DNA of 62,411 nt from a virus (lineage: Duplodnaviria > Caudoviricetes): the IMG/VR virus record IMGVR_UViG_3300037722_000432, positions 1 through 62,411 of that record; one strand, 5' to 3'. The position numbers and the translations under genes are program-made. Below the pieces are notes generated by a model. The model was not told the DNA's origin. It saw only the letters and a list, made by a program, of their open reading frames with translations, and did no database searches. Below, one piece after another: positions 1 to 62,411 of this stretch. Position 1 is the stretch's first letter. Every line of letters begins with the position of its first letter.

Positions 1-57
1 GGTCCAAGTGGATACTGGCAGCGGAGTTCATCGTTGGGGATCGCATTACCTGGCAAC
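1..57. repeat. Terminal direct repeat (circular assembly overlap), identical to 62355-62411
   Basis: GGTCCAAGTG...TGGCAAC occurs at both ends, and an ORF starting at GTG 62243 reads through the join to TGA 123-125. Confidence 0.95.
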
Positions 58-121
58 GTCAGACGCCATCGTCACGGCGCTGGTCGAAGAGCGCTGCCCT
101 CACTTCGTTGGAGGAGCAACA

Positions 122-325
122 GTGAGCGGCTGTACCTGCGCCAAACCTGGGGAAACCGATCCGAAGTGCATCGCTCACGGTGACAGTCCGACCGTGTGTC
201 CCCGCTGTCTGGGCGTGGGTGTGGTCTGGTATCCACAGGGAGGTCCGCATGGTATCGGCAGCCGTAGTAAATGTGATCTATGTGGTGGAAGCGGCCTGCC
301 CGCGACAGGAGAGGAGCAACAGTGA
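122..325 (+). CDS. Small Cys-rich protein with DnaJ-like CxxCxGxG zinc-finger motifs
   Basis: CPRCLGVG and CDLCGGSG motifs; GTG 122 follows GGAGGAG and overlaps the upstream TGA. Confidence 0.65.
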   Translation: MSGCTCAKPGETDPKCIAHGDSPTVCPRCLGVGVVWYPQGGPHGIGSRSKCDLCGGSGLPATGEEQQ

Positions 326-579
326 GCCTACGAGAAGGACTTAAGACCGCTCTCGGTCATCGGATCAACAACACAAAGGGGCTCCTAGCTAGACCCCTCT
401 ACGGGTCGGACGTGGACCCGATGATCGACGCCATCCTCGACTACCTGGAAGCCAAGGTTGCGGTACCGATGTTCCTAACGTCAAAACTGACTGGCGCTTG
501 GGCCGTATGTGACCCAGACGATGCCGATGCTTTGGTGGTGGACATCAATGCTCTCCGCATACAGGAGAACCAACTATGA
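322..579 (+). CDS. Hypothetical protein
   Basis: GTGA overlap start after GAGGAG; part of a coupled gene array. Confidence 0.6.
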   Translation: MSLREGLKTALGHRINNTKGLLARPLYGSDVDPMIDAILDYLEAKVAVPMFLTSKLTGAWAVCDPDDADALVVDINALRIQENQL

Positions 580-932
580 GCGAAGCAAGACTGGAATTGG
601 TCGAGACTAAGCAAGTACGTCAGTTCGCCTTTGACATTGTGATGGGCGTGTTGGGTATGGACGAGTCCGACATGGATGACCAGGCTTACGCTTCAGAGCA
701 GGTCGAAGGCTGGATGGAGCATTGGGAGAAGTCTCGCCGAGTCATGTCCATACCAACCGAAGAGATGGTAGAGGCTGCAGCGATGGCCCTCTTTGATGAG
801 ACGAGGCTAACCCACCCCGACACATGGGAGACGGCACCTGAACGGTCTAGGGAAGTCAACCGAGGGTTTGTGCGTGTTGCTCTTACTGCTGCTTTCAACA
901 TACTGGGCATACAGGAGAAGGTAGACACATGA
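576..932 (+). CDS. Hypothetical phage protein (PTEEMVEAA motif)
   Basis: AGGAG RBS and ATGA overlaps at both ends. Confidence 0.65.
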   Translation: MSEARLELVETKQVRQFAFDIVMGVLGMDESDMDDQAYASEQVEGWMEHWEKSRRVMSIPTEEMVEAAAMALFDETRLTHPDTWETAPERSREVNRGFVRVALTAAFNILGIQEKVDT

Positions 933-1576
933 TCGTGGGAGAAATTGGAGAAACTATGCGCGAGATGAAGGACTTTCAGAACCTCCAAATCAATATAGAC
1001 AGAGGGGGTCACGGATCAGTAGTGGTTGACGGTGTTGACATTTCAGATGTCTTGAAGGGATTTGTTCTCATGTCTGGAATAGGACGTGAGACGGCGTTCA
1101 AGTACGAACCAACTAACAACCTGACAAACCAACCCATCCCTCGACCTCCTTGCGCTAACTGCCCTCACGAGTGGCAATATCACTATGCCCAAGGAGGGGA
1201 ATCAGGGTGCGAAATGAGGGAATCCATAGATGGGGAATTCCTCCCTTCCGCTTACCGACATCTGGCCTACGTGGAGTGTTCCTGTCCTGGGTACGAACCC
1301 AAGTCTTATGACACCGAACCCATCCAGTCACCCGAGATTCCTCCCGATTTCTCTTTTCCCAGTGAAGCCTACCTAACTCTCACTCGTGGAGAGTGGCCTC
1401 TTGAACTCGACATCAATTCCACCCATGCTATCTCCACGATCCGTCGCAAACGTACTGGCCGGAAGGACTACCAAGTGAAAACCTGGCTCGTGAAGATAAC
1501 TCCTATAGCCGAGATGGAACTGGTCAAGGAAGTGGAGAGACTAGAGAGGAAACTCCCGAATGAAGAAACTAGTTGA
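929..1576 (+). CDS. Hypothetical protein with Cys/His cluster
   Basis: Coupled ORF; CANCPH...H...C...CSC motif. Confidence 0.6.
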   Translation: MIVGEIGETMREMKDFQNLQINIDRGGHGSVVVDGVDISDVLKGFVLMSGIGRETAFKYEPTNNLTNQPIPRPPCANCPHEWQYHYAQGGESGCEMRESIDGEFLPSAYRHLAYVECSCPGYEPKSYDTEPIQSPEIPPDFSFPSEAYLTLTRGEWPLELDINSTHAISTIRRKRTGRKDYQVKTWLVKITPIAEMELVKEVERLERKLPNEETS

Positions 1577-2932
1577 AGTACCCCAGTCTCTCTACCCATC
1601 TCACTCGTGGTTGAAGGACAACGACAACCGCGCGGCCTTGAGGGACTTCCTTGCTGCCTATGACCTCAACATTGGGGTGGTACAAACCTTGACATTTCAT
1701 CTGGAATCCTTTGAGGCGGTCTGTTACGTGAGAGATTCCGAGGGTCATTTTGTCCTTGACGGCGAGCATCCCACTCTCCAGGTAGTTACCAAGCCTTATC
1801 TCCCCAACACCAAACCCAAGCTCCTGCGCCAAGGTCGAGCGCGATCCGGGTAGAAGGTAGGGGTTGACTTCCCCCATGATGCTCTCCCTTCCTTGCAGAC
1901 AGAAGAACCACTCGGACTGCGAGATCAACGTCAAGAGGGAAATTGACCCGTTCATCTCCCAAGTTGTTTGTGAGTGTCCTTGCCATGAAGACGATAGTGG
2001 AGGATCTGGGGTGAGGGAGCCCCGCCGTCCTCGCAAACCGGACAAGTCGATGGGGGAAACGGTGGAAGTGGAGTACATATGACCCCGCGCGCAAGGGTTG
2101 TAGGTGGTTCCCTAATCTGTTAGGGTGATCGGGCTGATGATCCAAGTTCGCCTCTTCCAAGACTCCTCTGGGCTCTACCATTACCAGTTCACCCGGAGCG
2201 GGGAAAACGATGGCCGACACCGACCTACCGCGTGCGGGCTTGACCCCAATACCTTGACCCCTGGAGCATGGTTCGACGTTGGAGATCCGCGAGGGAAAGT
2301 CCACTTCACCCGAGCCCACGATGAGTGCAGGGAAGAGTTGGAGATCTGATGACTTGGAAACGCTACAACCTTTTGGACGCCAAGGACGATTGGAGAGTGA
2401 TCCCCTCCGAGACTGTCCGGGTTCTCGATTTGTGGCCTTGCGCTGATTGTGGGAATAGGGTGGGGACGAGATCCTTTACCTGGGCAGGGAACATCAAAAG
2501 ACGCGATGTCAGGATCTACCGGGGAGGGAGAGCTTTCCACTACGTCTCCCGACGAGTGTTTTCTAACCCAGAATCGTGGCAGATTCAACGTGGGTGGATT
2601 CAACTCAGATGTGGGAGGTACATAACCCAACCATCTAGTGACCAAATAAAGTACGCCTTGAGTCTGGAGAAATAACTATGGCTTGTGACGCATCCATGAT
2701 TGGGAACTCTCTCCACTTCAAGGACGAGTGTTTCATGGACGAGGACCGATACCAAGTCGAAGTGGACGGGGAGACACTATCTATCTGCCCTGGGCATTTT
2801 GAGGTTGTTATTGATCTAGTCGAATGGGTGATCGAATATGCTCCAAAACTTAGGGTTGCGACCCAGCGAATCATCTTGTCGAGAATGATCCCCCCAGTCC
2901 CACTCACCGAGTTCAAACCCCCTAATGTGTGA
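1560..2932 (+). CDS. Run of small hypothetical genes (1560-1853, 1876-2082, 2125-2349, 2349-2675, 2678-2932)
   Basis: Tightly packed same-strand ORFs, several Cys-rich; no recognisable family. Confidence 0.5.
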
Positions 2933-2965
2933 AGCAGCAAGCCCCCTTCCGGGGAGGAGGACCCA

Positions 2966-3475
2966 ATGCTCCCAATCCAAGCACTATCTATCGTCGCCTG
3001 TCTCTGGTTCGGATGCCCCGAGTCAGAGATACCCGAGGTCTATTCACCTGAACCGAACACAACCCACTACCTGGAGGTCGAGCCCACAGCCATCGCACTC
3101 AATCAACCTATCGACTTGGCTGAGCCCGAACCAGTCGCCCAATCCACTTCCCAATCTGCTAACCGTGGGATGGGGAACCGAACCTCCGACGTGGAAGAAT
3201 GGCGTCCTCTCGTTGCAGGACATTTCAACCCTGAGGACGTGGACATGGCCCTATGCCTCATGTCGTTTGAATCAGGGGGAAATCCAAATGCCAAGAACCC
3301 TAGAAGTTCAGCCCGTGGCCTCATGCAGATCATGGCGAGTGTCTGGGCGGAAGAGTATGGGTTCTCATATGACGACCTTTATACCCCCGAGATAAACCTG
3401 TTCGTAGCCAGGAAGGTTAAGGACACACAAGGATGGGGAGCATGGGCTCCTTACAACAGAGGAGAATGTAGATGA
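2966..3475 (+). CDS. Secreted lytic transglycosylase (SLT/Rpf-like lysozyme fold)
   Basis: Hydrophobic N-terminus; catalytic motif FESGGNPNAKN..SARGLMQI and C-terminal GWGAW; GGAGGAGG RBS. Confidence 0.85.
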   Translation: MLPIQALSIVACLWFGCPESEIPEVYSPEPNTTHYLEVEPTAIALNQPIDLAEPEPVAQSTSQSANRGMGNRTSDVEEWRPLVAGHFNPEDVDMALCLMSFESGGNPNAKNPRSSARGLMQIMASVWAEEYGFSYDDLYTPEINLFVARKVKDTQGWGAWAPYNRGECR

Positions 3476-4008
3476 AGAGAATCGCGACCACACTGATGAT
3501 GTTGGTGATGGTGATGCTGGTGATGGGATCTACCCTGGCATTGACCGCGCTAGGGAACGGGGAAGACCATCACCACGAGAAGAAGTGCTCGACTGGGTAC
3601 GAACAGATATACGGACACGGAGAGAAGAAGTGCCGACTGACCACGACCTCGACAATTGCTACTTCCACCACCACCACTACGCTCCCCAGCGAGACGACGA
3701 GCACTACGCAACCATCGTCTTCCACGAGCACGACCGACGTATCCCCAACGACGCAAACCCTTCTATCCACAACCACTTCGACTACCCGGCCTGCATTGAC
3801 GACGACTGCCCCTACGCCTCCCACGACCAATCTGTGTGAGAGCGAGGGAGAGGTCCCCGATCTTTGTCTAGTGCCATCTACCCCAGCCACAACCCCAGAT
3901 GTCCTCCCCTTTACTGGAATCGGGTCATTGATAGCTTGGGGAATGGCCGGATTGGGAGTGTTGGGCTCCGGGATATTGACGGTGCGCAAGGGAAGGCGAG
4001 AGGAGTAG
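3472..4008 (+). CDS. Thr-rich cell-surface protein with LPxTG (LPFTG) sortase signal
   Basis: Signal peptide MKRIATTLMML..., Thr/Ser stalk, then LPFTG, a hydrophobic helix and a RKGRR tail. Confidence 0.8.
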   Translation: MKRIATTLMMLVMVMLVMGSTLALTALGNGEDHHHEKKCSTGYEQIYGHGEKKCRLTTTSTIATSTTTTTLPSETTSTTQPSSSTSTTDVSPTTQTLLSTTTSTTRPALTTTAPTPPTTNLCESEGEVPDLCLVPSTPATTPDVLPFTGIGSLIAWGMAGLGVLGSGILTVRKGRREE

Positions 4009-4010
4009 GA

Positions 4011-4970
4011 ATGAGAGTCAACGTCTATGGGGAGGAATTAACTGACCGCGTGGAGTTGGTTGAGAAATCAGTTGACGAAGGCGGCGAGGTCTACACCTTC
4101 TACGGTGTGCGGTTCTGGTTGAAGTTCCCCAACCAAGAATGGTGGATTCATCGGAAGGTCGATGGGATAGAGGATGACGACTCCAGCGCCATAACCATCT
4201 GGGCGACCAGCAAGGAGAAGCTGGCCGAGATGTTCACCACCGCCCTGGCCTCTCTCGGTTCGGTGGTGACAGAGGAGCGGATTCAACAGGTCCGTGCCGG
4301 TTACCAGGAGGAGCTATGACCCAGACCCAAAACGATTTCCTCCTCGGGGGTAACGGGGAAGCTCTCCAGCCCATCCTCCCCATTGTCATCCGAACCCGCG
4401 AGCAGGCATACCGGACGGCCGCGTGGATCAAGCTCATGGGGGTGATCCTCCCTCACGAGGATGAGGAGTCCACTTTTGAGGAGGTCGAGGAGGCGATCCG
4501 CAACACATGAGTCCTAGGGATGAGTTAATAGAAAGAGTGACAGGGGTACTCACTCATCCTACTAATCGCTATCGACCTCCGAGAGAAGTAGCCCGACTAG
4601 TGCTTGACCAAGTGCTAGTCGGGGTGGAGGAGAGGGCCAAAGCCGGGGAGTGGGGGTATATCGGAATGGGGGTTTTGGTAGAGGTAGTAGAGAAGTTGAG
4701 AGAAGACCCAACTCCATGATCCTCTACGTCGGTGTCCATCCCAGGTTCTTCACAGATGGCGATGCCAAGGTCCATATCGTGGAGGAGGTCATGGGAAAGC
4801 TCGCTCTTTGTGGCCGGGAAATTTTCGGAGTCATGGGGACCCTCACCCCAGAGGACAAGTTCGACTCCGACCTATGTAAGAAGTGCAGAGAGAAAGTGGA
4901 CTGGAGTCAAGTCGAATCCGGGGAGAAAGTTTGGATGGAGATGGAATACTTACTAAGAGACCCGCTATGA
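4011..4970 (+). CDS. Four small hypothetical genes (4011-4319, 4316-4510, 4507-4719, 4716-4970)
   Basis: ATGA-coupled ORFs, the first ones with GGAG-type RBS. Confidence 0.55.
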
Positions 4971-5470
4971 GTGACAACCCAACTGATCTCCATATCGGAT
5001 TCACAGGCACACGTCGAGGGATGTCCCCTCGTCAGAAATCCAGGGTGTTCGGGCTCCTCCAACATCTTCAACCAACCCGTTTCCACCACGGGGATTGTAT
5101 CGGGGCAGATGACGAGGCGGGACTTATCGCCTATCAACTCCACATCCCGATAGAACTCCACCCTCCGATCAAAGAGGTCTTTCGAGCCCACGCGGAGAGA
5201 GGGGTCACAGCCGGAGGGATTGTCCGTATCAACCCTCCCAAGGACTACTACAAACGAGACCGGGCCATCGTCATAGCGACTTCTATCCTCATAGCCACTC
5301 CTCTTGGTAACGGGGGATCACGCACAGGGGGAACGTGGTACACCGTTGATTACGCGACAGGGAAGAAGCATGACACCATCACTTGCTACACCAACGGGAA
5401 CATGGACCTATCCCGGAAGGATCTTTTGTCCAATCCCCAACGTCAGAGAAGGCTCCCTCTCGATGGCTAG
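4967..5470 (+). CDS. SLOG-superfamily (DprA/YspA-like) nucleotide-binding protein
   Basis: IGFTGTR, HHGDCIGAD, RDRAIV and GGTWYTVDYA motifs typical of SLOG folds. Confidence 0.75.
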   Translation: MSDNPTDLHIGFTGTRRGMSPRQKSRVFGLLQHLQPTRFHHGDCIGADDEAGLIAYQLHIPIELHPPIKEVFRAHAERGVTAGGIVRINPPKDYYKRDRAIVIATSILIATPLGNGGSRTGGTWYTVDYATGKKHDTITCYTNGNMDLSRKDLLSNPQRQRRLPLDG

Positions 5471-5723
5471 AAATGAACTCAGGGAGATCGTCCTGGCTAA
5501 ATTCCAGCACATCCAACAAGGGATCGACCAACCTGTTTGGGTGTCAGGAGTTCAGGTAACCGAACTGCTCAAATCCCACAATCCTAGCTCTATAAGAGTG
5601 GCGCTCCTCTTGCTGGTTGATGATGAAGTGTTGGTCCGTGAAAGGCGTCGAGGTCGAGGGAAGACAGGGCGTACAGGGCAATCAGCCTGGTATGCGCTCG
5701 CTGAGGTTCCGGCAGAGAAATAA
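5463..5723 (+). CDS. Putative winged-helix DNA-binding protein
   Basis: Short, basic; pattern SIRVALLLLVDDEVLVRE...WYAL. Confidence 0.45.
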   Translation: MARNELREIVLAKFQHIQQGIDQPVWVSGVQVTELLKSHNPSSIRVALLLLVDDEVLVRERRRGRGKTGRTGQSAWYALAEVPAEK

Positions 5724-5728
5724 CAACC

Positions 5729-5759
5729 TTGACATTCACCTAACTACCCGTGGTATAGT
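5729..5759 (+). promoter_or_regulatory. Sigma70/SigA-type promoter with extended -10
   Basis: TTGACA-N19-TATAGT, with TGG immediately before the -10. Confidence 0.6.
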
Positions 5760-5800
5760 CAGGTCGTGGTCGCGCATCCTTTCAGGTGAGCGTGAAAAGA

Positions 5801-5843
5801 GAGAGTGGACGGTTTTGGTCGGTCGTCCACTCTCTTGCTTTGT
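5801..5843. terminator. Intrinsic terminator between convergent units
   Basis: AGAGTGGACG / CGTCCACTCT stem followed by a T-rich tail. Confidence 0.75.
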
Positions 5844-5872
5844 TGGGGGGGTGATCTTGGGGGGTAGGCTTC

Positions 5873-6820
5873 CTAGATCCCACTCTCCCGAGTTAGCCGC
5901 CAAAGTTCCAAGGCCAAGGTCTCTACCTTCTCTTCGGTGGTCTTGTCCTCCGAGTTGGCGACGTGGAGAGCGATGGTTCGCTTGAAGCTCTCGTACAGAC
6001 GTTTGCCGCTTGGGGTGGTAGGGAGGATCGGGAAGAGATCCACCCCCAGATCCTCCTCCCGAGATGGACTAGTCCGTTCTGTAGGTAGGGGAGGAGACGG
6101 GGTCAAATCCTCTGGTGGGGGGAAGGGTTCTTTCGGGGGATCAAAAGTCATTTACAGACTCCCCAGTATTTCCTTCAAGTCCTCGGCTAGTCGGGGCTTC
6201 TCCCTCGCTACTGATTCTGCGTATGCGGCTACCGCGACTCTTGCATGGTGGTCTGAATCGGGTTTGAGGACGAAGGTGAACTCGGGGACCTCGATCAACC
6301 ATTGCTCCTTGCCGTTGATGTCGAAGTAGAGGGTGTCTACCCCGACTGGATGATCTATCACGTCATCTGGTTCGCGGAACACTCGGTACTTGAAGTAGAG
6401 GCCGTCCAGGTCTGGGTCGGGAGGGAGGGTGGATGTCTGGGTTCTTTCCGCGGCCTCTTCTGCTATCTGCTTCATGTGGTCGTTTTGGTCTGCCATGTGT
6501 GGTCGTCCTTCCTACGCTTGTTCTTCTATTTCTTTGTTCATCTGAGCCCAGGGTGCTACCTCATTCAGTCCCTCCACTAATGCGCTTGCTAGTTCCAAAC
6601 TGATAGTCGTACTCTCCGGGACTAGAACCCCAAACACTGGATGAATACGGAAGAGGGTTATGTCGATGTACCCTCGATGGTCATATTCTCCTCCCATCTG
6701 TTCATGCATAGAGCAGAGATGGGGGGTTATGTAGACTCGGTGTCCGTTAGGGAACTCTGCTTCATACCCCATTGAGAGGGGATTTGTGTCCGTGTCGTAT
6801 TCGGTACCGAAAAGAGGCAT
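5873..6820 (-). CDS. Three hypothetical genes (6512-6820, 6152-6496, 5873-6151)
   Basis: Minus-strand operon; the first gene is apparently leaderless (TAGAGT-N6-ATG); 6152-6496 has a phage-like FVLKP..D.HARVA..AYA motif. Confidence 0.6.
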
Positions 6821-6969
6821 TTCACTACTCTACTAGGGAGGAAGTGGAGGATCAACTAAGAGGTCAGCCCCCTACCCTAATCCAATTCCCCTTTCCCGCC
6901 TATCCTTTCTTCGTGGCGAAAACTCTCCGACCCGGCGATCTACTCCGCGACCCTGTAAAGTCCGGGATA

Positions 6970-7830
6970 ATGCCCAAGACAGCACTCCAGATAACCAACC
7001 CAGATCTCTCCATGCCCCGACATGAACGAGAAGCCGCCCTCGCCAAGCTCCCCAAGTCGTGGAGAACTACCCTAGGCAAAGCAGAAGAATGGCCTTTTGT
7101 AGATCCCGATGAGATGCTGGATGCCCCAACCAGTTCATTCGGAGATTACCCAGCCGATGAGGTCTCCACTGACATCATCCCTTTCTCCGAGTTCGAGCCC
7201 TGGGGGAAAATGGACGAGGAGACCGACCGGGATTACGAACTGTTCTCCTACTATCGAGCTTCAGGGCTAAGTCGATCTCAGTCGAGTACGGCTAGGCATT
7301 TTGGGATCAATCAGACTCGGGTACACAAGGTTGCACACGAGAACGACTGGGGAGAACGAGTCAAACAGTGGGATCTATATAGGGAGAAGATCTACACCAC
7401 CGAGGTACTTGAAGAGACCAAGCGAATGGCAAAAGACCATGCCAAGATTGCGGCCAAGGGGATCAGGGCAGTCTCTATAGCCTTTGACGAGTTGTTGAAT
7501 CGAATAGATGCTCAAGACCCAGTTCACATAGAGGAGATGAACGCCCTCGGGTTGAAATCTCTCTACGCAATGGTCGAGAAAGCAGCCAGGGTCCTTCCCA
7601 ACTTGATGAACGCGGAAAGACTGTCAAGAGGATTGCCTACGGAATTGTCCGCGTCAATGTCCTACTCCGAGAGCAAAATCATCCTCCAAACCACCGACGA
7701 CCTCGCGGAGATCATCAGGGGCTTGGGCGACGTTCTGAAATCGGGACAAGCAAGCGAAGGGGTCGAGATTGACGTAACCGACCTCCAAGATGAAGGGGAC
7801 ATAGAAGAAGCCGAGTTTTCTGACCTATGA
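6970..7830 (+). CDS. Terminase small subunit (putative)
   Basis: Immediately upstream of and overlapping terL; ET..DYELF..Y...G..RS HTH region plus W.ERV..WD motif. Confidence 0.65.
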   Translation: MPKTALQITNPDLSMPRHEREAALAKLPKSWRTTLGKAEEWPFVDPDEMLDAPTSSFGDYPADEVSTDIIPFSEFEPWGKMDEETDRDYELFSYYRASGLSRSQSSTARHFGINQTRVHKVAHENDWGERVKQWDLYREKIYTTEVLEETKRMAKDHAKIAAKGIRAVSIAFDELLNRIDAQDPVHIEEMNALGLKSLYAMVEKAARVLPNLMNAERLSRGLPTELSASMSYSESKIILQTTDDLAEIIRGLGDVLKSGQASEGVEIDVTDLQDEGDIEEAEFSDL

Positions 7831-9257
7831 CAGACCTCCACGACCGTATCGACATGATGACCGAGATGGAGCGGTCGAAATTGCGGAAGGCTGTCACCCC
7901 GAGGACCAACAAATACATCCCGACTGATCCGACCACGAGACAAACGATCTTCCTTCTCCTCCAAGATCCTCTAGAGGTCTTATATGGGGGCGCAGCCGGT
8001 GGAGGGAAGTCGGAAGCTCTCCTCACCGCGGCAGCCCAATTTGTCGATGTGCCAGGGTACGCGGCTCTCATCCTCCGACGTTCGTACCGGGATCTCGCCC
8101 TCCCTGGGGCTCTGATGGACAGGTCGATGAAATGGTGGAAGCAGACCGACGCTCATTGGGACGGGACCAACTACCGATGGACTTTCCCATCCGGCGCTCA
8201 GATCCAATTCGGGTACCTAGAACATGAAGGGGATGAAACCAGATACCAGTCCGCGGAGTTCCAAACCATCTGCTTTGACGAGTTGACCCAGTTCTCCCTC
8301 CAGCAATACACCTATATGTTCTCCCGGTTGAGGAGGACGCGGGGAGTGGATATTCCCGTGAGGATGAGATCCGCATCTAACCCTGGGGGGGTTGGACATC
8401 TCTGGGTGAAGAAACGATGGAATCTGCCAGTAGGGAATACGAGGTCAACTAATCGACTGTTTGTTGGGGCTAAACTAGAAGACAACCCTCATCTTGACCA
8501 GGACACTTACGAATTGTCCTTTGAAGAGTTGAGCGCCGTTACCAAAGCCCAACTCCGGCATGGGGATTGGACGGCCCAAAACCTGGGTGGACAGTTTGAT
8601 CCAGCCTGGTTCACGATCATAGGGAAAGAGGAGATCCCCGATGGGCGGTTCCACACCAAGAAAGTACGGCATTGGGACTTGGGGAGTTCCGAGCCCACAG
8701 AGATAGATCCTGACCCAGATGCTACCGCGGGATGTCTTCTCCTCAAAGCAAACAAGATGCCCGACAGGGTACACAACAGGTTAATGGTGGACATCCGCAA
8801 CGGAGCGAACATGACGATCCCCCAGCCCCCCTTCTGGTACATTTTCGATACCAAGAGGAAGCAGACTCATTCTGGTGGAGTTGAAGATCTCATACGCATG
8901 ACCGCGCACATGGATGGGAGGGAGGTTCCCATATCTATCGAGCAGGAGAGGGGAGCCACCGGGAAATTGTTGATAGAAAACTACCGGCACAACATCCTGA
9001 GCGGGTTCACTGTCCATCGTTTGTGGACTAGTGGGGACAAAGCCGAGCGAGCGGGGATAGTCGCGGGGTACGCGTCAAACGGGAGATACTTCCTAGTCGA
9101 AAACGAGGACGCTGGCGGGTTCTTGGACGAGATCTCCCTCTTCCAAACCAAAGGAGTCCACGATGACCGCGTTGATGGATTGTCCGGGGCTCACACCATG
9201 ATCGAGAAGCTGATCGCTATGGACGGGTTAGGGTCGGATTCGGTGGGACAGCACTAA
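7827..9257 (+). CDS. terL: Terminase large subunit
   Basis: Walker A YGGAAGGGKS, Walker B ICFDELT, SNPGG coupling motif, nuclease motifs WDLG and HDDRVDG. Confidence 0.95.
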   Translation: MTDLHDRIDMMTEMERSKLRKAVTPRTNKYIPTDPTTRQTIFLLLQDPLEVLYGGAAGGGKSEALLTAAAQFVDVPGYAALILRRSYRDLALPGALMDRSMKWWKQTDAHWDGTNYRWTFPSGAQIQFGYLEHEGDETRYQSAEFQTICFDELTQFSLQQYTYMFSRLRRTRGVDIPVRMRSASNPGGVGHLWVKKRWNLPVGNTRSTNRLFVGAKLEDNPHLDQDTYELSFEELSAVTKAQLRHGDWTAQNLGGQFDPAWFTIIGKEEIPDGRFHTKKVRHWDLGSSEPTEIDPDPDATAGCLLLKANKMPDRVHNRLMVDIRNGANMTIPQPPFWYIFDTKRKQTHSGGVEDLIRMTAHMDGREVPISIEQERGATGKLLIENYRHNILSGFTVHRLWTSGDKAERAGIVAGYASNGRYFLVENEDAGGFLDEISLFQTKGVHDDRVDGLSGAHTMIEKLIAMDGLGSDSVGQH

Positions 9258-9261
9258 CTAC

Positions 9262-9290
9262 TTGACTAGGGAGAGGGCTGATGTTATCTT
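9262..9290 (+). promoter_or_regulatory. Promoter upstream of the structured RNA/tRNA region
   Basis: TTGACT-N17-TATCTT with TGn extension. Confidence 0.65.
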
Positions 9291-9296
9291 CATCGA

Positions 9297-10075
9297 GTCA
9301 CCCGATCACGCGGGAAGAGGAGTCCCCAACCCCTCGACCCAGATGGGCGAAGTGATCTCAGGATGGGTGCCGCTAGGCCAGGGGATAAACAACCGATGAC
9401 CACACCAAACGGCTGTTGGGATGAAATTAGCGAAGTCGGGTTGTCTGGTTAATCCCCTGGTTCCCAGCGTTGGAGTTGGGTTGAGAGTTGTTGACAATCT
9501 AGGTTTCAAGATGTGGTCCGGGTTGCGGTCTTGGCTCGGGTAGTAGCCACATCCCTAGCTGTGAGGGACACAAGACAAGTGGGACATTCGCGATAGTCCT
9601 GCGTAGGAGGGGAGTGCGACAGATCTCCTTGCAAAAGGTGGTCTCCTGAGGAAACTGGGAGACTCGCACTCTCATTCTATCTTGACAATCTAGGTTAGGG
9701 GGTTGGGGTAATGGCAGCGCAAGCCCTTGGCATCTAGCGGTGCCTCGGGCCATTATCCTTTCCCTCTTCGCGAGGTAGAGCAGTCTGGTAGCTCGCCACC
9801 CTCATACGGTGGAGGTCGTGGGTTCAAATCCCACCCTCGCAACAACAGCCCTATCAATGTTGGCCGGTCCCCGAGGCGACGATGGGGTAGGGAGTTCGGA
9901 GTGAGAAGAAGTATCGGGACGAGGCTACTTTCTAGGGGTAGCTAGCTCTGACTCCCGCCGGTTGTAGGCTCGGGTAAGAACTCATCGGGTAGCCCTACTA
10001 GTGGGTCCGGTTTAGCTACGTAGCTGGGAGACCAGCAAATCTTGGTGAAAGGCCGAGGCCCGAGCCTGCTATTCT
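9297..10075 (+). ncRNA. Candidate giant structured ncRNA (GOLLD/ROOL-like size and context) with embedded tRNA
   Basis: No credible ORF. Many helices with G-U pairs: 9299-9309/9352-9369, 9378-9386/9452-9460, 9510-9516/9547-9553, 9611-9619/9664-9672, 9706-9715/9749-9758, 9891-9902/9945-9955, 9964-9975/10058-10069. GNRA loops (GCAA, GAAA) are present. Confidence 0.65.
9769..9842 (+). tRNA. tRNA with CAT anticodon, initiator (fMet)-type body
   Basis: Full cloverleaf: acceptor CGCGAGG/CCTCGCA with C1:A72 mismatch, D stem GAGC/GCTC, anticodon arm CCACC-CTCATAC-GGTGG, T arm GTGGG-TTCAAAT-CCCAC. CCA is not encoded. Confidence 0.92.
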
Positions 10076-10082
10076 TCCCTCG

Positions 10083-10310
10083 ATGCTCTTTCACCCTCGT
10101 CATACCTTCGACCCGGACCATCCAGCGGACCCGTCCCCTCCCACCTTTTGGAACCGTCTCCGTTGCCGCGTCCACGGCCATTACACCCATCTCGACTTCA
10201 TCGACCCGGATAGCAACGTTCACCTGATCTGCCTGCGTTGTTCCCTCATCCTTGTCGTCTCTTGGCCGCGGGCTAATGTTGTTGGTGGTGACACCGTGGC
10301 CCAACATTGA
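10083..10310 (+). CDS. Small putative zinc-binding protein
   Basis: LRCRVHGH...CLRC motif. Confidence 0.45.
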   Translation: MLFHPRHTFDPDHPADPSPPTFWNRLRCRVHGHYTHLDFIDPDSNVHLICLRCSLILVVSWPRANVVGGDTVAQH

Positions 10311-10333
10311 CAGACGTTGACTAGATTGTAGAT

Positions 10334-11899
10334 ATGACTCTTCCTATCCCACTTCCTTACGAGCCGATCCCCTTCCCACCGGCCAATCGTATGACCCCAG
10401 AAGTCAACCGGATAGCTGGGTTGGACGCGGCCATAGTCCGTACCCTGTTTGATGACCTAAGCGCAGAGACGGTCAATTTCACCAAGTACCGCAACTACTA
10501 CGATGGAGAGCAGGGTTTCGTCTACGGGACAGAGAAGTTCAAGGAGCTATTCCCAGACTTCAAGGGGCTCAAGGACAACTGGTGTGGAGTGGTCATTGAC
10601 GCTATGGCCGACAAGATGAAACTCATCGGGATAGAACTCGATTCCAAAGACGGGAACGAGGAAGGTGAGAATCCCATAGCCAAACAGATTTGGGATGCCT
10701 TTCGCCGTAACGACATTGACGAACAGCAAGCAGATCTAACGGAGGGTGTTTTTGTCGAAGGTCGAGCCGCGGTCTTAGTCTGGCCGGATGAAGAGTTGGG
10801 AGTCCGTGTTGATTGGCAGCCCGCATCTCTGGTTAAGGTCAGATACTCCGAAGAGGACTACCGCAAGCCTGTTGTTGGGGTGAAGCGTTGGGTTACCCCA
10901 TCAGGTGAGATCCGCGTCAACGTGTATGACGATAAGGAGGTCCGCAAATACACGGAAGGGAAAGATCAAGCCCTCCCTGAACCCCAAAAGGCTGGGACTA
11001 TCTCCGCGACTATCCCACAGAAGTCACCAACTCTATCTCTTTCTCCCAGATTTGTAGAAGGGGAAGAGTGGCCTCTACCCCACGACTTTGAGATGGTCCC
11101 CATAGTCGAGTTCCATAACAAGCGGGGGAGCGAACTCAAAGACGTTATCCCACTCCAAGACGGGATCAACTACCTGCTTGTTTCTGCCTTTGTCGCGGGG
11201 GAGTTTTCAGCCCTCAAGCAGAAGATCTTTTTCACCCACTTGAAAGCCCCCCCAGGCGGATGGAGTAACAAGCCTGGACGCGTATGGCATCTCCCACCGA
11301 TGGTGGACTCAGATGGGAAGCTCCTACACGGGCAGCATGGGGAGTTCAACGAGACCGATTTGAGCGGGTACCGCCAGATAATCGAAATGGTCCTCCAACA
11401 TCTAGCTCTCACATCCAAGACTCCAGTGAGGATGTTCTTCAAGTCGGATCGTGGAGGTAGGGGAGACGCCCCATCCGGTGAGAGCGAACTGATCGAGGAC
11501 GAACCGCTCCTCGATAAAGTGGCAGATCGGATGACCAAACTGGGCAACCGCTGGTTCCAGGTCGCCAGGTTGGTGGGGAAGGCTCTTGGGATCGAGGGGG
11601 AGCTTCTTGGGGAAATGCTATGGCAGGACCCACGAACCAAGTATCGAACCTCTCTTCTGGATGAGGGAATCAAATACGCAGCACCCTTGGATAAGGGGGG
11701 CTTGGGACTGCCCATCGAATGGGTTGTGAAGCGGTTGGGATTGTCCCCCGAAGAGTTGGCTGAACTTCAAGAACTCCTTACCCAACAACTAGAGGAAGAG
11801 AAGGCTCTCCAAGAGGCGATGGTAAAGGCTGAGGCAGCGGGCGGGAATGGAAACGGGAATACGGGCAGCGGGACTTCTGGTCCCCAATCGACTAAATAG
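10334..11899 (+). CDS. Portal protein (SPP1 gp6-like)
   Basis: YYDGEQ, NWCGVVIDA, PIVEFHN and SGES motifs; 521 aa; lies after terL. Confidence 0.92.
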   Translation: MTLPIPLPYEPIPFPPANRMTPEVNRIAGLDAAIVRTLFDDLSAETVNFTKYRNYYDGEQGFVYGTEKFKELFPDFKGLKDNWCGVVIDAMADKMKLIGIELDSKDGNEEGENPIAKQIWDAFRRNDIDEQQADLTEGVFVEGRAAVLVWPDEELGVRVDWQPASLVKVRYSEEDYRKPVVGVKRWVTPSGEIRVNVYDDKEVRKYTEGKDQALPEPQKAGTISATIPQKSPTLSLSPRFVEGEEWPLPHDFEMVPIVEFHNKRGSELKDVIPLQDGINYLLVSAFVAGEFSALKQKIFFTHLKAPPGGWSNKPGRVWHLPPMVDSDGKLLHGQHGEFNETDLSGYRQIIEMVLQHLALTSKTPVRMFFKSDRGGRGDAPSGESELIEDEPLLDKVADRMTKLGNRWFQVARLVGKALGIEGELLGEMLWQDPRTKYRTSLLDEGIKYAAPLDKGGLGLPIEWVVKRLGLSPEELAELQELLTQQLEEEKALQEAMVKAEAAGGNGNGNTGSGTSGPQSTK

Positions 11900-12008
11900 G
11901 TCCCTCCCGCCGCTTCCAATCAAAATCCCTTTCAAGCCAGTAGATCTATCCAGATTCGATTTGCTCTACTATCCTCCTCTTTGGCACTAGTCAACCCAGG
12001 AGGTAAGA

Positions 12009-12803
12009 GTGCGTAACGGCAGGACCGTGAAGGACGCGGGGGATCATGCAGAGGACCCAGGGAAGTTCGGGATTTTGGGGAGTGCATTAGATCCCTACAT
12101 CTTCCACCCATTCCTCGTCGGGGCTGAGGGCGCAGGCGATGGGGGAAAAGGTGGTTCCGCGGGAGGATCAGCAGGGGACTCAGGCGACGGCGGTGGAGCC
12201 GCGTCTGGCAGCGGAGATGGGGGAGATGGCTCTGGAGACGGGGGAGGGACCGGAGGTAACGGTACTGGTGACGGGGGAGACGGGGACGGCTCAGGCGACG
12301 GGACCGAACCCAAGACTTTCGACCAGGCATACGTCGAGAAGCTGAGAAAGGAAAACGCCGAGAACCGTGTCAAAGCCAAGACCGCTTTGGAGGAGTTGGA
12401 CAAGCGGAAGAAAGCCGAGATGGATGACCTCACTCGTGCCCAGACCGAACGGGACGAGGAGAAAACGGCACGGGAGGCGTCAGAGACCCAACTCGCTCAG
12501 CTTCGACTTGAACTAGCTGTTACCCAGGCAGCTACCGGAGCCAACTTCCATGACCCTGGGGACGCCATGTCCCTGATCTCCCCGAGCGAGATCTCCCTCA
12601 ATGATGATGGGATTCCGAACAAGCAATCGGTCGAGGCAGCCGTTAAGCGCCTGGCCGACGCCAAACCCCATCTTGTGAAGGGGAAAGTCCCCGGTACAGG
12701 AGATGGTGGCACGAGAGGTAGGGCTCCTGCTACAGTGGAGGAGAAGCAAGCCGAGTACCAGAAACAATTTCAACATGCAGGTGGCGTCCCCAAGCCTTCA
12801 TAA
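12009..12803 (+). CDS. Capsid scaffolding protein
   Basis: Gly/Asp-rich linker, KTFDQAYVEKLRKENAENR coiled coil, KPHL C-terminal motif; GGAGG RBS. Confidence 0.85.
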   Translation: MRNGRTVKDAGDHAEDPGKFGILGSALDPYIFHPFLVGAEGAGDGGKGGSAGGSAGDSGDGGGAASGSGDGGDGSGDGGGTGGNGTGDGGDGDGSGDGTEPKTFDQAYVEKLRKENAENRVKAKTALEELDKRKKAEMDDLTRAQTERDEEKTAREASETQLAQLRLELAVTQAATGANFHDPGDAMSLISPSEISLNDDGIPNKQSVEAAVKRLADAKPHLVKGKVPGTGDGGTRGRAPATVEEKQAEYQKQFQHAGGVPKPS

Positions 12804-12909
12804 GCCCAGGGACGGGGGACCAGGGCTCAGGTAGCCCAGCGGATTTAGTCAGGAACTTACCGCCCTTCCGAAACCCACTTGCGGATCGGCTTCCCGGAAG
12901 GAGAAAGAT

Positions 12910-13395
12910 ATGGCGCGAGTTTCAAGCGCCCCAGAAGGCGGTAAGTTCCGAGCCACAGCCGCGGCAGCCATTGATGGCGAGGCCGCGTTGTGGGGGGGAC
13001 CAGCGGGTTTCGAGAACCTGTTGTGTGTGGAGATCGAGGACGCCACAGGTGAGATCATTCTCGCCACCCCCACCCATTGCGACGGCATCATCGACGTGAC
13101 CGAGGGGAAGACCGAAAAGGCCGAGCGCCTTCTCGGTGCTACGGCTTTCCGTGAGGCTGTCGGTGGCAAGCGGTACACGGTTCTGAAGAGAGCCCAACTC
13201 CAGGAGATGAACGATGGCGTTCTCGCCGCTGGAGATCGCCTGTACGCCGATGCCGCGGGGGCCATCCGTGTAGGTCAAGCCGGTGGAGCCGGTGACATCT
13301 TCGTGGGCATCATCCTCCCCGATTCCACCGTTCGTGACGGGTCCGGGTTGTACCTGGATCTCGACATCAACGGCGCTCCGGTCGGAACGGCGTAA
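12910..13395 (+). CDS. Capsid decoration/cement protein
   Basis: Lies between scaffold and MCP; AGDRLYADAAG motif typical of decoration proteins. Confidence 0.65.
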   Translation: MARVSSAPEGGKFRATAAAAIDGEAALWGGPAGFENLLCVEIEDATGEIILATPTHCDGIIDVTEGKTEKAERLLGATAFREAVGGKRYTVLKRAQLQEMNDGVLAAGDRLYADAAGAIRVGQAGGAGDIFVGIILPDSTVRDGSGLYLDLDINGAPVGTA

Positions 13396-13408
13396 GGGGG
13401 ATAGGGAA

Positions 13409-14593
13409 ATGACAAATCCAAAGCTCAAGACCTACCTCGACCTCTACAAGCGAAATCCCGATGGGCTCGCAATCTTGATGATGCAGAACCCTCGGATTCT
13501 CGCCGGAGCCATCGGAGCCTTCACGGGTGCCGAGGGCGAAGGCGGATCGTTCATGGTGCAGGACGTTCCAGAGACCGTCTCTGGAACCAACGTCACCTTG
13601 GATGGTCAGCCGCTATCCGAGATCTGGGCAGACCTCCAGGTGAGGTTGTCCGCGTTCAACACCCAGATGTCGTTCATGGTGTCTCTGTTTTCCTTCCCGG
13701 TGCAGAGAGCCCAGGAGCGCGTCGGGATCTACCAGACTCCTCGTTTTGAGGATGCCACCGAACTGGGCCGTCCCCAGAAGATCAGATTGCAGCATGTCTT
13801 CCGCGGGTTCCCGCTGAAGCACAAGGATCTGGCCTTCGGGTACACCCAGGAGTTCTTGGACTCCTCCAGGGGAGACGAGATCCGCGCGGTTGCGTCCCAG
13901 GCCGAGAACGCCTGGTGGAACCTCAACATGGAGACAGTCCTGGCGGCTCTCTTCAACAACGTCAACTTGGTGGACGATGAAGGCGTGTCGGTGAAGCGGT
14001 TGTATAACGCGGATGGGGAGGTCCCCCCGCCGTACAAGCGTCACACCCACGACGGCACCCACACCCACTATCTCACGACCGGCGCAGCCGCGATTGGGGT
14101 GGAGGACCTGGAAGCCATCGAGGATCACCTTCTGCACCACGGCTACGGCGACTTTGGTGAGAAGTTCATCCTTCACGCCAACCGCGTCGAGATCCTGGAC
14201 ATTCGAGCGTTGACGGGGTTCGTCCCCGCCACGACCTCGACCGTTCCCATCATCGTTGATGGACAGGTCATCGGTCAGCAGCGTTCGGGGATTCCCGGAC
14301 TCGACCCCGAGGGCTACTTCGGGAAGCTGGTCATCGTGGAGAACAACGACATTCCGATTGGATACCTGCTCGCCAAGGCGACAGGTGGGCAGTTCGCCAG
14401 TCAGAACCCCGTTGGGCTCCGCTCCCACGACAACCCTGGCATCAGGGGCATGAGGCTGATCGAAGGCCCAGTCGCGAGGTACCCCCTCATTGACGCGGTC
14501 TACGACGGCTATCTCGGAGCCGGTGTGCGGCATCGAGGCGGTGCGGTCGTGATGCAAGTGACGGCAGGGGCATACGCGGTACCAACCTTGTAA
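13409..14593 (+). CDS. Major capsid protein
   Basis: About 394 aa in the MCP position; ATELGRP and LYNADG..PP.YK..TH.GTHTHY motifs; C/G-ending codon bias; followed by a strong hairpin. Confidence 0.85.
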   Translation: MTNPKLKTYLDLYKRNPDGLAILMMQNPRILAGAIGAFTGAEGEGGSFMVQDVPETVSGTNVTLDGQPLSEIWADLQVRLSAFNTQMSFMVSLFSFPVQRAQERVGIYQTPRFEDATELGRPQKIRLQHVFRGFPLKHKDLAFGYTQEFLDSSRGDEIRAVASQAENAWWNLNMETVLAALFNNVNLVDDEGVSVKRLYNADGEVPPPYKRHTHDGTHTHYLTTGAAAIGVEDLEAIEDHLLHHGYGDFGEKFILHANRVEILDIRALTGFVPATTSTVPIIVDGQVIGQQRSGIPGLDPEGYFGKLVIVENNDIPIGYLLAKATGGQFASQNPVGLRSHDNPGIRGMRLIEGPVARYPLIDAVYDGYLGAGVRHRGGAVVMQVTAGAYAVPTL

Positions 14594-14616
14594 GCTCTGA
14601 TCGGTGCAGGAACCCA

Positions 14617-14648
14617 GTAGGAGGGAGGTCTTCGGATCTCCCTCCTAC
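14617..14648 (+). terminator. Stable hairpin after MCP
   Basis: GTAGGAGGGAGGTC-TTCG-GATCTCCCTCCTAC; no U-tract. Confidence 0.7.
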
Positions 14649-14710
14649 CGCGTTCAAGGGTGATGGGATAACATAGGGAGATAAGTCCACTCACCCAGGA
14701 AGGACCCACC

Positions 14711-15127
14711 ATGACCAAGGAAATCACCAGGGACATCGTTGCCGAAGCAGTCAGGGAACACGCCCGCCGTGGACACCCCGAGCATGGAGCCCGTCTACGC
14801 AAGCTATTCAACGCCGGGGCTGAGATCCCTTCCGAGTTGGTGGACTTCACTGGGATCAAAAGTGAGAAGCCCAACATAGGGGTTCTGGAAATGCCCCCAC
14901 GTACCGGCCCAGGTAGCGGAGGGGTGCAATGGAGGAAGTTCGCCGTCGAGGTAAGTGACCTTGACATGGCTGTTCTTTCCAAGATGGGTCGAGATGAGGT
15001 AATCGACATTCTGGAAACCCGTGGCATCATCCCAACAGTCGAGGAACAAGCTGAGGAAAAAGCCAAGGTTGAGGCAGAGGCGAAGGAAGCGGCCAAGGAA
15101 GAGACCAAGGCCGAGAGCGAGGGCTAA
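14711..15127 (+). CDS. Hypothetical virion-associated protein
   Basis: PP.TGPGS..W motif followed by an EAK-rich tail; good RBS. Confidence 0.6.
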   Translation: MTKEITRDIVAEAVREHARRGHPEHGARLRKLFNAGAEIPSELVDFTGIKSEKPNIGVLEMPPRTGPGSGGVQWRKFAVEVSDLDMAVLSKMGRDEVIDILETRGIIPTVEEQAEEKAKVEAEAKEAAKEETKAESEG

Positions 15128-15208
15128 ATTCCCCTTTTCCTCCCTCCAATCAAGTCCTTTCCTTTCCACCGTCCCAACCCCTCGGTACCCTGACTATCAA
15201 CAGGAGGA

Positions 15209-15766
15209 ATGATGCACGAATTGATTAGGGATCATCGCCAGTCTGAGGTAGGGCCAGAACAGATGGCCGTGTCGGGGTTGGTAACCGCGATTCTCCGGGA
15301 CGAGATCACAGGTCTCTATCGGGTTTATCGAACCAGAAACATCATCACCGACGTTGGGGACATCTACTACGCTCAGTTGGGAGCGGGAGAAGCCGTCACC
15401 AACGCCTTCGATTCTCTGTGGCTAGGTCAGGCGGCAGGGTCCTCAGCCCCGGCAAAGGGTAATGACTCGGACGATCTCGACTTCATCGCGTCCACAGCCA
15501 AGACCGTCAAAGCCACCTACCCCAAGACCAATGACACTGGAGACGCAGATAACACAGGTGATGGCGTAGACATCGTTACCTGGACGTTTGAGTACGCGGC
15601 GGGGGACTTCACTCACGCGGCGATCACGGACGGGATGATCGGGGTTGGAGCCTATGGAGCAGCCGAGCCGATTCTCACCCATTTCGAGTTCACTGGCGGG
15701 GCTTTCGAGAAGACTGCATCCGACACTCTCAAGGTGATCGTCAACCACGCCTTCACTGGGGTCTGA
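15209..15766 (+). CDS. Virion structural protein (fibre anchor-like)
   Basis: NIITDVG...F.KTASDTLKV motif seen in phage fibre-base proteins; AGGAGG RBS. Confidence 0.6.
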   Translation: MMHELIRDHRQSEVGPEQMAVSGLVTAILRDEITGLYRVYRTRNIITDVGDIYYAQLGAGEAVTNAFDSLWLGQAAGSSAPAKGNDSDDLDFIASTAKTVKATYPKTNDTGDADNTGDGVDIVTWTFEYAAGDFTHAAITDGMIGVGAYGAAEPILTHFEFTGGAFEKTASDTLKVIVNHAFTGV

Positions 15767-15914
15767 TCCGTGACCTCTGAAAAGGGGAAAACCTCAGAAC
15801 AAGTGATCGTGGTTCTCAACCCAGGGAAAAGAGATTCTTTCTGGGGGAGAGTTCGGGGTTGGTTGAAGAGGGGAAAAACCTAGGGTGGTTTGTTCTAAGG
15901 GTCCGGGTCGATGA

Positions 15915-17327
15915 ATGGCCGAGGTACTACTCCGTAAGTCGATCCCTGGGCAGAAGATCGAAGACGATGTTGATATTGGCCTGGTCTATGACGATGTAAC
16001 CGGCCAGGTGGTCGGCTTCTACGGCCACAACAACACCGAGGACACGGTCCATCTATCTCTCGGGATCGGTGCTCGCATCGAGAGAATCACTCTGGCCCCG
16101 TTTACCTCTGTTCGACAACGGGTCAATCTCCCTCAGGGTCGTAGAGTTGTCATGCGACCGGCGACCATTGCCGACCATCCTTGGCAGCAGGGATTGGGGT
16201 GGGTAGCCGGGTTTGATTCGATCACCGTCGAGCGGGTGTACACGAATCCGGCACGCAACTCTCCAGTGGTGTTGTCAGAGGCGCTTACAGAGTTCATTTC
16301 GTCTGAGACCACTTCTCACAGCACGCCAATGCCAGCCACGGTTGACCCCGGTGATCTGCTCGATGCCGGGGCTTATTGCACAGGTACTCCGACCATCACA
16401 GCTAGTGGGTTCACCCTGACTGGCACTCAAACCAACGTCAGTGGTTCCGGGACCCGACTGAGTTTGTTCGCCAGGGATGCTGTTGGTGATGAGGATGGGA
16501 CCAACGTCGATTTCGTGAGTAGCGCCGCCTCGTTCATGTATGTGCTCATTCGTCGGATCGAAGTGGGTACATGGTCTGGTGATGTTGCTGATATAGAGGC
16601 CGCGTTTGCCACCGGGACATCGGTGACACCTGATCCTCCGAACTTAGCCCCAAGTGGTGGATCGGCTGATTACCTGTGGATTACCTATGGTTGCAAGGAC
16701 GCCACTGGAACGATCACTAGCGCGCCCACTGACTATACGAATCTGATCGCTAGCACCGATAACTTTGGATCGGCCCGGAGAACCTTTGAAGGCTCGTCTG
16801 AGAATCCGGGTACCTTTGGTGGAGCTAACTCGGAGCCGTACATTGCAGCGACCGAGGCTGTCCCTCCAGCGGCTCCAGTGGGAGAATTGGTTAGTCTCTA
16901 CCCCACCGCGGACGGGACCGACACCGATGTTGTGGACGAAGGGGACGCGACCACCGATCTGTTCGCGTCCATTGATGATGACCCGTCCTCACCCAACGAC
17001 ACGGACTGGAACAACAACACCGACGACGCGGGCCAAGCGTTCTACTTCCTAACCGACATGCCATCCCTGTTCGACGTGGCCGTGTCCGCGACAATCACGG
17101 TTCGGTATCGAGGGGCCGCATATGACGGAACTGGGACTGTCACTCTTTACGCGCGGCTCTACCAGTCAGACGAGTCCACCGCCCTCTCCGATGAAGTCCA
17201 AGTGGCCCAGGTGACGGCTGATGGTTCTTTCGCCAATACGTCGGCGGTGACTCTGACTGGGATCGTCGCTGGAAGTAAGACAATCTGGGATGGGGCTCGA
17301 CTGAGACTCCGATGGGAGCGCACCTAG
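15915..17327 (+). CDS. Virion fibre/adhesin-like beta-rich protein
   Basis: Thr/Gly/Asp-rich beta-sandwich-like modules within the structural cluster. Confidence 0.6.
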   Translation: MAEVLLRKSIPGQKIEDDVDIGLVYDDVTGQVVGFYGHNNTEDTVHLSLGIGARIERITLAPFTSVRQRVNLPQGRRVVMRPATIADHPWQQGLGWVAGFDSITVERVYTNPARNSPVVLSEALTEFISSETTSHSTPMPATVDPGDLLDAGAYCTGTPTITASGFTLTGTQTNVSGSGTRLSLFARDAVGDEDGTNVDFVSSAASFMYVLIRRIEVGTWSGDVADIEAAFATGTSVTPDPPNLAPSGGSADYLWITYGCKDATGTITSAPTDYTNLIASTDNFGSARRTFEGSSENPGTFGGANSEPYIAATEAVPPAAPVGELVSLYPTADGTDTDVVDEGDATTDLFASIDDDPSSPNDTDWNNNTDDAGQAFYFLTDMPSLFDVAVSATITVRYRGAAYDGTGTVTLYARLYQSDESTALSDEVQVAQVTADGSFANTSAVTLTGIVAGSKTIWDGARLRLRWERT

Positions 17328-19439
17328 ATGGCTTTTGCCCAGGTCGAGTCCCGAACTTCATACACGTTCACCACAGGTACTACTCACAACTGCGCTAGCT
17401 TTCCCGCGTTGGGTGCCGGTGAGGTTTACATCGCCCTGGTTACTTCCGACGGGTCGGCCACACAGAACGCTCCGACCGACTGGACCACCAAAGGCACTCA
17501 GCTTCGAGGGACTTTTGCCCGAGGCTCGGTCCATGTCCATGACGTTGATTTGGGTGGGACCACCGTTAACTTCCCCACTGGATCAACAGAGGCATTGGCG
17601 GTTCATGTCCTGGTTGTCTCGGGATGGTCAGGCGACCTGGCTGACATCGAAGTTCTGTTCGCTGATCCTGGGGGTACTACAAACGCTCCCAATCCCCCGT
17701 CCTTGAATCCAGCAGGGTGGGATGTCGAGGACACCCTCTGGATCATTGGGGCGTTTGGTTCGTCGTGGAGTTCGGTTACTACCTACCCGACTAACTATGC
17801 AACGAACGGGGCACATAACCTTTCGGGTACTGGGACTGCGAACGCTTCTATCTCATCATCATGGCGGGAGTCGGCGGCGGCATCAGAAGATCCCGGTGTT
17901 TTCGCTATGGGGAGTACGTCCTCTGGTGTCATTGCCACTATCGCGGTTAGGCCATCTGGTGTTGGCCCTGCTACCGCTCCCGAGCTTCAAGTCTCCGGGT
18001 TGGTTATCGCCCTCACTTACACCGAGAGTGAAGGCGCGGCCCTCGTCAAGATTCAAGCCGAGGACATGAACTCTTCTGAGGATGATCTCACCTTCCGGGC
18101 TCTGACCCGACTCATGGCCGAGGGACTAAGCCTATCCGAAACCAACCTTCCTGTTCGATCTCTCCTTCGTTTGACTACAGAAGCAATCAACCTGGATGAA
18201 CTAACCATAGCCTCCAGGGGGAGAATCAGGATTGAAGGAGAAGGAATAGAAATTGACGAAGCTCCTCTTTCAACTATAGGGATCATCCGGGTTATAAGTG
18301 AGATCCTACAGGCTAGTGAAGGGGACCTCACTTTCAGAGGTCTTCTCCGGTTGATTTCAGAAGCACTTGACCTAGCTGAAGAAGATCTCTCTCTTAGGGC
18401 ACTAGCTCGGATAGTGTCGGAGGATCTATCAATCTCTGAAACGGATCTCGTAGTCCGTTCTCTCGTTCGGGTATTGTCAGAAGGACTGGAAGTCCCTGAG
18501 CAGGTTCTTTCCTCCCTTGGACTACTTCGATTGGTTTCCGACGTTATCACCCTGCAAGAACAGGAAGCCCATATCCGAGGGCTACTCCGCCTATTCACAG
18601 AAGATCTTTCAATATCCGAGACAGATCTCCACTTCAAACAAATCCTCAAACTTGTATCAGAGGCACTTGACCTAGCTGAAACGGATCTCCTTTACCGAGC
18701 TTTGGTTAGGGTAGTTTCAGAAGGCCAAACCCTATCTGAACAAGTATTTCGATTCTTGGCTCTTACCCGAGTGGAAGTCGAGTCTCTACCCATTTCAGAG
18801 ACAGATCTAGTAGTCCGTGCATTGACTCGTGTGTTTGGGGAGACAACTCAACTTTCAGAACTGGACCTTCATCTTAGGGGACTCATCCGAGAAGTATCCG
18901 AAGATCTGAACCTATCCGATGAGACTGAGTTCTACCGTGGACTGTTCAGGGTTATTACCGAGGACATGGAGGTATCCGAACAGGTCCTAATGTCTTTGGT
19001 TGGAGCAGGGCTAATCCAAATCATCTCCGAAACTCTCTCTCTCTCCGAAGCTGATCTCCGCTTCATGGTGCTGGTGCGGGAGGTAGCCGAGACCTTGGGA
19101 CTCACCGAGCAGGATCTACGCGCCATGAGCATTACGCGCGTCCTCTCCGAGAACGAGAGTGTCCAGGAGGTTGTGATTCGGCTTCGCTCTCTCCTCCGAA
19201 CCCAGTCCGAGGCGATGCAACTGGCTGAAACCGACTCTTGGATTCGCGGGTTTTTGAAGATCGTCAACGAGGGGATCGAACTAGTCGAAGGGGTGGTCAG
19301 GAAAGTAGCCGCGGCCATAACCGGCGCGTTGAAGGAGTGGAGGAGATTCGTTCCCCGGAGTAGGTCAATGGGTGGAGATAGGGGTTACGACGCGACCGGG
19401 AGGAATTACACTAAGAACGACCGAGATCACAGCAACTAG
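17328..19439 (+). CDS. Fibre protein with beta module plus more than 20 repeats of ~19 aa
   Basis: Repeat consensus approximately R-[LV]-[IV]-S-E-x-L-x-[LI]-S-E-x-D-L-x-x-R-x-L. Confidence 0.65.
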   Translation: MAFAQVESRTSYTFTTGTTHNCASFPALGAGEVYIALVTSDGSATQNAPTDWTTKGTQLRGTFARGSVHVHDVDLGGTTVNFPTGSTEALAVHVLVVSGWSGDLADIEVLFADPGGTTNAPNPPSLNPAGWDVEDTLWIIGAFGSSWSSVTTYPTNYATNGAHNLSGTGTANASISSSWRESAAASEDPGVFAMGSTSSGVIATIAVRPSGVGPATAPELQVSGLVIALTYTESEGAALVKIQAEDMNSSEDDLTFRALTRLMAEGLSLSETNLPVRSLLRLTTEAINLDELTIASRGRIRIEGEGIEIDEAPLSTIGIIRVISEILQASEGDLTFRGLLRLISEALDLAEEDLSLRALARIVSEDLSISETDLVVRSLVRVLSEGLEVPEQVLSSLGLLRLVSDVITLQEQEAHIRGLLRLFTEDLSISETDLHFKQILKLVSEALDLAETDLLYRALVRVVSEGQTLSEQVFRFLALTRVEVESLPISETDLVVRALTRVFGETTQLSELDLHLRGLIREVSEDLNLSDETEFYRGLFRVITEDMEVSEQVLMSLVGAGLIQIISETLSLSEADLRFMVLVREVAETLGLTEQDLRAMSITRVLSENESVQEVVIRLRSLLRTQSEAMQLAETDSWIRGFLKIVNEGIELVEGVVRKVAAAITGALKEWRRFVPRSRSMGGDRGYDATGRNYTKNDRDHSN

Positions 19440-19485
19440 AGAATCTGCTAACTAGAGAACCCATCAACCCAGGAGTTCAGGACAC

Positions 19486-19857
19486 ATGGCCCTCGACCCG
19501 ACAATCCTAAGAAAGATTCGATACGAGATCGGGTTGAGCGCCGAGACGACAACCGGGGTGGACGACGATGACACTCTGGAGGAGATCTTCAACGACTCCG
19601 ATGAGGGGAACGGGTCCATTTTGGTAACCGCCCTGATCGTGTGGAGACATCGACTTGCTGACTACACCAACCACGCCTTCGACATGACCACCGAGGGCTC
19701 ACTTCTCTCCCGGTCCCAGAAGATCCGTTTCATGGAGAGACGGATCAAAGAACTCTCCCTCCTGGTGGACGGGACAGCTACCGGATTGAACGCGGTGGTC
19801 GTTGGACCAGGGGCAGGCTCGGATGATGATGGGATAGGGGGGACGGAGTTCTCGTGA
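19486..19857 (+). CDS. Head-tail adaptor (putative)
   Basis: IR..IG...D..L and SL.RSQ motifs; position in the neck module. Confidence 0.65.
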   Translation: MALDPTILRKIRYEIGLSAETTTGVDDDDTLEEIFNDSDEGNGSILVTALIVWRHRLADYTNHAFDMTTEGSLLSRSQKIRFMERRIKELSLLVDGTATGLNAVVVGPGAGSDDDGIGGTEFS

Positions 19858-20273
19858 TGGATGAGGTCATGCAGGTAATCGCGGACGAACTGGTTTCCTC
19901 TGGGGCAATGGGGTATGTCCACGAGCATTACCAGGATGACCTCCCCAATGAGTGTGTTGGACTGGTGTGGGATGACGGAGCGGTTATGCGGTTGAAGAAC
20001 CAGGCTAACTCACCCAGACGATTCTCGGTCTCCCTGCGTCAACTAGTGGAGAATATGGAGTCCAGGGAAGGGGTACCCCTCACCGTCTACCATTCTCACC
20101 CAGGAGGGGCAGTAGCTCTATCCTGGGATGATCGACGTTCAATGAAGGAGCAATACGCCAAGGACATCCCCATACCTTGGTTGGTGGTCACTGAGGAGAA
20201 ATCTCGCCTATGGTATATGGAGGACAACTGGTATTACTCCATCCCCATTAGAAACGGACTAGTCCATGTCTGA
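19854..20273 (+). CDS. JAB/MPN (Mov34) metalloprotease
   Basis: PNECVG catalytic Glu plus YHSHP...LSWDD (H-x-H-x7-S-x2-D JAMM motif). Confidence 0.88.
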   Translation: MMDEVMQVIADELVSSGAMGYVHEHYQDDLPNECVGLVWDDGAVMRLKNQANSPRRFSVSLRQLVENMESREGVPLTVYHSHPGGAVALSWDDRRSMKEQYAKDIPIPWLVVTEEKSRLWYMEDNWYYSIPIRNGLVHV

Positions 20274-20676
20274 ACTCCTCACCGCCTATGAACTTAACGC
20301 CATCAGAGCCGACGTAGACCAGATCTTCGAGGACGTGGGGATGGTGGAACGGGTGACATCAAAGGGGGTCCTCGACCATGACACAGCCGAGTTTGCTGGA
20401 GAGGTAAGAGCCCTTGTATACGAAGGCCCATGTCTGGTAACTCCAATCATATCCAGGAGGGACAGGTTTGATGAAGTCGGACAAGGGTTGATTTTCACTC
20501 GACAGTATCGAGTGGATCTTCCCTGGGATGAAGACGAGGTTCAAATCCGCGATGTCTTCACCATCACCGCTTCGGATGACCCCCAGGTGGTAGGACGGGA
20601 GATGCAGGTCCGAGATGTGCTGGTCGGAACCAACCTTGGATACCGGCGTCTCACCGTCCAGGATGTCAGAGAGTAA
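20266..20676 (+). CDS. Head closure/stopper protein (DUF6093-like)
   Basis: VYEGPC, Y.V.LPW and DPQVVGR motifs; position. Confidence 0.7.
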   Translation: MSELLTAYELNAIRADVDQIFEDVGMVERVTSKGVLDHDTAEFAGEVRALVYEGPCLVTPIISRRDRFDEVGQGLIFTRQYRVDLPWDEDEVQIRDVFTITASDDPQVVGREMQVRDVLVGTNLGYRRLTVQDVRE

Positions 20677-21548
20677 TGGCAGCAGTACGCAACCCCAACA
20701 AGCGGATCATGGGGAACCGGAAGAGGGTATCCCCTGGGACGACTGGGTATATGGTCGAGATGCAGGGGTTCAACGTCCTGTCCGACCACTTCATCGCGAT
20801 GGCAGCATTGGGAGAGAGTTTCTTCCCTCAACTATTGGACGTGACCGCGGATATAGGGATCGAATACGCCAAAGAGCTAGTTGCGTATGATACCGGAGCT
20901 ACCCAAGAGTCAATCAACAAGAGTCCAGGGGTGATCGACAAAGGGGCTAAAGGAGAGTGGAGCATCCGATTCGGCCCCACAACTTTCTACTCCCCCTTTC
21001 TTGAGTACGGGACTATCTTCATGTCTCCCCGTCCGTTTATGATCCCAGCCGGGGATTTAGCTGAGAGGGTGTTCGTGGCTTCAATCCAGGCTTTCCTCAA
21101 CTTGTTTGATACCAGTAATGGGGGAGGCGGGTTTGGAGGGGGGAATATAGATGCTGGGCAAGCTCTCAGTCACCCCAAAATCAGAGGTACGGTGGGGGGG
21201 TTCAGATCAATGCTCTACTCTCAAGCCAAGTTCCTGGGTGATGTGTCCGTGTTTGGGGGGAGAAGTTTTCTAGGTCCGATCAGAACTCGTATGTATCATC
21301 TAGCTCGATCTATAGGGGATGTCTCCTCAGTGATGAACGGGACTCTGAACACGCGCATCTCCAATCGTCTTTCAGGTCGAGTTACAGGAAGGATCGTTGG
21401 GTATGGGTCGGCGTCTTTGTCGTCTGGAAAAACGTATTCAGCGTTCCCAGGTGGAGAAGGTGGGCGGCGGGTTTATCAGAGAGTTGTAGGCCGGGCTACC
21501 AACATAGGTGGGTCTAGCTTGAGGCTTGGGAATGTGCTAGGGGGGTAA
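20676..21548 (+). CDS. HK97 gp10-like tail completion protein with long basic C-terminal extension
   Basis: DTG..Q.SI, Y..FLEYGT and PRPFM.PA motifs. Confidence 0.8.
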   Translation: MAAVRNPNKRIMGNRKRVSPGTTGYMVEMQGFNVLSDHFIAMAALGESFFPQLLDVTADIGIEYAKELVAYDTGATQESINKSPGVIDKGAKGEWSIRFGPTTFYSPFLEYGTIFMSPRPFMIPAGDLAERVFVASIQAFLNLFDTSNGGGGFGGGNIDAGQALSHPKIRGTVGGFRSMLYSQAKFLGDVSVFGGRSFLGPIRTRMYHLARSIGDVSSVMNGTLNTRISNRLSGRVTGRIVGYGSASLSSGKTYSAFPGGEGGRRVYQRVVGRATNIGGSSLRLGNVLGG

Positions 21549-21555
21549 GAACGCA

Positions 21556-22002
21556 ATGCCATCAGACAGAAGTGACATCATCATTGGGGAGCATTTTCAG
21601 GGGATACTAGACGCGCTTGTCAATGCAGCCCCTCCCCTGCCTTGGCCGGTGGGAGAATGGGAGCGTCCAAAAGCGGGAGATCAGAAGTTCATCAACCCTC
21701 CCTACGCGTTGCTCCGACTCTTCCCATCAGCCGCGCAGTTTGAGGGTTCTTTAGCTGATTCTCAAGCGGACATCATCTTGAGATTTCAGATCATGGGAGT
21801 GGGCCTAACCGAGCGCCAAGCCATCGACGTAACTGATCGGTGCAGGAAAGAGATGAAGTCCTCCAAGATCTCCATACCCAACAGATACGTTCAGGATGTG
21901 CGATTTATGGTTGTCAGTGGAGGGGTTTCCCGCGATGATGACCTACCAGAGCCTTTTCACAATTCAAGCGATCTGTACGAGCTACTAACCACCCCGGCAT
22001 AG
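21556..22002 (+). CDS. Tail terminator
   Basis: PPYALL, FQI..VG.T..QA and RDDD motifs; position. Confidence 0.7.
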   Translation: MPSDRSDIIIGEHFQGILDALVNAAPPLPWPVGEWERPKAGDQKFINPPYALLRLFPSAAQFEGSLADSQADIILRFQIMGVGLTERQAIDVTDRCRKEMKSSKISIPNRYVQDVRFMVVSGGVSRDDDLPEPFHNSSDLYELLTTPA

Positions 22003-22013
22003 AAAGGAACACA

Positions 22014-22214
22014 ATGCCACAGGAAAACGAATCCGCCCAGGTTCTCATGGTCCACAAGGACTTCAAAGACCGAGCCCCAACAAAGGTCGGGCGCAAGGTG
22101 TTTGAGCGCACCTGGAAGCCCAAGGGCTGGGTGGAGTTCAAGGGCGATCCAAAAGAGGCTGAAGTGACAGCAGCCCTAGCCACAGAGGAATCCAACCCCA
22201 CCCCTGACAAGTAG
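22014..22214 (+). CDS. Small hypothetical protein
   Basis: AAGGA RBS; H......W...GW motif; lies just before the tail tube gene. Confidence 0.6.
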   Translation: MPQENESAQVLMVHKDFKDRAPTKVGRKVFERTWKPKGWVEFKGDPKEAEVTAALATEESNPTPDK

Positions 22215-22303
22215 GGGTCAATTCCGGGGTCTCAACCTGTTCCTCGACCGGGGTAGGTCCCCCTCGTATACTCGGGAGAGATCAAAGTCTGTAAGGAGGA
22301 AAC

Positions 22304-22783
22304 ATGGCTCGCATCATCGCTGATGGTGAGGTCCGACTTCATTGGGTTCCAGGAGCAGCCGGGATAACGGACCCCGCGGCACCGACCGTGGCCGAGCTTG
22401 CCACTGGGCAGGACGTAACCCCGTTTTTCTCGTCGTTCGATACTCCCCTCGATGGTGAGGCCACTCCCGCCGCTGACCTGTCCTCGGCGTTCAACAAGAC
22501 TGTGGCCGGGACGTTTGGTGGGAACGTCGCGGTGGACTCCTACCGGGAGAGCGTTACCGATACGGCTTGGGGTTTGTGGCCCAGATTGACGGAAGGGTTT
22601 TTCGTGATTCGTCGGTTCGGTGGGTCTGATGTCGCCATTGTCGCGACCGACGAGGTTGAGGTCTACAAGATCCGCGTTGTGACTCGATCCCCTGCCACCT
22701 TGGATCGTGGATCGGTTCAGATGTTCAATATCTCCGCAGCCGTCCAGGAGGAGCCCGAGTTGGAGGCCGTGGTCGCGGCGTAG
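22304..22783 (+). CDS. Major tail tube protein
   Basis: APTVAEL..G.D and GF.V.RR motifs of actinophage tail tubes; AAGGAGG RBS. Confidence 0.85.
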   Translation: MARIIADGEVRLHWVPGAAGITDPAAPTVAELATGQDVTPFFSSFDTPLDGEATPAADLSSAFNKTVAGTFGGNVAVDSYRESVTDTAWGLWPRLTEGFFVIRRFGGSDVAIVATDEVEVYKIRVVTRSPATLDRGSVQMFNISAAVQEEPELEAVVAA

Positions 22784-22828
22784 AGCGGGATAAGTCGATA
22801 GTCCCTCTCCTCTACCGGCGAGGAACGG

Positions 22829-22862
22829 GAAAGCCAGGGTGTGTACTCCCACCCTGGCTTCC
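22829..22862 (+). terminator. Terminator hairpin
   Basis: AAGCCAGGGTG / CACCCTGGCTT stem followed by a T-rich tail. Confidence 0.7.
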
Positions 22863-22921
22863 TCTATTTGATTAGGTGGTGTTCCTTGACCTCTCTGAAC
22901 GACTAGGGGTACCCTTCCCTA

Positions 22922-23656
22922 ATGCCAGAAGAACTCACTCCAGACCAAACCCCAGTTGACTCCTCCGATACCCCAACTACCAAGGCTACTCCCGAGGATG
23001 TCCGCGGCGGGTCTTCCTCCAAGAGCCAGAAGTTCTCCTCGGACACTCCGACAATGGCCGAGATCCGAGCCCGGAAAAAGCCCAACCGTAGGACCGTCGC
23101 CATCTTGTTGGACTCGGCCCTATCCCACGAGATAGACGAGAAGATAGCCGAGATCGAGAAGCTGGAGAGGAAGCAGAAGGTCAAGGGTTTTGGGGGAACT
23201 CTCGCTGACAAGACCAACCAAGATCTTCTCACCAAGATTGACGAGTTGGAAGAATTGGAGGAGTCAGCCGCGGCCGAGACCGTCGAGTTCACCTTCCAAG
23301 ACATAGGGCGACGAGCCTATGACGAACTCCTCAAAGAGCATAGGCCCACCGCAGAGGAGAAAGCCGAATACAAGGAGGCCGGGGGAGAAGGGGTCCTTGC
23401 CTACTCAACTACCACTTTCCCTCCAACGTTGATCTCCCGGTGTTCTGTCACTCCCGAGATCTCCCAGGAAGATGCCGAGGCCATTTTCCTAGAGTGGAGT
23501 GAGGGGGATCTCGAAACCATCTTCATGGCGGCTCTCCTCGCGTGCAAGGAGCCCACTTCCCTCCCAAAATCCAGAGCAGGTACCGCGAAGACACGCGTTT
23601 TGCAGCAGAACTCGACTACTGCGCAGAACGAGGAATCCCCCACTCTCGATTCCTAA
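22922..23656 (+). CDS. Tail assembly chaperone (G)
   Basis: Lies between tail tube and TMP; Y..L...H.PT and TFPP.LI motifs; leaderless promoter TTGACC-N18-TACCCT-N6-ATG. Confidence 0.8.
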   Translation: MPEELTPDQTPVDSSDTPTTKATPEDVRGGSSSKSQKFSSDTPTMAEIRARKKPNRRTVAILLDSALSHEIDEKIAEIEKLERKQKVKGFGGTLADKTNQDLLTKIDELEELEESAAAETVEFTFQDIGRRAYDELLKEHRPTAEEKAEYKEAGGEGVLAYSTTTFPPTLISRCSVTPEISQEDAEAIFLEWSEGDLETIFMAALLACKEPTSLPKSRAGTAKTRVLQQNSTTAQNEESPTLDS

Positions 23657-24015
23657 GCTGGGATCAGGATGACCAAGACAAGATAGTTGCCTGGGTTATC
23701 GAGAAGCGGGTTACCTGCGATAAGTGTGGAACAAGGGAAGAAGAATGGGACCCGACCAAGGGAGGTCATATCCATGCCTATCTTCCCAAGACGTTCATCG
23801 ACCCTGGTTGTCAGGTGATGGAGGACGCTTATGACGCGGCCAGAGAGAACGCGTCAAAGGACGAGGATGGAGTCCCGAAAATGAACGGGGTTAGGATCAG
23901 GTTGGTTCCCAGAGAAACTGCCCAGCGAGTCGCCGCGGAAAGAAGACGTAAAGAGTTGGAGGAAAAGGGGCTCACTCCTCCCCGGTACAACCTCCCCTTC
24001 TATCCGTTCCCCTAA
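23563..24015 (+). CDS. Tail assembly chaperone GT extension via -1 frameshift
   Basis: Slippery C-CCA-AAA at 23563-23569 is in the G frame; the -1 frame is open to 24015 (GIPHSRFL.W, CxxC). Confidence 0.75.
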   Translation, partial: PKIQSRYREDTRFAAELDYCAERGIPHSRFLSWDQDDQDKIVAWVIEKRVTCDKCGTREEEWDPTKGGHIHAYLPKTFIDPGCQVMEDAYDAARENASKDEDGVPKMNGVRIRLVPRETAQRVAAERRRKELEEKGLTPPRYNLPFYPFP

Positions 24016-24068
24016 TTAGCTAGAGGGTCAATCCTGTCGGTTGTGAGGAAGGGCCATACCCTTTCTAC

Positions 24069-27000
24069 ATGGCTGACAAGACCGTTGTTGTTCGGATCGT
24101 CGTTCGGGCCAACCAATTCTCCTCCGGTCTTCGTGGAGCCGCGGCCGATGTCAACAAGTTCGCCGTTGACGTAGAACGGGGATCGGCCAAGGCTGGGTCA
24201 TCTGCCCTGGCCCTTGGTGCCGCTTCTGCCACAGCCGGAAAGTTGATGCTGGTCGGGATCGGTGGAGCCCTCGCCGTTTCAGCCAAAGCCGCTATTGACT
24301 ACGAGTCTTCTCTTGCTGGGGTGGCGAAAACCACTGATCTCGCCGGGTCCGCGTTCGCCAAAGCTGGGAGCCCTCTAGCCGCGTTCGGGGAAGCCCTCCG
24401 GGGTCTTTCCATGCGCATCCCGGTCAACGTCAATGATCTCGCGTCGATAGCCGAGATGGGTGGACAGTTGGGTATCGAGGTCCCCAACCTAATCGAGTTC
24501 ACCGAGGTCATGGCCGCGCTTGGGGTGACTACTAACCTCGCGGGGAACGAGGCAGCTACAGGACTGGCTCGGTTCGTCAACATCATGGGGACAGGTCAGG
24601 ACCAGTTCAACCGTCTGGGGTCCGTGATAGTCGAACTGGGTAACAACCTTGCCACCACAGAATCGGAGATCCTTCACTTCGGACTTCGCCTAGCTCCAAC
24701 AGGGGCAGCCGTAGGAATGACAGAAGAGGCAGTTTTGGCTCTATCTGGGGCGTTGACTTCCCTAGGTATTCCCGCGGAACGTGGCGGGACGGCACTCCAG
24801 CGTCTATTCCTCAATATGCAGAGTGCGGTTCTCGGTGGTGGAGAGTCCCTAGGTAAGTGGGCTAACGCAACCAGGATGACGCGGGAAGAGTTCTCGGCTC
24901 TGTTCAGGGAGAATCCAGAGTTGGTCTTCTTGGAATTGGCAAAGCAACTTGACGCTACCGCGTCTTCAGGAGGGAACGCCGCTGGAATACTGAGTGATCT
25001 TGGGATCATTGAGCAGAGGTCCATCCAGGTCTTGCTCGCTGCTTCCAATGGTTGGGAAGTTGTAGCTGAATCAATCGACTTGGCGAACATAGCTGGGGAG
25101 GAAGGGACCGCCTTACAAGAAGAGGCGGCTAAACGGTATGGGACTACTGCCTCTCAGATTCAGATGCTTTCCAACAGCTTCAATGATCTAAGGATAGAGG
25201 TCGGGAACGCACTACTTGGCTCGGGTGGGTTGGCCGCGGGGATAGATTTCGTCAGAGAGTTCTTCCGCATCATCAAAGACAACCTCCCCATGTTGGGGAA
25301 TCTAGTGAAGGTCCTTGTCACGATTGCGGCCTTGAGAATCGGAGCCAACATCTTCTCTGGGTTCCAAGCGGGGCTCGTTCATGTGCGAGCAATGAAGGTT
25401 GGATTGGATGGGGTAACCGCGTCAACCAAGGCTTTGCGCCTAGCTCAATTGGGTTTGAACGTCGGAGTGTTCGCCGCGATAGCTCTGGTTGGGGCCTTGG
25501 CTACAGCCTGGGGAGCAGCCGCGGTCAAAGCAGCCGAGTTGAAGGGGATAGTTGGTGATCTACGTGGGGAGATTGAAGGCGGGGCAGACCCCATGCTGGC
25601 TTGGATTGAGGCGTTGGAAAAACAGGGGATCTTCACCGATGAGAACAAGAGGCTTTTGGAGGGTCTTGGGTTGTCCCAAGAGGAGTTCATCCGTCGAATA
25701 TTCAAAGGCAACGAAGCCTTCCGAGATCTGGGGGCGGCTGCAAGGTCAGGTCAGGGTGACATAGACGCGTGGGCAAAGATCCTAGGGACTGGACGAGAGG
25801 AAGTCCTGGCACTCAACGACACTTTCGAGGAGACCAAAGGACAAATGAACACCTTTGGCGATCTGGTGAATGAATCCACTGAAATCCTCGATGCCTTCTT
25901 TAAGGACAAATCAGACGAGGTTACTAACGGACTGATTGAGGCCGGGTTAAATGCCAGGTTCTCTACCGACGAGATACGAACTATGGCAGACGAGGCAGTT
26001 CGCTTCTTTGGCATGAAGGTTCCAGTTGATAACATCCTTGCAGCATTTGGGCCTACAGGCACCATAGGTATGCCACGGATTCTTCCAGATCTCAAAAAGC
26101 AGGCTGAGGAGACCGTGTTCACTTGGGAAGAGATGGTCCTAGGTATGGAGGGGGGGGCTGACCGTATAGACGACTTCTGGGATGCACTAGTTGATACCAC
26201 CGATAAGTTCAATGGGGATCTAGCTGACAGTTTCAAAGAGATTCGTGACACCATTATGGACGGGTTCCCTGATTGGGATGAGTATGAGCAGGTAACTCAG
26301 AAGGGGTTTGGGAAAGTCCTCAAGGGTGTTCTCAAGGCCCAAGAGCTATTCCTTGAGGACCTACGTGATGGAATAGAACTCTCCTCTGCAATCGCTGGGG
26401 AAGTAAGCGCGGGAACCCTGGCGTTCATCGAAGGATTGGACCCAGCTACCAAAGGGGCATTGGCAAGGTTCAGGCGTACCAACGAGGATGGGTTCAGCGA
26501 TTGGCTTGGGGATGTGGAAGCTAACCTCAATGAAGCTGACGATCTCACCCAAGATTTCTGGTTATTGAAGCTACCCGAAAACCTCCAGATGGGATTCGCC
26601 GGGTTGTTGGCTGTCATGTCACAGAACGTGGGCGGGTTCGGACTACCAGGGGAACAAGCCGCGGGGATGTTTGTTAGTGGAGTCGAGGATGTTCTGAGCC
26701 GGATGCCCGAGGAGCACCAGGACGAATTCCTGGGGTACGTTGCAGACGCGCTCTCCAATCCTGAGTTCCTTCTCGGGCTCGGGATAGCCGCTGGAGATCC
26801 GGTGGTCGAAGGGATGCTCCGATCTCTCAGAACGATGGCGGAACGAGCCAAGCCGATCATCAACGCTCAGGCCGTCAAGATGCAGAAGGACATGAAGGAC
26901 GCGTGGGGGGTGTATTCGCCTTCACGAGTCACCCAGGAGATCGGTCTGAACATTACGCGCGGCCTCTTCGGTGGCATGGAGGACGAATACGAAAGGCAAT

Positions 27001-27203
27001 TGTCCGCTTCCCAATCTCCCATTGTGAACCTGATGGGGAGTAAGCCGATAGTCAACCTGAAAACCACAGTCCAAGGGGGCTCTCGGGACATTGTGTTGAA
27101 CTACCCCCAACACAAGTCTGACGACATCATTGACGGAGTGAAGAAGGCCGCGGTGTTGAGTGGATTGCAAAGGGACGCGGAAGTGGCGATAGGACCAGGG
27201 TAG
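24069..27203 (+). CDS. Tape measure protein
   Basis: 1044 aa, Ala/Gly-rich; AIDYES...V.KT, LGNN.ATTE, ERGGTA and SPSRV motifs. Confidence 0.93.
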   Translation: MADKTVVVRIVVRANQFSSGLRGAAADVNKFAVDVERGSAKAGSSALALGAASATAGKLMLVGIGGALAVSAKAAIDYESSLAGVAKTTDLAGSAFAKAGSPLAAFGEALRGLSMRIPVNVNDLASIAEMGGQLGIEVPNLIEFTEVMAALGVTTNLAGNEAATGLARFVNIMGTGQDQFNRLGSVIVELGNNLATTESEILHFGLRLAPTGAAVGMTEEAVLALSGALTSLGIPAERGGTALQRLFLNMQSAVLGGGESLGKWANATRMTREEFSALFRENPELVFLELAKQLDATASSGGNAAGILSDLGIIEQRSIQVLLAASNGWEVVAESIDLANIAGEEGTALQEEAAKRYGTTASQIQMLSNSFNDLRIEVGNALLGSGGLAAGIDFVREFFRIIKDNLPMLGNLVKVLVTIAALRIGANIFSGFQAGLVHVRAMKVGLDGVTASTKALRLAQLGLNVGVFAAIALVGALATAWGAAAVKAAELKGIVGDLRGEIEGGADPMLAWIEALEKQGIFTDENKRLLEGLGLSQEEFIRRIFKGNEAFRDLGAAARSGQGDIDAWAKILGTGREEVLALNDTFEETKGQMNTFGDLVNESTEILDAFFKDKSDEVTNGLIEAGLNARFSTDEIRTMADEAVRFFGMKVPVDNILAAFGPTGTIGMPRILPDLKKQAEETVFTWEEMVLGMEGGADRIDDFWDALVDTTDKFNGDLADSFKEIRDTIMDGFPDWDEYEQVTQKGFGKVLKGVLKAQELFLEDLRDGIELSSAIAGEVSAGTLAFIEGLDPATKGALARFRRTNEDGFSDWLGDVEANLNEADDLTQDFWLLKLPENLQMGFAGLLAVMSQNVGGFGLPGEQAAGMFVSGVEDVLSRMPEEHQDEFLGYVADALSNPEFLLGLGIAAGDPVVEGMLRSLRTMAERAKPIINAQAVKMQKDMKDAWGVYSPSRVTQEIGLNITRGLFGGMEDEYERQLSASQSPIVNLMGSKPIVNLKTTVQGGSRDIVLNYPQHKSDDIIDGVKKAAVLSGLQRDAEVAIGPG

Positions 27204-27225
27204 AGGTAGAGGGAAATAGCAGACA

Positions 27226-27963
27226 ATGGCACATGACTACGCGATCACAGTTGGAGGGGTAAACCTCAAAACTACCATTGGGGTTAGAGAAGCCATCTTC
27301 GTCAAGTATGCGACTGCGCAAAAGAAGGATGGTAACCTAATTCTCCCCTATAAGCATGGGGAGTTGTTCGTACCCGATAAGTTCTATGACGGGACTGACG
27401 TTCTACTACAGGTTTACCTTCCCTTTGAAGATGTCGGGGATGCAGCCCAAGCATTGTCAGATCTAGCTCTCCTCCTTGCGACCCAGAGTGAGGTAGTGGT
27501 AGCTCAAGTAGATCCGGCGAAAGGGAACATTCGAGCGAGGGTAGAGAACTTGCAAGACCCAGTACCTACCGAAGATAGATTCACTTACCTGTTCTCTCTC
27601 CGTAACGCGTCGGGGTTTTGGGAAGATGTAACGGCAACTACCGCGGCGAGTGCGAATCCCCCAGTGGTACTGACTCTAGGAGATCGTCCTATTGACGACA
27701 TGATCTTGACGTTCTCTGGACCAGGGTTCCTTCAGCACACAGACTCTCTCGGGCAAATATCCAGGATCGAGATAGACGCCGCGGCCGGGGCAGGTACCTA
27801 TGTAGTCGATGTGGGGAAAGCCACCATTCTCAAGGGTGCAGTTGCTCAAGACGAGTTTCTAGTTGTCGATCAACCTTGGTGGATGAAATGGCAGCCGACA
27901 ACGGCTGAGAACCTGACCTCGAATGTTTCGGTAGCCGCGTCGTGGCGGAACAAGTGGGCATAG
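27226..27963 (+). CDS. Distal tail protein (putative)
   Basis: Follows the TMP; GD.P..D motif and C-terminal WRNKW. Confidence 0.65.
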   Translation: MAHDYAITVGGVNLKTTIGVREAIFVKYATAQKKDGNLILPYKHGELFVPDKFYDGTDVLLQVYLPFEDVGDAAQALSDLALLLATQSEVVVAQVDPAKGNIRARVENLQDPVPTEDRFTYLFSLRNASGFWEDVTATTAASANPPVVLTLGDRPIDDMILTFSGPGFLQHTDSLGQISRIEIDAAAGAGTYVVDVGKATILKGAVAQDEFLVVDQPWWMKWQPTTAENLTSNVSVAASWRNKWA

Positions 27964-27983
27964 AGGTAGGGGTGGGGTCATAG

Positions 27984-30365
27984 ATGGCACTCCGTTTTGA
28001 AGCGTGGACTCTCCCTTGGGTTGACCCAGACAACCACAAAAGGAAAATCGCCACTCTCCCTGTCCTCCCAGGTACAGGATCAGGGGATGTTCGTTTCCTT
28101 TCCACAGGCGGGCAAGGTCAATGTGAGGTTTCTCTCGCCCAATTTGACCGGATAGGAGAAGTAGTTGGGGATGCTGTCGGGTCCTTGATCCGCGTATTCG
28201 ATGGGACTAACAACATCCACGAGTGGGTGTGTACGAGGGCTCCCAAAGACCTATCCTCCGCGAGTAGGACCGCCCCTCTGTCTGGCCCGAGTATTGCAAG
28301 CCAATTCGACAAGGCTTTGGTCTACGCCCGTGAGTACCCGGATGTTAGGTCAACCATCCAAGACACGATCTGGGCGGGTGACAACGTGCTTGACAACCCA
28401 AGTATGGAGGAAGCCCAAGAGATCAACGAGAGATACGAGGTCTGGGCTGATGCCACAGGAGGGACTTTCACCCTGACTGTCATGGGGCAGACCACCGCGG
28501 CCATTGATTGGGACGCGTCCGTAGTCCAAATGGAGGAGCGTCTTCAGGATCTCTCCAATGTCGATGACGTGGTGGTGTCCGCGGGAGATAACCCTGGAAC
28601 TGAGGACGATCCCTGGCAGATCGAGTTCATCATTCCCGCGGTAGTAGATCCGAATATGTCGGTGGATGACACCTTGCTTACTGGGTTGACAGGGCAAGTG
28701 ACAATCACCACAGTTCAGGAAGGGCGAGATGATGTCCCTCTTCACTGGACAGTCTCCCAGTATGCGGATAGGAGATCCGACCCGAGATTCCACGGAACCT
28801 ACGCATCGGACGGATTCAGACGTGACAACACAGTTGCTCATAGTGGGGTCTACTCCCTGCGAATCAACCCCCTCACTCGATACGGGGGAGCCCAACAGGT
28901 AGTCCGAGTCGAGCCGGGGATGACCTACCAAGCCTCCATTTGGGTTTACACCACCGACGCCACTGAAGTCTTCAAGTTCATAGCGAGATCCGCGTACGTT
29001 GACGGGGAAGCTCCAGGATTAGCCCAAGACGGTGGGAGCATCCCCGCGTCTACTTGGACCCAGTTCTCTTTCGAGTTGTTTGTCCCCTACAACGTTGACA
29101 CGGTGATCTTCAGAATAGCCGCGGTAGGGAACGACAACCCGATCCCCTTCTGGGTTGACGCTGGAGAGTTGTTGGAGGGGTTCGCCGCAGCTACTCCAGG
29201 GGAAATCCTTGGGATCTTGATGGACGACGCAGCCGTGGATCACGTAGCAGATCCCCGAGGGGCGATGTTGGACTGGATCGACTACAGCGGGTTCTCCCCC
29301 ACCTTGGACAGCAATGGGGACGCGTGGGACTTCACGATGAGCTTTATCGCGCAATTTGGGGAGACTTACGGGCAGGTCTTGGACAAGTTTGTGAACAGGG
29401 GAGTGGAATGGTGGTTGATCCCCAAACCAGCACCCGTGGGAGGGAAGACCCACGAACTACATCTCTACAACAAGGGTGGAAGAGACAGTACCCCCTCCAC
29501 GGCCATAACTATTCGTCAGGGAGTGTTGGGAGGAGAGATAGTAGATCGCATCCCAGATTATACCGCGTTGTTGGTCGAGGGGGAGTCCACCTATTATGAA
29601 GCCGAAGATGGGAGTGCGGCTTTCTTCGGAAGGTTGGAGAAGTTCATTGCAGCGAGAGATACCGCAGACAATGACACTCTTCAGGTGCTAGCTGATGAAG
29701 CATTTGCATCTGAGGTAGTCAACCGGCGGGCAGCCAGATTCACTATTGTCGAAACCCTCCATCACCCGCGTCCAGGGAAGAACTACAACGTTGGGGACAC
29801 CATCCCCATGCAAGCTCCCCCGTCATTGATGAGGGAATACCGACGTGTCCAGACCTTCGATTACGTCAATACGAGGCAGACCTCCTACGCGGTGACGGGC
29901 TCGACCATTTACGGGGGGGAGGCCGCGGCTTATGAGTTGGTCAGGAGATTGTGGAGGAGATTCCAGCGACCCGAGACCCCGCGCAGAAGAGGAGCCGTTC
30001 CCCTATCAGCCAAGGGAGGTCAGCCCACCTTTGTCATTGCTGCATCTGACTCCAATCAAGCAGACAAAGACAAAGCTGATGCCGTAGCTATAGGGGCCGC
30101 GGATCATGTGTTGATTCAGTCCTATTTGAATTCACTAGCTGGGACCAAAGGGTTGCTGATTTTGACTGATGGAACGTTTGTGACAGGGGCCAAACTCCTG
30201 GTTCCAGAAAGGGTCATTCTTCGGGGGCATGGGTCAGGTACGTTCATAAGCGCCAATGTTGCCAACGATTGGGCGATTGAAGGGGCGGCTAGCTCCATCA
30301 TCGAAGACATGGATGTGTCAAATCCGTCTGGGTCTGGGGTTAGGTTATGGGAGCTTTCAGGGTAG
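27984..30365 (+). CDS. Tail hub/central fibre with CBM-like insert and start of a pectin-lyase-like beta-helix
   Basis: NPSME...AHSG.YSLR...V.PG.TY.AS.W (CBM4/9-like), Y.VGD motif, and C-terminal IQ..LN...G...L..GTF...LRG.G. Confidence 0.75.
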   Translation: MALRFEAWTLPWVDPDNHKRKIATLPVLPGTGSGDVRFLSTGGQGQCEVSLAQFDRIGEVVGDAVGSLIRVFDGTNNIHEWVCTRAPKDLSSASRTAPLSGPSIASQFDKALVYAREYPDVRSTIQDTIWAGDNVLDNPSMEEAQEINERYEVWADATGGTFTLTVMGQTTAAIDWDASVVQMEERLQDLSNVDDVVVSAGDNPGTEDDPWQIEFIIPAVVDPNMSVDDTLLTGLTGQVTITTVQEGRDDVPLHWTVSQYADRRSDPRFHGTYASDGFRRDNTVAHSGVYSLRINPLTRYGGAQQVVRVEPGMTYQASIWVYTTDATEVFKFIARSAYVDGEAPGLAQDGGSIPASTWTQFSFELFVPYNVDTVIFRIAAVGNDNPIPFWVDAGELLEGFAAATPGEILGILMDDAAVDHVADPRGAMLDWIDYSGFSPTLDSNGDAWDFTMSFIAQFGETYGQVLDKFVNRGVEWWLIPKPAPVGGKTHELHLYNKGGRDSTPSTAITIRQGVLGGEIVDRIPDYTALLVEGESTYYEAEDGSAAFFGRLEKFIAARDTADNDTLQVLADEAFASEVVNRRAARFTIVETLHHPRPGKNYNVGDTIPMQAPPSLMREYRRVQTFDYVNTRQTSYAVTGSTIYGGEAAAYELVRRLWRRFQRPETPRRRGAVPLSAKGGQPTFVIAASDSNQADKDKADAVAIGAADHVLIQSYLNSLAGTKGLLILTDGTFVTGAKLLVPERVILRGHGSGTFISANVANDWAIEGAASSIIEDMDVSNPSGSGVRLWELSG

Positions 30366-31040
30366 ATGAGCAGCATAGGGAGAATCAAGGGTGTCCACAT
30401 AAGGACAGTAGCCCAGAATGGATTGGGGATTTTCAACGTAGAAGGCATCATCCACCATTGTTCAGTGGATCAGGCTGGAACCGAAACGTCCAATACCTAT
30501 GATGCTGTCATAACTACTGGGGCTCGGAGTGGATCTAGGATTGAGGACAATCGAGTTCACGCTACTGAATGTAGATACGCGTACAATGTAGGGAACGAAG
30601 TCAGTGTCGGGGGAAATAGGGTCCTTACCAACGCGGTAACCAGAAACTACAACTTCAATACGACTACCGTAATGTCGCGGAGTTACGCGGAGCCTTTCTC
30701 TTACAGTGGGGAATTGACAGTTGTGGAGGGAGTACACCGTTTGCCTATTCTTTTCCCAGGGAGGATCATAGCGGTAGTCGCGACAGTTAACACGGCACCT
30801 ACGGGGGCTAGTGTCATAGTTGACGTGCATAAGAACGGAACAACCATCTTCCCAACTACAGCCAAACCGACCATCGCAGCAACTCAATTCATCAGCGGTA
30901 GGAGTATCCCGGACGTAACTCGGGTGGTGTTCGGGGATTACCTAACCGTGGACATAGACCAGATTGGAAGCACGTTACCGGGGGAGGATCTGGTAGTGAA
31001 TGTGCAGTTTGAAAATGACTTGATACTGACAGGGGGATAA
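30366..31040 (+). CDS. Tail protein (beta-helix continuation plus C-terminal beta-sandwich)
   Basis: Beta-helix-like N-terminus; TAPTGA..IVDV.KNGTTIF...GD.LTVDIDQ.GS..PG.DL.V C-terminal module. Confidence 0.7.
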   Translation: MSSIGRIKGVHIRTVAQNGLGIFNVEGIIHHCSVDQAGTETSNTYDAVITTGARSGSRIEDNRVHATECRYAYNVGNEVSVGGNRVLTNAVTRNYNFNTTTVMSRSYAEPFSYSGELTVVEGVHRLPILFPGRIIAVVATVNTAPTGASVIVDVHKNGTTIFPTTAKPTIAATQFISGRSIPDVTRVVFGDYLTVDIDQIGSTLPGEDLVVNVQFENDLILTGG

Positions 31041-31056
31041 AGACAGGTGAAAGACT

Positions 31057-31809
31057 ATGACCGTCGAAGCTGACATTGCCGCTGTTGCTGATGCTGGGGA
31101 CAACACTCCTAGTGATGTTCGGACAGCGCTGACTTCGGTGTTGGATGCTATCCCCGAGTCGGTCCAATATCTGCGTCGTCGTCTGTCAGACGAAACCCCT
31201 CATGCTCTAGACGACTTCTTCGATTCGGACACATTGGCCGATTACACGCAGACCACCCCAGCCGGAACCGCCACACCGACCATTGGTCGTGAGGTACTTT
31301 CATGGGTGTTTGAAGATCAGGTGGCGGGTGACATGGTGGGGCTCACCAAAGCGTTCGGAGCTATCTCCCCGCCAATCACCATCGAAACAGCCGTGCGGTT
31401 GTTTGGGTCAAACGCTGCCAAGCAGGTCGGACTTTGCTTCTCTAATGGAACGGCCTTGTCATCCAGCTATCTAGCAACGCTGGTTAATGCATCAGCGTCC
31501 AGCGGGCAATTCACCGCCTATTCGGGAACTTTCGAGACGGTTGCCACTGACCACGGCCCGTACCAGACAGCGCCATACACCAACGCCCTCGGTGTCTTGT
31601 TCCTCCGTTGCATCTGGAAGACGACCAACACCTTCAAAATGCAAATGTCCATCGACACTGTGACCTGGACCGACTTCGGGGAGGGAGACATGACGTTCGC
31701 TATGACCCCAACTCGTATCGGTCTGGTGGTGTCGAGCTACGGAAGCACAATCCCATCCTTAGCCACATTCGAGTATTTCCGTGTGGATGAAGCTGATCGA
31801 AGCGCCTGA
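31057..31809 (+). CDS. Tail fibre/receptor-binding protein (lectin-like)
   Basis: D.FD motif followed by a beta-sandwich pattern (LR.......F....S.D...W; FEYFRV). Confidence 0.55.
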   Translation: MTVEADIAAVADAGDNTPSDVRTALTSVLDAIPESVQYLRRRLSDETPHALDDFFDSDTLADYTQTTPAGTATPTIGREVLSWVFEDQVAGDMVGLTKAFGAISPPITIETAVRLFGSNAAKQVGLCFSNGTALSSSYLATLVNASASSGQFTAYSGTFETVATDHGPYQTAPYTNALGVLFLRCIWKTTNTFKMQMSIDTVTWTDFGEGDMTFAMTPTRIGLVVSSYGSTIPSLATFEYFRVDEADRSA

Positions 31810-32870
31810 TGGCCGACTGGTCAAACGACGCTGACTGGTCGAACGAAACCGACTGGTCGTCTATTGGGGTTGCAGGAGAGGTACTTCTCAAGATCCAAGC
31901 CGAAGGGTTATCTCTCTCTGAAGTCGATCTCACCTTCCTCGTCCAAGCAGCTTTAGTCAAAGTCCAATCCGAATCTCTGGACCTGTCCGAAACCGACCTT
32001 GCAATTCTGGTGGGGTTTCTGGTCAAGGTTGTAGACGAGGGCGTTTCCCTTTCGGAGATCCGTCGTTTCATTCTCCCCTTTGCCTTTGGTGAGTCCACTG
32101 GGGGAGTCATTACCCATGAAGATCCCGGTCCTCACTTCTGGGCTGGAATGGGCTGGAACGGTATCGAATTCTTCGCGGGTTCTGCTGGGTCTCAAAGTAT
32201 TGTCTTTTTCGGGCATGATGGGGACCTTACGGACCTCATTGATGTGTCTGGGGGGAACGCTATTTGGGGGGTGGCTTTCGATGGTACTGATTACTGGGTC
32301 TCAGACGCTCTTGAAGATCAACTAAACCAATACTCGACGGCTGGGGCTCTTGGCACTTTGATTGACACTATAGATACCGCAGTAGAACAGCCGAGACGAA
32401 TAGCCTTTGATGGGACTCATATGTGGGCGGCTTCCGCATTGGATCTCACCTTGATTTATCTAGTGGATCTCTCAGATGGGTCTACAGTAGGTACCATTCC
32501 CTCCCCTGATACAGACGGTATTATCCGGGCTATGGAGTTCTTCGATGGACACCTATGGGTTATCACCGACACAGACCCCACTGGCGGTACCGATTTCTTG
32601 GTCTGGAAGTTAGACCCCTCAGATGGCGCGGTAGTTAGTTCCTTTCCCGTCAACGAACTGGTCAACCCCTCGGCTATGGGATTTGATGGTCAATACCTAT
32701 GGATCGCGGACCTTGACGATGAACTGTTCCATGCCTATGCGGTTTCGTCCTTTGTCTTTGACACTATCAAGGTGGAGTCCGAGGACATGGAGATCTCCGA
32801 GGCTGACCTCCAATTGGTAGAAGCTGTCCCTGTCGCGACCGGGTTTGTAGGATGGGGGATACCCTTATGA
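31809..32870 (+). CDS. Acidic beta-propeller-like virion protein with SE.DL repeats
   Basis: Repeated [AG]-FDG-x-x-x-W blades; flanks share the repeat motif of 17328-19439. Confidence 0.6.
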   Translation: MADWSNDADWSNETDWSSIGVAGEVLLKIQAEGLSLSEVDLTFLVQAALVKVQSESLDLSETDLAILVGFLVKVVDEGVSLSEIRRFILPFAFGESTGGVITHEDPGPHFWAGMGWNGIEFFAGSAGSQSIVFFGHDGDLTDLIDVSGGNAIWGVAFDGTDYWVSDALEDQLNQYSTAGALGTLIDTIDTAVEQPRRIAFDGTHMWAASALDLTLIYLVDLSDGSTVGTIPSPDTDGIIRAMEFFDGHLWVITDTDPTGGTDFLVWKLDPSDGAVVSSFPVNELVNPSAMGFDGQYLWIADLDDELFHAYAVSSFVFDTIKVESEDMEISEADLQLVEAVPVATGFVGWGIPL

Positions 32871-33921
32871 ACCTCACTTTGCTTCCCTGGCTTCCAATCG
32901 TATTCGCTCAAGTAGATCCTTCCGGGCTCACGGACATGGTTGAGCGTGGAGGAGTCATCGCCCTTTTGATTTTCACCTTGGTAGCTTTCCTCCGAGAGTG
33001 GGTTTTCACCGGGGCCGCGTACAGAAGAGTTGAGCAGGAACGGGACGAGTGGAAAGGTGTGGCTCTATCTGCTCTGGGTGTTACCAATAAGGCTGTGACC
33101 CTCGTGGAGAAACAATGAGACGAGTATTGCAATCATTGGGTTGGAGTAGATCCCCTTCAACAGACAAAGAGCGCAAGCACAAGCAGAACCTCAAGGAAGC
33201 GGAGGAAGCTCGTCTTCGGGTCCAGAACCTTGAGCGGCGATTGGAACTGGCCGAGTTCAAGAGAGGGGGGTCGGGGTGGAAGCCATCATCGTCGCGTTAG
33301 CGTCAGGGGTGTCTTCAGTGTTCAGTGTGTTCTTTGTGATCGACGCGTTCAGGGACAAGTGGTTGGTCGATCATGCGGTACCTCCAAGAGACGACTTGAT
33401 TGACGTAGCCTTCAACGTAGTTATTGAGGAAGTGATCTACCTGATACTCAACATGAGCTTTTTCGGGATTGCTCTCATAACCATCTTGACAACTCGGGAC
33501 ATACTCAGAACTGTAGCTATTCTTCTGCTTGTCTCCTTACCGATCATCCTGGTAATCCGATCTTTCTATCGTGCTCTTCGTCGCAAGAGAATGATGAGGG
33601 GCGAGAACCCGCGAAAGTCACCCAAGGATCGTAACGGTTTCTAGGCATTAAACTCACATATGACTTGCGATCCCTAATCAATTGTGGTACAGTCCCCCTC
33701 TAACCGCTACAGGAGGGAGACGCATGGACCTAACAATCGTCATCGCAGGGGTGCTAGCTCTAGTCCTCTTCTGGCGTTCGTTCTCGCGGGGAAAGGAACA
33801 CCGTGAATCCATCCCCACGCCAGAAGACCTAGAGACCACCATCGAAAGGAACGTTGAGGTCTTGGTTGATTCGATCCGTCATTCAGCCAAGGTCGCAGAA
33901 GAGTTCGGGCGTTCCCGGTGA
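32867..33921 (+). CDS. Membrane/lysis-associated small genes (32867-33118, 33115-33300, 33276-33644, 33724-33921)
   Basis: Transmembrane segments in three of the four; E.ERDEWK coiled coil resembling actinophage holin-like proteins. Confidence 0.55.
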
Positions 33922-34187
33922 GCCCCAAGAAAAAGACCAAGGGCGCTATCGAGCGCACCAAAGTCCGACTCAAGGCTCGCGGTGGTCACTTACGGATGAC
34001 GGGGGCCAGGTGCGTGTGGTGCGGGGAGGACATCCCCATGACTGAAACTGCACGCACCACGGCCACCCCACCCAATCACGTCCCACTACCCGCGGGAAGT
34101 GCCTGGGTGATATGCGGGGAAAAATGCAAGGTACTACCCGAGGATGCTGTTGTCTTCTATCGGGTACCGATTGAGCAGAGGAAGTAG
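33918..34187 (+). CDS. Small Zn-binding hypothetical protein
   Basis: CVWCG...ICGEKC motif. Confidence 0.45.
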   Translation: MSPKKKTKGAIERTKVRLKARGGHLRMTGARCVWCGEDIPMTETARTTATPPNHVPLPAGSAWVICGEKCKVLPEDAVVFYRVPIEQRK

Positions 34188-34350
34188 AAATGGAGACTTG
34201 CCCCGATTGCCACCACCTAATCACCCAGCACATCGGTCTGATAGACATGGGTGGCGGCATGGTTGATTCCTTAGGGTGCATTGCCGCAAGCGAGGATGGG
34301 GACCCAGCCTGTTTCTGTGAACGGTACGAGTTCAATGACAAGGAGACGCT

Positions 34351-35235
34351 ATGAGACTCAAATGGGAGGACATCGTTCTGGAGGCAGCCGCTATTGTCAA
34401 CAGCTACTCCACGTCCGTAACTCTCCGTCAGCTTTTCTACCGGCTTGTCTCGCGGGGCACTCTCCCCAACAATCAGAACGCGTACAAGGGGCTATCGAAG
34501 AAGACCGCGGAAGCCCGACGAGAAGGATGGTTCCCTGACCTGATTGACAGGACGCGGAGGATCGAGAGGTATCAGACGTTCGACAACCCCGAGCAAGCTC
34601 TGAGATGGTTGAGTCAGATCTACATGAGAGACAGGACCGAGGGGCAACAGGAGCAGATCTTCATAGCCGTCGAGAAGGCCGGTATGGTCGTCCAGCTACA
34701 AGATTGGTTTGGGGATCTCGGGCTCCCAATCATGGCGTTAGGTGGGTATTCATCCCAGACGTTCGTGAAGACGGTAGGAGAAGCCATCGTCCAAGAGTAT
34801 GAGGATCATGGTCGAGACTCGATCCTCCTCTACGCGGGAGACTTCGACCCATCCGGCGAAGACATCGACCGGGATTTCATAGCTCGGATAGAAGACTATC
34901 TCCTCAGAGACAGCGAGATCTTCACTACTCATCGAATCGGTTTACTCCCCGAACACATCGCGGAGTACCAACTTCCCGAGTACCCAGGGAAAGAGACCGA
35001 CTCCCGCAAGTGGCAGTTCATAGCCAAGCACGGGAAGTTGGTCCAAGTCGAGTTGGATGCCCTTGACCCGAACGATTTGAGACGGCTGTACCAGGATGCC
35101 ATCGACATCTACTGGGACCCCGACACCTACAACAGGAGCTTGAGGTTGGAAGCTGAGGAAAGTGAACTCCTTGGCCTAGTGGGAGAAAGGCTCCCCGAGG
35201 TCAGAAGGATATGGGAAGAAGGAGAAGAGGAATAA
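34351..35235 (+). CDS. Topoisomerase VI-A/Spo11/JetD-like WHD-TOPRIM protein
   Basis: TLRQLFYRL (winged helix with Tyr), VEK, GYSS, Y.GDFDPSG..I and ELDAL motifs. Confidence 0.8.
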   Translation: MRLKWEDIVLEAAAIVNSYSTSVTLRQLFYRLVSRGTLPNNQNAYKGLSKKTAEARREGWFPDLIDRTRRIERYQTFDNPEQALRWLSQIYMRDRTEGQQEQIFIAVEKAGMVVQLQDWFGDLGLPIMALGGYSSQTFVKTVGEAIVQEYEDHGRDSILLYAGDFDPSGEDIDRDFIARIEDYLLRDSEIFTTHRIGLLPEHIAEYQLPEYPGKETDSRKWQFIAKHGKLVQVELDALDPNDLRRLYQDAIDIYWDPDTYNRSLRLEAEESELLGLVGERLPEVRRIWEEGEEE

Positions 35236-35931
35236 TGGCCCGGTTTGCCAGTGAGTTCACCAAGGAAGCATGGTCCGAGGTTGAAGCTCGATGGCCCCAG
35301 GCGCGTAAATGGATGAACGCGCACAATATTGATCCTCATGCGGTACGAGAGATAACTATGGACTTTGGGGGCGAGGAAATCGGTGTCCAAATCAAGACTA
35401 CCGTGGAGGCTGAGTCCGATGATGGCTGGATTGAGTCCACACATCATTACCGCTTGACGAGGAAAGAGTTGAGGAGCAAATAATGGGTGACATAACCACA
35501 GCTTTCCAACTACTCGATCTCCTACTTTTCCACCCAGGATATGAACAGAAGTGTTCTCATTGTGGGGAGCCCATGACGGACCTGCTTGGAAACGTACTGC
35601 TAAGTGCAATGCCATATATGACTGACAGATCCGGTCTCCACCACACAGATGTTCTTGGGGGAGAGTGTCCCAAATGGGGGTTGGAGAAGTACCGGCGTTG
35701 GCAGGCAACCAACAACATACGCAAGAAGAACGCCATCATCGACGCGGCTATCAAGGAGTTCTCACCATGACACGAGGAGAGGCCGCGCGTAAAGGTCTGG
35801 GATACTCTCTCCTCTTCGCCACAGCAGTACTGAACGACGGGTTTGCTTCATTCGTCTGGGTGATCCTCCTGGCTGTGATCGCGGCCGTCCTCCTGTTCTG
35901 GGATTGGAAACCTCGACCCCCAGCGAACTAG
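35235..35931 (+). CDS. Three small hypothetical genes (35235-35483, 35483-35770, 35767-35931 membrane)
   Basis: TAATG/ATGA-coupled ORFs. Confidence 0.55.
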
Positions 35932-35949
35932 GGGCTATCCTTACCCCTG

Positions 35950-36882
35950 ATGCCTGGAACCACTCAGATGCGTGCTCTCTGGAGTGGCTACCGATGTCTC
36001 AACCAAAAGAGCGCCAGCCTTCGTAAGCCCATAACTCTCTTCGGGCTCAACGCGGGATTCTGCGCCGCTCCGACTTATGAAGGGTTCAAAGCCCTAGAGA
36101 TGGCCTTGGTCGCAACCGGGTACAAAGAGATCAAGTCTGTCTGGGTTCCTCGTAACTGCCCTGATGGGATAGGTGGAGCTACCTGCAAAGAGGACGGGAG
36201 CAACTGTTCTCTCCACAACTATGGGATCGCAGTTGACGTAGATCCTTTCGGACATGGGAACCCACACTTCCAAAAGGCTTTCGGGGATGGTTGGAATTTC
36301 TCTAACTGCAAGATCCAACGAGCCCAGGTTGAAGCCGTGGAAGCTATCCGCAATATCCACGGAGAGATCATGTTCCGATGGTTGGGATGGCCTATCGGAG
36401 ACACCATGCACTTTGAGTTTCAGACATCCCCGAGTAGGTCGATAGTGGATTGGAAGACAATCAAAGGCTACAGTCAAGGAGGACTACCCATGCACCCACC
36501 AAGCAACCATACCGATTTCGTCAATGCTCACAAGATCAGTGAGAAGCCGACATGGATTTCAGTATGGGACTCTTTCCTCGCCGCCAACCTCACGTCGGTC
36601 AAAGAGTCGTGGGCATGGCCCGCTCAGCGCCTCGATCTCGCCTACCTCCATGAGAAGGCGATCCTTCCTCTCGCGTCCAGGATCACCGAACTGGAGGCTG
36701 AGGTTGGAGGGCTCATAGGGAAGCTCACTACCCAGGCCGAGGTCAACGCTGCTCAATCCCAGACGATCTCCAACTTGTCCAACCGGCTCGCGACTTTGGA
36801 AGCCCGACCTCCGAGCACCGGCACAGGGACCCTCCCCCCAGGTAGCAAGATCCAGCTAGGTCAAGAAGCAACCGTCCTCTAA
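35950..36882 (+). CDS. Endolysin, M15-family peptidase with C-terminal coiled coil
   Basis: R...SLHNYGIAVD and D.MHFE zinc-peptidase motifs; holin gene follows. Confidence 0.85.
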   Translation: MPGTTQMRALWSGYRCLNQKSASLRKPITLFGLNAGFCAAPTYEGFKALEMALVATGYKEIKSVWVPRNCPDGIGGATCKEDGSNCSLHNYGIAVDVDPFGHGNPHFQKAFGDGWNFSNCKIQRAQVEAVEAIRNIHGEIMFRWLGWPIGDTMHFEFQTSPSRSIVDWKTIKGYSQGGLPMHPPSNHTDFVNAHKISEKPTWISVWDSFLAANLTSVKESWAWPAQRLDLAYLHEKAILPLASRITELEAEVGGLIGKLTTQAEVNAAQSQTISNLSNRLATLEARPPSTGTGTLPPGSKIQLGQEATVL

Positions 36883-36893
36883 GGAGAAAACGA

Positions 36894-37196
36894 ATGGGAC
36901 AGAACCCCAACCCCGACCCCAAGCAGCCTCAACCTGTTCGTAAGGCGTTCCTCTGGTTCTCTGCCGTCGTGACCCTTGTGATCGCGGTATTCCCGGTGCT
37001 CCAGATGTTTGAGGTCATCCAATGGTCGGGAGATCAGATAGCCGCGGTAACCGCGTTCTTGGGTCTGGCTACCACCACCATCGCCGGGACCATCGCCTCG
37101 ATCTACTCGGAGAACCGTGTTACCCCAGTGGAGAGCCCGAGGGACAATTCCCTCACCCCTTTGGTTCCTGTCGCCAATGATGGATTCAACGACTGA
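36894..37196 (+). CDS. Holin
   Basis: Two TM helices, W...QI motif and VTPV..P tail typical of actinophage holins. Confidence 0.75.
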   Translation: MGQNPNPDPKQPQPVRKAFLWFSAVVTLVIAVFPVLQMFEVIQWSGDQIAAVTAFLGLATTTIAGTIASIYSENRVTPVESPRDNSLTPLVPVANDGFND

Positions 37197-37216
37197 GGAA
37201 GTGGACTAGTCCGGTT

Positions 37217-37669
37217 CTAAACCCTAGTCCTGGCTCGGAGAAGTTTCCCTTCGCGAGCCTTATCCCAAGGTTGGACAGCTAGCTCAAGGGGAGTTCCCTC
37301 TGCAACCTTCTCCTGGATCTTCTCTCGTTCGTAGGGAGTGAACCCTGCTCTAACCCCGAGGTCGTCCCCCCATTCAAAGCTGGATTCTAAACACTCCATC
37401 CTGACCGGACATCCATGACAGATGACATACGCGGGTAACATCGAGTACCCACGGTCGGGGAAGAACACAGCTTCCCCCATCCCCTTGCAGAGAGCCTGTT
37501 TCCTCCAAGCGGCTTCCTCCTCCGAGTACCCGAACAAGCGGAGTTGAAGATCCTCTTTCCCCGACCCCTTAACTCCAGACAGGTTCGTTGAGGACTCGTC
37601 TGATTCTCCAGCCCAGGTGAGGGTCCCGTCCCCGGCTTCGATGATCTCCTTCACTACACCAACCCCCAA
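37217..37669 (-). CDS. whiB: WhiB-family transcription factor
   Basis: W...ALC.....FFP.....C..CPV...C......GV.AG.T..ER motif. Confidence 0.88.
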   Translation of the reverse strand: MGVGVVKEIIEAGDGTLTWAGESDESSTNLSGVKGSGKEDLQLRLFGYSEEEAAWRKQALCKGMGEAVFFPDRGYSMLPAYVICHGCPVRMECLESSFEWGDDLGVRAGFTPYEREKIQEKVAEGTPLELAVQPWDKAREGKLLRARTRV

Positions 37670-38553
37670 CGGTCTTTGAGCTTGGAGGCATGGTCAGACA
37701 CGAACACTCGCCATTTAGCCAGCCTCGTGTAACCGGCTGAAAGGTCCAAGGAGATAGCATCCCGACCTAGAACCTTGGCGACCAACGCGGTAGTCCCGCT
37801 CCCCCCGAACGGGTCCAAAACCACTCCATTAGGTGGGCACCAACCCGTGACGATTCGCCTTACTAGCTCCACGGGGTAAGCAGCATAGTGGGTATCCGTG
37901 TTGAGACGTGCGAAGATCTCCTTGGGGTAGGTCAACCCTTCGCTGGATGTGATCTCCCAGACCGAGGAGGCGTATATGTCCTTGTTGGCTTCGGAGCGTA
38001 ACTGTGGGCTGGCGTAGTGTTGAGATCGAGGGGTGAAATGGAAAATGTATTCGTGGGTGAACTCGGCCCTGTCCTTCGCGTTGTGAGGAATCGAGTTCGG
38101 CTTATCCCAGATGATGGTTTGTCTGAGTACCCAACCTTCTTCTGCCATGATGTTGGCGTACCTAGTTGGCAGCCCGAGTTGGGACTTGTTCTGCAAGGGC
38201 GGGAGCGTCCACGACACATAGGCCGACTGGGAATACCTCCCCGGCCCTCGTTTCTTATCCGCGCCTATCCCTGCGTTGTTATGTCCCCCAGATCCAGCGT
38301 ACTTGTCACCTAGCACCACGAACAACGAGCCCGAGTCTTTCAACACCCTCGCGCACTCACTTCCCCAATCGACTAGTCCCTTGATGTATTCCCAGGGGTG
38401 TTCCTCGTTCCCAAGTAGGTGAAGAGGGTCCGTGTCGGCCGCGTCCGTGTATTCGCGGAATGAGTAGTAGGGAGGGGAGGTAACAATCAGGTCTATGGAG
38501 TCGTCATCGAGGTCGGTGTTGAAGGCGTCCCCCTGGCGGATCTGAATGGACAC
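37654..38553 (-). CDS. DNA amino-methyltransferase, beta class (SPPY, likely m4C)
   Basis: TSPPY precedes VLDPFGGSGTT; also IIW.K and H.A.YP. Confidence 0.92.
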   Translation of the reverse strand: MSIQIRQGDAFNTDLDDDSIDLIVTSPPYYSFREYTDAADTDPLHLLGNEEHPWEYIKGLVDWGSECARVLKDSGSLFVVLGDKYAGSGGHNNAGIGADKKRGPGRYSQSAYVSWTLPPLQNKSQLGLPTRYANIMAEEGWVLRQTIIWDKPNSIPHNAKDRAEFTHEYIFHFTPRSQHYASPQLRSEANKDIYASSVWEITSSEGLTYPKEIFARLNTDTHYAAYPVELVRRIVTGWCPPNGVVLDPFGGSGTTALVAKVLGRDAISLDLSAGYTRLAKWRVFVSDHASKLKDRWGLV

Positions 38554-38787
38554 CTATCGGTCATCCTTGGAGTCGTCCTCACGCATATGCCATTCACGGA
38601 ACTCTTCAGAGGTAAGGGCAGGGTCATCTCCGTGGACCTCCCTCCACTCCTCTTCGGGGAAATTGCTATCAACCTCGTCGGTGAAGAAGAACTCTCGATC
38701 AGTTGGGGTGGGTTCAGAAATCTTCTTCTCAAACATATCAAACAACCCTCGGATAGTTTCCCCCATCGTAAACCCTATCTGGCTCAT
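38554..38787 (-). CDS. Acidic hypothetical protein
   Basis: Coupled ORF within the operon. Confidence 0.5.
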   Translation of the reverse strand: MSQIGFTMGETIRGLFDMFEKKISEPTPTDREFFFTDEVDSNFPEEEWREVHGDDPALTSEEFREWHMREDDSKDDR

Positions 38788-39770
38788 CCTTCTACCACTG
38801 TCCCGTCGAGTTCGTACTTAACCATGTTCAGGGTCCTTAACGCGCTCTTAGTCCAACCCTTTCTCCGACCTTCCCCTAACAACCCAACCCTCATCAACTC
38901 GTCAACGGTGTATCTCGGTAGGTGGGCTATCGCGGCTGGGACCTTCTTCCCTTCGTGTTGGATAATCACGATCTGGGTCCCCAAGGTTTGAGAATACAAG
39001 AATACCCAACCGTTCTTCTTGAGAGGACCAGCCAAGTCCGATCCCTTGGTCCCCTCGATCTCTACTTGCTCCCAAGGTGGGGTAGGCAAAGGACGGTACT
39101 CGCTACTTCCCCTCCTCAACGTCAAGGCGAACTTCAAGCTCCCCACCAACACGGGCATCATCGCTCGGTTTCTGAGTATGTAAGCGGGATGGTACGCGGG
39201 AACCCAGATCCTCCCTCCCATCCAAATGGGTTTATCCAAATGGTCCGCCATCGAGAGCTTCTTCCTATCTTCACCTATCACGTTGGCTAACGCGTACCCT
39301 CCGAGAGTGACCCCCACCGCGCAGTCCCCCATGTCCAATTGGTCGATGAAGTTGGGCCTGCACGCCTTCAGTTCGTTAGGGCGGGGATCTCGGTTCTCAG
39401 GTGGGCGACAGCATAGGGTGTTGAACACGTAACAGTTCTCTCTATCCGTTCCAGCCTGTTTGAGAGCGAAGTCGAGGAGCTTGCCACTCTGCCCCACGAA
39501 CGGAATCCCCTTCCGATCCTCCTCATAGCCGGGAGCTTCACCCACGAGCATGAGATCTGCCCTTCCGCGCGGGGGTCCTGAGAAGGGCACGGCCTTGGAT
39601 CGAGTCCGGTTGAGCCCACACGACCGACATTTGACGATCTGACGGCGGAGGTCCGCTTCCTCGGTTCTCTCACGTTGGAGGGCGGTTTGGATCTGGGCGA
39701 GGATGACCTGGCGCGCGTTTGGGTTAGTTGTCTGTTTGAACTGGGCGCGGAGATCGAGGGAGGACTTCAA
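38784..39770 (-). CDS. Uracil-DNA glycosylase family 4 with extra C-terminal domain
   Basis: CxxC, VGEAPG, PFVG.SG, N...CRPP.NR.P and YHPAY motifs; likely TTG start overlapping the upstream TGA. Confidence 0.9.
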   Translation of the reverse strand: MKSSLDLRAQFKQTTNPNARQVILAQIQTALQRERTEEADLRRQIVKCRSCGLNRTRSKAVPFSGPPRGRADLMLVGEAPGYEEDRKGIPFVGQSGKLLDFALKQAGTDRENCYVFNTLCCRPPENRDPRPNELKACRPNFIDQLDMGDCAVGVTLGGYALANVIGEDRKKLSMADHLDKPIWMGGRIWVPAYHPAYILRNRAMMPVLVGSLKFALTLRRGSSEYRPLPTPPWEQVEIEGTKGSDLAGPLKKNGWVFLYSQTLGTQIVIIQHEGKKVPAAIAHLPRYTVDELMRVGLLGEGRRKGWTKSALRTLNMVKYELDGTVVEG

Positions 39771-40423
39771 AAGATCTTCTCCTCTGTCACCTTCTCCTTC
39801 ACCTTCACGTCTTCCACCTTCACCAACATCTGGTATATCTGGCTGGCTTTCTGCTTCCCTATGCCTGGGATAGCACTCAACTCTTCTGGGCCGGTGATCT
39901 CCCATTTGATTGGGACGCCCTGAAAATGGTCCCATATCCTCGACGCTATCTCTGGCCCTACCCCTGGGAACGACTGGAGCAGGTGCATCCCATACTCTTT
40001 GAACCCGAGCTTCCCCCACGAGTCCTTACTGGGTCCCGGTCTAGTTCTCAAACTCGTGTGTTTGTCCTTACCAGCCCAACTCTCCAGGCTAATCAAGAAC
40101 TCCTGGGTCTCGTGCATGTCTCTCACCTGGAAGACCTCGATTCCGAATTCAAACGCGAGGCTCAAGATCAGCGAGTACATCTGGTGGCGGGTGAACTGGC
40201 GTATATCCAACAACTCCCCATCCCCCGTCCACTTCCCGTACCCTTCCAAGATGATAATGGCTCGATCCAGCTTCCCCATGAGATGGACTTGTTCGTAGAG
40301 TCGTCCATCGGCTAGGGAGGAGAGGAGATCTTCGGGGAACTTCTTACGCTGGACCCCCGTTTTCGCCTTCCCCTTCACGATGAGAAAATCGCACCCGTAT
40401 TTCTCTGGGACAATTGAGGACAT
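39767..40423 (-). CDS. ERCC4/XPF-like nuclease (resolvase) with HhH motifs; true N-terminus probably extends upstream
   Basis: DF....QRK..DL..S..DGRL.EQ motif; FPGVG and IPGIG HhH motifs. Confidence 0.85.
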   Translation of the reverse strand: MSSIVPEKYGCDFLIVKGKAKTGVQRKKFPEDLLSSLADGRLYEQVHLMGKLDRAIIILEGYGKWTGDGELLDIRQFTRHQMYSLILSLAFEFGIEVFQVRDMHETQEFLISLESWAGKDKHTSLRTRPGPSKDSWGKLGFKEYGMHLLQSFPGVGPEIASRIWDHFQGVPIKWEITGPEELSAIPGIGKQKASQIYQMLVKVEDVKVKEKVTEEKIF

Positions 40424-40480
40424 ACCCAGGGTTTTGAAATTGAAAGGTTCGGTGGAGCTAACTAAAATTCTGGCCCCCCA

Positions 40481-40657
40481 TTATCCCTTGACCGGCTTCG
40501 CGTCCTCGATGAATTGGGCATACTCAATGGTTGCTCTCTCCAGGATCTCTTGTTTGAGATCTAACTCGTCCCCATAATTGGCCTGGGTCTCATCCCCATG
40601 TTCCGATGCCGCGTATAACAAGGCGGCGTAAAGCAGAGTGTCGCGTGGGTGTTTCAT
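40481..40657 (-). CDS. Hypothetical protein
   Basis: GGAGGAG RBS; ATGA overlap. Confidence 0.5.
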   Translation of the reverse strand: MKHPRDTLLYAALLYAASEHGDETQANYGDELDLKQEILERATIEYAQFIEDAKPVKG

Positions 40658-41562
40658 TTTTCTCCTCCTGCCATCTTCCATCCAGCTAGCTTCACCAAGT
40701 AATCCTGTGCGAACTTAGGTCCGTCGCTCAGGGTCAAGGTACTGCCCCTCCCCAACTTCTCCGCTATGACATCCTCCCTGTCTCTATCCCCAACAAAGGT
40801 GATGCTCCTCTCTTTGACTGTCTTTCCATCTGGGGCGACTCGCTTCTGCACCCTCCCAATAGTGTGGAAACGGTGGACCGCTCCTTTCTCGGTCTTGGGT
40901 GCATGATTGGACGTGATGGCGTACTGGGCTCGCTTCTCCCCGGACTTGTCGTGGTGGGGTAGGATCTCGCTCTCACTGGAGTACGCGATCACATGGCAGG
41001 GGGCGTAGAGAGTCAGGCGTTTCTCCCAGCGTCGGTACTCTTTACCAATGTAATTCCAATCCACCCCGCTATGTCCACCAAATCCTCGATCCCCAGACCC
41101 CTCTTCGTCAGCCTCAATGGCCTTTCTCACTTTCGCGTAATACTCCCAGCTATTCTCCCCGTACACGTTCCCGATCCACCAATCGGGCATGACCTCCCAT
41201 AGATTGGAGAGCATGTCAATGGACACCCAATCTTGGGGCTGGGCTCGCTTTCGGATCTCGTCGGCTATGGGGTGATAGACCTCAAACTTCTCCGGTATCC
41301 AAACAGTGGCGTTCTCGTACTCCAGCTTGGTAATGCTCTCTTCAAATTCCTCGCCTACTTGCTCCCCCAAAAGATGCCCATGAGTTCCACCTGGATACAA
41401 CCCGATAGCTTCCGTCGCGTTGTCGTTGTCAATGATGAAGAAGTGGCTCGGGGTCCTGGTCAGTTTCGCAAAATACATGAGAGCTATGTAAGTGAAGCTC
41501 TTACCTACTTTGGCTCCCCCGAATAGGAGGATGCGTTCTCGTCTGGTCGGTAACCATGCCAT
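40654..41562 (-). CDS. AAA_24/Sak4-like P-loop ATPase (ssDNA annealing/recombination)
   Basis: ILLFGGAKVGKS Walker A, SID Walker B, ..W motif; adjacent to a nuclease. Confidence 0.7.
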   Translation of the reverse strand: MAWLPTRRERILLFGGAKVGKSFTYIALMYFAKLTRTPSHFFIIDNDNATEAIGLYPGGTHGHLLGEQVGEEFEESITKLEYENATVWIPEKFEVYHPIADEIRKRAQPQDWVSIDMLSNLWEVMPDWWIGNVYGENSWEYYAKVRKAIEADEEGSGDRGFGGHSGVDWNYIGKEYRRWEKRLTLYAPCHVIAYSSESEILPHHDKSGEKRAQYAITSNHAPKTEKGAVHRFHTIGRVQKRVAPDGKTVKERSITFVGDRDREDVIAEKLGRGSTLTLSDGPKFAQDYLVKLAGWKMAGGEK

Positions 41563-41581
41563 GTGGTCGCGTGGTCCTTTC

Positions 41582-41881
41582 TTATAGGGTGAGAAGCCGG
41601 TCTATCTCCGCGGCTATCAGCGCCCCGGCTTTCTCCAAGTTGCGGATAGGATCGGTAGAAGGCTTCCACCACTCATGGGACCAGCGCCATTCTTGGCATG
41701 GTGGGTTGGTTGTCTCAGCCTCATAGAATTCGTTGGCGATTTGACGGCTTGCTGTGCGCGCGTAACAGGATGCCGCCCCGGACAACTCTCCAAAAATGTG
41801 TTGCTCATCGTGTTCGGATGTCCAACCCTCAACCTCAATCTGACGTTGCCTCTCCTCGGCTATTCGCTCTATCCCGTTCAT
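41582..41881 (-). CDS. Conserved phage protein of unknown function
   Basis: ERQRQ...EGW...HD.H...L..AA..Y...W.W....WKP.....L.KAGALI.AEI.RL, a widespread family. Confidence 0.75.
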   Translation of the reverse strand: MNGIERIAEERQRQIEVEGWTSEHDEQHIFGELSGAASCYARTASRQIANEFYEAETTNPPCQEWRWSHEWWKPSTDPIRNLEKAGALIAAEIDRLLTL

Positions 41882-42861
41882 TTTCCATCCTCCACTACCC
41901 TGATAATTGGGTACTCGTACTTCACCTTGGTCTCTACCTCCCCTAACCGCTCATCTCCATGAACGGCGATGTACTTCTCCTTAGACATATAGGTGTTTCC
42001 TCCCCCTCGACGGGTCACTCGATACTTGACCCCCTCAAAGGTAACCTCAGTCTGTTTCATTCCCCCGAGCATGTTCAGGATCTCGGGATTGATCTTCTTG
42101 CGGGACTCCTCCGCGGCCTTCCCCTTCTCCTCGATCTCCTTAAGGACCTTGTACTCGGCTACTAACTCCCCGAGTACCGCTTCCATCTCTTCGGTTAAAG
42201 GCTCGATCTCTTTCTCGTCATCCTCGTCGTGGAGGTACCAAACTGGACAGCCCCATTGGTTGGCTATGTCACAGGGAGGGAGTTCCCCTTTACGCCGGTA
42301 CTTCTCAGCTATGAGGATCTTCTTCCTCAACACGGATAGGGGGATAGGGGGTTGACCGGCTGGGATGGTTAGCTCGGTCATGTACCCGTCTTCTCGACGC
42401 TTAACTATGTACCTGACATCGTACTCGGGGTAAGCCTGCATGTACCAGGAGATCTGCCAGGCATATCTCTCGAAGTCTCGGAACTGGTTATTCACCCACT
42501 TAGCAAACTGCTTGGTGGACATGGACTTGATCTCAAGAAGTTGGTTGCTCTTGTCTGGGTAGTTAGCTAGCCCCTCCATGTGGCCCCGGACGAACACCTT
42601 GGGAATGATCGGAATATTGATCTCTTCCTGTTGCGCGAAGACATCTATCTCTTCGGTGTCCTTCAGCATTTGGATCACCGCGGTCTCGTGGAGATTCCCC
42701 TCGTTAGCGGACCTCTCCAACAAGTCGTCTACCTTCTTCCCTCGTTGGTCCTCATACCCAAAGGCGGAAGCGACAAGGTACTTCACACACGAGCCCGAGG
42801 AGGACGCGCGGTAGATGGCATTGTCCCCCTCCATATACACACTTGGACGATCATCACCCAT
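41878..42861 (-). CDS. PD-(D/E)xK exonuclease (Cas4/YqaJ-like)
   Basis: RAS..G.C, G..HE, GH.EG, LEIKS and Y..Q...Y motifs, with C-terminal Cys residues. Confidence 0.8.
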   Translation of the reverse strand: MGDDRPSVYMEGDNAIYRASSSGSCVKYLVASAFGYEDQRGKKVDDLLERSANEGNLHETAVIQMLKDTEEIDVFAQQEEINIPIIPKVFVRGHMEGLANYPDKSNQLLEIKSMSTKQFAKWVNNQFRDFERYAWQISWYMQAYPEYDVRYIVKRREDGYMTELTIPAGQPPIPLSVLRKKILIAEKYRRKGELPPCDIANQWGCPVWYLHDEDDEKEIEPLTEEMEAVLGELVAEYKVLKEIEEKGKAAEESRKKINPEILNMLGGMKQTEVTFEGVKYRVTRRGGGNTYMSKEKYIAVHGDERLGEVETKVKYEYPIIRVVEDGK

Positions 42862-43250
42862 TCAGCATCTCCCTCCAGTTACTAAAGCTAGGCTCGCCAA
42901 TATGGTCAGGGTATCTCTCCGACTCAACCGTGAGTAAGTTAGGGCAAAATCCTTGGTAACTTCCCCTATTCTCACCCGACAACTATTGACCTCAACTTCT
43001 CGGTAGATGTTCCAATGCCATTCCAGTTGCCCCGAGGTAGGGCACGCCTTTGTCCCCAGGGCCTTTCTCCCGTCCATTAGAGGGGTGCAATGGACATATG
43101 GGCTGAGGAATAGAGCGTCTTCCAGGGTGATGTCGAGATCGAGGACAGGCATAGTCGGGGGACTCTAGCAGGTTAGGGACGCGACGCGGGGATGGGGTTG
43201 GATGGTATCGTGATCGTCCAAGCCCGATCCCCTAACAAGGAGGGAAACCT

Positions 43251-43607
43251 ATGGGCATCAGAAACAGCGAGCGCATGGTGCGTTCCGAGTTCGTCACCGA
43301 TGAAGAGGGGAATCCCACTGGGGGTTACACCTACATCACCATTCCGCATGGAGATCTCTCAGCAATGGAGATCTACTGGCAGGATGGTGTAATCCCCCCT
43401 GGCGAGTCCCAGAACGGTGCCTTTGTCGAGGACGTGTTGGAGGCAGCCCGTCAACGGCTTCTGTTCTTCAACTCCACCAAGTTCCGGTGCCGGGAGAACT
43501 CCATCGCGATCACCAAGATCGAGGAAGCTCTCCAATGGCTGGACTGGAGGACACGAAACCGGCTGGGTCAGGGAGTGGAGAACACCTACGAAACCCACGA
43601 GGGCTGA
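43251..43607 (+). CDS. tad1: Tad1-like anti-defence nucleotide sponge
   Basis: I.WQ.G......NG...ED.L.....RL..F....F.CREN..A.T..EEAL.WL..R...R....VE.T matches the Tad1 family pattern; AAGGAGG RBS. Confidence 0.85.
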   Translation: MGIRNSERMVRSEFVTDEEGNPTGGYTYITIPHGDLSAMEIYWQDGVIPPGESQNGAFVEDVLEAARQRLLFFNSTKFRCRENSIAITKIEEALQWLDWRTRNRLGQGVENTYETHEG

Positions 43608-43653
43608 TATAGTCCTCACCAGATGGGGCGCTCTATCCACTGGCTACGCGAAA

Positions 43654-43683
43654 GAAGGGCTCGGGATCTCTCCCGGCCCTTCT
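43654..43683. terminator. Hairpin between convergent genes
   Basis: GAAGGGC(T)CGGGA-TCTC-TCCCGGCCCTTC. Confidence 0.65.
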
Positions 43684-43707
43684 CTCGTTTCTGGCCCTGG
43701 ATCGGGG

Positions 43708-44004
43708 CTACTTCTTCTTGCCCTTCTCCAAGTTCGCGAACACTCGATCCCCGCGCACGGCCACGGTGATCTCCAGCTTGTGGCGCTTGGCGGCTGAGTC
43801 GATCATCGACTGGACCGAGGAAGCCTTCCGGCCTGCCGGGTCCAACTCAACGATCTTGCCATCGGCCTCCACGATCTGCTCCAGAAGCTCGTTGGCGACC
43901 GACGAGTATTGCCGGGGGGGAAGTTCGTCCACTACACCGAGAACCCTGATTGGGTTATCGTGCTGGGGACGGGTACCGCCCTTGCCTTTCTTGGGTGTTG
44001 CCAT
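43708..44004 (-). CDS. Small basic protein, probably DNA-binding
   Basis: Lys-rich ends; AAGGAG RBS. Confidence 0.55.
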   Translation of the reverse strand: MATPKKGKGGTRPQHDNPIRVLGVVDELPPRQYSSVANELLEQIVEADGKIVELDPAGRKASSVQSMIDSAAKRHKLEITVAVRGDRVFANLEKGKKK

Positions 44005-44111
44005 TGTCTCTATCTCCTTGATTGGTGGTTCTGATCTCGGGGGTGGATCTGAGAGGGAGGAGGAGTGGTGAGCCTCCTCTCTCTCCCTGCTTCAATTGTC
44101 AGTGAGGGGTT

Positions 44112-44957
44112 CTACTCCGCGGCCTGGACCTCCGCCCACAAGGACGACTCCTCGTCCAACGCTTCCGCGGACAATTCCTCGTCGGCGCTGAGAGCTTCGG
44201 CCTCATCGAACTGCTCCGGGTCGAAGATGAAGTTGACGAAATCGGAATGGTTCTCGAAGTCGTACTCCGTCCCGGTGTTGACGATGGCCGCGCGGAGAGC
44301 CGCGTTACCCTTCTTCGCCGGAGTCTTCTTGGTTGTCCCCTTCTTGGCTGGGGTCTTCTTCGCGGGAGCCTCCTCAGCTTCCTCGGCCTCTTCAACCTCC
44401 TCAGCTTTGGCCTTCGCCGGGGTCTTCTTCGTTGCTCCCTTCGCAGGTCCCTTCTTGGGTGCGGGCTTGCTCTCCTCGACCTCGACCGTCCCGATGAAGT
44501 CCACGGGCAACGGGACCTCGTAGGTCACTTGCTCCTTGGTCTCCCGGTCACGGTAAGAGAACTGCTTGCGCTCGATGTGAACCTGCAATCCCTCCCAGGT
44601 GTCAGCAACGAAGGTGTCTCCCCGCGACTGAAGCTCCTTGATGACCTCATCTCCGAGCCCGACCATCGCGTTGATGAGACGCCCCATGTTCGTGTTGTTG
44701 ACGAACGTGGTCTTCCCGGCTGTGTGGGCAGCCTCGCGACCTCCCTTGGTTGCTTCCCACCCTTCTCCGGTGGAATAGAGGAGAACGTGCTCGTCGTCTA
44801 CGACCTCGCCCTCTTGCTCCGCGATTCCACGGAGGTTGAGTAGCAGGGTGTCTCCGAACTTCTCGTTGACGCCAAACCAGGCTTCCTCGATGGTGAAATC
44901 AAAGTCATCGAGTAGTCCTGATCCGGTCTTCCAACTTCCTGTTGGCTGTGGTGCCAT
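44112..44957 (-). CDS. SSB-like protein with histone-like PAKK repeats
   Basis: OB-like N-terminal half, KKTPAKK repeats, acidic tail; located in the replication block. Confidence 0.55.
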   Translation of the reverse strand: MAPQPTGSWKTGSGLLDDFDFTIEEAWFGVNEKFGDTLLLNLRGIAEQEGEVVDDEHVLLYSTGEGWEATKGGREAAHTAGKTTFVNNTNMGRLINAMVGLGDEVIKELQSRGDTFVADTWEGLQVHIERKQFSYRDRETKEQVTYEVPLPVDFIGTVEVEESKPAPKKGPAKGATKKTPAKAKAEEVEEAEEAEEAPAKKTPAKKGTTKKTPAKKGNAALRAAIVNTGTEYDFENHSDFVNFIFDPEQFDEAEALSADEELSAEALDEESSLWAEVQAAE

Positions 44958-45123
44958 GTCTCTCCTTGTTTCAGATGGCGTGTGTGTGATGGTGTGGTCT
45001 CTGGTCGGTGGAATCGTTGTTGTCTATGGTTGGGCCTCCTGGGTTGAGCGGCTGTCTGTCACGCAAACCCTAATATAGTAGAGAAGGTTCAAGTCCGCAA
45101 CTCTTGTGGGGTGAATCTTCTGT

Positions 45124-47625
45124 TTATGCCATCCCCCTCCACTTGGGGTCGTTGACATCCCAAACAATGGCGTCGGCCCACCATTTGGGAAATAGGCGAC
45201 GATTCTCCCTATACAGCCGGGAGAATTGACGGTCGAGGATGTAGGTACGGCAACTATCATCGGCTGACCTCATTCCCCGACCCGTCATCTGGCATAGAGA
45301 ACGGATGGCCTGGACCGCGTACCAGATCTTCCCGGCTCTACCCGTCCCGAACAGTCGAGCCGAAACCTGCTTGTCCCCGACAGAGAGGTAGGGGACCTTC
45401 GCCACTACGATCACCTTGCAATCATCGGCAGGGAGATCCACCCCACGGTCGAAGCTCGGGGCTATCAACACCCCACGCGGGTTGTCAAGATACCTATTAA
45501 GGGCACTCTCTCTATCCCTGGAGTCAAAGTAGGTCTCTAGCCTTCCCCCGTACCCTTTGTGCTTCAACTCAAAGAACAAGTCCTTGGTCAGCCGGTACGA
45601 AACGCTATGGACCAGAATCCGCTCGTTAGGGTGTTCGTCCATGATCTGAGCTATCTCGTCTATGAGCAGGGGAGTAGCCTCCCTGATGTTCTTGTTGGTC
45701 ACGTCGGCCACCATTCGCGGGATGATCGGACGTTGTAGCACCGGGAAAGAACTCGGGACCTCCACCACCGTCCATTCATCTTCTCCGAGCCCAAGGAACT
45801 CCGCTTCCATCGCCGGGGATACGAACGTCGCGGATAGGAGAACAAACTGGGATGCTCTCGACCACAATATCCCATCAGAAAACGCTTGGACATGGATGGG
45901 TTTGAAAGTTACGTTGACCTTGTTATCTGGAGGGTAGTTCCCATCCATGTCTTTCTCGTATCCTGTGTAGACCCAATCATCGTTGAGGGTATAGGTGATT
46001 TCCCCTGTCTCTGGGTCCTCTTCCTTCTGGAGTAGAGATTTCACCTTCCTCAACAGTTGGACGAGCTTCTTCTTCTTGCGGATCTCGTCCACGTCGAAGT
46101 CCCCAAACAAATCAGGAGACAGGTTTAGGTCAGCCAGAGCGTCCTTAACCGCAGGAGCTACCTCATCAGCCAACCACTCGACCCAACTCTCATCTACGGT
46201 CTTCTTCTCGGGGAGCCCTATCCCCAGCAGCTTTCTATCTCGGGCTGTGATCTGAACCTCGACAAACCTCATTAACTCGGCCTCTAGCATGTCGGCCTCA
46301 TCTATCAGACACAACCCTCGACCGCGGAATAGCGAGTTGTTCACGTAGTTCGTCTCGGCCAGGAAGTACGCTGTGTTAAGGACCGCTAACCTCGCGGCTC
46401 CGGCCTCAAATTTGGCGACTTCGTAAGGACACTGGTCCCACGGGTGACAGTTGGTGCAATGCCAGTTGGTCATCCCCACGGTGGGGTCGCTCATGTCTGT
46501 CTCGACTATCCCCCAGGAACTCCCCCCCGACCATCCTGGGCAATCTTTACATGCTGGGAAGGTGGCCTTCCTCTTGTTACAGTCAGCCGCGGTTACCAAG
46601 GGGTTGTCTAAGGTAGGGTAGTTAGCCCGTCCCTTTATCACCTTTGCGTACTCAAACTCACGGAGGATCTGGTCTTGGAGGGTCTTGGTAGTGCAGGTGT
46701 AAATCCCCCTGATCCCTCTCAACCTACGGATGGATTCAGCTAGGAGGGTTTTCCCACTACCAGTAGGCGCGGACACGAACACGGCTTTGTATCCCGCGTC
46801 TAATGCCGCGTCAATCTCCCGTATCGCCATCCACTGACTTGGCCGGAATTCCTGGAACTTACTTGGGAGATCAGGCTCGGTTGAATTGAGCTTGATTTGC
46901 CCTGGGTGGGGTATCCAGTCCGGGTCCTGTTCTATCAACTCCCATAGCTGCTCGGGTTCGATCACCGGGAAATCAACAGGTGGAGTCGTGGTGGATTTTT
47001 CACCCCGGATTTCTGGGTCCAAAGGTGGACTGGAAGATTCTGGAAAATCGGGTTGGGGCTCTGGAACCTTCCCCCTGCACTCCGAACAGACACGTCGGAA
47101 GTCAGAGATCGAGTTGGTGTCGAACTCCTCCCCACACTCGATACAGACCACCCCTGGCTTCTTCTTCGGCGGGACCGGATGATGAGTCATCTCAAACACA
47201 GGGATGTCAGGAGAATCCTTACGCGCGGGGCGGGGAGTGACTATCTGAGGCATCTCGTCCATGAAGACCGCGTCAGGCTTGGGACCGTGAACTCCATCGA
47301 CCTCGGGACCCATCCATTCCCCATGTTCCTGGATGTGCAGAAGGACCCCCGTGATGTGGCTGCAAGTGGCGCGGTAGTGTCCCCCCGTCCGATTCGTGTC
47401 CAAGCAATCACAAGTCCAATCCCCAGTCCCATCGGTTCTTTCCCTCACCAAATACTGGGGGTACTTGTCTCCGATAGTTTCATTCCCGAACACGACGTAG
47501 ACGTTGGGGGATTTCCCCTCCATGACCCGCCGCTTTTTGGCTCGGGCAATTAACCCTGGACGCATGGGGTCAGAGGCAGGTTGACGAGATGGGGTGGTCG
47601 TCCAAGAAGCTGGGAGAGAACTCAT
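45124..47625 (-). CDS. DinG/XPD-family helicase with N-terminal SWIM finger
   Basis: APTGSGKT, KGR.NY, Cys cluster, DEAD, LSAT, GVD, K.PY and Q..GR.MR...D motifs; N-terminal CDC...CSH. Confidence 0.9.
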   Translation of the reverse strand: MSSLPASWTTTPSRQPASDPMRPGLIARAKKRRVMEGKSPNVYVVFGNETIGDKYPQYLVRERTDGTGDWTCDCLDTNRTGGHYRATCSHITGVLLHIQEHGEWMGPEVDGVHGPKPDAVFMDEMPQIVTPRPARKDSPDIPVFEMTHHPVPPKKKPGVVCIECGEEFDTNSISDFRRVCSECRGKVPEPQPDFPESSSPPLDPEIRGEKSTTTPPVDFPVIEPEQLWELIEQDPDWIPHPGQIKLNSTEPDLPSKFQEFRPSQWMAIREIDAALDAGYKAVFVSAPTGSGKTLLAESIRRLRGIRGIYTCTTKTLQDQILREFEYAKVIKGRANYPTLDNPLVTAADCNKRKATFPACKDCPGWSGGSSWGIVETDMSDPTVGMTNWHCTNCHPWDQCPYEVAKFEAGAARLAVLNTAYFLAETNYVNNSLFRGRGLCLIDEADMLEAELMRFVEVQITARDRKLLGIGLPEKKTVDESWVEWLADEVAPAVKDALADLNLSPDLFGDFDVDEIRKKKKLVQLLRKVKSLLQKEEDPETGEITYTLNDDWVYTGYEKDMDGNYPPDNKVNVTFKPIHVQAFSDGILWSRASQFVLLSATFVSPAMEAEFLGLGEDEWTVVEVPSSFPVLQRPIIPRMVADVTNKNIREATPLLIDEIAQIMDEHPNERILVHSVSYRLTKDLFFELKHKGYGGRLETYFDSRDRESALNRYLDNPRGVLIAPSFDRGVDLPADDCKVIVVAKVPYLSVGDKQVSARLFGTGRAGKIWYAVQAIRSLCQMTGRGMRSADDSCRTYILDRQFSRLYRENRRLFPKWWADAIVWDVNDPKWRGMA

Positions 47626-48309
47626 CTCTCAACGCCACCCCTCATGGTTGTAGGCACAACATAGATTTTCGCTACTGTCCATTCCCCGGTATCGGATGTA
47701 GGGTTGGGAAAATGGTAATCCACCCCTACCACGGTATGGAGACCCAAGCCATTAGATATGGTTTCACCTTCACGGGGGACCACAGGGGATTTATAGGTGC
47801 GGGTGCGATCCCAACCTTTCCCTCCTCTTACCATCTCGTAGATCCATAGCTCGACGTTCATACGATTGGACCCTCCCCATAAATCCGCTTGTCATCGACT
47901 TCAACCACGTACCCTTCACCCGTGGGGAGTTCGTAGTCTTCGGGGCAGAGATAGATACGTCCAATCTTCCCCCTCCCCCTACGCAACGCGGACACGTACA
48001 CACCTTCGGAATAGGGGATGAAGACCTCCTTATAGTAGAAGGTTTCATTGGAGCAACCATCTCGGCTACATTCGCGGGGTCCGTACTGGGTGAGGGGCAT
48101 AATCAGTTGTCCTCTATGGGAACTAGCTTGAACTTCTGCCCATCCTTTTGAGCGTTGGATACGTAATCCAGGGTGGGATTTCCTTCGATGGGCTTGACCT
48201 CAAAATTGAACCGAGTTGGCATACGGTGGGCTTTCCCGTCGTGGCCTGTGAACTCCTCAAACTCCCTGGACACGCTGGATATGGCGACGATGATTGTATT
48301 GGACTCCAT
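47622..48309 (-). CDS. Three small hypothetical genes (48103-48309, 47858-48100, 47622-47861)
   Basis: Coupled minus-strand ORFs. Confidence 0.5.
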
Positions 48310-48319
48310 GATTACTCCA

Positions 48320-48826
48320 TCACTCCGGGCAGTTGCTTAGAACCTGGGTGAAGGCTTCGACCGCGATATCCGGGTCTACGTCGAACTCCTCTTCGGAGAC
48401 ATCATTGGACAGCCCCTCTGCCTCCTATTGCCAATTCTCGTACAGATACCTTCTCTCGTCCAAGTCCTGCCACGCCTGGATCTCCGTATGCCCGAACCCT
48501 TGCTCAATGTTGTCCTGCTTCTCCTGGATGACATCGACTATCTCCTGGATGGAGTCAGCTAGATCTCGGGCTTGGTCCTCAAAGTCTTCGTAGCTCTCAA
48601 ATTCGGAAGGTAGCTCCTGGTCCGCGATATCCCACGCCAACCCCAGGATCTCGCTCGTGGTGAAGAACGACCTGGAGGGGGTGGGACATTCCATGCAGCG
48701 AACATGGTCGGATCGGTAGTTCATCCTCCAGCGCCGGTATTGGGAGCCGGTGGGGATCTCCTTCTGGCATGGCCCCATGCAGTTGAAAGGCTTGCGGGAT
48801 TTCTGGACGATGGTTAGACGGGCCAT
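48320..48826 (-). pseudogene. Zn-finger/acidic protein interrupted by an in-frame TAG (48425-48427): readthrough or nonsense allele
   Basis: After the TAG the frame continues for 34 acidic codons (EAEGLSNDVSEEEFDV...CPE) to a TGA 10 nt before the next start. Confidence 0.55.
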
Positions 48827-49268
48827 CAGAGGTTCCTCGGCTCCAAGATGACGACGTTGGTGATCTCGGGGACCACCACGATTCTCTTGCTCGGTCCCAT
48901 AGGGGCGTTAACCGCGCGGATTTCCAAGTGGCCTCGTCCATCGACGTTGAGAACCCACTTCACTTGGTCAGTTCGGATCTCAACGTCCCCGTAAGTATCC
49001 AAGGTGTGTTCCCAGGCGTCCTCGTTGTTCCGAGACTGGGCGATAACTGGATGAGCCATTAGAGCCAGTTCCTCATACCAACCACTCCATCTTCCTCGGT
49101 GGCATACTCCATGACTTCAGCACCCCAGAATTCGTCCCCGAGCCCTCGGATCACCTTCTCGATAGCAAGGGCGGGAGAAGTATCATCTCCGGCTCCAGCC
49201 AACTTCGCGGCCAAGGTTTCTACAACGTCGGCGTCCTCAATTCCGCTGACGATAATGTGGAAGTCCAT
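48826..49268 (-). CDS. Two small hypothetical genes (49059-49268, 48826-49059)
   Basis: Downstream of promoter TTGAGA-N17-TAAGGT (49357-49329). Confidence 0.55.
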
Positions 49269-49358
49269 AGCGTCTTACTCCTTTGGTCGGTGGGGGGGTA
49301 TATTCTCCCCCGTGTTCTTGAAGAGAGTACCTTACCACACTCTCCCCTGTATCTCAAA

Positions 49359-50054
49359 TCATTCGTTAGCGGACTCGGCTCTCCTCTTGGGCATCCGCTT
49401 GATGTTCCCCTGATCGACTTCCTTCAACCTTGCCTGGTACCCCTTCAGCAACCTCACATACTCGGCCCTGAACAACTCAGGTACAGAGGTAGCCTTCTCC
49501 AACCTCTGATTGATGTGTGTCTCCATCCACTCGTGATCCCCCCGATTCCAGGCTTCCTCAAGGTTCTCTCTAGTGGCAGCTATCAAAACCTCAGCGTCCT
49601 TCTTCAACTGCGCGATCTCGTCCTCGTCCGCTATGAGTATCGCCATCCCGAGTTCAGCTTTGAGTTCCCCATCATCCAACCATTCGCTCACCACATGGGC
49701 TCGGTGGAACATGGAATCCCGGTAGAAGTCCTGGGCTGATCGGTACTCCGGGATCTGACCACTGTTCACCACCCTGCCTATCTGACCGGCCAGGTTCTTG
49801 GGTATCCAAAGCCGTATCTGAATCGAGTGGCCTTTCTTGTCCTCTGAATAGGTGTAGAACTTCCTCTCGTCGTACCAGGAACTCTCCTCGTCGGTGTCCC
49901 AGGATGATCGGGCTACCTGGGTGGTGAAGAACTGTTGGAGGGCTCGGTTGACGATGGCGCTCATGCTCACCCCCTCGCGCTTGGAGGCAAGGATGACTTC
50001 ATCCCAGAGAGGGTCGGGGGTTGAGATCGAGCGGACTGATCGACTCGCTGACAT
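49359..50054 (-). CDS. Ribbon-helix-helix regulator (possibly two RHH-like units)
   Basis: RSIS.PD.LW......GVSMS.IV.RAL; second unit IRLWIP......YRS.QDF.RD. Confidence 0.65.
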   Translation of the reverse strand: MSASRSVRSISTPDPLWDEVILASKREGVSMSAIVNRALQQFFTTQVARSSWDTDEESSWYDERKFYTYSEDKKGHSIQIRLWIPKNLAGQIGRVVNSGQIPEYRSAQDFYRDSMFHRAHVVSEWLDDGELKAELGMAILIADEDEIAQLKKDAEVLIAATRENLEEAWNRGDHEWMETHINQRLEKATSVPELFRAEYVRLLKGYQARLKEVDQGNIKRMPKRRAESANE

Positions 50055-50492
50055 TGTGTGGTCTCCCAGAAAATCAGGTGGACATTCAACGCTAGCAGAT
50101 TGGGGGTGGGCGAGGAAGGATCACGGGGAAAGAGAATTGAGGGGGAAAGGACTATCCCTGACGATTAGGGAAGAACGTTCTTACCTGGATCTCACCCCTC
50201 TTTGGGAGATTCCTATTAAGACTCCCTATTAACCGACCCCTCGAAAGTTAATAGGTTTTCGGAATGTTATTAACTTTCCAGATTTTGGGACTATTAGCGC
50301 AATCTCGCTACCAGCACGTTCATAATTATATTGACACCTTGACAGCGCCTTATTAGGAATAGTGACGAAAAAAAGGGGGTGTGTCAACTATAAGAACTCT
50401 TCAGAAGAAGAAGGAAGTGGATTCTGACCGTCCCCCAGCCCGAGCCTGATTTGACCCTACCCTCCCATTCCTCTATTGTATTAGGGATCAAC

Positions 50493-51294
50493 ATGCCACG
50501 CACCCTCCAGTCTGAGATCGAGCTATTCAAGGGGTTAGACCTCCAGATGCAACACTGGCTTTCTACTCACGGATACCACCCATCTTTCAGCGACCTTGAT
50601 ACTTGTGAATTGACCCCCCATTTCGACAAGATGCGTTTTCTGGTTTGGAAGTGGATTATAGCCGTTGTAGCTCTAGGAGAAGACGATGGGGTTACCAACG
50701 CGCAACTAACCGAGGTCATAAGCAGAAGGACAGGGGTAGGTACATACAAGCGTCTCTTTACCTATCTCCCGTATGAGATGGCTATGGTAGGGGTCATCCG
50801 AACTTGGAAGGAGCGCCGACCAAACAAGGCCGGGGTAAATCAACTACAAAGGATATGGGGGAGAATATGAAGATCACGCCCAACCCAGGAGTTACCCCAA
50901 GTCCAAACCCCAATACTCGGCGTCCTCACTTCACCAGAATTACAGTGAACGCCGATAGCGATGCAGTCCAAGCCTCATGCCTGTGCGGGTGGGGGTACAG
51001 TCCTCCTGCTGATATGACCAAGACATACAAGATCTCCTTGACCATAGCTCATGTCAGGGCACATAAGAAGCTCACTCGGGAGATTCAAGACGTGATGACA
51101 ACCCTATGAGATGGTGGGACTCCCCAAACCCCAAGTGTGGATGCGTGTGCGACCTGACCCTAGAGACGGCGGTTATCTCAATGGTGCGAGGGTGTCCACC
51201 GAGAAGGAAGAGAGCCAAGATGGTCTGGCATTACCGGAAGTCGGACCAAGCTCGATTCTGGCATTGGTCCGATCAGACAGTCGTGAGGATATGA
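50493..51294 (+). CDS. Three hypothetical genes (50493-50870 wHTH-like, 50867-51109, 51106-51294)
   Basis: Downstream of promoter TTGACC-N17-TATTGT (50451-50479); ATGA overlaps. Confidence 0.5.
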
Positions 51295-51363
51295 GATCCG
51301 GCCCCATCAGCACCCTACGAGATCCAGAGAGGCCGCGCGTAATGCCTCTCCCTCTCAGAACCC

Positions 51364-51606
51364 CTATCTGACGGCCCTCTCAGCCGAAACTTCCTTGTAA
51401 GCCGCATACCACCGCTTCACGTCTCTCCAGAGGAAGACGGGGCTCCTACCCACCCAACGGATCGGATTGGGGAGGGAGATCGCTATGGAATCGGCCTTGG
51501 TGCGCTTCCACCAATCGTATGGGGTCAGCGAGGCGATAGGGGTGTTGAATTCTTCGGACAGCCTCTCAGCCATCTCACTGAGGATAACTGTCGTGTCTTC
51601 TCTCAT
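51364..51606 (-). CDS. AlpA/excisionase-like DNA-binding protein
   Basis: LP.P....G..PVF.W..V..W motif; leaderless TATCAT-N6-ATG. Confidence 0.65.
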   Translation of the reverse strand: MREDTTVILSEMAERLSEEFNTPIASLTPYDWWKRTKADSIAISLPNPIRWVGRSPVFLWRDVKRWYAAYKEVSAERAVR

Positions 51607-51972
51607 AAGGGGATGATAGCCCCTAACCGATTGGATGTCAGGGAAGGGATCGAGGGGAGGGACAAAGGACAGAGGACACCGCGCGACGGGACCCCCGAAC
51701 CATTCCCACGGAGTCAAGAAGAAGTGTTGGGATCGGTGGGCTCCCCGGACGCTATGAACAGGGAGCCCACCTGTCCCGTCGCGAGTGGGACCATAACAGA
51801 TCAACCCCGGACCGCGCCCTCGACCGCGTATGGGAACCCCCTCCCGCGCGTAACCCCCCTCCGCGCGGACTTCCCCTACGTTTCCCTGGGGGGAGGGCAG
51901 GGCGGGGACCCAATGATCCGGCAGGGGGTCTGGGGAGACGTAACCGGATCGGGGGACCCTCCCCCCAAGATC

Positions 51973-52278
51973 TCAGACTAGAACGGGCTCCTTCTCCATG
52001 TGGGTGAGGAGAGCGGCTACCAGATGCTTGCAGGTTGAGTGGGTGTTGAGGTACCACAGGCAGGAACACTCGTAGGTGGACAGGTCAACAACATAGAGAG
52101 TTGCGCCGGTCTCCCCTTGATCCCCTGAGACGTTGAACCGCCACGGGTAGAGAGAGTTCTGATGGACGCGACCTTTCTTCACCAACTCCACTCCCCGAGC
52201 GACCACCCTCTCGTTGACGGATTCCCCTTGGAGAGTGTTCAGGTCGATGACCCTTGGAGGTTGGTTCTGGTAGGTCAT
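51973..52278 (-). CDS. SWIM zinc-finger protein
   Basis: Y.V.L....CSC.......CKH..A motif. Confidence 0.8.
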   Translation of the reverse strand: MTYQNQPPRVIDLNTLQGESVNERVVARGVELVKKGRVHQNSLYPWRFNVSGDQGETGATLYVVDLSTYECSCLWYLNTHSTCKHLVAALLTHMEKEPVLV

Positions 52279-52674
52279 TTTTTTGGTCCCCTTAGTGATC
52301 TTGGTGGTGGACAGTCCTTTGACCCTGGCTGTTGATATGGGATTTTCCCCCGCGTTTTTCCCCATTTTTGGCCGGATTTTCCCCGGATTTTGGCCCGTAT
52401 TTGGGAGGGTCTTTGGGGCGGTCATGGGGGCACCATAGCAGGTCGATCCCTACTTGTCTAGGGGGAGGGTCGGAGGTAGGTTCGGGAGGAAGGGTAGGGG
52501 TCGTTGGAGGGTAGGTTGAGGTAGGTTGTGAATCAGGGTACAAGGTAGGTTAGAAAAATAGGTTAGAAGATATGGGGAAATTCCCTGAAATGACTTGTGT
52601 TGGGGATTGGGTTGTGGTACGGTGTGGGCTCACTCGCGGGGAAGGACCCCGAGACGCTACCCAAGGGAGACGCT

Positions 52675-55600
52675 ATGACCCACCGCGACCGACTCCGATG
52701 GCTACTCACTGTCCTACGAATGAGAGGGACCACGATGACCACAACCATGACCACAACTAACCCGACTCCCACGGAGGACGATCCAACCCCAACCTTCCGG
52801 CTCACCATCCACCACGATGACTACCCTCACGACGCGCCAGGGTCGGAAGACGATTTTTGGACCTTCCATTCCTTCAATAGCTCCCACACGTCATTCACCG
52901 ATCCAGATACCGCGCTCTCGTGTGTCCATTGTGGGGGGAAGCGTGACGAGTACAACCACACCGATGTCCCCCAAGAAAACAATGGGGACTTTCTCTACGC
53001 GGATTGGGCGGAGGAATACCGGAGAGACAACCCAGAAGACCTACACGAGTACAAGGGTCCAGAGGGTTTCCCACTGTCCTATTTCGAGCATGGGAATTGC
53101 CGATGGGGGTTGGAAGGGTCAATGTCCAGTACCCCAGACTTTCGATGGGATGGGGTTAGGTTCGCGGGGTTTCTAGAGGTATCTCCCGACGCGGACGGAG
53201 CAGGCAACCGCGAATGGTGGGATGGGATGACCCAACCCGAACGCGAGAAGGTAGCGGAGTCATTCCTAGAGGAATACACCGCGTGGTGCAATGGAGAGAT
53301 ATACGGGTACGTCCTAGAGGAATTGAGCCCAGAGGTTTGCAACCTTGGATTCACCCACGAACACGCGCCTACCAATGAGGATTCGTGTTGGGGATTCATC
53401 GGGTTTGACTATTTCCAGGAGGAAGTGCGCGCGGCTACAACCGCTATGGGCGCAACGGAGGACAACACGGAGGTAGTAGACAAGGCTTACGGAATGGCGG
53501 ATTATGGGAGTTTTTTCGCCAAGGTTGAGGCAAAGGAAGGGACCACCAAATGAAGCTACACAAAGACGTAGACCCCCAGAGCGATTGTGGTGGGCAGGTT
53601 GCATCGGGGAGAGAGCTATTCAACACGGACTATTGGTGTGTCTATTGTGGGGCTAAATGGTCCGATCAATCAACCGATGACTCCTACAACATTGAGGTAG
53701 GTGACCGCGTATCAATCCCCAACCCAGACGGGGAAGGTAAGTCCATGATCGAGCAAACCCTGGAAGCTACCGTAGTCTCAGTCAATGGGGCTCACTTCCA
53801 GGTTGAGCTAGACGATGGGACCAACCTAGGGATTGATTGGGTAGTGGACGATGGAGTTACCCTGATCGAAAGGAAACCGACTCCCCCAACCATCGTATCC
53901 ATCCTCATAGCCGGGAGACGATGGTTCCAGAAGCTCTACGGGAACACCTACCACACAACGGAGGTATTCGTCAATGGGGAGAAGGTAGGGGACACTCCCA
54001 AGGCTTACGGATATGGAGAGCAGTACGTCCAGTCTGGGGTTGAGCTACTACAGTCTCTAGGGTATCTCCCAACCGGAGACCTGTTTCCCTATTGGAGACG
54101 GATTAGAGAGGACCTAGGGATAACCTTCGCTACCACGGTATCGGACGTATCCCGCGAGAGAGACCTTTGACGAGCCAATGGGCCGACCGTTTCCTAGTAG
54201 CCATATGGGTAGGGAGTTTGATAGGATTTGTGATCCCTTGGACCCTAGCATTGTGGAGGACATTGAAACGGTACTGGCTAAGGGAAATGAATAGACACGA
54301 ACACGACAAGGATGGAGAGTAGACGCTATGACCACCAGAGACGCACACAACGACGGTAGCCGATTCTGGGTAGTTGACTCCCACGAGTACGGGGTGTCCC
54401 AACCTCATGGATTCGTCCCCGATGAATATGTCGGGTTGGTAGACGAAAACCAGGGAGGGATTGTAGCCTTTGGGTCTCGTGCAAACATTGAGAGGCTAGA
54501 GGACTTACTCAACCGACTAGAGCCCACAACTACCAACCGGAGTATCTACCGTCCCCAACCAACCTTCCGAGACGCTATCCGGTTTGCTAGAGGGTTGATC
54601 GACGGACCCCTAGACAACAACTCGGAGTACGCGCGGGGGATAGTTGAGCTAATCGTGGATACGTTCGCGGTGGAGGAAGGGATGGAGGGAGGAAGGGAAT
54701 TCGTGGAAGGATTGATTGGTGGGAAGACCATGCCACGACACCTACCGATCATAGAGGTTTACCCCAAGGTACTAGCAACGGAGGAAGTTCTGTAATGGGT
54801 AGCTCATTCAATCTCTGGCACAACCGACTCACAACCCAAGACACACTCACCCGCGGACAGATACGCCAATTTTGTAACGCGATAGCCGCGGGCTCATATG
54901 GGTTTGAGATTGGAGGGAACAAGACCAACCTAACCCCCAATGAGTGTGCCATCCTCATGGACGTATTCAACGCGAGAACATCGGGATACAAGCTCACCCC
55001 CGAACACACTAGGTTCGGTATCGAATGGTTGAGGAAGGACCCCAACCGCGCATTGAGCCTAGGGATAACTCAACCCATGTTGGATACCTTCCAGGGATTC
55101 AGGTTTGTGGACGTTAGGATCGAGGACGTGGGTACTTGGGCGTCTAGGGCAATAATCCTCCCCGAGTACCGCGTACTGTCCCCACACGGGAACGTGGACT
55201 ACTCATGGAGTCCGTGGACACAATCGGCCTACGCGTAATGACCCTCCCCCGCGTGCAACCCCTCCCGCGCGCGCAAACTCCCCTAGAAAGGACCACACAC
55301 AATGGACGCGAATGAGATAACCCTCCCCGACGAGACGCTAGAGCCCGGTTGCTATGTAGCAAGTGGAACTGGACAATTCGGATCGGCCGCGGTCATATCC
55401 CTAGCCGACGATTACGGATTCAAAGGCTCAACCGATGACGACGCGAGACTGATCGGGTTTGCGATCCACGCGGACAACAATTGGGATTGGCCTAGCGAAA
55501 TGACGGAGGACGAACACGAGTTTCTGATCGAGCTAGCCGACGAAGCGGAGAGCTACCTCAACGAGAAGGTAGCGCCAGAGGGTTTGGTCTTCGGTTGGTA

Positions 55601-55697
55601 TGACGGGGAGTTTTTCCTCTCCCGTGAATGTCCCGATCCTGATAGCTGCACCATCCCCGAGCACGAGCTAGACGGTTGGACTTGCTCGATGACGTAA
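52675..55697 (+). CDS. Operon of hypothetical early-type genes (52675-53553, 53550-54170, 54328-54795, 54795-55238, 55302-55697)
   Basis: Coupled ORFs with RBS; the first has Y..W..GE.YGY...DSCWGF.G, a motif common in phage and mobile-element proteins. Confidence 0.6.
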
Positions 55698-55702
55698 ACC
55701 TT

Positions 55703-55752
55703 CCAAGGGTCACAACTAGGGTTATTAGCGTCTCCCTTGGTTGTGGCCCTTG
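55703..55752 (+). terminator. Long hairpin ending the plus-strand operon
   Basis: CCAAGGGTCACAACTAGGG / CCCTTGGTTGTGGCCCTTGG. Confidence 0.6.
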
Positions 55753-56072
55753 GGCCGCGCTTGGGGGTGAATTTTCCCCCACACTTTCCCCCACACTTTG
55801 GAGGGTACTTGGTGGGGGTCCTTCGGGTGTCCCCTACTCTCCCCCACCCTTGGCCTAAGCCCGCGTGGGCTCACCCTACCCTCTCCCCAGGTAGGGAAAC
55901 CCAATAGCCTAGGGTCGATTCATACCCTCTACTTTCCCCTAGTTGGTTGGTAGGGTTTTGCCGCGAGAGGATAGCCGCGACTCCCATTACAGACTCACGA
56001 CCATCCTACCCAGACATAAGTAAAGCCCTACCGTTAGACGATAGGGCTTAGGCTTAGGCTTTAGCTTAGGAT

Positions 56073-57074
56073 CGGAAACTTGATACCTAGCACCGCGACT
56101 CCCATCGTTTGGTTGTCGGTTGTCGTCGGTTGGTTGATTCGTTTGCTTATGAGTCGATCAGCATGGACGCGGGGAGTTGTATCCAATGTCTACCGTTGTG
56201 ACGTTCGCATTTCTCGCCATCATCGGATCGGAACCGCGCGACCACGATATTACTATCCTGATCGGCGCAACTCTCCCCATTCGAGTCCCCAGCGAATCCA
56301 GGTAGGACCACTCCGCAATTCGCGCAATAGTCCGTATGCTCTAACTCGTGGCATCCGCTCCAACCTTGGTAGGTGAGCTCTACCCTTACGCAGTAGGTCC
56401 GATTACATGAATCGGTGCACACGTTCACAATGTCGATCAATTCCCCATTGGCGTCGTCTATTTGAATCTCGTGACTCATAGCTCCACCGATCCTATCGAC
56501 CCTAGGACCGACTCCAACCGCGATTTGAATTCCGCGTCCGGGAGTCGATCCTTGTGGTTCCCGTTGTCCAGGTAGTTGAGATGCTTCCCCGTAGTTGGTC
56601 CCCAATAGTTGATCGACACTACCCATCCAGTAGTCCACGTACAAAACGCGATTACCGTCTCATAGCTGAACGCTAGAGTTATCTCTCCAACGTAGACGAT
56701 GGCGAAATTCGGTCGGTCGGTCGGGTGATTGATTCGGACTCTCATATGGCGATCCCAAAGAAGTCCGCTAGGTCGCGGGTGTCTGGGTGGATAAGGTCGT
56801 TATCCAATTCCAGACTTGTCCATGCCGCGGTTAGGTCCTCTGTTCTCTCGAAGTCCGCGCGGCCTACAAAGCCTTGCGTATCCTCTATGACGATTGAACC
56901 GCCACCGACATCGGTAGCGCGATACAACCCATACCAACTAAAGCCATCCAAAGACTGCCCTAGTGAGTCATCGGGCTCAGTCGCGTACAATGCCGCGGTT
57001 GCCTGACTGTCATATTTACCCTGCATAGCGTCTCTCCATTCTGAGGTTACGCGGTGCTAGGTATCAAGTTTCCG
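56073..57074. repeat. Perfect 25-bp inverted repeat (56073-56097 / 57050-57074) flanking three genes
   Basis: CGGAAACTTGATACCTAGCACCGCG and its exact reverse complement. Confidence 0.92.
56147..57026 (-). CDS. Three small genes inside the inverted repeat (56742-57026, 56476-56745, 56147-56479)
   Basis: ATGA-coupled; the middle gene has an FSY.T.IA......WGPTTGKHLN motif. Confidence 0.65.
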
Positions 57075-57154
57075 TTATTCGGTTGTCAAAGCGGACGGTA
57101 GGTCCGTTTCCTAGGTCCCCTAGGTGTTAGGTAGGGGACTAAGGAAACGCGCCA

Positions 57155-57451
57155 CTAGCGGAGTCTGGGAGGGCTTAGGTTGGTTGTGGTCGTTGTGTAG
57201 GGGAGTAGACGCGGCCCTATGGGAGTCGGGAGAGTCGGTTTGTGATCCCTAGGGTGTCCGGTTTGGTTGCACCATTGCTCTACCGTCTCCCACTCCCAAA
57301 GCCGGACGCGTCCACTAGCCGCGATAGGCGTCGGGAAATTGGGATAGCGATTTTGCCAATTGGATACCGCGGAAGGTAGGACACCTAGACGCGCGGCAAT
57401 GTCGGACGCGCTAACGATTCTGGGTAGGTCGGTTGCTAGGTCCCTATCCAT
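57155..57451 (-). CDS. AlpA-like HTH DNA-binding protein
   Basis: S..DIA.RLGV..SAVSNW..RY..FP.P......LW....V..W motif. Confidence 0.8.
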   Translation of the reverse strand: MDRDLATDLPRIVSASDIAARLGVLPSAVSNWQNRYPNFPTPIAASGRVRLWEWETVEQWCNQTGHPRDHKPTLPTPIGPRLLPYTTTTTNLSPPRLR

Positions 57452-59293
57452 AAGCGTGACACCCTATCTGTCCACAACCGGAACAGTACGCGTCATCGGG
57501 AATGGGTGTTATGTCTTCGGATTCGGTTGGGTACTCTCTATCGTCCCCAACCATAACCATGATGACTCTCCCGGTTGGATTCTCGATCCCTGTCCATATG
57601 GTGTCCGCGTCGGGTTTGGTCTCCGCTTTGTAAGCGTAGAACGCGACACCAGACATACCGCGGACGGTAAAGCGTTGGTCTCTATCCGCGAGAATGTCGG
57701 CAATGGTCATCGGTTGGTCGGTTGGTTGGTTGCTCAAGGTCGGAAACCGTTGGTAGGTAGGTTGTCCGCGGGTACGCAACCAACAACGTTGTTGGTGTCT
57801 AGGTCCCCATATGGGTCGTGAATGACTAGGACGATAACCTCGTCCTCCCAACAAACTGGAGCGCTAGCTATCAGGTTGTTGAAATTGTCATACGCGGGAG
57901 TAGGCGCGGGAGAGAGCCCGAGAGCTATCAGGATCGCGGCTATCCAATTCAATAGGTCGATCATTGGCAGAATCCTTTGTGGTCGTGGTGGTGGAACGTA
58001 TGCCATTGCAAACGCGGGTTTCTCAGCCCTAGAGCAAAGTGTCGCGCGAGTCGGGAGACGCGGCGCGGGAATAGGGCTAGGTCTCGTGTTAGTCGAGCTA
58101 TCAGTCCATCCATAACGAAACCTCCATATCGTCATTGACTCCGAATAGAGCACGGTGGCCGCGGTCGTTGTATTGAACGTCGATTGTGACCGCGGCGTAA
58201 TCGACCGCGCCACAATCGCACCACGGACGATGACTCATTGAGCAGTCCGCGGTATGGGTCTTTGGTAGCTGACTGTTCCCGATGTCGGAAGCGCGGACAA
58301 TCTCCCATTGGTCGAGAGACGTTCCGTACTCGGAGAGTAGGTCCGATAGTTGGGTTAGGACTTCCGCGGGGATCATCGTCCGCCATCCTGTCCTAGCTCG
58401 ATCGCGGCAATGTCGGTAACCCATAGGTGCGCGTTACAACCTATGGAGCAATGGCAGATAACTAGCGTCATCGGCTTAGTCCCGCGGTCGTGGTCGTGGT
58501 CACGACGCGTTCAGTCATCTCAGTCTCGCGGTCGTAGATTGTCGCGGTCTTCAATTCGGGCGCGGTCCTCGCCGCGAGTCTTCGTATGAAGCTATGCGCG
58601 GCGATGCGATCCCGGAAAGTCGCGGTTTCCCGCGAGCCGTCCGCGTAGATGGCGAAGACCTTGTATCGGGTTGTGGTGTTGGTGGTGGTCATCGGTCCTC
58701 TCCTTTGGTCGTGGCTTTGGCTTTACACCTAGGACAGGTCGCGGCGCGGACAGTGTTCCAGAATCGTCTAGGGCTCAGTCCGCACAGGGTGCTTCGATAG
58801 GCACCATTCTGGTGAAACCCTCGCGGTGTAGTGATTACGTGGACCACGTCGCGATTGTGTGGAGCGTAAACCGTGGTCGTGGTCTTCATTCAGTTTGCCT
58901 CTCCGGTGTCGGTTGCTTCGTCTACTAGGTCGATCAAGTCCTCTCGCGAGTAATCGCCTAGCTCGATCAGCACGCGCATAAGCTCCTTTATCTCTAGGCG
59001 CACGTCTGCCTCATTCATAGCGTCTCTCCCGTGTCGGTTTCAAACATCGACTCGTGCAATGGTGCTACGTAGTCACCGAACGCCACGACGTACCATCCGT
59101 CCTCGGTCGTGTGGTCGCGTCCTTGGATGGTCCCGGAGTCTCCCGCGGTCACTGTCATATCAGAATCAAACCACACGCGGGATAGAATTCGTCCGTCTCT
59201 CGCGTCCCAACACTCGCGGTCGAACACTCCTAGCGGACCTTCCGTGGTGATGGTTACGCGGGTCCCGCGTTCTAGGTCGTGGGTGGTTCCCAT
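57444..59293 (-). CDS. Leftward operon of small hypothetical genes (59015-59293, 58890-59018, 58689-58889, 58468-58692, 58101-58376, 57734-57964, 57444-57710)
   Basis: Coupled short ORFs with GGAG/GAGG RBS; possible promoter TTGAGC-N16-TAGCTT at 59374-59347. Confidence 0.55.
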
Positions 59294-59399
59294 ATCCTTC
59301 CCTCTCTGTAGCGTCTCTGGTAGGTGGTCCCTACCTTGTCCCGATCAAGCTAGCACCATTGCGCGCGGGCTCAAAGTCATTCCCACGCGTGCCATTCTC

Positions 59400-60045
59400 C
59401 CCTATCCCACTAGAGCGCCCATACCTACGCTCTTTAACTCTCTCCGTCTCTCTCTGGGCTCATAGCTCAATCCTCTTTCTCCATTCACTTAGGGAGGATT
59501 CTAAGGGCTCTGGGTAGTGGGCGATTGACAGGGTAGGGGAATGGGAAGAGGGTAGGGAGGAGAGTTAGAGGAGATAGTGGGAGGGTATGAGGTTCTACCA
59601 ACCATACTAGCTATGAGCCTAACCTACGCTATTACGTCACTAAACCCTCAAATAACCCTAGCCATTACCCTATGTAGATAGCGTATAAGTGTAGGGGATA
59701 GGGTAAGTAGAGGGTAGATAACCTAGAGGCAAGGGTAAATAGGGGAGAGATAAGCCCATTGGTTACCCTCAATAGCTCGAGCCCTACCCTACCCATACCC
59801 TCATATACCCTCGCTCTAACCTCACGCCTACCCTATAACCTAGCCTCTCAACCCTCCCCATTACCCTATATGTAAGTGTCATAGTTGAGGGTAAATGGCC
59901 GATGGCCTAACCCGACTGATATGGGGATAAGCAACCGACCGAATTGGGGTGAATGGAGGAGGAGCTAAACCCCGGCATTGGGGTAGGCCGAAGACCTTGG
60001 TAAGCCCCACACGACAATTCCCATCCAAACCCCATCCCTAATCCA
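59400..60045. repeat. Non-coding tract between divergent arms with 13 TACCCT/AGGGTA hexamers
   Basis: Hexamers counted between 59530 and 59893; strongly skewed purine and pyrimidine blocks. Confidence 0.7.
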
Positions 60046-60049
60046 GTAG

Positions 60050-60079
60050 TTGACAAGAGGGGGAATTCGTCCATAAACT
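60050..60079 (+). promoter_or_regulatory. Leaderless promoter of the rightward accessory operon
   Basis: TTGACA-N18-TAAACT-N7-ATG(60087). Confidence 0.75.
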
Positions 60080-60086
60080 CACCCCC

Positions 60087-62240
60087 ATGAGCGACCACGA
60101 CATCAACCAGGAAAGCACCCCGACCATCTCCTACCAAGGCCAGACCTACAACCGCGTATGCGGCCACCCTATGACCGGAATCCTGCTGACCTTCCATTGT
60201 TGCCTGGCACCCAACCACGAGGGCGAACATATGATGGCCGGTTTCTACGCCCGCTACCTGAAGGACGACCTGACTGGGGCTATCTATATGAGGGAAGGAC
60301 GATGATCCAACGCAAAGGCGACCACGCTGTACCCATAGGAGAGAAAAGCCCACCGCCACCCGAGAAAACCCATCTTTTCTACCGGGGAAGACCCATAGCC
60401 ACTACCCCATGCAAGAACTGTGGCGAAACCCTAGCCAAAGACCGATGGGCTGATGGGGGATGGGCTCACCTGGCGACCGCGTCAGTGTATTGCGAGCAGC
60501 CGAAGAGGGCGCGGCCGTGATCCACACCTTCAACGTGTTCAAAACTAAGGTACTCCACTACCCATACCCAACCGAATGGACCCCCTGGTGTTCCTGTGGA
60601 TGGGTGGGGACGGGAGGACGAGGAGGAGAGGAGCCCGCCGCGGAAAGAAGGCAAGAGTTCCTAGACCATCTGAGGGAGGCAACTGGGCCAAGAGTATCCG
60701 CCCTCCTTCCAGACCCATCCACGGAGGAAGAGGAATGACTCACATCAACACCCGCGACCACTACCTCCACAACCCTGACGGGACCCATCGCTCCACCCCG
60801 CCCAACACCAATGGGCACGCCCTCAACGTCTGGGGTCGAGCCCACCGCCGCCACATAGCCGCTCACGAAGCCCGAGGCGACTGGCTTTGTGGAGGATGCA
60901 ACTGTTGGACCTCGACCAATCACTGGCGTAAAGGTGCGGACGGAGTTATGTTCCACGCCGGTCCTGACGCTCCCCCAAGTGATGAAACCTCTCTCCCCCA
61001 GAATTTCGCTAGCTGAGATCTCATCCCTAACCAAGTAGTTGTGCTCGGGTGGGCTGGCTACTACCATCGGGGCGCACATACAGTCCAAGATGACCCCGCG
61101 CGTAAGGTTCACCAAAGGAGCCCCACACAATGCTCGACCTCAACATCATCCTCGACGGGGACGGCGCATGGCCGGATCTCGCAGAGAAAGAAGTCATCGC
61201 CCTCGACCCCCATGCCCTCGGCCAGATCCAAGTAGCAGCCCTCATTGATGGACTTGCCAGTGGACGGCCCGCGGTCGCCATACGAGTGGACCTACCAGAT
61301 GGAAAAGTGAGGAACTTCAATGAATGAAGTTCAACAGACGACCAAGGAGGGCTTTATGGCCGAAGGAGCGATGGATTTCGTAGGGAAGATATACGAGATC
61401 AAGGGGAAGATCAACAGGGGGGAGGCTCTTGGGAATCTCTACTGGGCAGGAGAAAGGTTCCCCCACCCAGGATTGTATATGTGGAATGGGGAGGAGAATG
61501 TTCTGGTGAGAAGTAGGGAGGAGATCGACCAGATGATGACGGGGAAAGGGTGAGATGCAGGAGACTCCGAATGAGCAAATGGCCTGATCCGTTTGTGTGC
61601 CGATACCGCTGGGAGCCACGCTGGATCTACGGTCTGCGTTACCGGTGGTGGTTGAGAAGTTGGCCGCCCAAATGACCTTGCCTGATACTCCGTTCGTCTG
61701 TGAGAACATCGACGTGGGTGCTCTCCGTAAGCTCAAGCGATGCACCCACAAGCCAATCGAAGGACGCCCGAGGGTTTGGTATGACCGCGCCGGATCGTGG
61801 GGAGACATGATGGGTCAGGGGCCTGGGGAGTTCTGTGAGCGGTGTGTGTATCTCCAGGGTTACGATGCCGAGGAGGTCATCGCTGCTGCTCTCGGTGAGG
61901 TCATACCCGCCGAAGTGGAGAGCTATTGGGTCTTTCCGGGGACTCAACGCTACGTCACGAAATTCCAGCCCGTGGTATCGGACAAGGAATGAACGCGCCA
62001 CGTACTAACACCCGCCAGTTCTGTCATCGTTGCAATGCGGTGGATCGGATCGGGTTTCTCGCTCCGAAGGAACTGTGGCGTCTGGTTGCTGGACCTCGGT
62101 GGGAGCATGACATTCTCTGCCTGGCGTGTTTCGCTGAGATCGGAGACGAGAAGGGCATCGAATGGGACGTGGCCGAATTGGAGTTCTACCCGGTGTCGTA
62201 TGTGACTCTCAATCGCAATCGGGTATCGGACAAGGAATAA
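60087..62240 (+). CDS. Run of small hypothetical genes, many Cys-rich (60087-60305, 60302-60520, 60517-60738, 60735-61016, 61130-61327, 61320-61553, 61672-61992, 61989-62240)
   Basis: ATGA/GTGA-coupled ORFs; CxxC motifs. Confidence 0.55.
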
Positions 62241-62242
62241 CA

Positions 62243-62411
62243 GTGAGCCTCTCTTATCGTCCGCTGCATGATTGTGAGCTTCCAGACCTCCCCGAGCGGG
62301 GTCGTATCGGTGAACGTCATCAGTTGGTCGCTCGTTGGAAGTGCCCCGAGTGCCGGTCCAAGTGGATACTGGCAGCGGAGTTCATCGTTGGGGATCGCAT
62401 TACCTGGCAAC
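62243..62411 (+). CDS. Zn-ribbon protein spanning the circular join (ends at 125)
   Basis: MSLSYRPLHDCELP...WKCPECRSKW...LEEQQ is continuous across the overlap. Confidence 0.7.
   Translation, partial: MSLSYRPLHDCELPDLPERGRIGERHQLVARWKCPECRSKWILAAEFIVGDRITWQ

What the first reader, a model, noticed from the sequence alone, without database searches (positions are those of the whole stretch)
9262..10075. Giant structured RNA with an embedded tRNA between terminase and portal
Seen: about 780 nt with no credible ORF, its own promoter (TTGACT-N17-TATCTT), and at least seven long helices with G-U pairs on the plus strand. There are multi-way junctions and GNRA loops on both sides of a tRNA. Established: GOLLD and ROOL are large phage-associated ncRNAs of unknown function often linked to tRNAs, and phi29 uses a pRNA in packaging. 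Inference: this is a GOLLD-like or new giant RNA, and its position inside the packaging module hints at a late or virion-assembly role.
Basis: partly seen in the sequence, partly recalled or inferred. Interest (0 to 1): 0.85.

Follow-up and report, generated by a model that had tools for sequence, protein, structure and literature searches.

The report
Phage initiator-tRNA unit with folded flanks
The gap between the packaging and portal genes of this uncultivated phage holds a promoter, a start-codon tRNA and a small conserved gene; the long folded stretches around the tRNA vary between related phages, so they do not form one giant RNA, though the upstream stretch may be an undescribed RNA.

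Summary
The 825-nt gap with no protein gene (9258-10082), the promoter (9262-9290) and the tRNA-Met (9769-9843) are real. The "giant RNA with an embedded tRNA" does not hold as one unit. No Rfam family other than tRNA matches at E<=10, and direct GOLLD and ROOL searches are blank. I could fetch two close relatives. L082 has the same promoter 8 nt before the tRNA and no leader. L002 has a shorter leader that aligns only in its first ~230 nt. Neither has the long 3' arm. All three share the promoter, an initiator-type tRNA, a strong stem just before a conserved 72-75-aa Cys/His ORF, and the portal gene. Folding is above background only in places: whole region z -2.8, but 4 of 6 non-tRNA domains reach z<=-3 against 9 of 74 control domains, and three of those fold much better on the plus strand. 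Best reading (0.55): a self-promoted accessory tRNA-fMet unit whose variable flanks carry processing, stability or termination stems. The ~470-nt leader could be a new phage RNA (~0.2), but two sequences cannot test covariation. This scan earlier noted a similar leader-tRNA cassette at the terminase-portal site of enterobacterial phages; a model built from it finds nothing here.

The parts
7827..9257 (+). Large terminase gene (left border of the gap)
   Evidence: Pfam Terminase_6N and Terminase_6C; relatives at 73-84% identity exist.
9262..9290 (+). Promoter: -35 TTGACT (9262-9267), 17-nt spacer, TG (9282-9283), -10 TATCTT (9285-9290); start of transcription inferred near 9297
   Evidence: Consensus scan. 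The same -35, TG and TAnnTT -10 are found in L002 (1419-1447) and L082 (3006-3035). The start site is inferred, not measured.
9297..9768 (+). 5' leader of the tRNA (~470 nt), non-coding. Present in shorter form (~347 nt) in L002, absent in L082.
   Evidence: Fold z -3.07. Alignable with L002 only up to about 9520. No blastn match in GenBank phages or PLSDB plasmids.
9299..9358 (+). 5'-terminal conserved element: CACCCGATCACGCG (9299-9312) and CAGATGGGCGAAGTGATCT (9340-9358), identical in L002, flanking a variable insert; GATCAC/GTGATC can pair
   Evidence: 14 of 14 and 19 of 19 bases identical against about 73% identity around them. It lies in different reading frames in the two phages (read). 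The fold here is not unusually stable (z +0.5 and +0.4).
9379..9459 (+). Long irregular hairpin with a GGGAU/AUCCC base. A hairpin with the same base and a different upper part sits at the same place in L002 (1535-1602).
   Evidence: z -2.8 to -3.0 in the window and -4.8 in L002. In the window the minus strand folds even better (z -4.5).
9491..9516 (+). Conserved block TTGACAAT...TTTCAAGATGTGG, shared with L002. Its first 15 nt recur exactly at 9682-9696.
   Evidence: Three matches at up to 3 mismatches in the whole window; 10 of 100 shuffles reach that number.
9603..9680 (+). Three-way-junction domain A (16-bp closing stem, GCAA-capped hairpin, 7-bp hairpin), followed by a U-rich AUUCUAUCUU; possible internal terminator or stabiliser
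   Evidence: z -4.4 to -4.9 on +, -2.7 on -. The terminator-like scan hit 9656-9674 lies inside it. No clear counterpart in L002.
9697..9767 (+). Three-way-junction domain B. Its closing stem uses the CCCUC just 5' of the tRNA and ends 1 nt before tRNA position 1.
   Evidence: z -4.0 on +, -1.2 on -. L002 has a 74-nt domain (1726-1799) closed by GAGGGUC/GACCCUC that ends 2 nt before its tRNA (z -2.7 to -3.0).
9769..9843 (+). tRNA-Met (CAU) of bacterial initiator type: C1xA72 mismatch and A11:U24, but anticodon stem CCACC/GGUGG instead of three G:C pairs; no encoded CCA
   Evidence: ARAGORN. The Rfam alignment marks pair 1:72 as non-standard. The other features are read from that alignment.
9844..9963 (+). 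Window-specific part of the 3' trailer (hairpin 9848-9888 and a weaker branched domain); no counterpart in L002 or L082
   Evidence: z -2.5 for 9846-9890; -0.9 to -1.3 for 9862-9963. Alignment A3.
9964..10069 (+). Branched domain closed by a 12-bp G+C-rich stem, ending 13 nt before the small ORF and followed by UAUUCUU. It is the positional equivalent of the single post-tRNA hairpins of L002 (1879-1937) and L082 (3119-3163).
   Evidence: z -3.6 to -4.2 on +, -1.1 on -. L002 scores -4.3 / -2.1 and L082 -5.7 / -3.0. No sequence similarity among the three.
10083..10310 (+). Conserved 75-aa Cys/His protein (C-x2-H-x-H ... C-x2-C) just upstream of the portal gene; not part of the RNA
   Evidence: 63-65% identical to the 72-aa ORFs of L002 and L082. 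Weaker tblastn matches upstream of the portal genes in L171/L174, and also in L100 and L165. No Pfam or PHROG family.
10334..11899 (+). Portal gene (right border)
   Evidence: Pfam SPP1_portal.

Best explanation
The terminase-portal gap carries an accessory, self-promoted transcription unit for a phage initiator-type tRNA-Met. A conserved extended -10 promoter sits 5 nt after the terminase stop. In this phage the tRNA lies in a long precursor with a ~470-nt leader and a ~240-nt trailer. No terminator-like site was found between the terminase stop and the promoter, so the unit probably also forms a long untranslated spacer in the late structural mRNA. Host RNase P and 3' processing enzymes would cut the tRNA out, which cuts the transcript between terminase and portal. 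The stable stems around the tRNA would then act locally. Domain B ends 1 nt before the tRNA and would protect the 3' end of the upstream fragment. The strong stem 13 nt before the small ORF would terminate or attenuate transcription, or protect the 5' end of the downstream mRNA. The conserved 5'-terminal element would stabilise or regulate the promoter's own transcript. The flanks are modular and change quickly between lineages; they are not one ribozyme-like giant RNA. Shown: the anatomy, the conservation pattern, and the local plus-strand stability. Inferred: the transcription start, the processing steps and the role of each stem.
For: 1) Relatives. L082 (TerL 76%) has the same promoter with its -10 ending 8 nt before the tRNA and no leader. 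L002 (TerL 77%) has a ~347-nt leader. Both have only a 55-75-nt trailer made of one hairpin. So the promoter, tRNA, pre-ORF stem, small ORF and portal are shared by 3 of 3, the leader by 2 of 3, and the long trailer by 1 of 3.
2) Stable structure is kept at the same positions while the sequence turns over. Pre-ORF stems score z -4.2, -4.3 and -5.7 in the three phages, each better on + than on -. The pre-tRNA domain uses the CCCUC strand in the window and in L002. A hairpin with a GGGAU/AUCCC base occurs in both.
3) Local stability exceeds the phage's own coding background: 4 of 6 domains at z<=-3 against 9 of 74. By my own binomial arithmetic that is P about 0.003.
4) No covariance-model match to any of 4227 Rfam families other than tRNA and tRNA look-alike hits on the tRNA itself, apart from one sub-threshold sRNA hit (E 2.2) in the trailer.
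5) The slot is an insertion hot spot. In 21 relatives that hold both genes, the TerL-portal distance is -90 to 343 nt except in L002, L082 and L113. L165 and L113 hold protein ORFs there.
6) The tRNA is found only in the close clade. ARAGORN found a tRNA-Met after TerL in 2 of 160 loci and a tRNA in 0 of 12 further loci.
Against: The first ~230 nt of the leader, including two perfectly conserved blocks of 14 and 19 nt, are kept between phages whose TerL proteins are only 77% identical. That argues for a sequence-specific function that stabiliser stems do not explain. Those blocks do not form an unusually stable fold (z +0.4 to +0.5). A 470-nt leader is far longer than tRNA processing needs, and L082 shows the tRNA can do without it. 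None of the pre-ORF stems has a canonical U-tract, so a terminator role is uncertain. No expression data exist, so the start site, the processing and co-transcription with the late operon are all untested.
Confidence: 0.55

Rival explanations
1. The leader (about 9297-9768) is a stand-alone, undescribed structured phage RNA. It would be made from the tRNA precursor by RNase P cleavage and act in trans, for example as a decoy, sponge or scaffold tied to the initiator tRNA or to host defence. The window and L002 would be the first two members.
For: Conserved 5' blocks, identical over 14 and 19 nt, that are frame-independent. Hairpins kept at the same positions. Two adjacent three-way-junction domains with GCAA loops and strong plus-strand bias. 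Leader z -3.07. No Rfam family. Known phage large RNAs sit beside tRNAs, sometimes with a tRNA in the GOLLD linker (passages seen). An analogous leader-tRNA cassette occupies the same slot in enterobacterial phages (earlier scan notes; its conservation checked).
Against: Only two sequences are known. Homology fades after ~230 nt. The strongest domains (9603-9767) have no clear L002 counterpart by sequence. L082 lacks the leader entirely. One strain variant carries a 12-nt duplication at 9472. No covariation test is possible and no expression data exist.
Confidence: 0.2
2. The leader is a cis-acting transcription regulator, either a put-like processive antiterminator or an attenuator. It would decide whether polymerase starting at 9262-9290 passes the stems at 9603-9680 and 9964-10069 into the small ORF and the portal operon.
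For: The order promoter, structured leader, tRNA, terminator-like stem(s), downstream genes matches the cassette that earlier scan agents read this way in phiV10-type phages. Two stems are followed by AUUCU-type tails.
Against: L082 keeps the pre-ORF stem but has no leader. The enterobacterial leader model finds nothing here. The stems lack U-tracts. What I know of HK022 put RNAs is recalled, not tested here.
Confidence: 0.08
3. The flanks are decaying remnants of earlier cargo (genes or other tRNAs) or of recombination scars, with no present function. Their folding would reflect G-rich composition and chance.
For: The slot is variable and holds protein genes in L165 and L113. The 3' half of the leader and the whole trailer cannot be aligned between relatives. 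Trailer z is -1.54. Most 240-nt windows in the region are ordinary.
Against: No residual protein similarity by tblastx to 174 fetched loci (best E 0.006) or by Pfam or PHROGs. No second tRNA-like hit at E<=10. There is an excess of very stable, plus-strand-biased domains and there are perfectly conserved 5' blocks.
Confidence: 0.12
4. It is a divergent member of GOLLD or ROOL, with a 5' domain, a tRNA in the linker and a 3' domain.
For: Size, phage origin and a tRNA-Met between two folded arms resemble published GOLLD contexts (passages seen).
Against: No match at E<=10 to GOLLD RF02032 or ROOL RF03087, nor in two cmscan runs over all families. GOLLD's 3' region is described as universally conserved, but the 3' arm here is missing in both relatives.
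Confidence: 0.02

Closest known systems
GOLLD RNA (Rfam RF02032)
   Same: Large RNA of phages and prophages, often by tRNAs. One studied example lies downstream of a tRNA-Met, and tRNAs sometimes sit in the linker between its 5' and 3' regions (passages of bioRxiv 10.1101/2024.12.08.627333).
   Different: No covariance-model match at E<=10. The 3' arm, which in GOLLD is the universally conserved part, is absent from both close relatives here.
ROOL RNA (Rfam RF03087)
   Same: Large ornate RNA of phages and prophages near tRNAs (passages of PMC5737381 and of the cryo-EM preprint).
   Different: No match at E<=10. The search's control genomes held no ROOL either, so the sensitivity is unverified. 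[quoted passage not shown]
Leader RNA-tRNA-Arg-terminator-cargo cassette in the terminase-portal gap of phiV10/epsilon15-type enterobacterial phages
   Same: Same genomic slot and the same order: promoter, structured non-coding leader, tRNA, terminator-like stems, small gene. I confirmed the tRNA-Arg in the phiV10 gap and that the ~190-240 nt upstream are conserved in 86 phage records.
   Different: It lies on the opposite strand to the late genes in phiV10 and has a different tRNA. A covariance model from 10 phages scores phiV10 at 180.9 bits but at most 1.9 bits here. The small ORFs before the portal genes are not similar.
Phage tRNA clusters whose precursors also yield non-tRNA stable RNAs (T4 species 1 and 2 RNAs), and the mitochondrial 'tRNA punctuation' of polycistronic transcripts
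   Same: A tRNA cut out by RNase P and 3' processing divides a longer transcript and releases the flanking RNAs.
   Different: Both are recalled from general knowledge, not from any call. There is no sequence relation, and here a single initiator tRNA sits inside a structural-gene operon.
Pseudomonas phage PaMx74 (Pamexvirus)
   Same: An unannotated tRNA-Met-like sequence lies about 190 nt after terL (record positions 3359-3432; terL ends at 3168).
   Different: Unrelated phage with a short gap, and the tRNA is followed by other genes, not the portal gene. No leader similarity.

Membership tests
GOLLD (RF02032) | Match to the family covariance model (416 positions, gathering score 150 bits) | tested here: not met
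   0 matches at E<=10 in the whole window. No GOLLD hit in cmscan at gathering or at E<=10.
GOLLD (RF02032) | Universally conserved 3' region, less conserved 5' region | tested here: not met
   The 3' arm (9844-10082) is replaced by a single 55-75-nt hairpin in L002 and L082. The feature itself is taken from a passage seen.
GOLLD (RF02032) | Phage or prophage location beside tRNAs, or a tRNA in the linker | tested here: met
   Virus record with terminal repeats; tRNA-Met between the two arms.
GOLLD / ROOL | Self-assembly into multimeric RNA cages | not testable with these tools
   Needs cryo-EM or native gels.
ROOL (RF03087) | Match to the family covariance model (574 positions, gathering score 99.1 bits) | tested here: not met
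   0 matches at E<=10 (no control genome rang, so sensitivity is unverified). No hit.
phi29-type packaging RNA (pRNA) | Match to the Rfam pRNA model (that Rfam holds one is recalled) | tested here: not met
   No family other than tRNA and tRNA look-alikes hit in 9100-10450 at E<=10, apart from one sub-threshold sRNA hit. The phage has a standard large terminase.
Enterobacterial terminase-portal leader RNA (phiV10 type; earlier scan notes) | Match to a covariance model built here from 10 phages (179 positions, 29 pairs) | tested here: not met
   phiV10 180.9 bits. Nothing at E<=10 in the window, L002 or L082 with default filters. Best 1.9 bits with filters off on 9200-10400.
Bacterial initiator tRNA (tRNA-fMet) | CAU anticodon | tested here: met
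   ARAGORN.
Bacterial initiator tRNA (tRNA-fMet) | Unpaired 1:72 (C1xA72) | tested here: met
   The Rfam alignment flags pair 1:72 as non-standard. The tRNAs of L002 and L082 have A1xC72 (read).
Bacterial initiator tRNA (tRNA-fMet) | A11:U24 in the D stem | tested here: met
   D stem GAGC/GCUC in the alignment. The rule itself is recalled.
Bacterial initiator tRNA (tRNA-fMet) | Three consecutive G:C pairs at the bottom of the anticodon stem | tested here: not met
   The stem is CCACC/GGUGG in the window. L002 has the canonical UCGGG/CCCGA. The window tRNA is therefore initiator-like, not a proven initiator.
Phage accessory ('moron'-type) tRNA unit | Own promoter, and presence that varies among related phages at a fixed slot | tested here: met
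   Promoter conserved in 3 of 3. tRNA only in the close clade. Slot content varies.

The most novel reading that the evidence does not exclude
The ~470-nt leader is the first member, with L002, of a new class of large structured phage RNAs made together with an initiator tRNA. It would be a functional analogue in actinobacterial phages of GOLLD, ROOL and the enterobacterial leader-tRNA cassettes at the same terminase-portal slot. It would be released by RNase P and act on translation initiation, host defence or transcription read-through.
Probability: 0.18. Interest if true: 0.65.

Novelty: new variant of a known kind. Interest (0 to 1): 0.3.

Why it matters
If the ordinary reading holds, this is a clear example of a single initiator-type tRNA inserted with its own promoter into a phage structural operon, with fast-evolving structured flanks. 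That is useful for annotation, because such gaps should not be called giant RNAs from folding alone. It also bears on how tRNA excision may divide late mRNAs. If the leader proves to be a stand-alone RNA, it would add a second, unrelated case of a structured leader fused to a tRNA at the terminase-portal junction. That would suggest a recurrent design in phages of distant hosts, and it would give a tractable ~470-nt candidate for the open question of what large tRNA-linked phage RNAs do.

Tried and rejected
Known RNA families. cmscan of the whole window at gathering thresholds and of 9100-10450 at E<=10 gave only the tRNA, tRNA look-alike hits on it, and one sub-threshold sRNA hit in the trailer. 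GOLLD and ROOL searched directly gave none. I looked for a GOLLD positive control in the tRNA arrays of phages Myrna and GodonK and found none there, so the GOLLD and ROOL negatives have no positive control.

Protein coding. Stop-to-stop frames, also with TAG read as Gln, and Pfam and PHROGs on seven frames gave nothing credible. tblastx of the leader and trailer against 174 loci gave no significant match (best E 0.006).

Repeats. The 15-nt direct repeat and TTGACTAG-type words are not enriched in the genome. CTACTTGACTAGGGA-like words are (8 matches, 0 of 100 shuffles reach that), but I did not follow this up.

More homologues. Single-protein scans found nothing. The best TerL relatives in species genomes are 56-62% identical. 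The portal-based scan added none. DNA patterns from the conserved blocks found only L002 plus two chance hits inside coding DNA. The window's tRNA anticodon arm was not found in IMG/VR. 401 genomes of the phylum of G001 (an Acidimicrobiia MAG) held no close TerL. 401 genomes of its class held only two 27-29-nt chance matches to the leader. Leader and trailer have no blastn match in GenBank phages or plasmids.

Expression. No RNA holder was listed.

Strain variation. One low-depth variant has 1 substitution and a 12-nt duplication in 9100-9753, none in the trailer, and all its listed substitutions after the tRNA at 10193 or beyond. This looks like a mosaic boundary and is too thin to use. No contig joined across the leader or trailer.

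RNAalifold on two sequences reports 'compensatory' pairs in a badly aligned stretch. I do not count them.

A second promoter-like site at 9727-9756 is not conserved in L002, and sites of this kind are expected by chance at about 0.9 per 2 kb.

Papers. For 10.1101/2024.12.08.627333, PMC5737381 and PMC10690425 I saw passages only. For the rest I saw only search listings and the starts of abstracts. No description of this RNA turned up in searches. The supplementary models of PMC10690425 (8495 candidate RNAs of 29-151 nt from IMG/VR) were not opened and could overlap parts of this region.
Full report
What is there. The window is a complete-looking virus record with direct terminal repeats. A WhiB-family gene and Rpf-like transglycosylase domains point to an actinobacterial host. 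The large terminase gene ends at 9257 and an SPP1-type portal gene starts at 10334. This is the largest stretch of the genome without a credible protein gene (crude ORF map). It holds a promoter-like site at 9262-9290 (TTGACT, 17 nt, TG, TATCTT) and one tRNA-Met(CAT) at 9769-9843. That ORF is real: it is 63-65% identical to 72-aa ORFs in the same place in two relatives and carries a conserved Cys/His pattern. The non-coding part is therefore 9258-10082. No frame in it has a family match, also with TAG read through, and tblastx against 174 fetched loci finds nothing significant (best E 0.006).

Is it more structured than chance? Only in places. The 814-nt stretch has z -2.77 on the plus strand and -2.32 on the minus strand (20 shuffles each). 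The leader alone has z -3.07 (0 of 100). The trailer alone has z -1.54 (13 of 200). In a 240-nt sliding scan of bases 1-23,280, z has mean -0.26 and sd 1.43, and 11 of 193 windows reach -3.05. Within the finding only window 9601-9840 stands out (-5.1, second of 193). Hairpins picked after folding always look good, so I applied one automatic procedure to the target and to 15 coding segments of 814 nt. The control domains have mean z -1.84 (sd 1.18), and 9 of 74 reach -3. In the target, 4 of the 6 non-tRNA domains do: 9379-9459, 9603-9680, 9697-9767 and 9964-10069. By my own binomial arithmetic that is P about 0.003. Three of these four fold much better on the plus strand than on the minus strand (z -4.4 / -2.7, -4.0 / -1.2, -4.2 / -1.1). 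That fits RNA-level structure with G-U pairs. The fourth, 9379-9459, folds better on the minus strand.

Known families. cmscan against all 4227 Rfam families finds only the tRNA, tRNA look-alike hits on the tRNA itself, and one sub-threshold sRNA hit in the trailer, even at E<=10 on the 1.35-kb region. Direct searches with GOLLD (RF02032) and ROOL (RF03087) are blank at E<=10. I could not obtain a positive control for those two models. Leader and trailer have no blastn match in 50,697 phage records or 72,556 plasmids.

Relatives. Alignment-driven scans returned two close loci: L002 from IMG/VR (77%) and L082 from a metagenome (76%). All other loci are at or below 62%. L082 reads: terminase stop, the same promoter (TTGACT, 18 nt, TG, TAAGTT), 8 nt, tRNA-Met, a 45-nt hairpin, the 72-aa ORF, portal. 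It has no leader and no long trailer. L002 reads: terminase stop, about 90 nt with a hairpin, the same promoter, a ~347-nt leader, tRNA-Met, a 59-nt hairpin, the ORF, portal. So the promoter, tRNA, pre-ORF stem, small ORF and portal are shared by 3 of 3. The leader is in 2 of 3 and the long trailer in 1 of 3.

The window and L002 leaders align over about the first 230 nt. That stretch has two perfectly conserved blocks at the inferred 5' end of the transcript (14 and 19 nt). These lie in different reading frames in the two phages, so they are RNA- or DNA-level elements. It also has a hairpin with a shared GGGAU/AUCCC base and a TTGACAAT...TTTCAAGATGTGG block. Beyond about 9520 the two leaders cannot be aligned. 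I saw no equivalent in L002 of the long-range helix (9324-9344 with 9688-9708) that would make the window's leader one large junction.

What recurs is stable structure at fixed positions with different sequence. One case is the stem ending 10-15 nt before the small ORF in all three phages (z -4.2, -4.3, -5.7). Another is a 70-75-nt domain whose 3' strand is the CCCUC just before the tRNA, in the window and in L002.

The slot. Among 21 relatives that hold both the terminase end and a recognisable portal start, the distance is -90 to 343 nt except in L002 (851), L082 (397) and L113 (1144). L113 and L165 carry protein ORFs there, and L165 has a promoter-like TTGACG...TAATTT just after its terminase stop. 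No tRNA was found after the terminase gene in the other loci. The gap is therefore a hot spot for accessory insertions. The tRNA unit is one such insertion, specific to the close clade.

Most likely mechanism. This is a self-promoted accessory unit for an initiator-type tRNA. No terminator-like site was found between the terminase stop and the promoter, so it probably also lies inside the late transcript. Excision of the tRNA by RNase P and 3' processing would cut the RNA between terminase and portal. The stems that abut the tRNA and the small ORF would then protect the new ends or terminate and attenuate transcription. The conserved 5'-terminal element would serve the promoter's own transcript. 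All of this paragraph is inferred from anatomy; there are no expression data. The main weakness is that a 470-nt leader with perfectly conserved blocks is more than such roles need. I therefore keep a stand-alone new RNA at about 0.2, a cis-acting antiterminator or attenuator at about 0.08, and decayed cargo at about 0.12.

Comparison with the known. The GOLLD and ROOL literature (passages only) describes large phage RNAs near tRNAs, sometimes with a tRNA in the GOLLD linker and one example downstream of a tRNA-Met. Membership fails on the covariance model and on GOLLD's conserved 3' region.

Earlier notes of this scan describe a structured leader, a tRNA-Arg, terminators and a small cargo gene in the terminase-portal gap of phiV10/epsilon15-type phages. 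I confirmed the phiV10 tRNA and the conservation of the ~190-240 nt upstream in 86 phage records. I built a model from 10 of them. It scores phiV10 at 180.9 bits and nothing here. The two cassettes are therefore analogous in layout, not homologous.

A published screen of IMG/VR for structured RNAs (PMC10690425, passages only) reports candidates of 29-151 nt. Its supplementary models were not seen and might cover single hairpins of this region.

Verdict. The giant-RNA reading is not supported as stated. The region is best filed as a new variant of a phage accessory tRNA unit, with a leader that deserves a covariation test once more relatives can be fetched.

Noticed in passing
L082:3006-3044: In this relative the promoter's -10 (TAAGTT, 3030-3035) ends only 8 nt before tRNA position 1 (3044). 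Transcription may therefore start at or within about 2 nt of the mature 5' end, so the tRNA would need little or no RNase P trimming.
   Followed up: partly
window 9769-9843; L002:1802-1877; L082:3044-3118: The three phage tRNA-Met genes all have a mismatched 1:72 pair (C1xA72 or A1xC72), but their anticodon stems differ: UCGGG/CCCGA in L002, UCUGG/CCAGG in L082, CCACC/GGUGG in the window. The hallmark three G:C pairs are thus lost stepwise within one clade.
   Followed up: partly
window 10083-10310: A small Cys/His (C-x2-H-x-H...C-x2-C) protein directly upstream of the portal gene is conserved in L002 and L082. Weak tblastn matches occur upstream of the portal genes in L171/L174, and also in L100 and L165. 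No Pfam or PHROG family. It may be a zinc-binding head-assembly or packaging accessory protein.
   Followed up: partly
L165:3537-4130: In an Acidimicrobiia MAG contig with a 56%-identical terminase, the same slot holds a promoter-like site and two protein ORFs instead of a tRNA. This shows that the terminase-portal junction is an insertion hot spot.
   Followed up: partly
L177 (Pseudomonas phage PaMx74, record 3359-3432): A tRNA-Met-like sequence about 190 nt downstream of terL has no annotation in the GenBank record. blastn hits of the same kind under no annotated feature occur in Xanthomonas phages Elanor and Xoo-sp2.
   Followed up: no
L190:11088-11616 (Gordonia phage GodonK): Rfam finds a full-length tmRNA (90.3 bits) in the tRNA array. 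The record annotates only a 62-nt 'tRNA-His' at 11167-11228 inside that span.
   Followed up: no
window 9472: A low-depth strain variant in one sediment run carries a 12-nt tandem duplication (GAGTTGGGTTGA) in the leader. Almost all its other differences cluster at 10193 and beyond, which suggests a recombination boundary inside the small ORF.
   Followed up: no
window 6825, 9258, 52450, 60035, 61024 and others: Words like CTACTTGACTAGGGA occur 8 times at up to 3 mismatches (0 of 100 shuffles reach 8). They may be a phage-specific promoter or operator motif.
   Followed up: no
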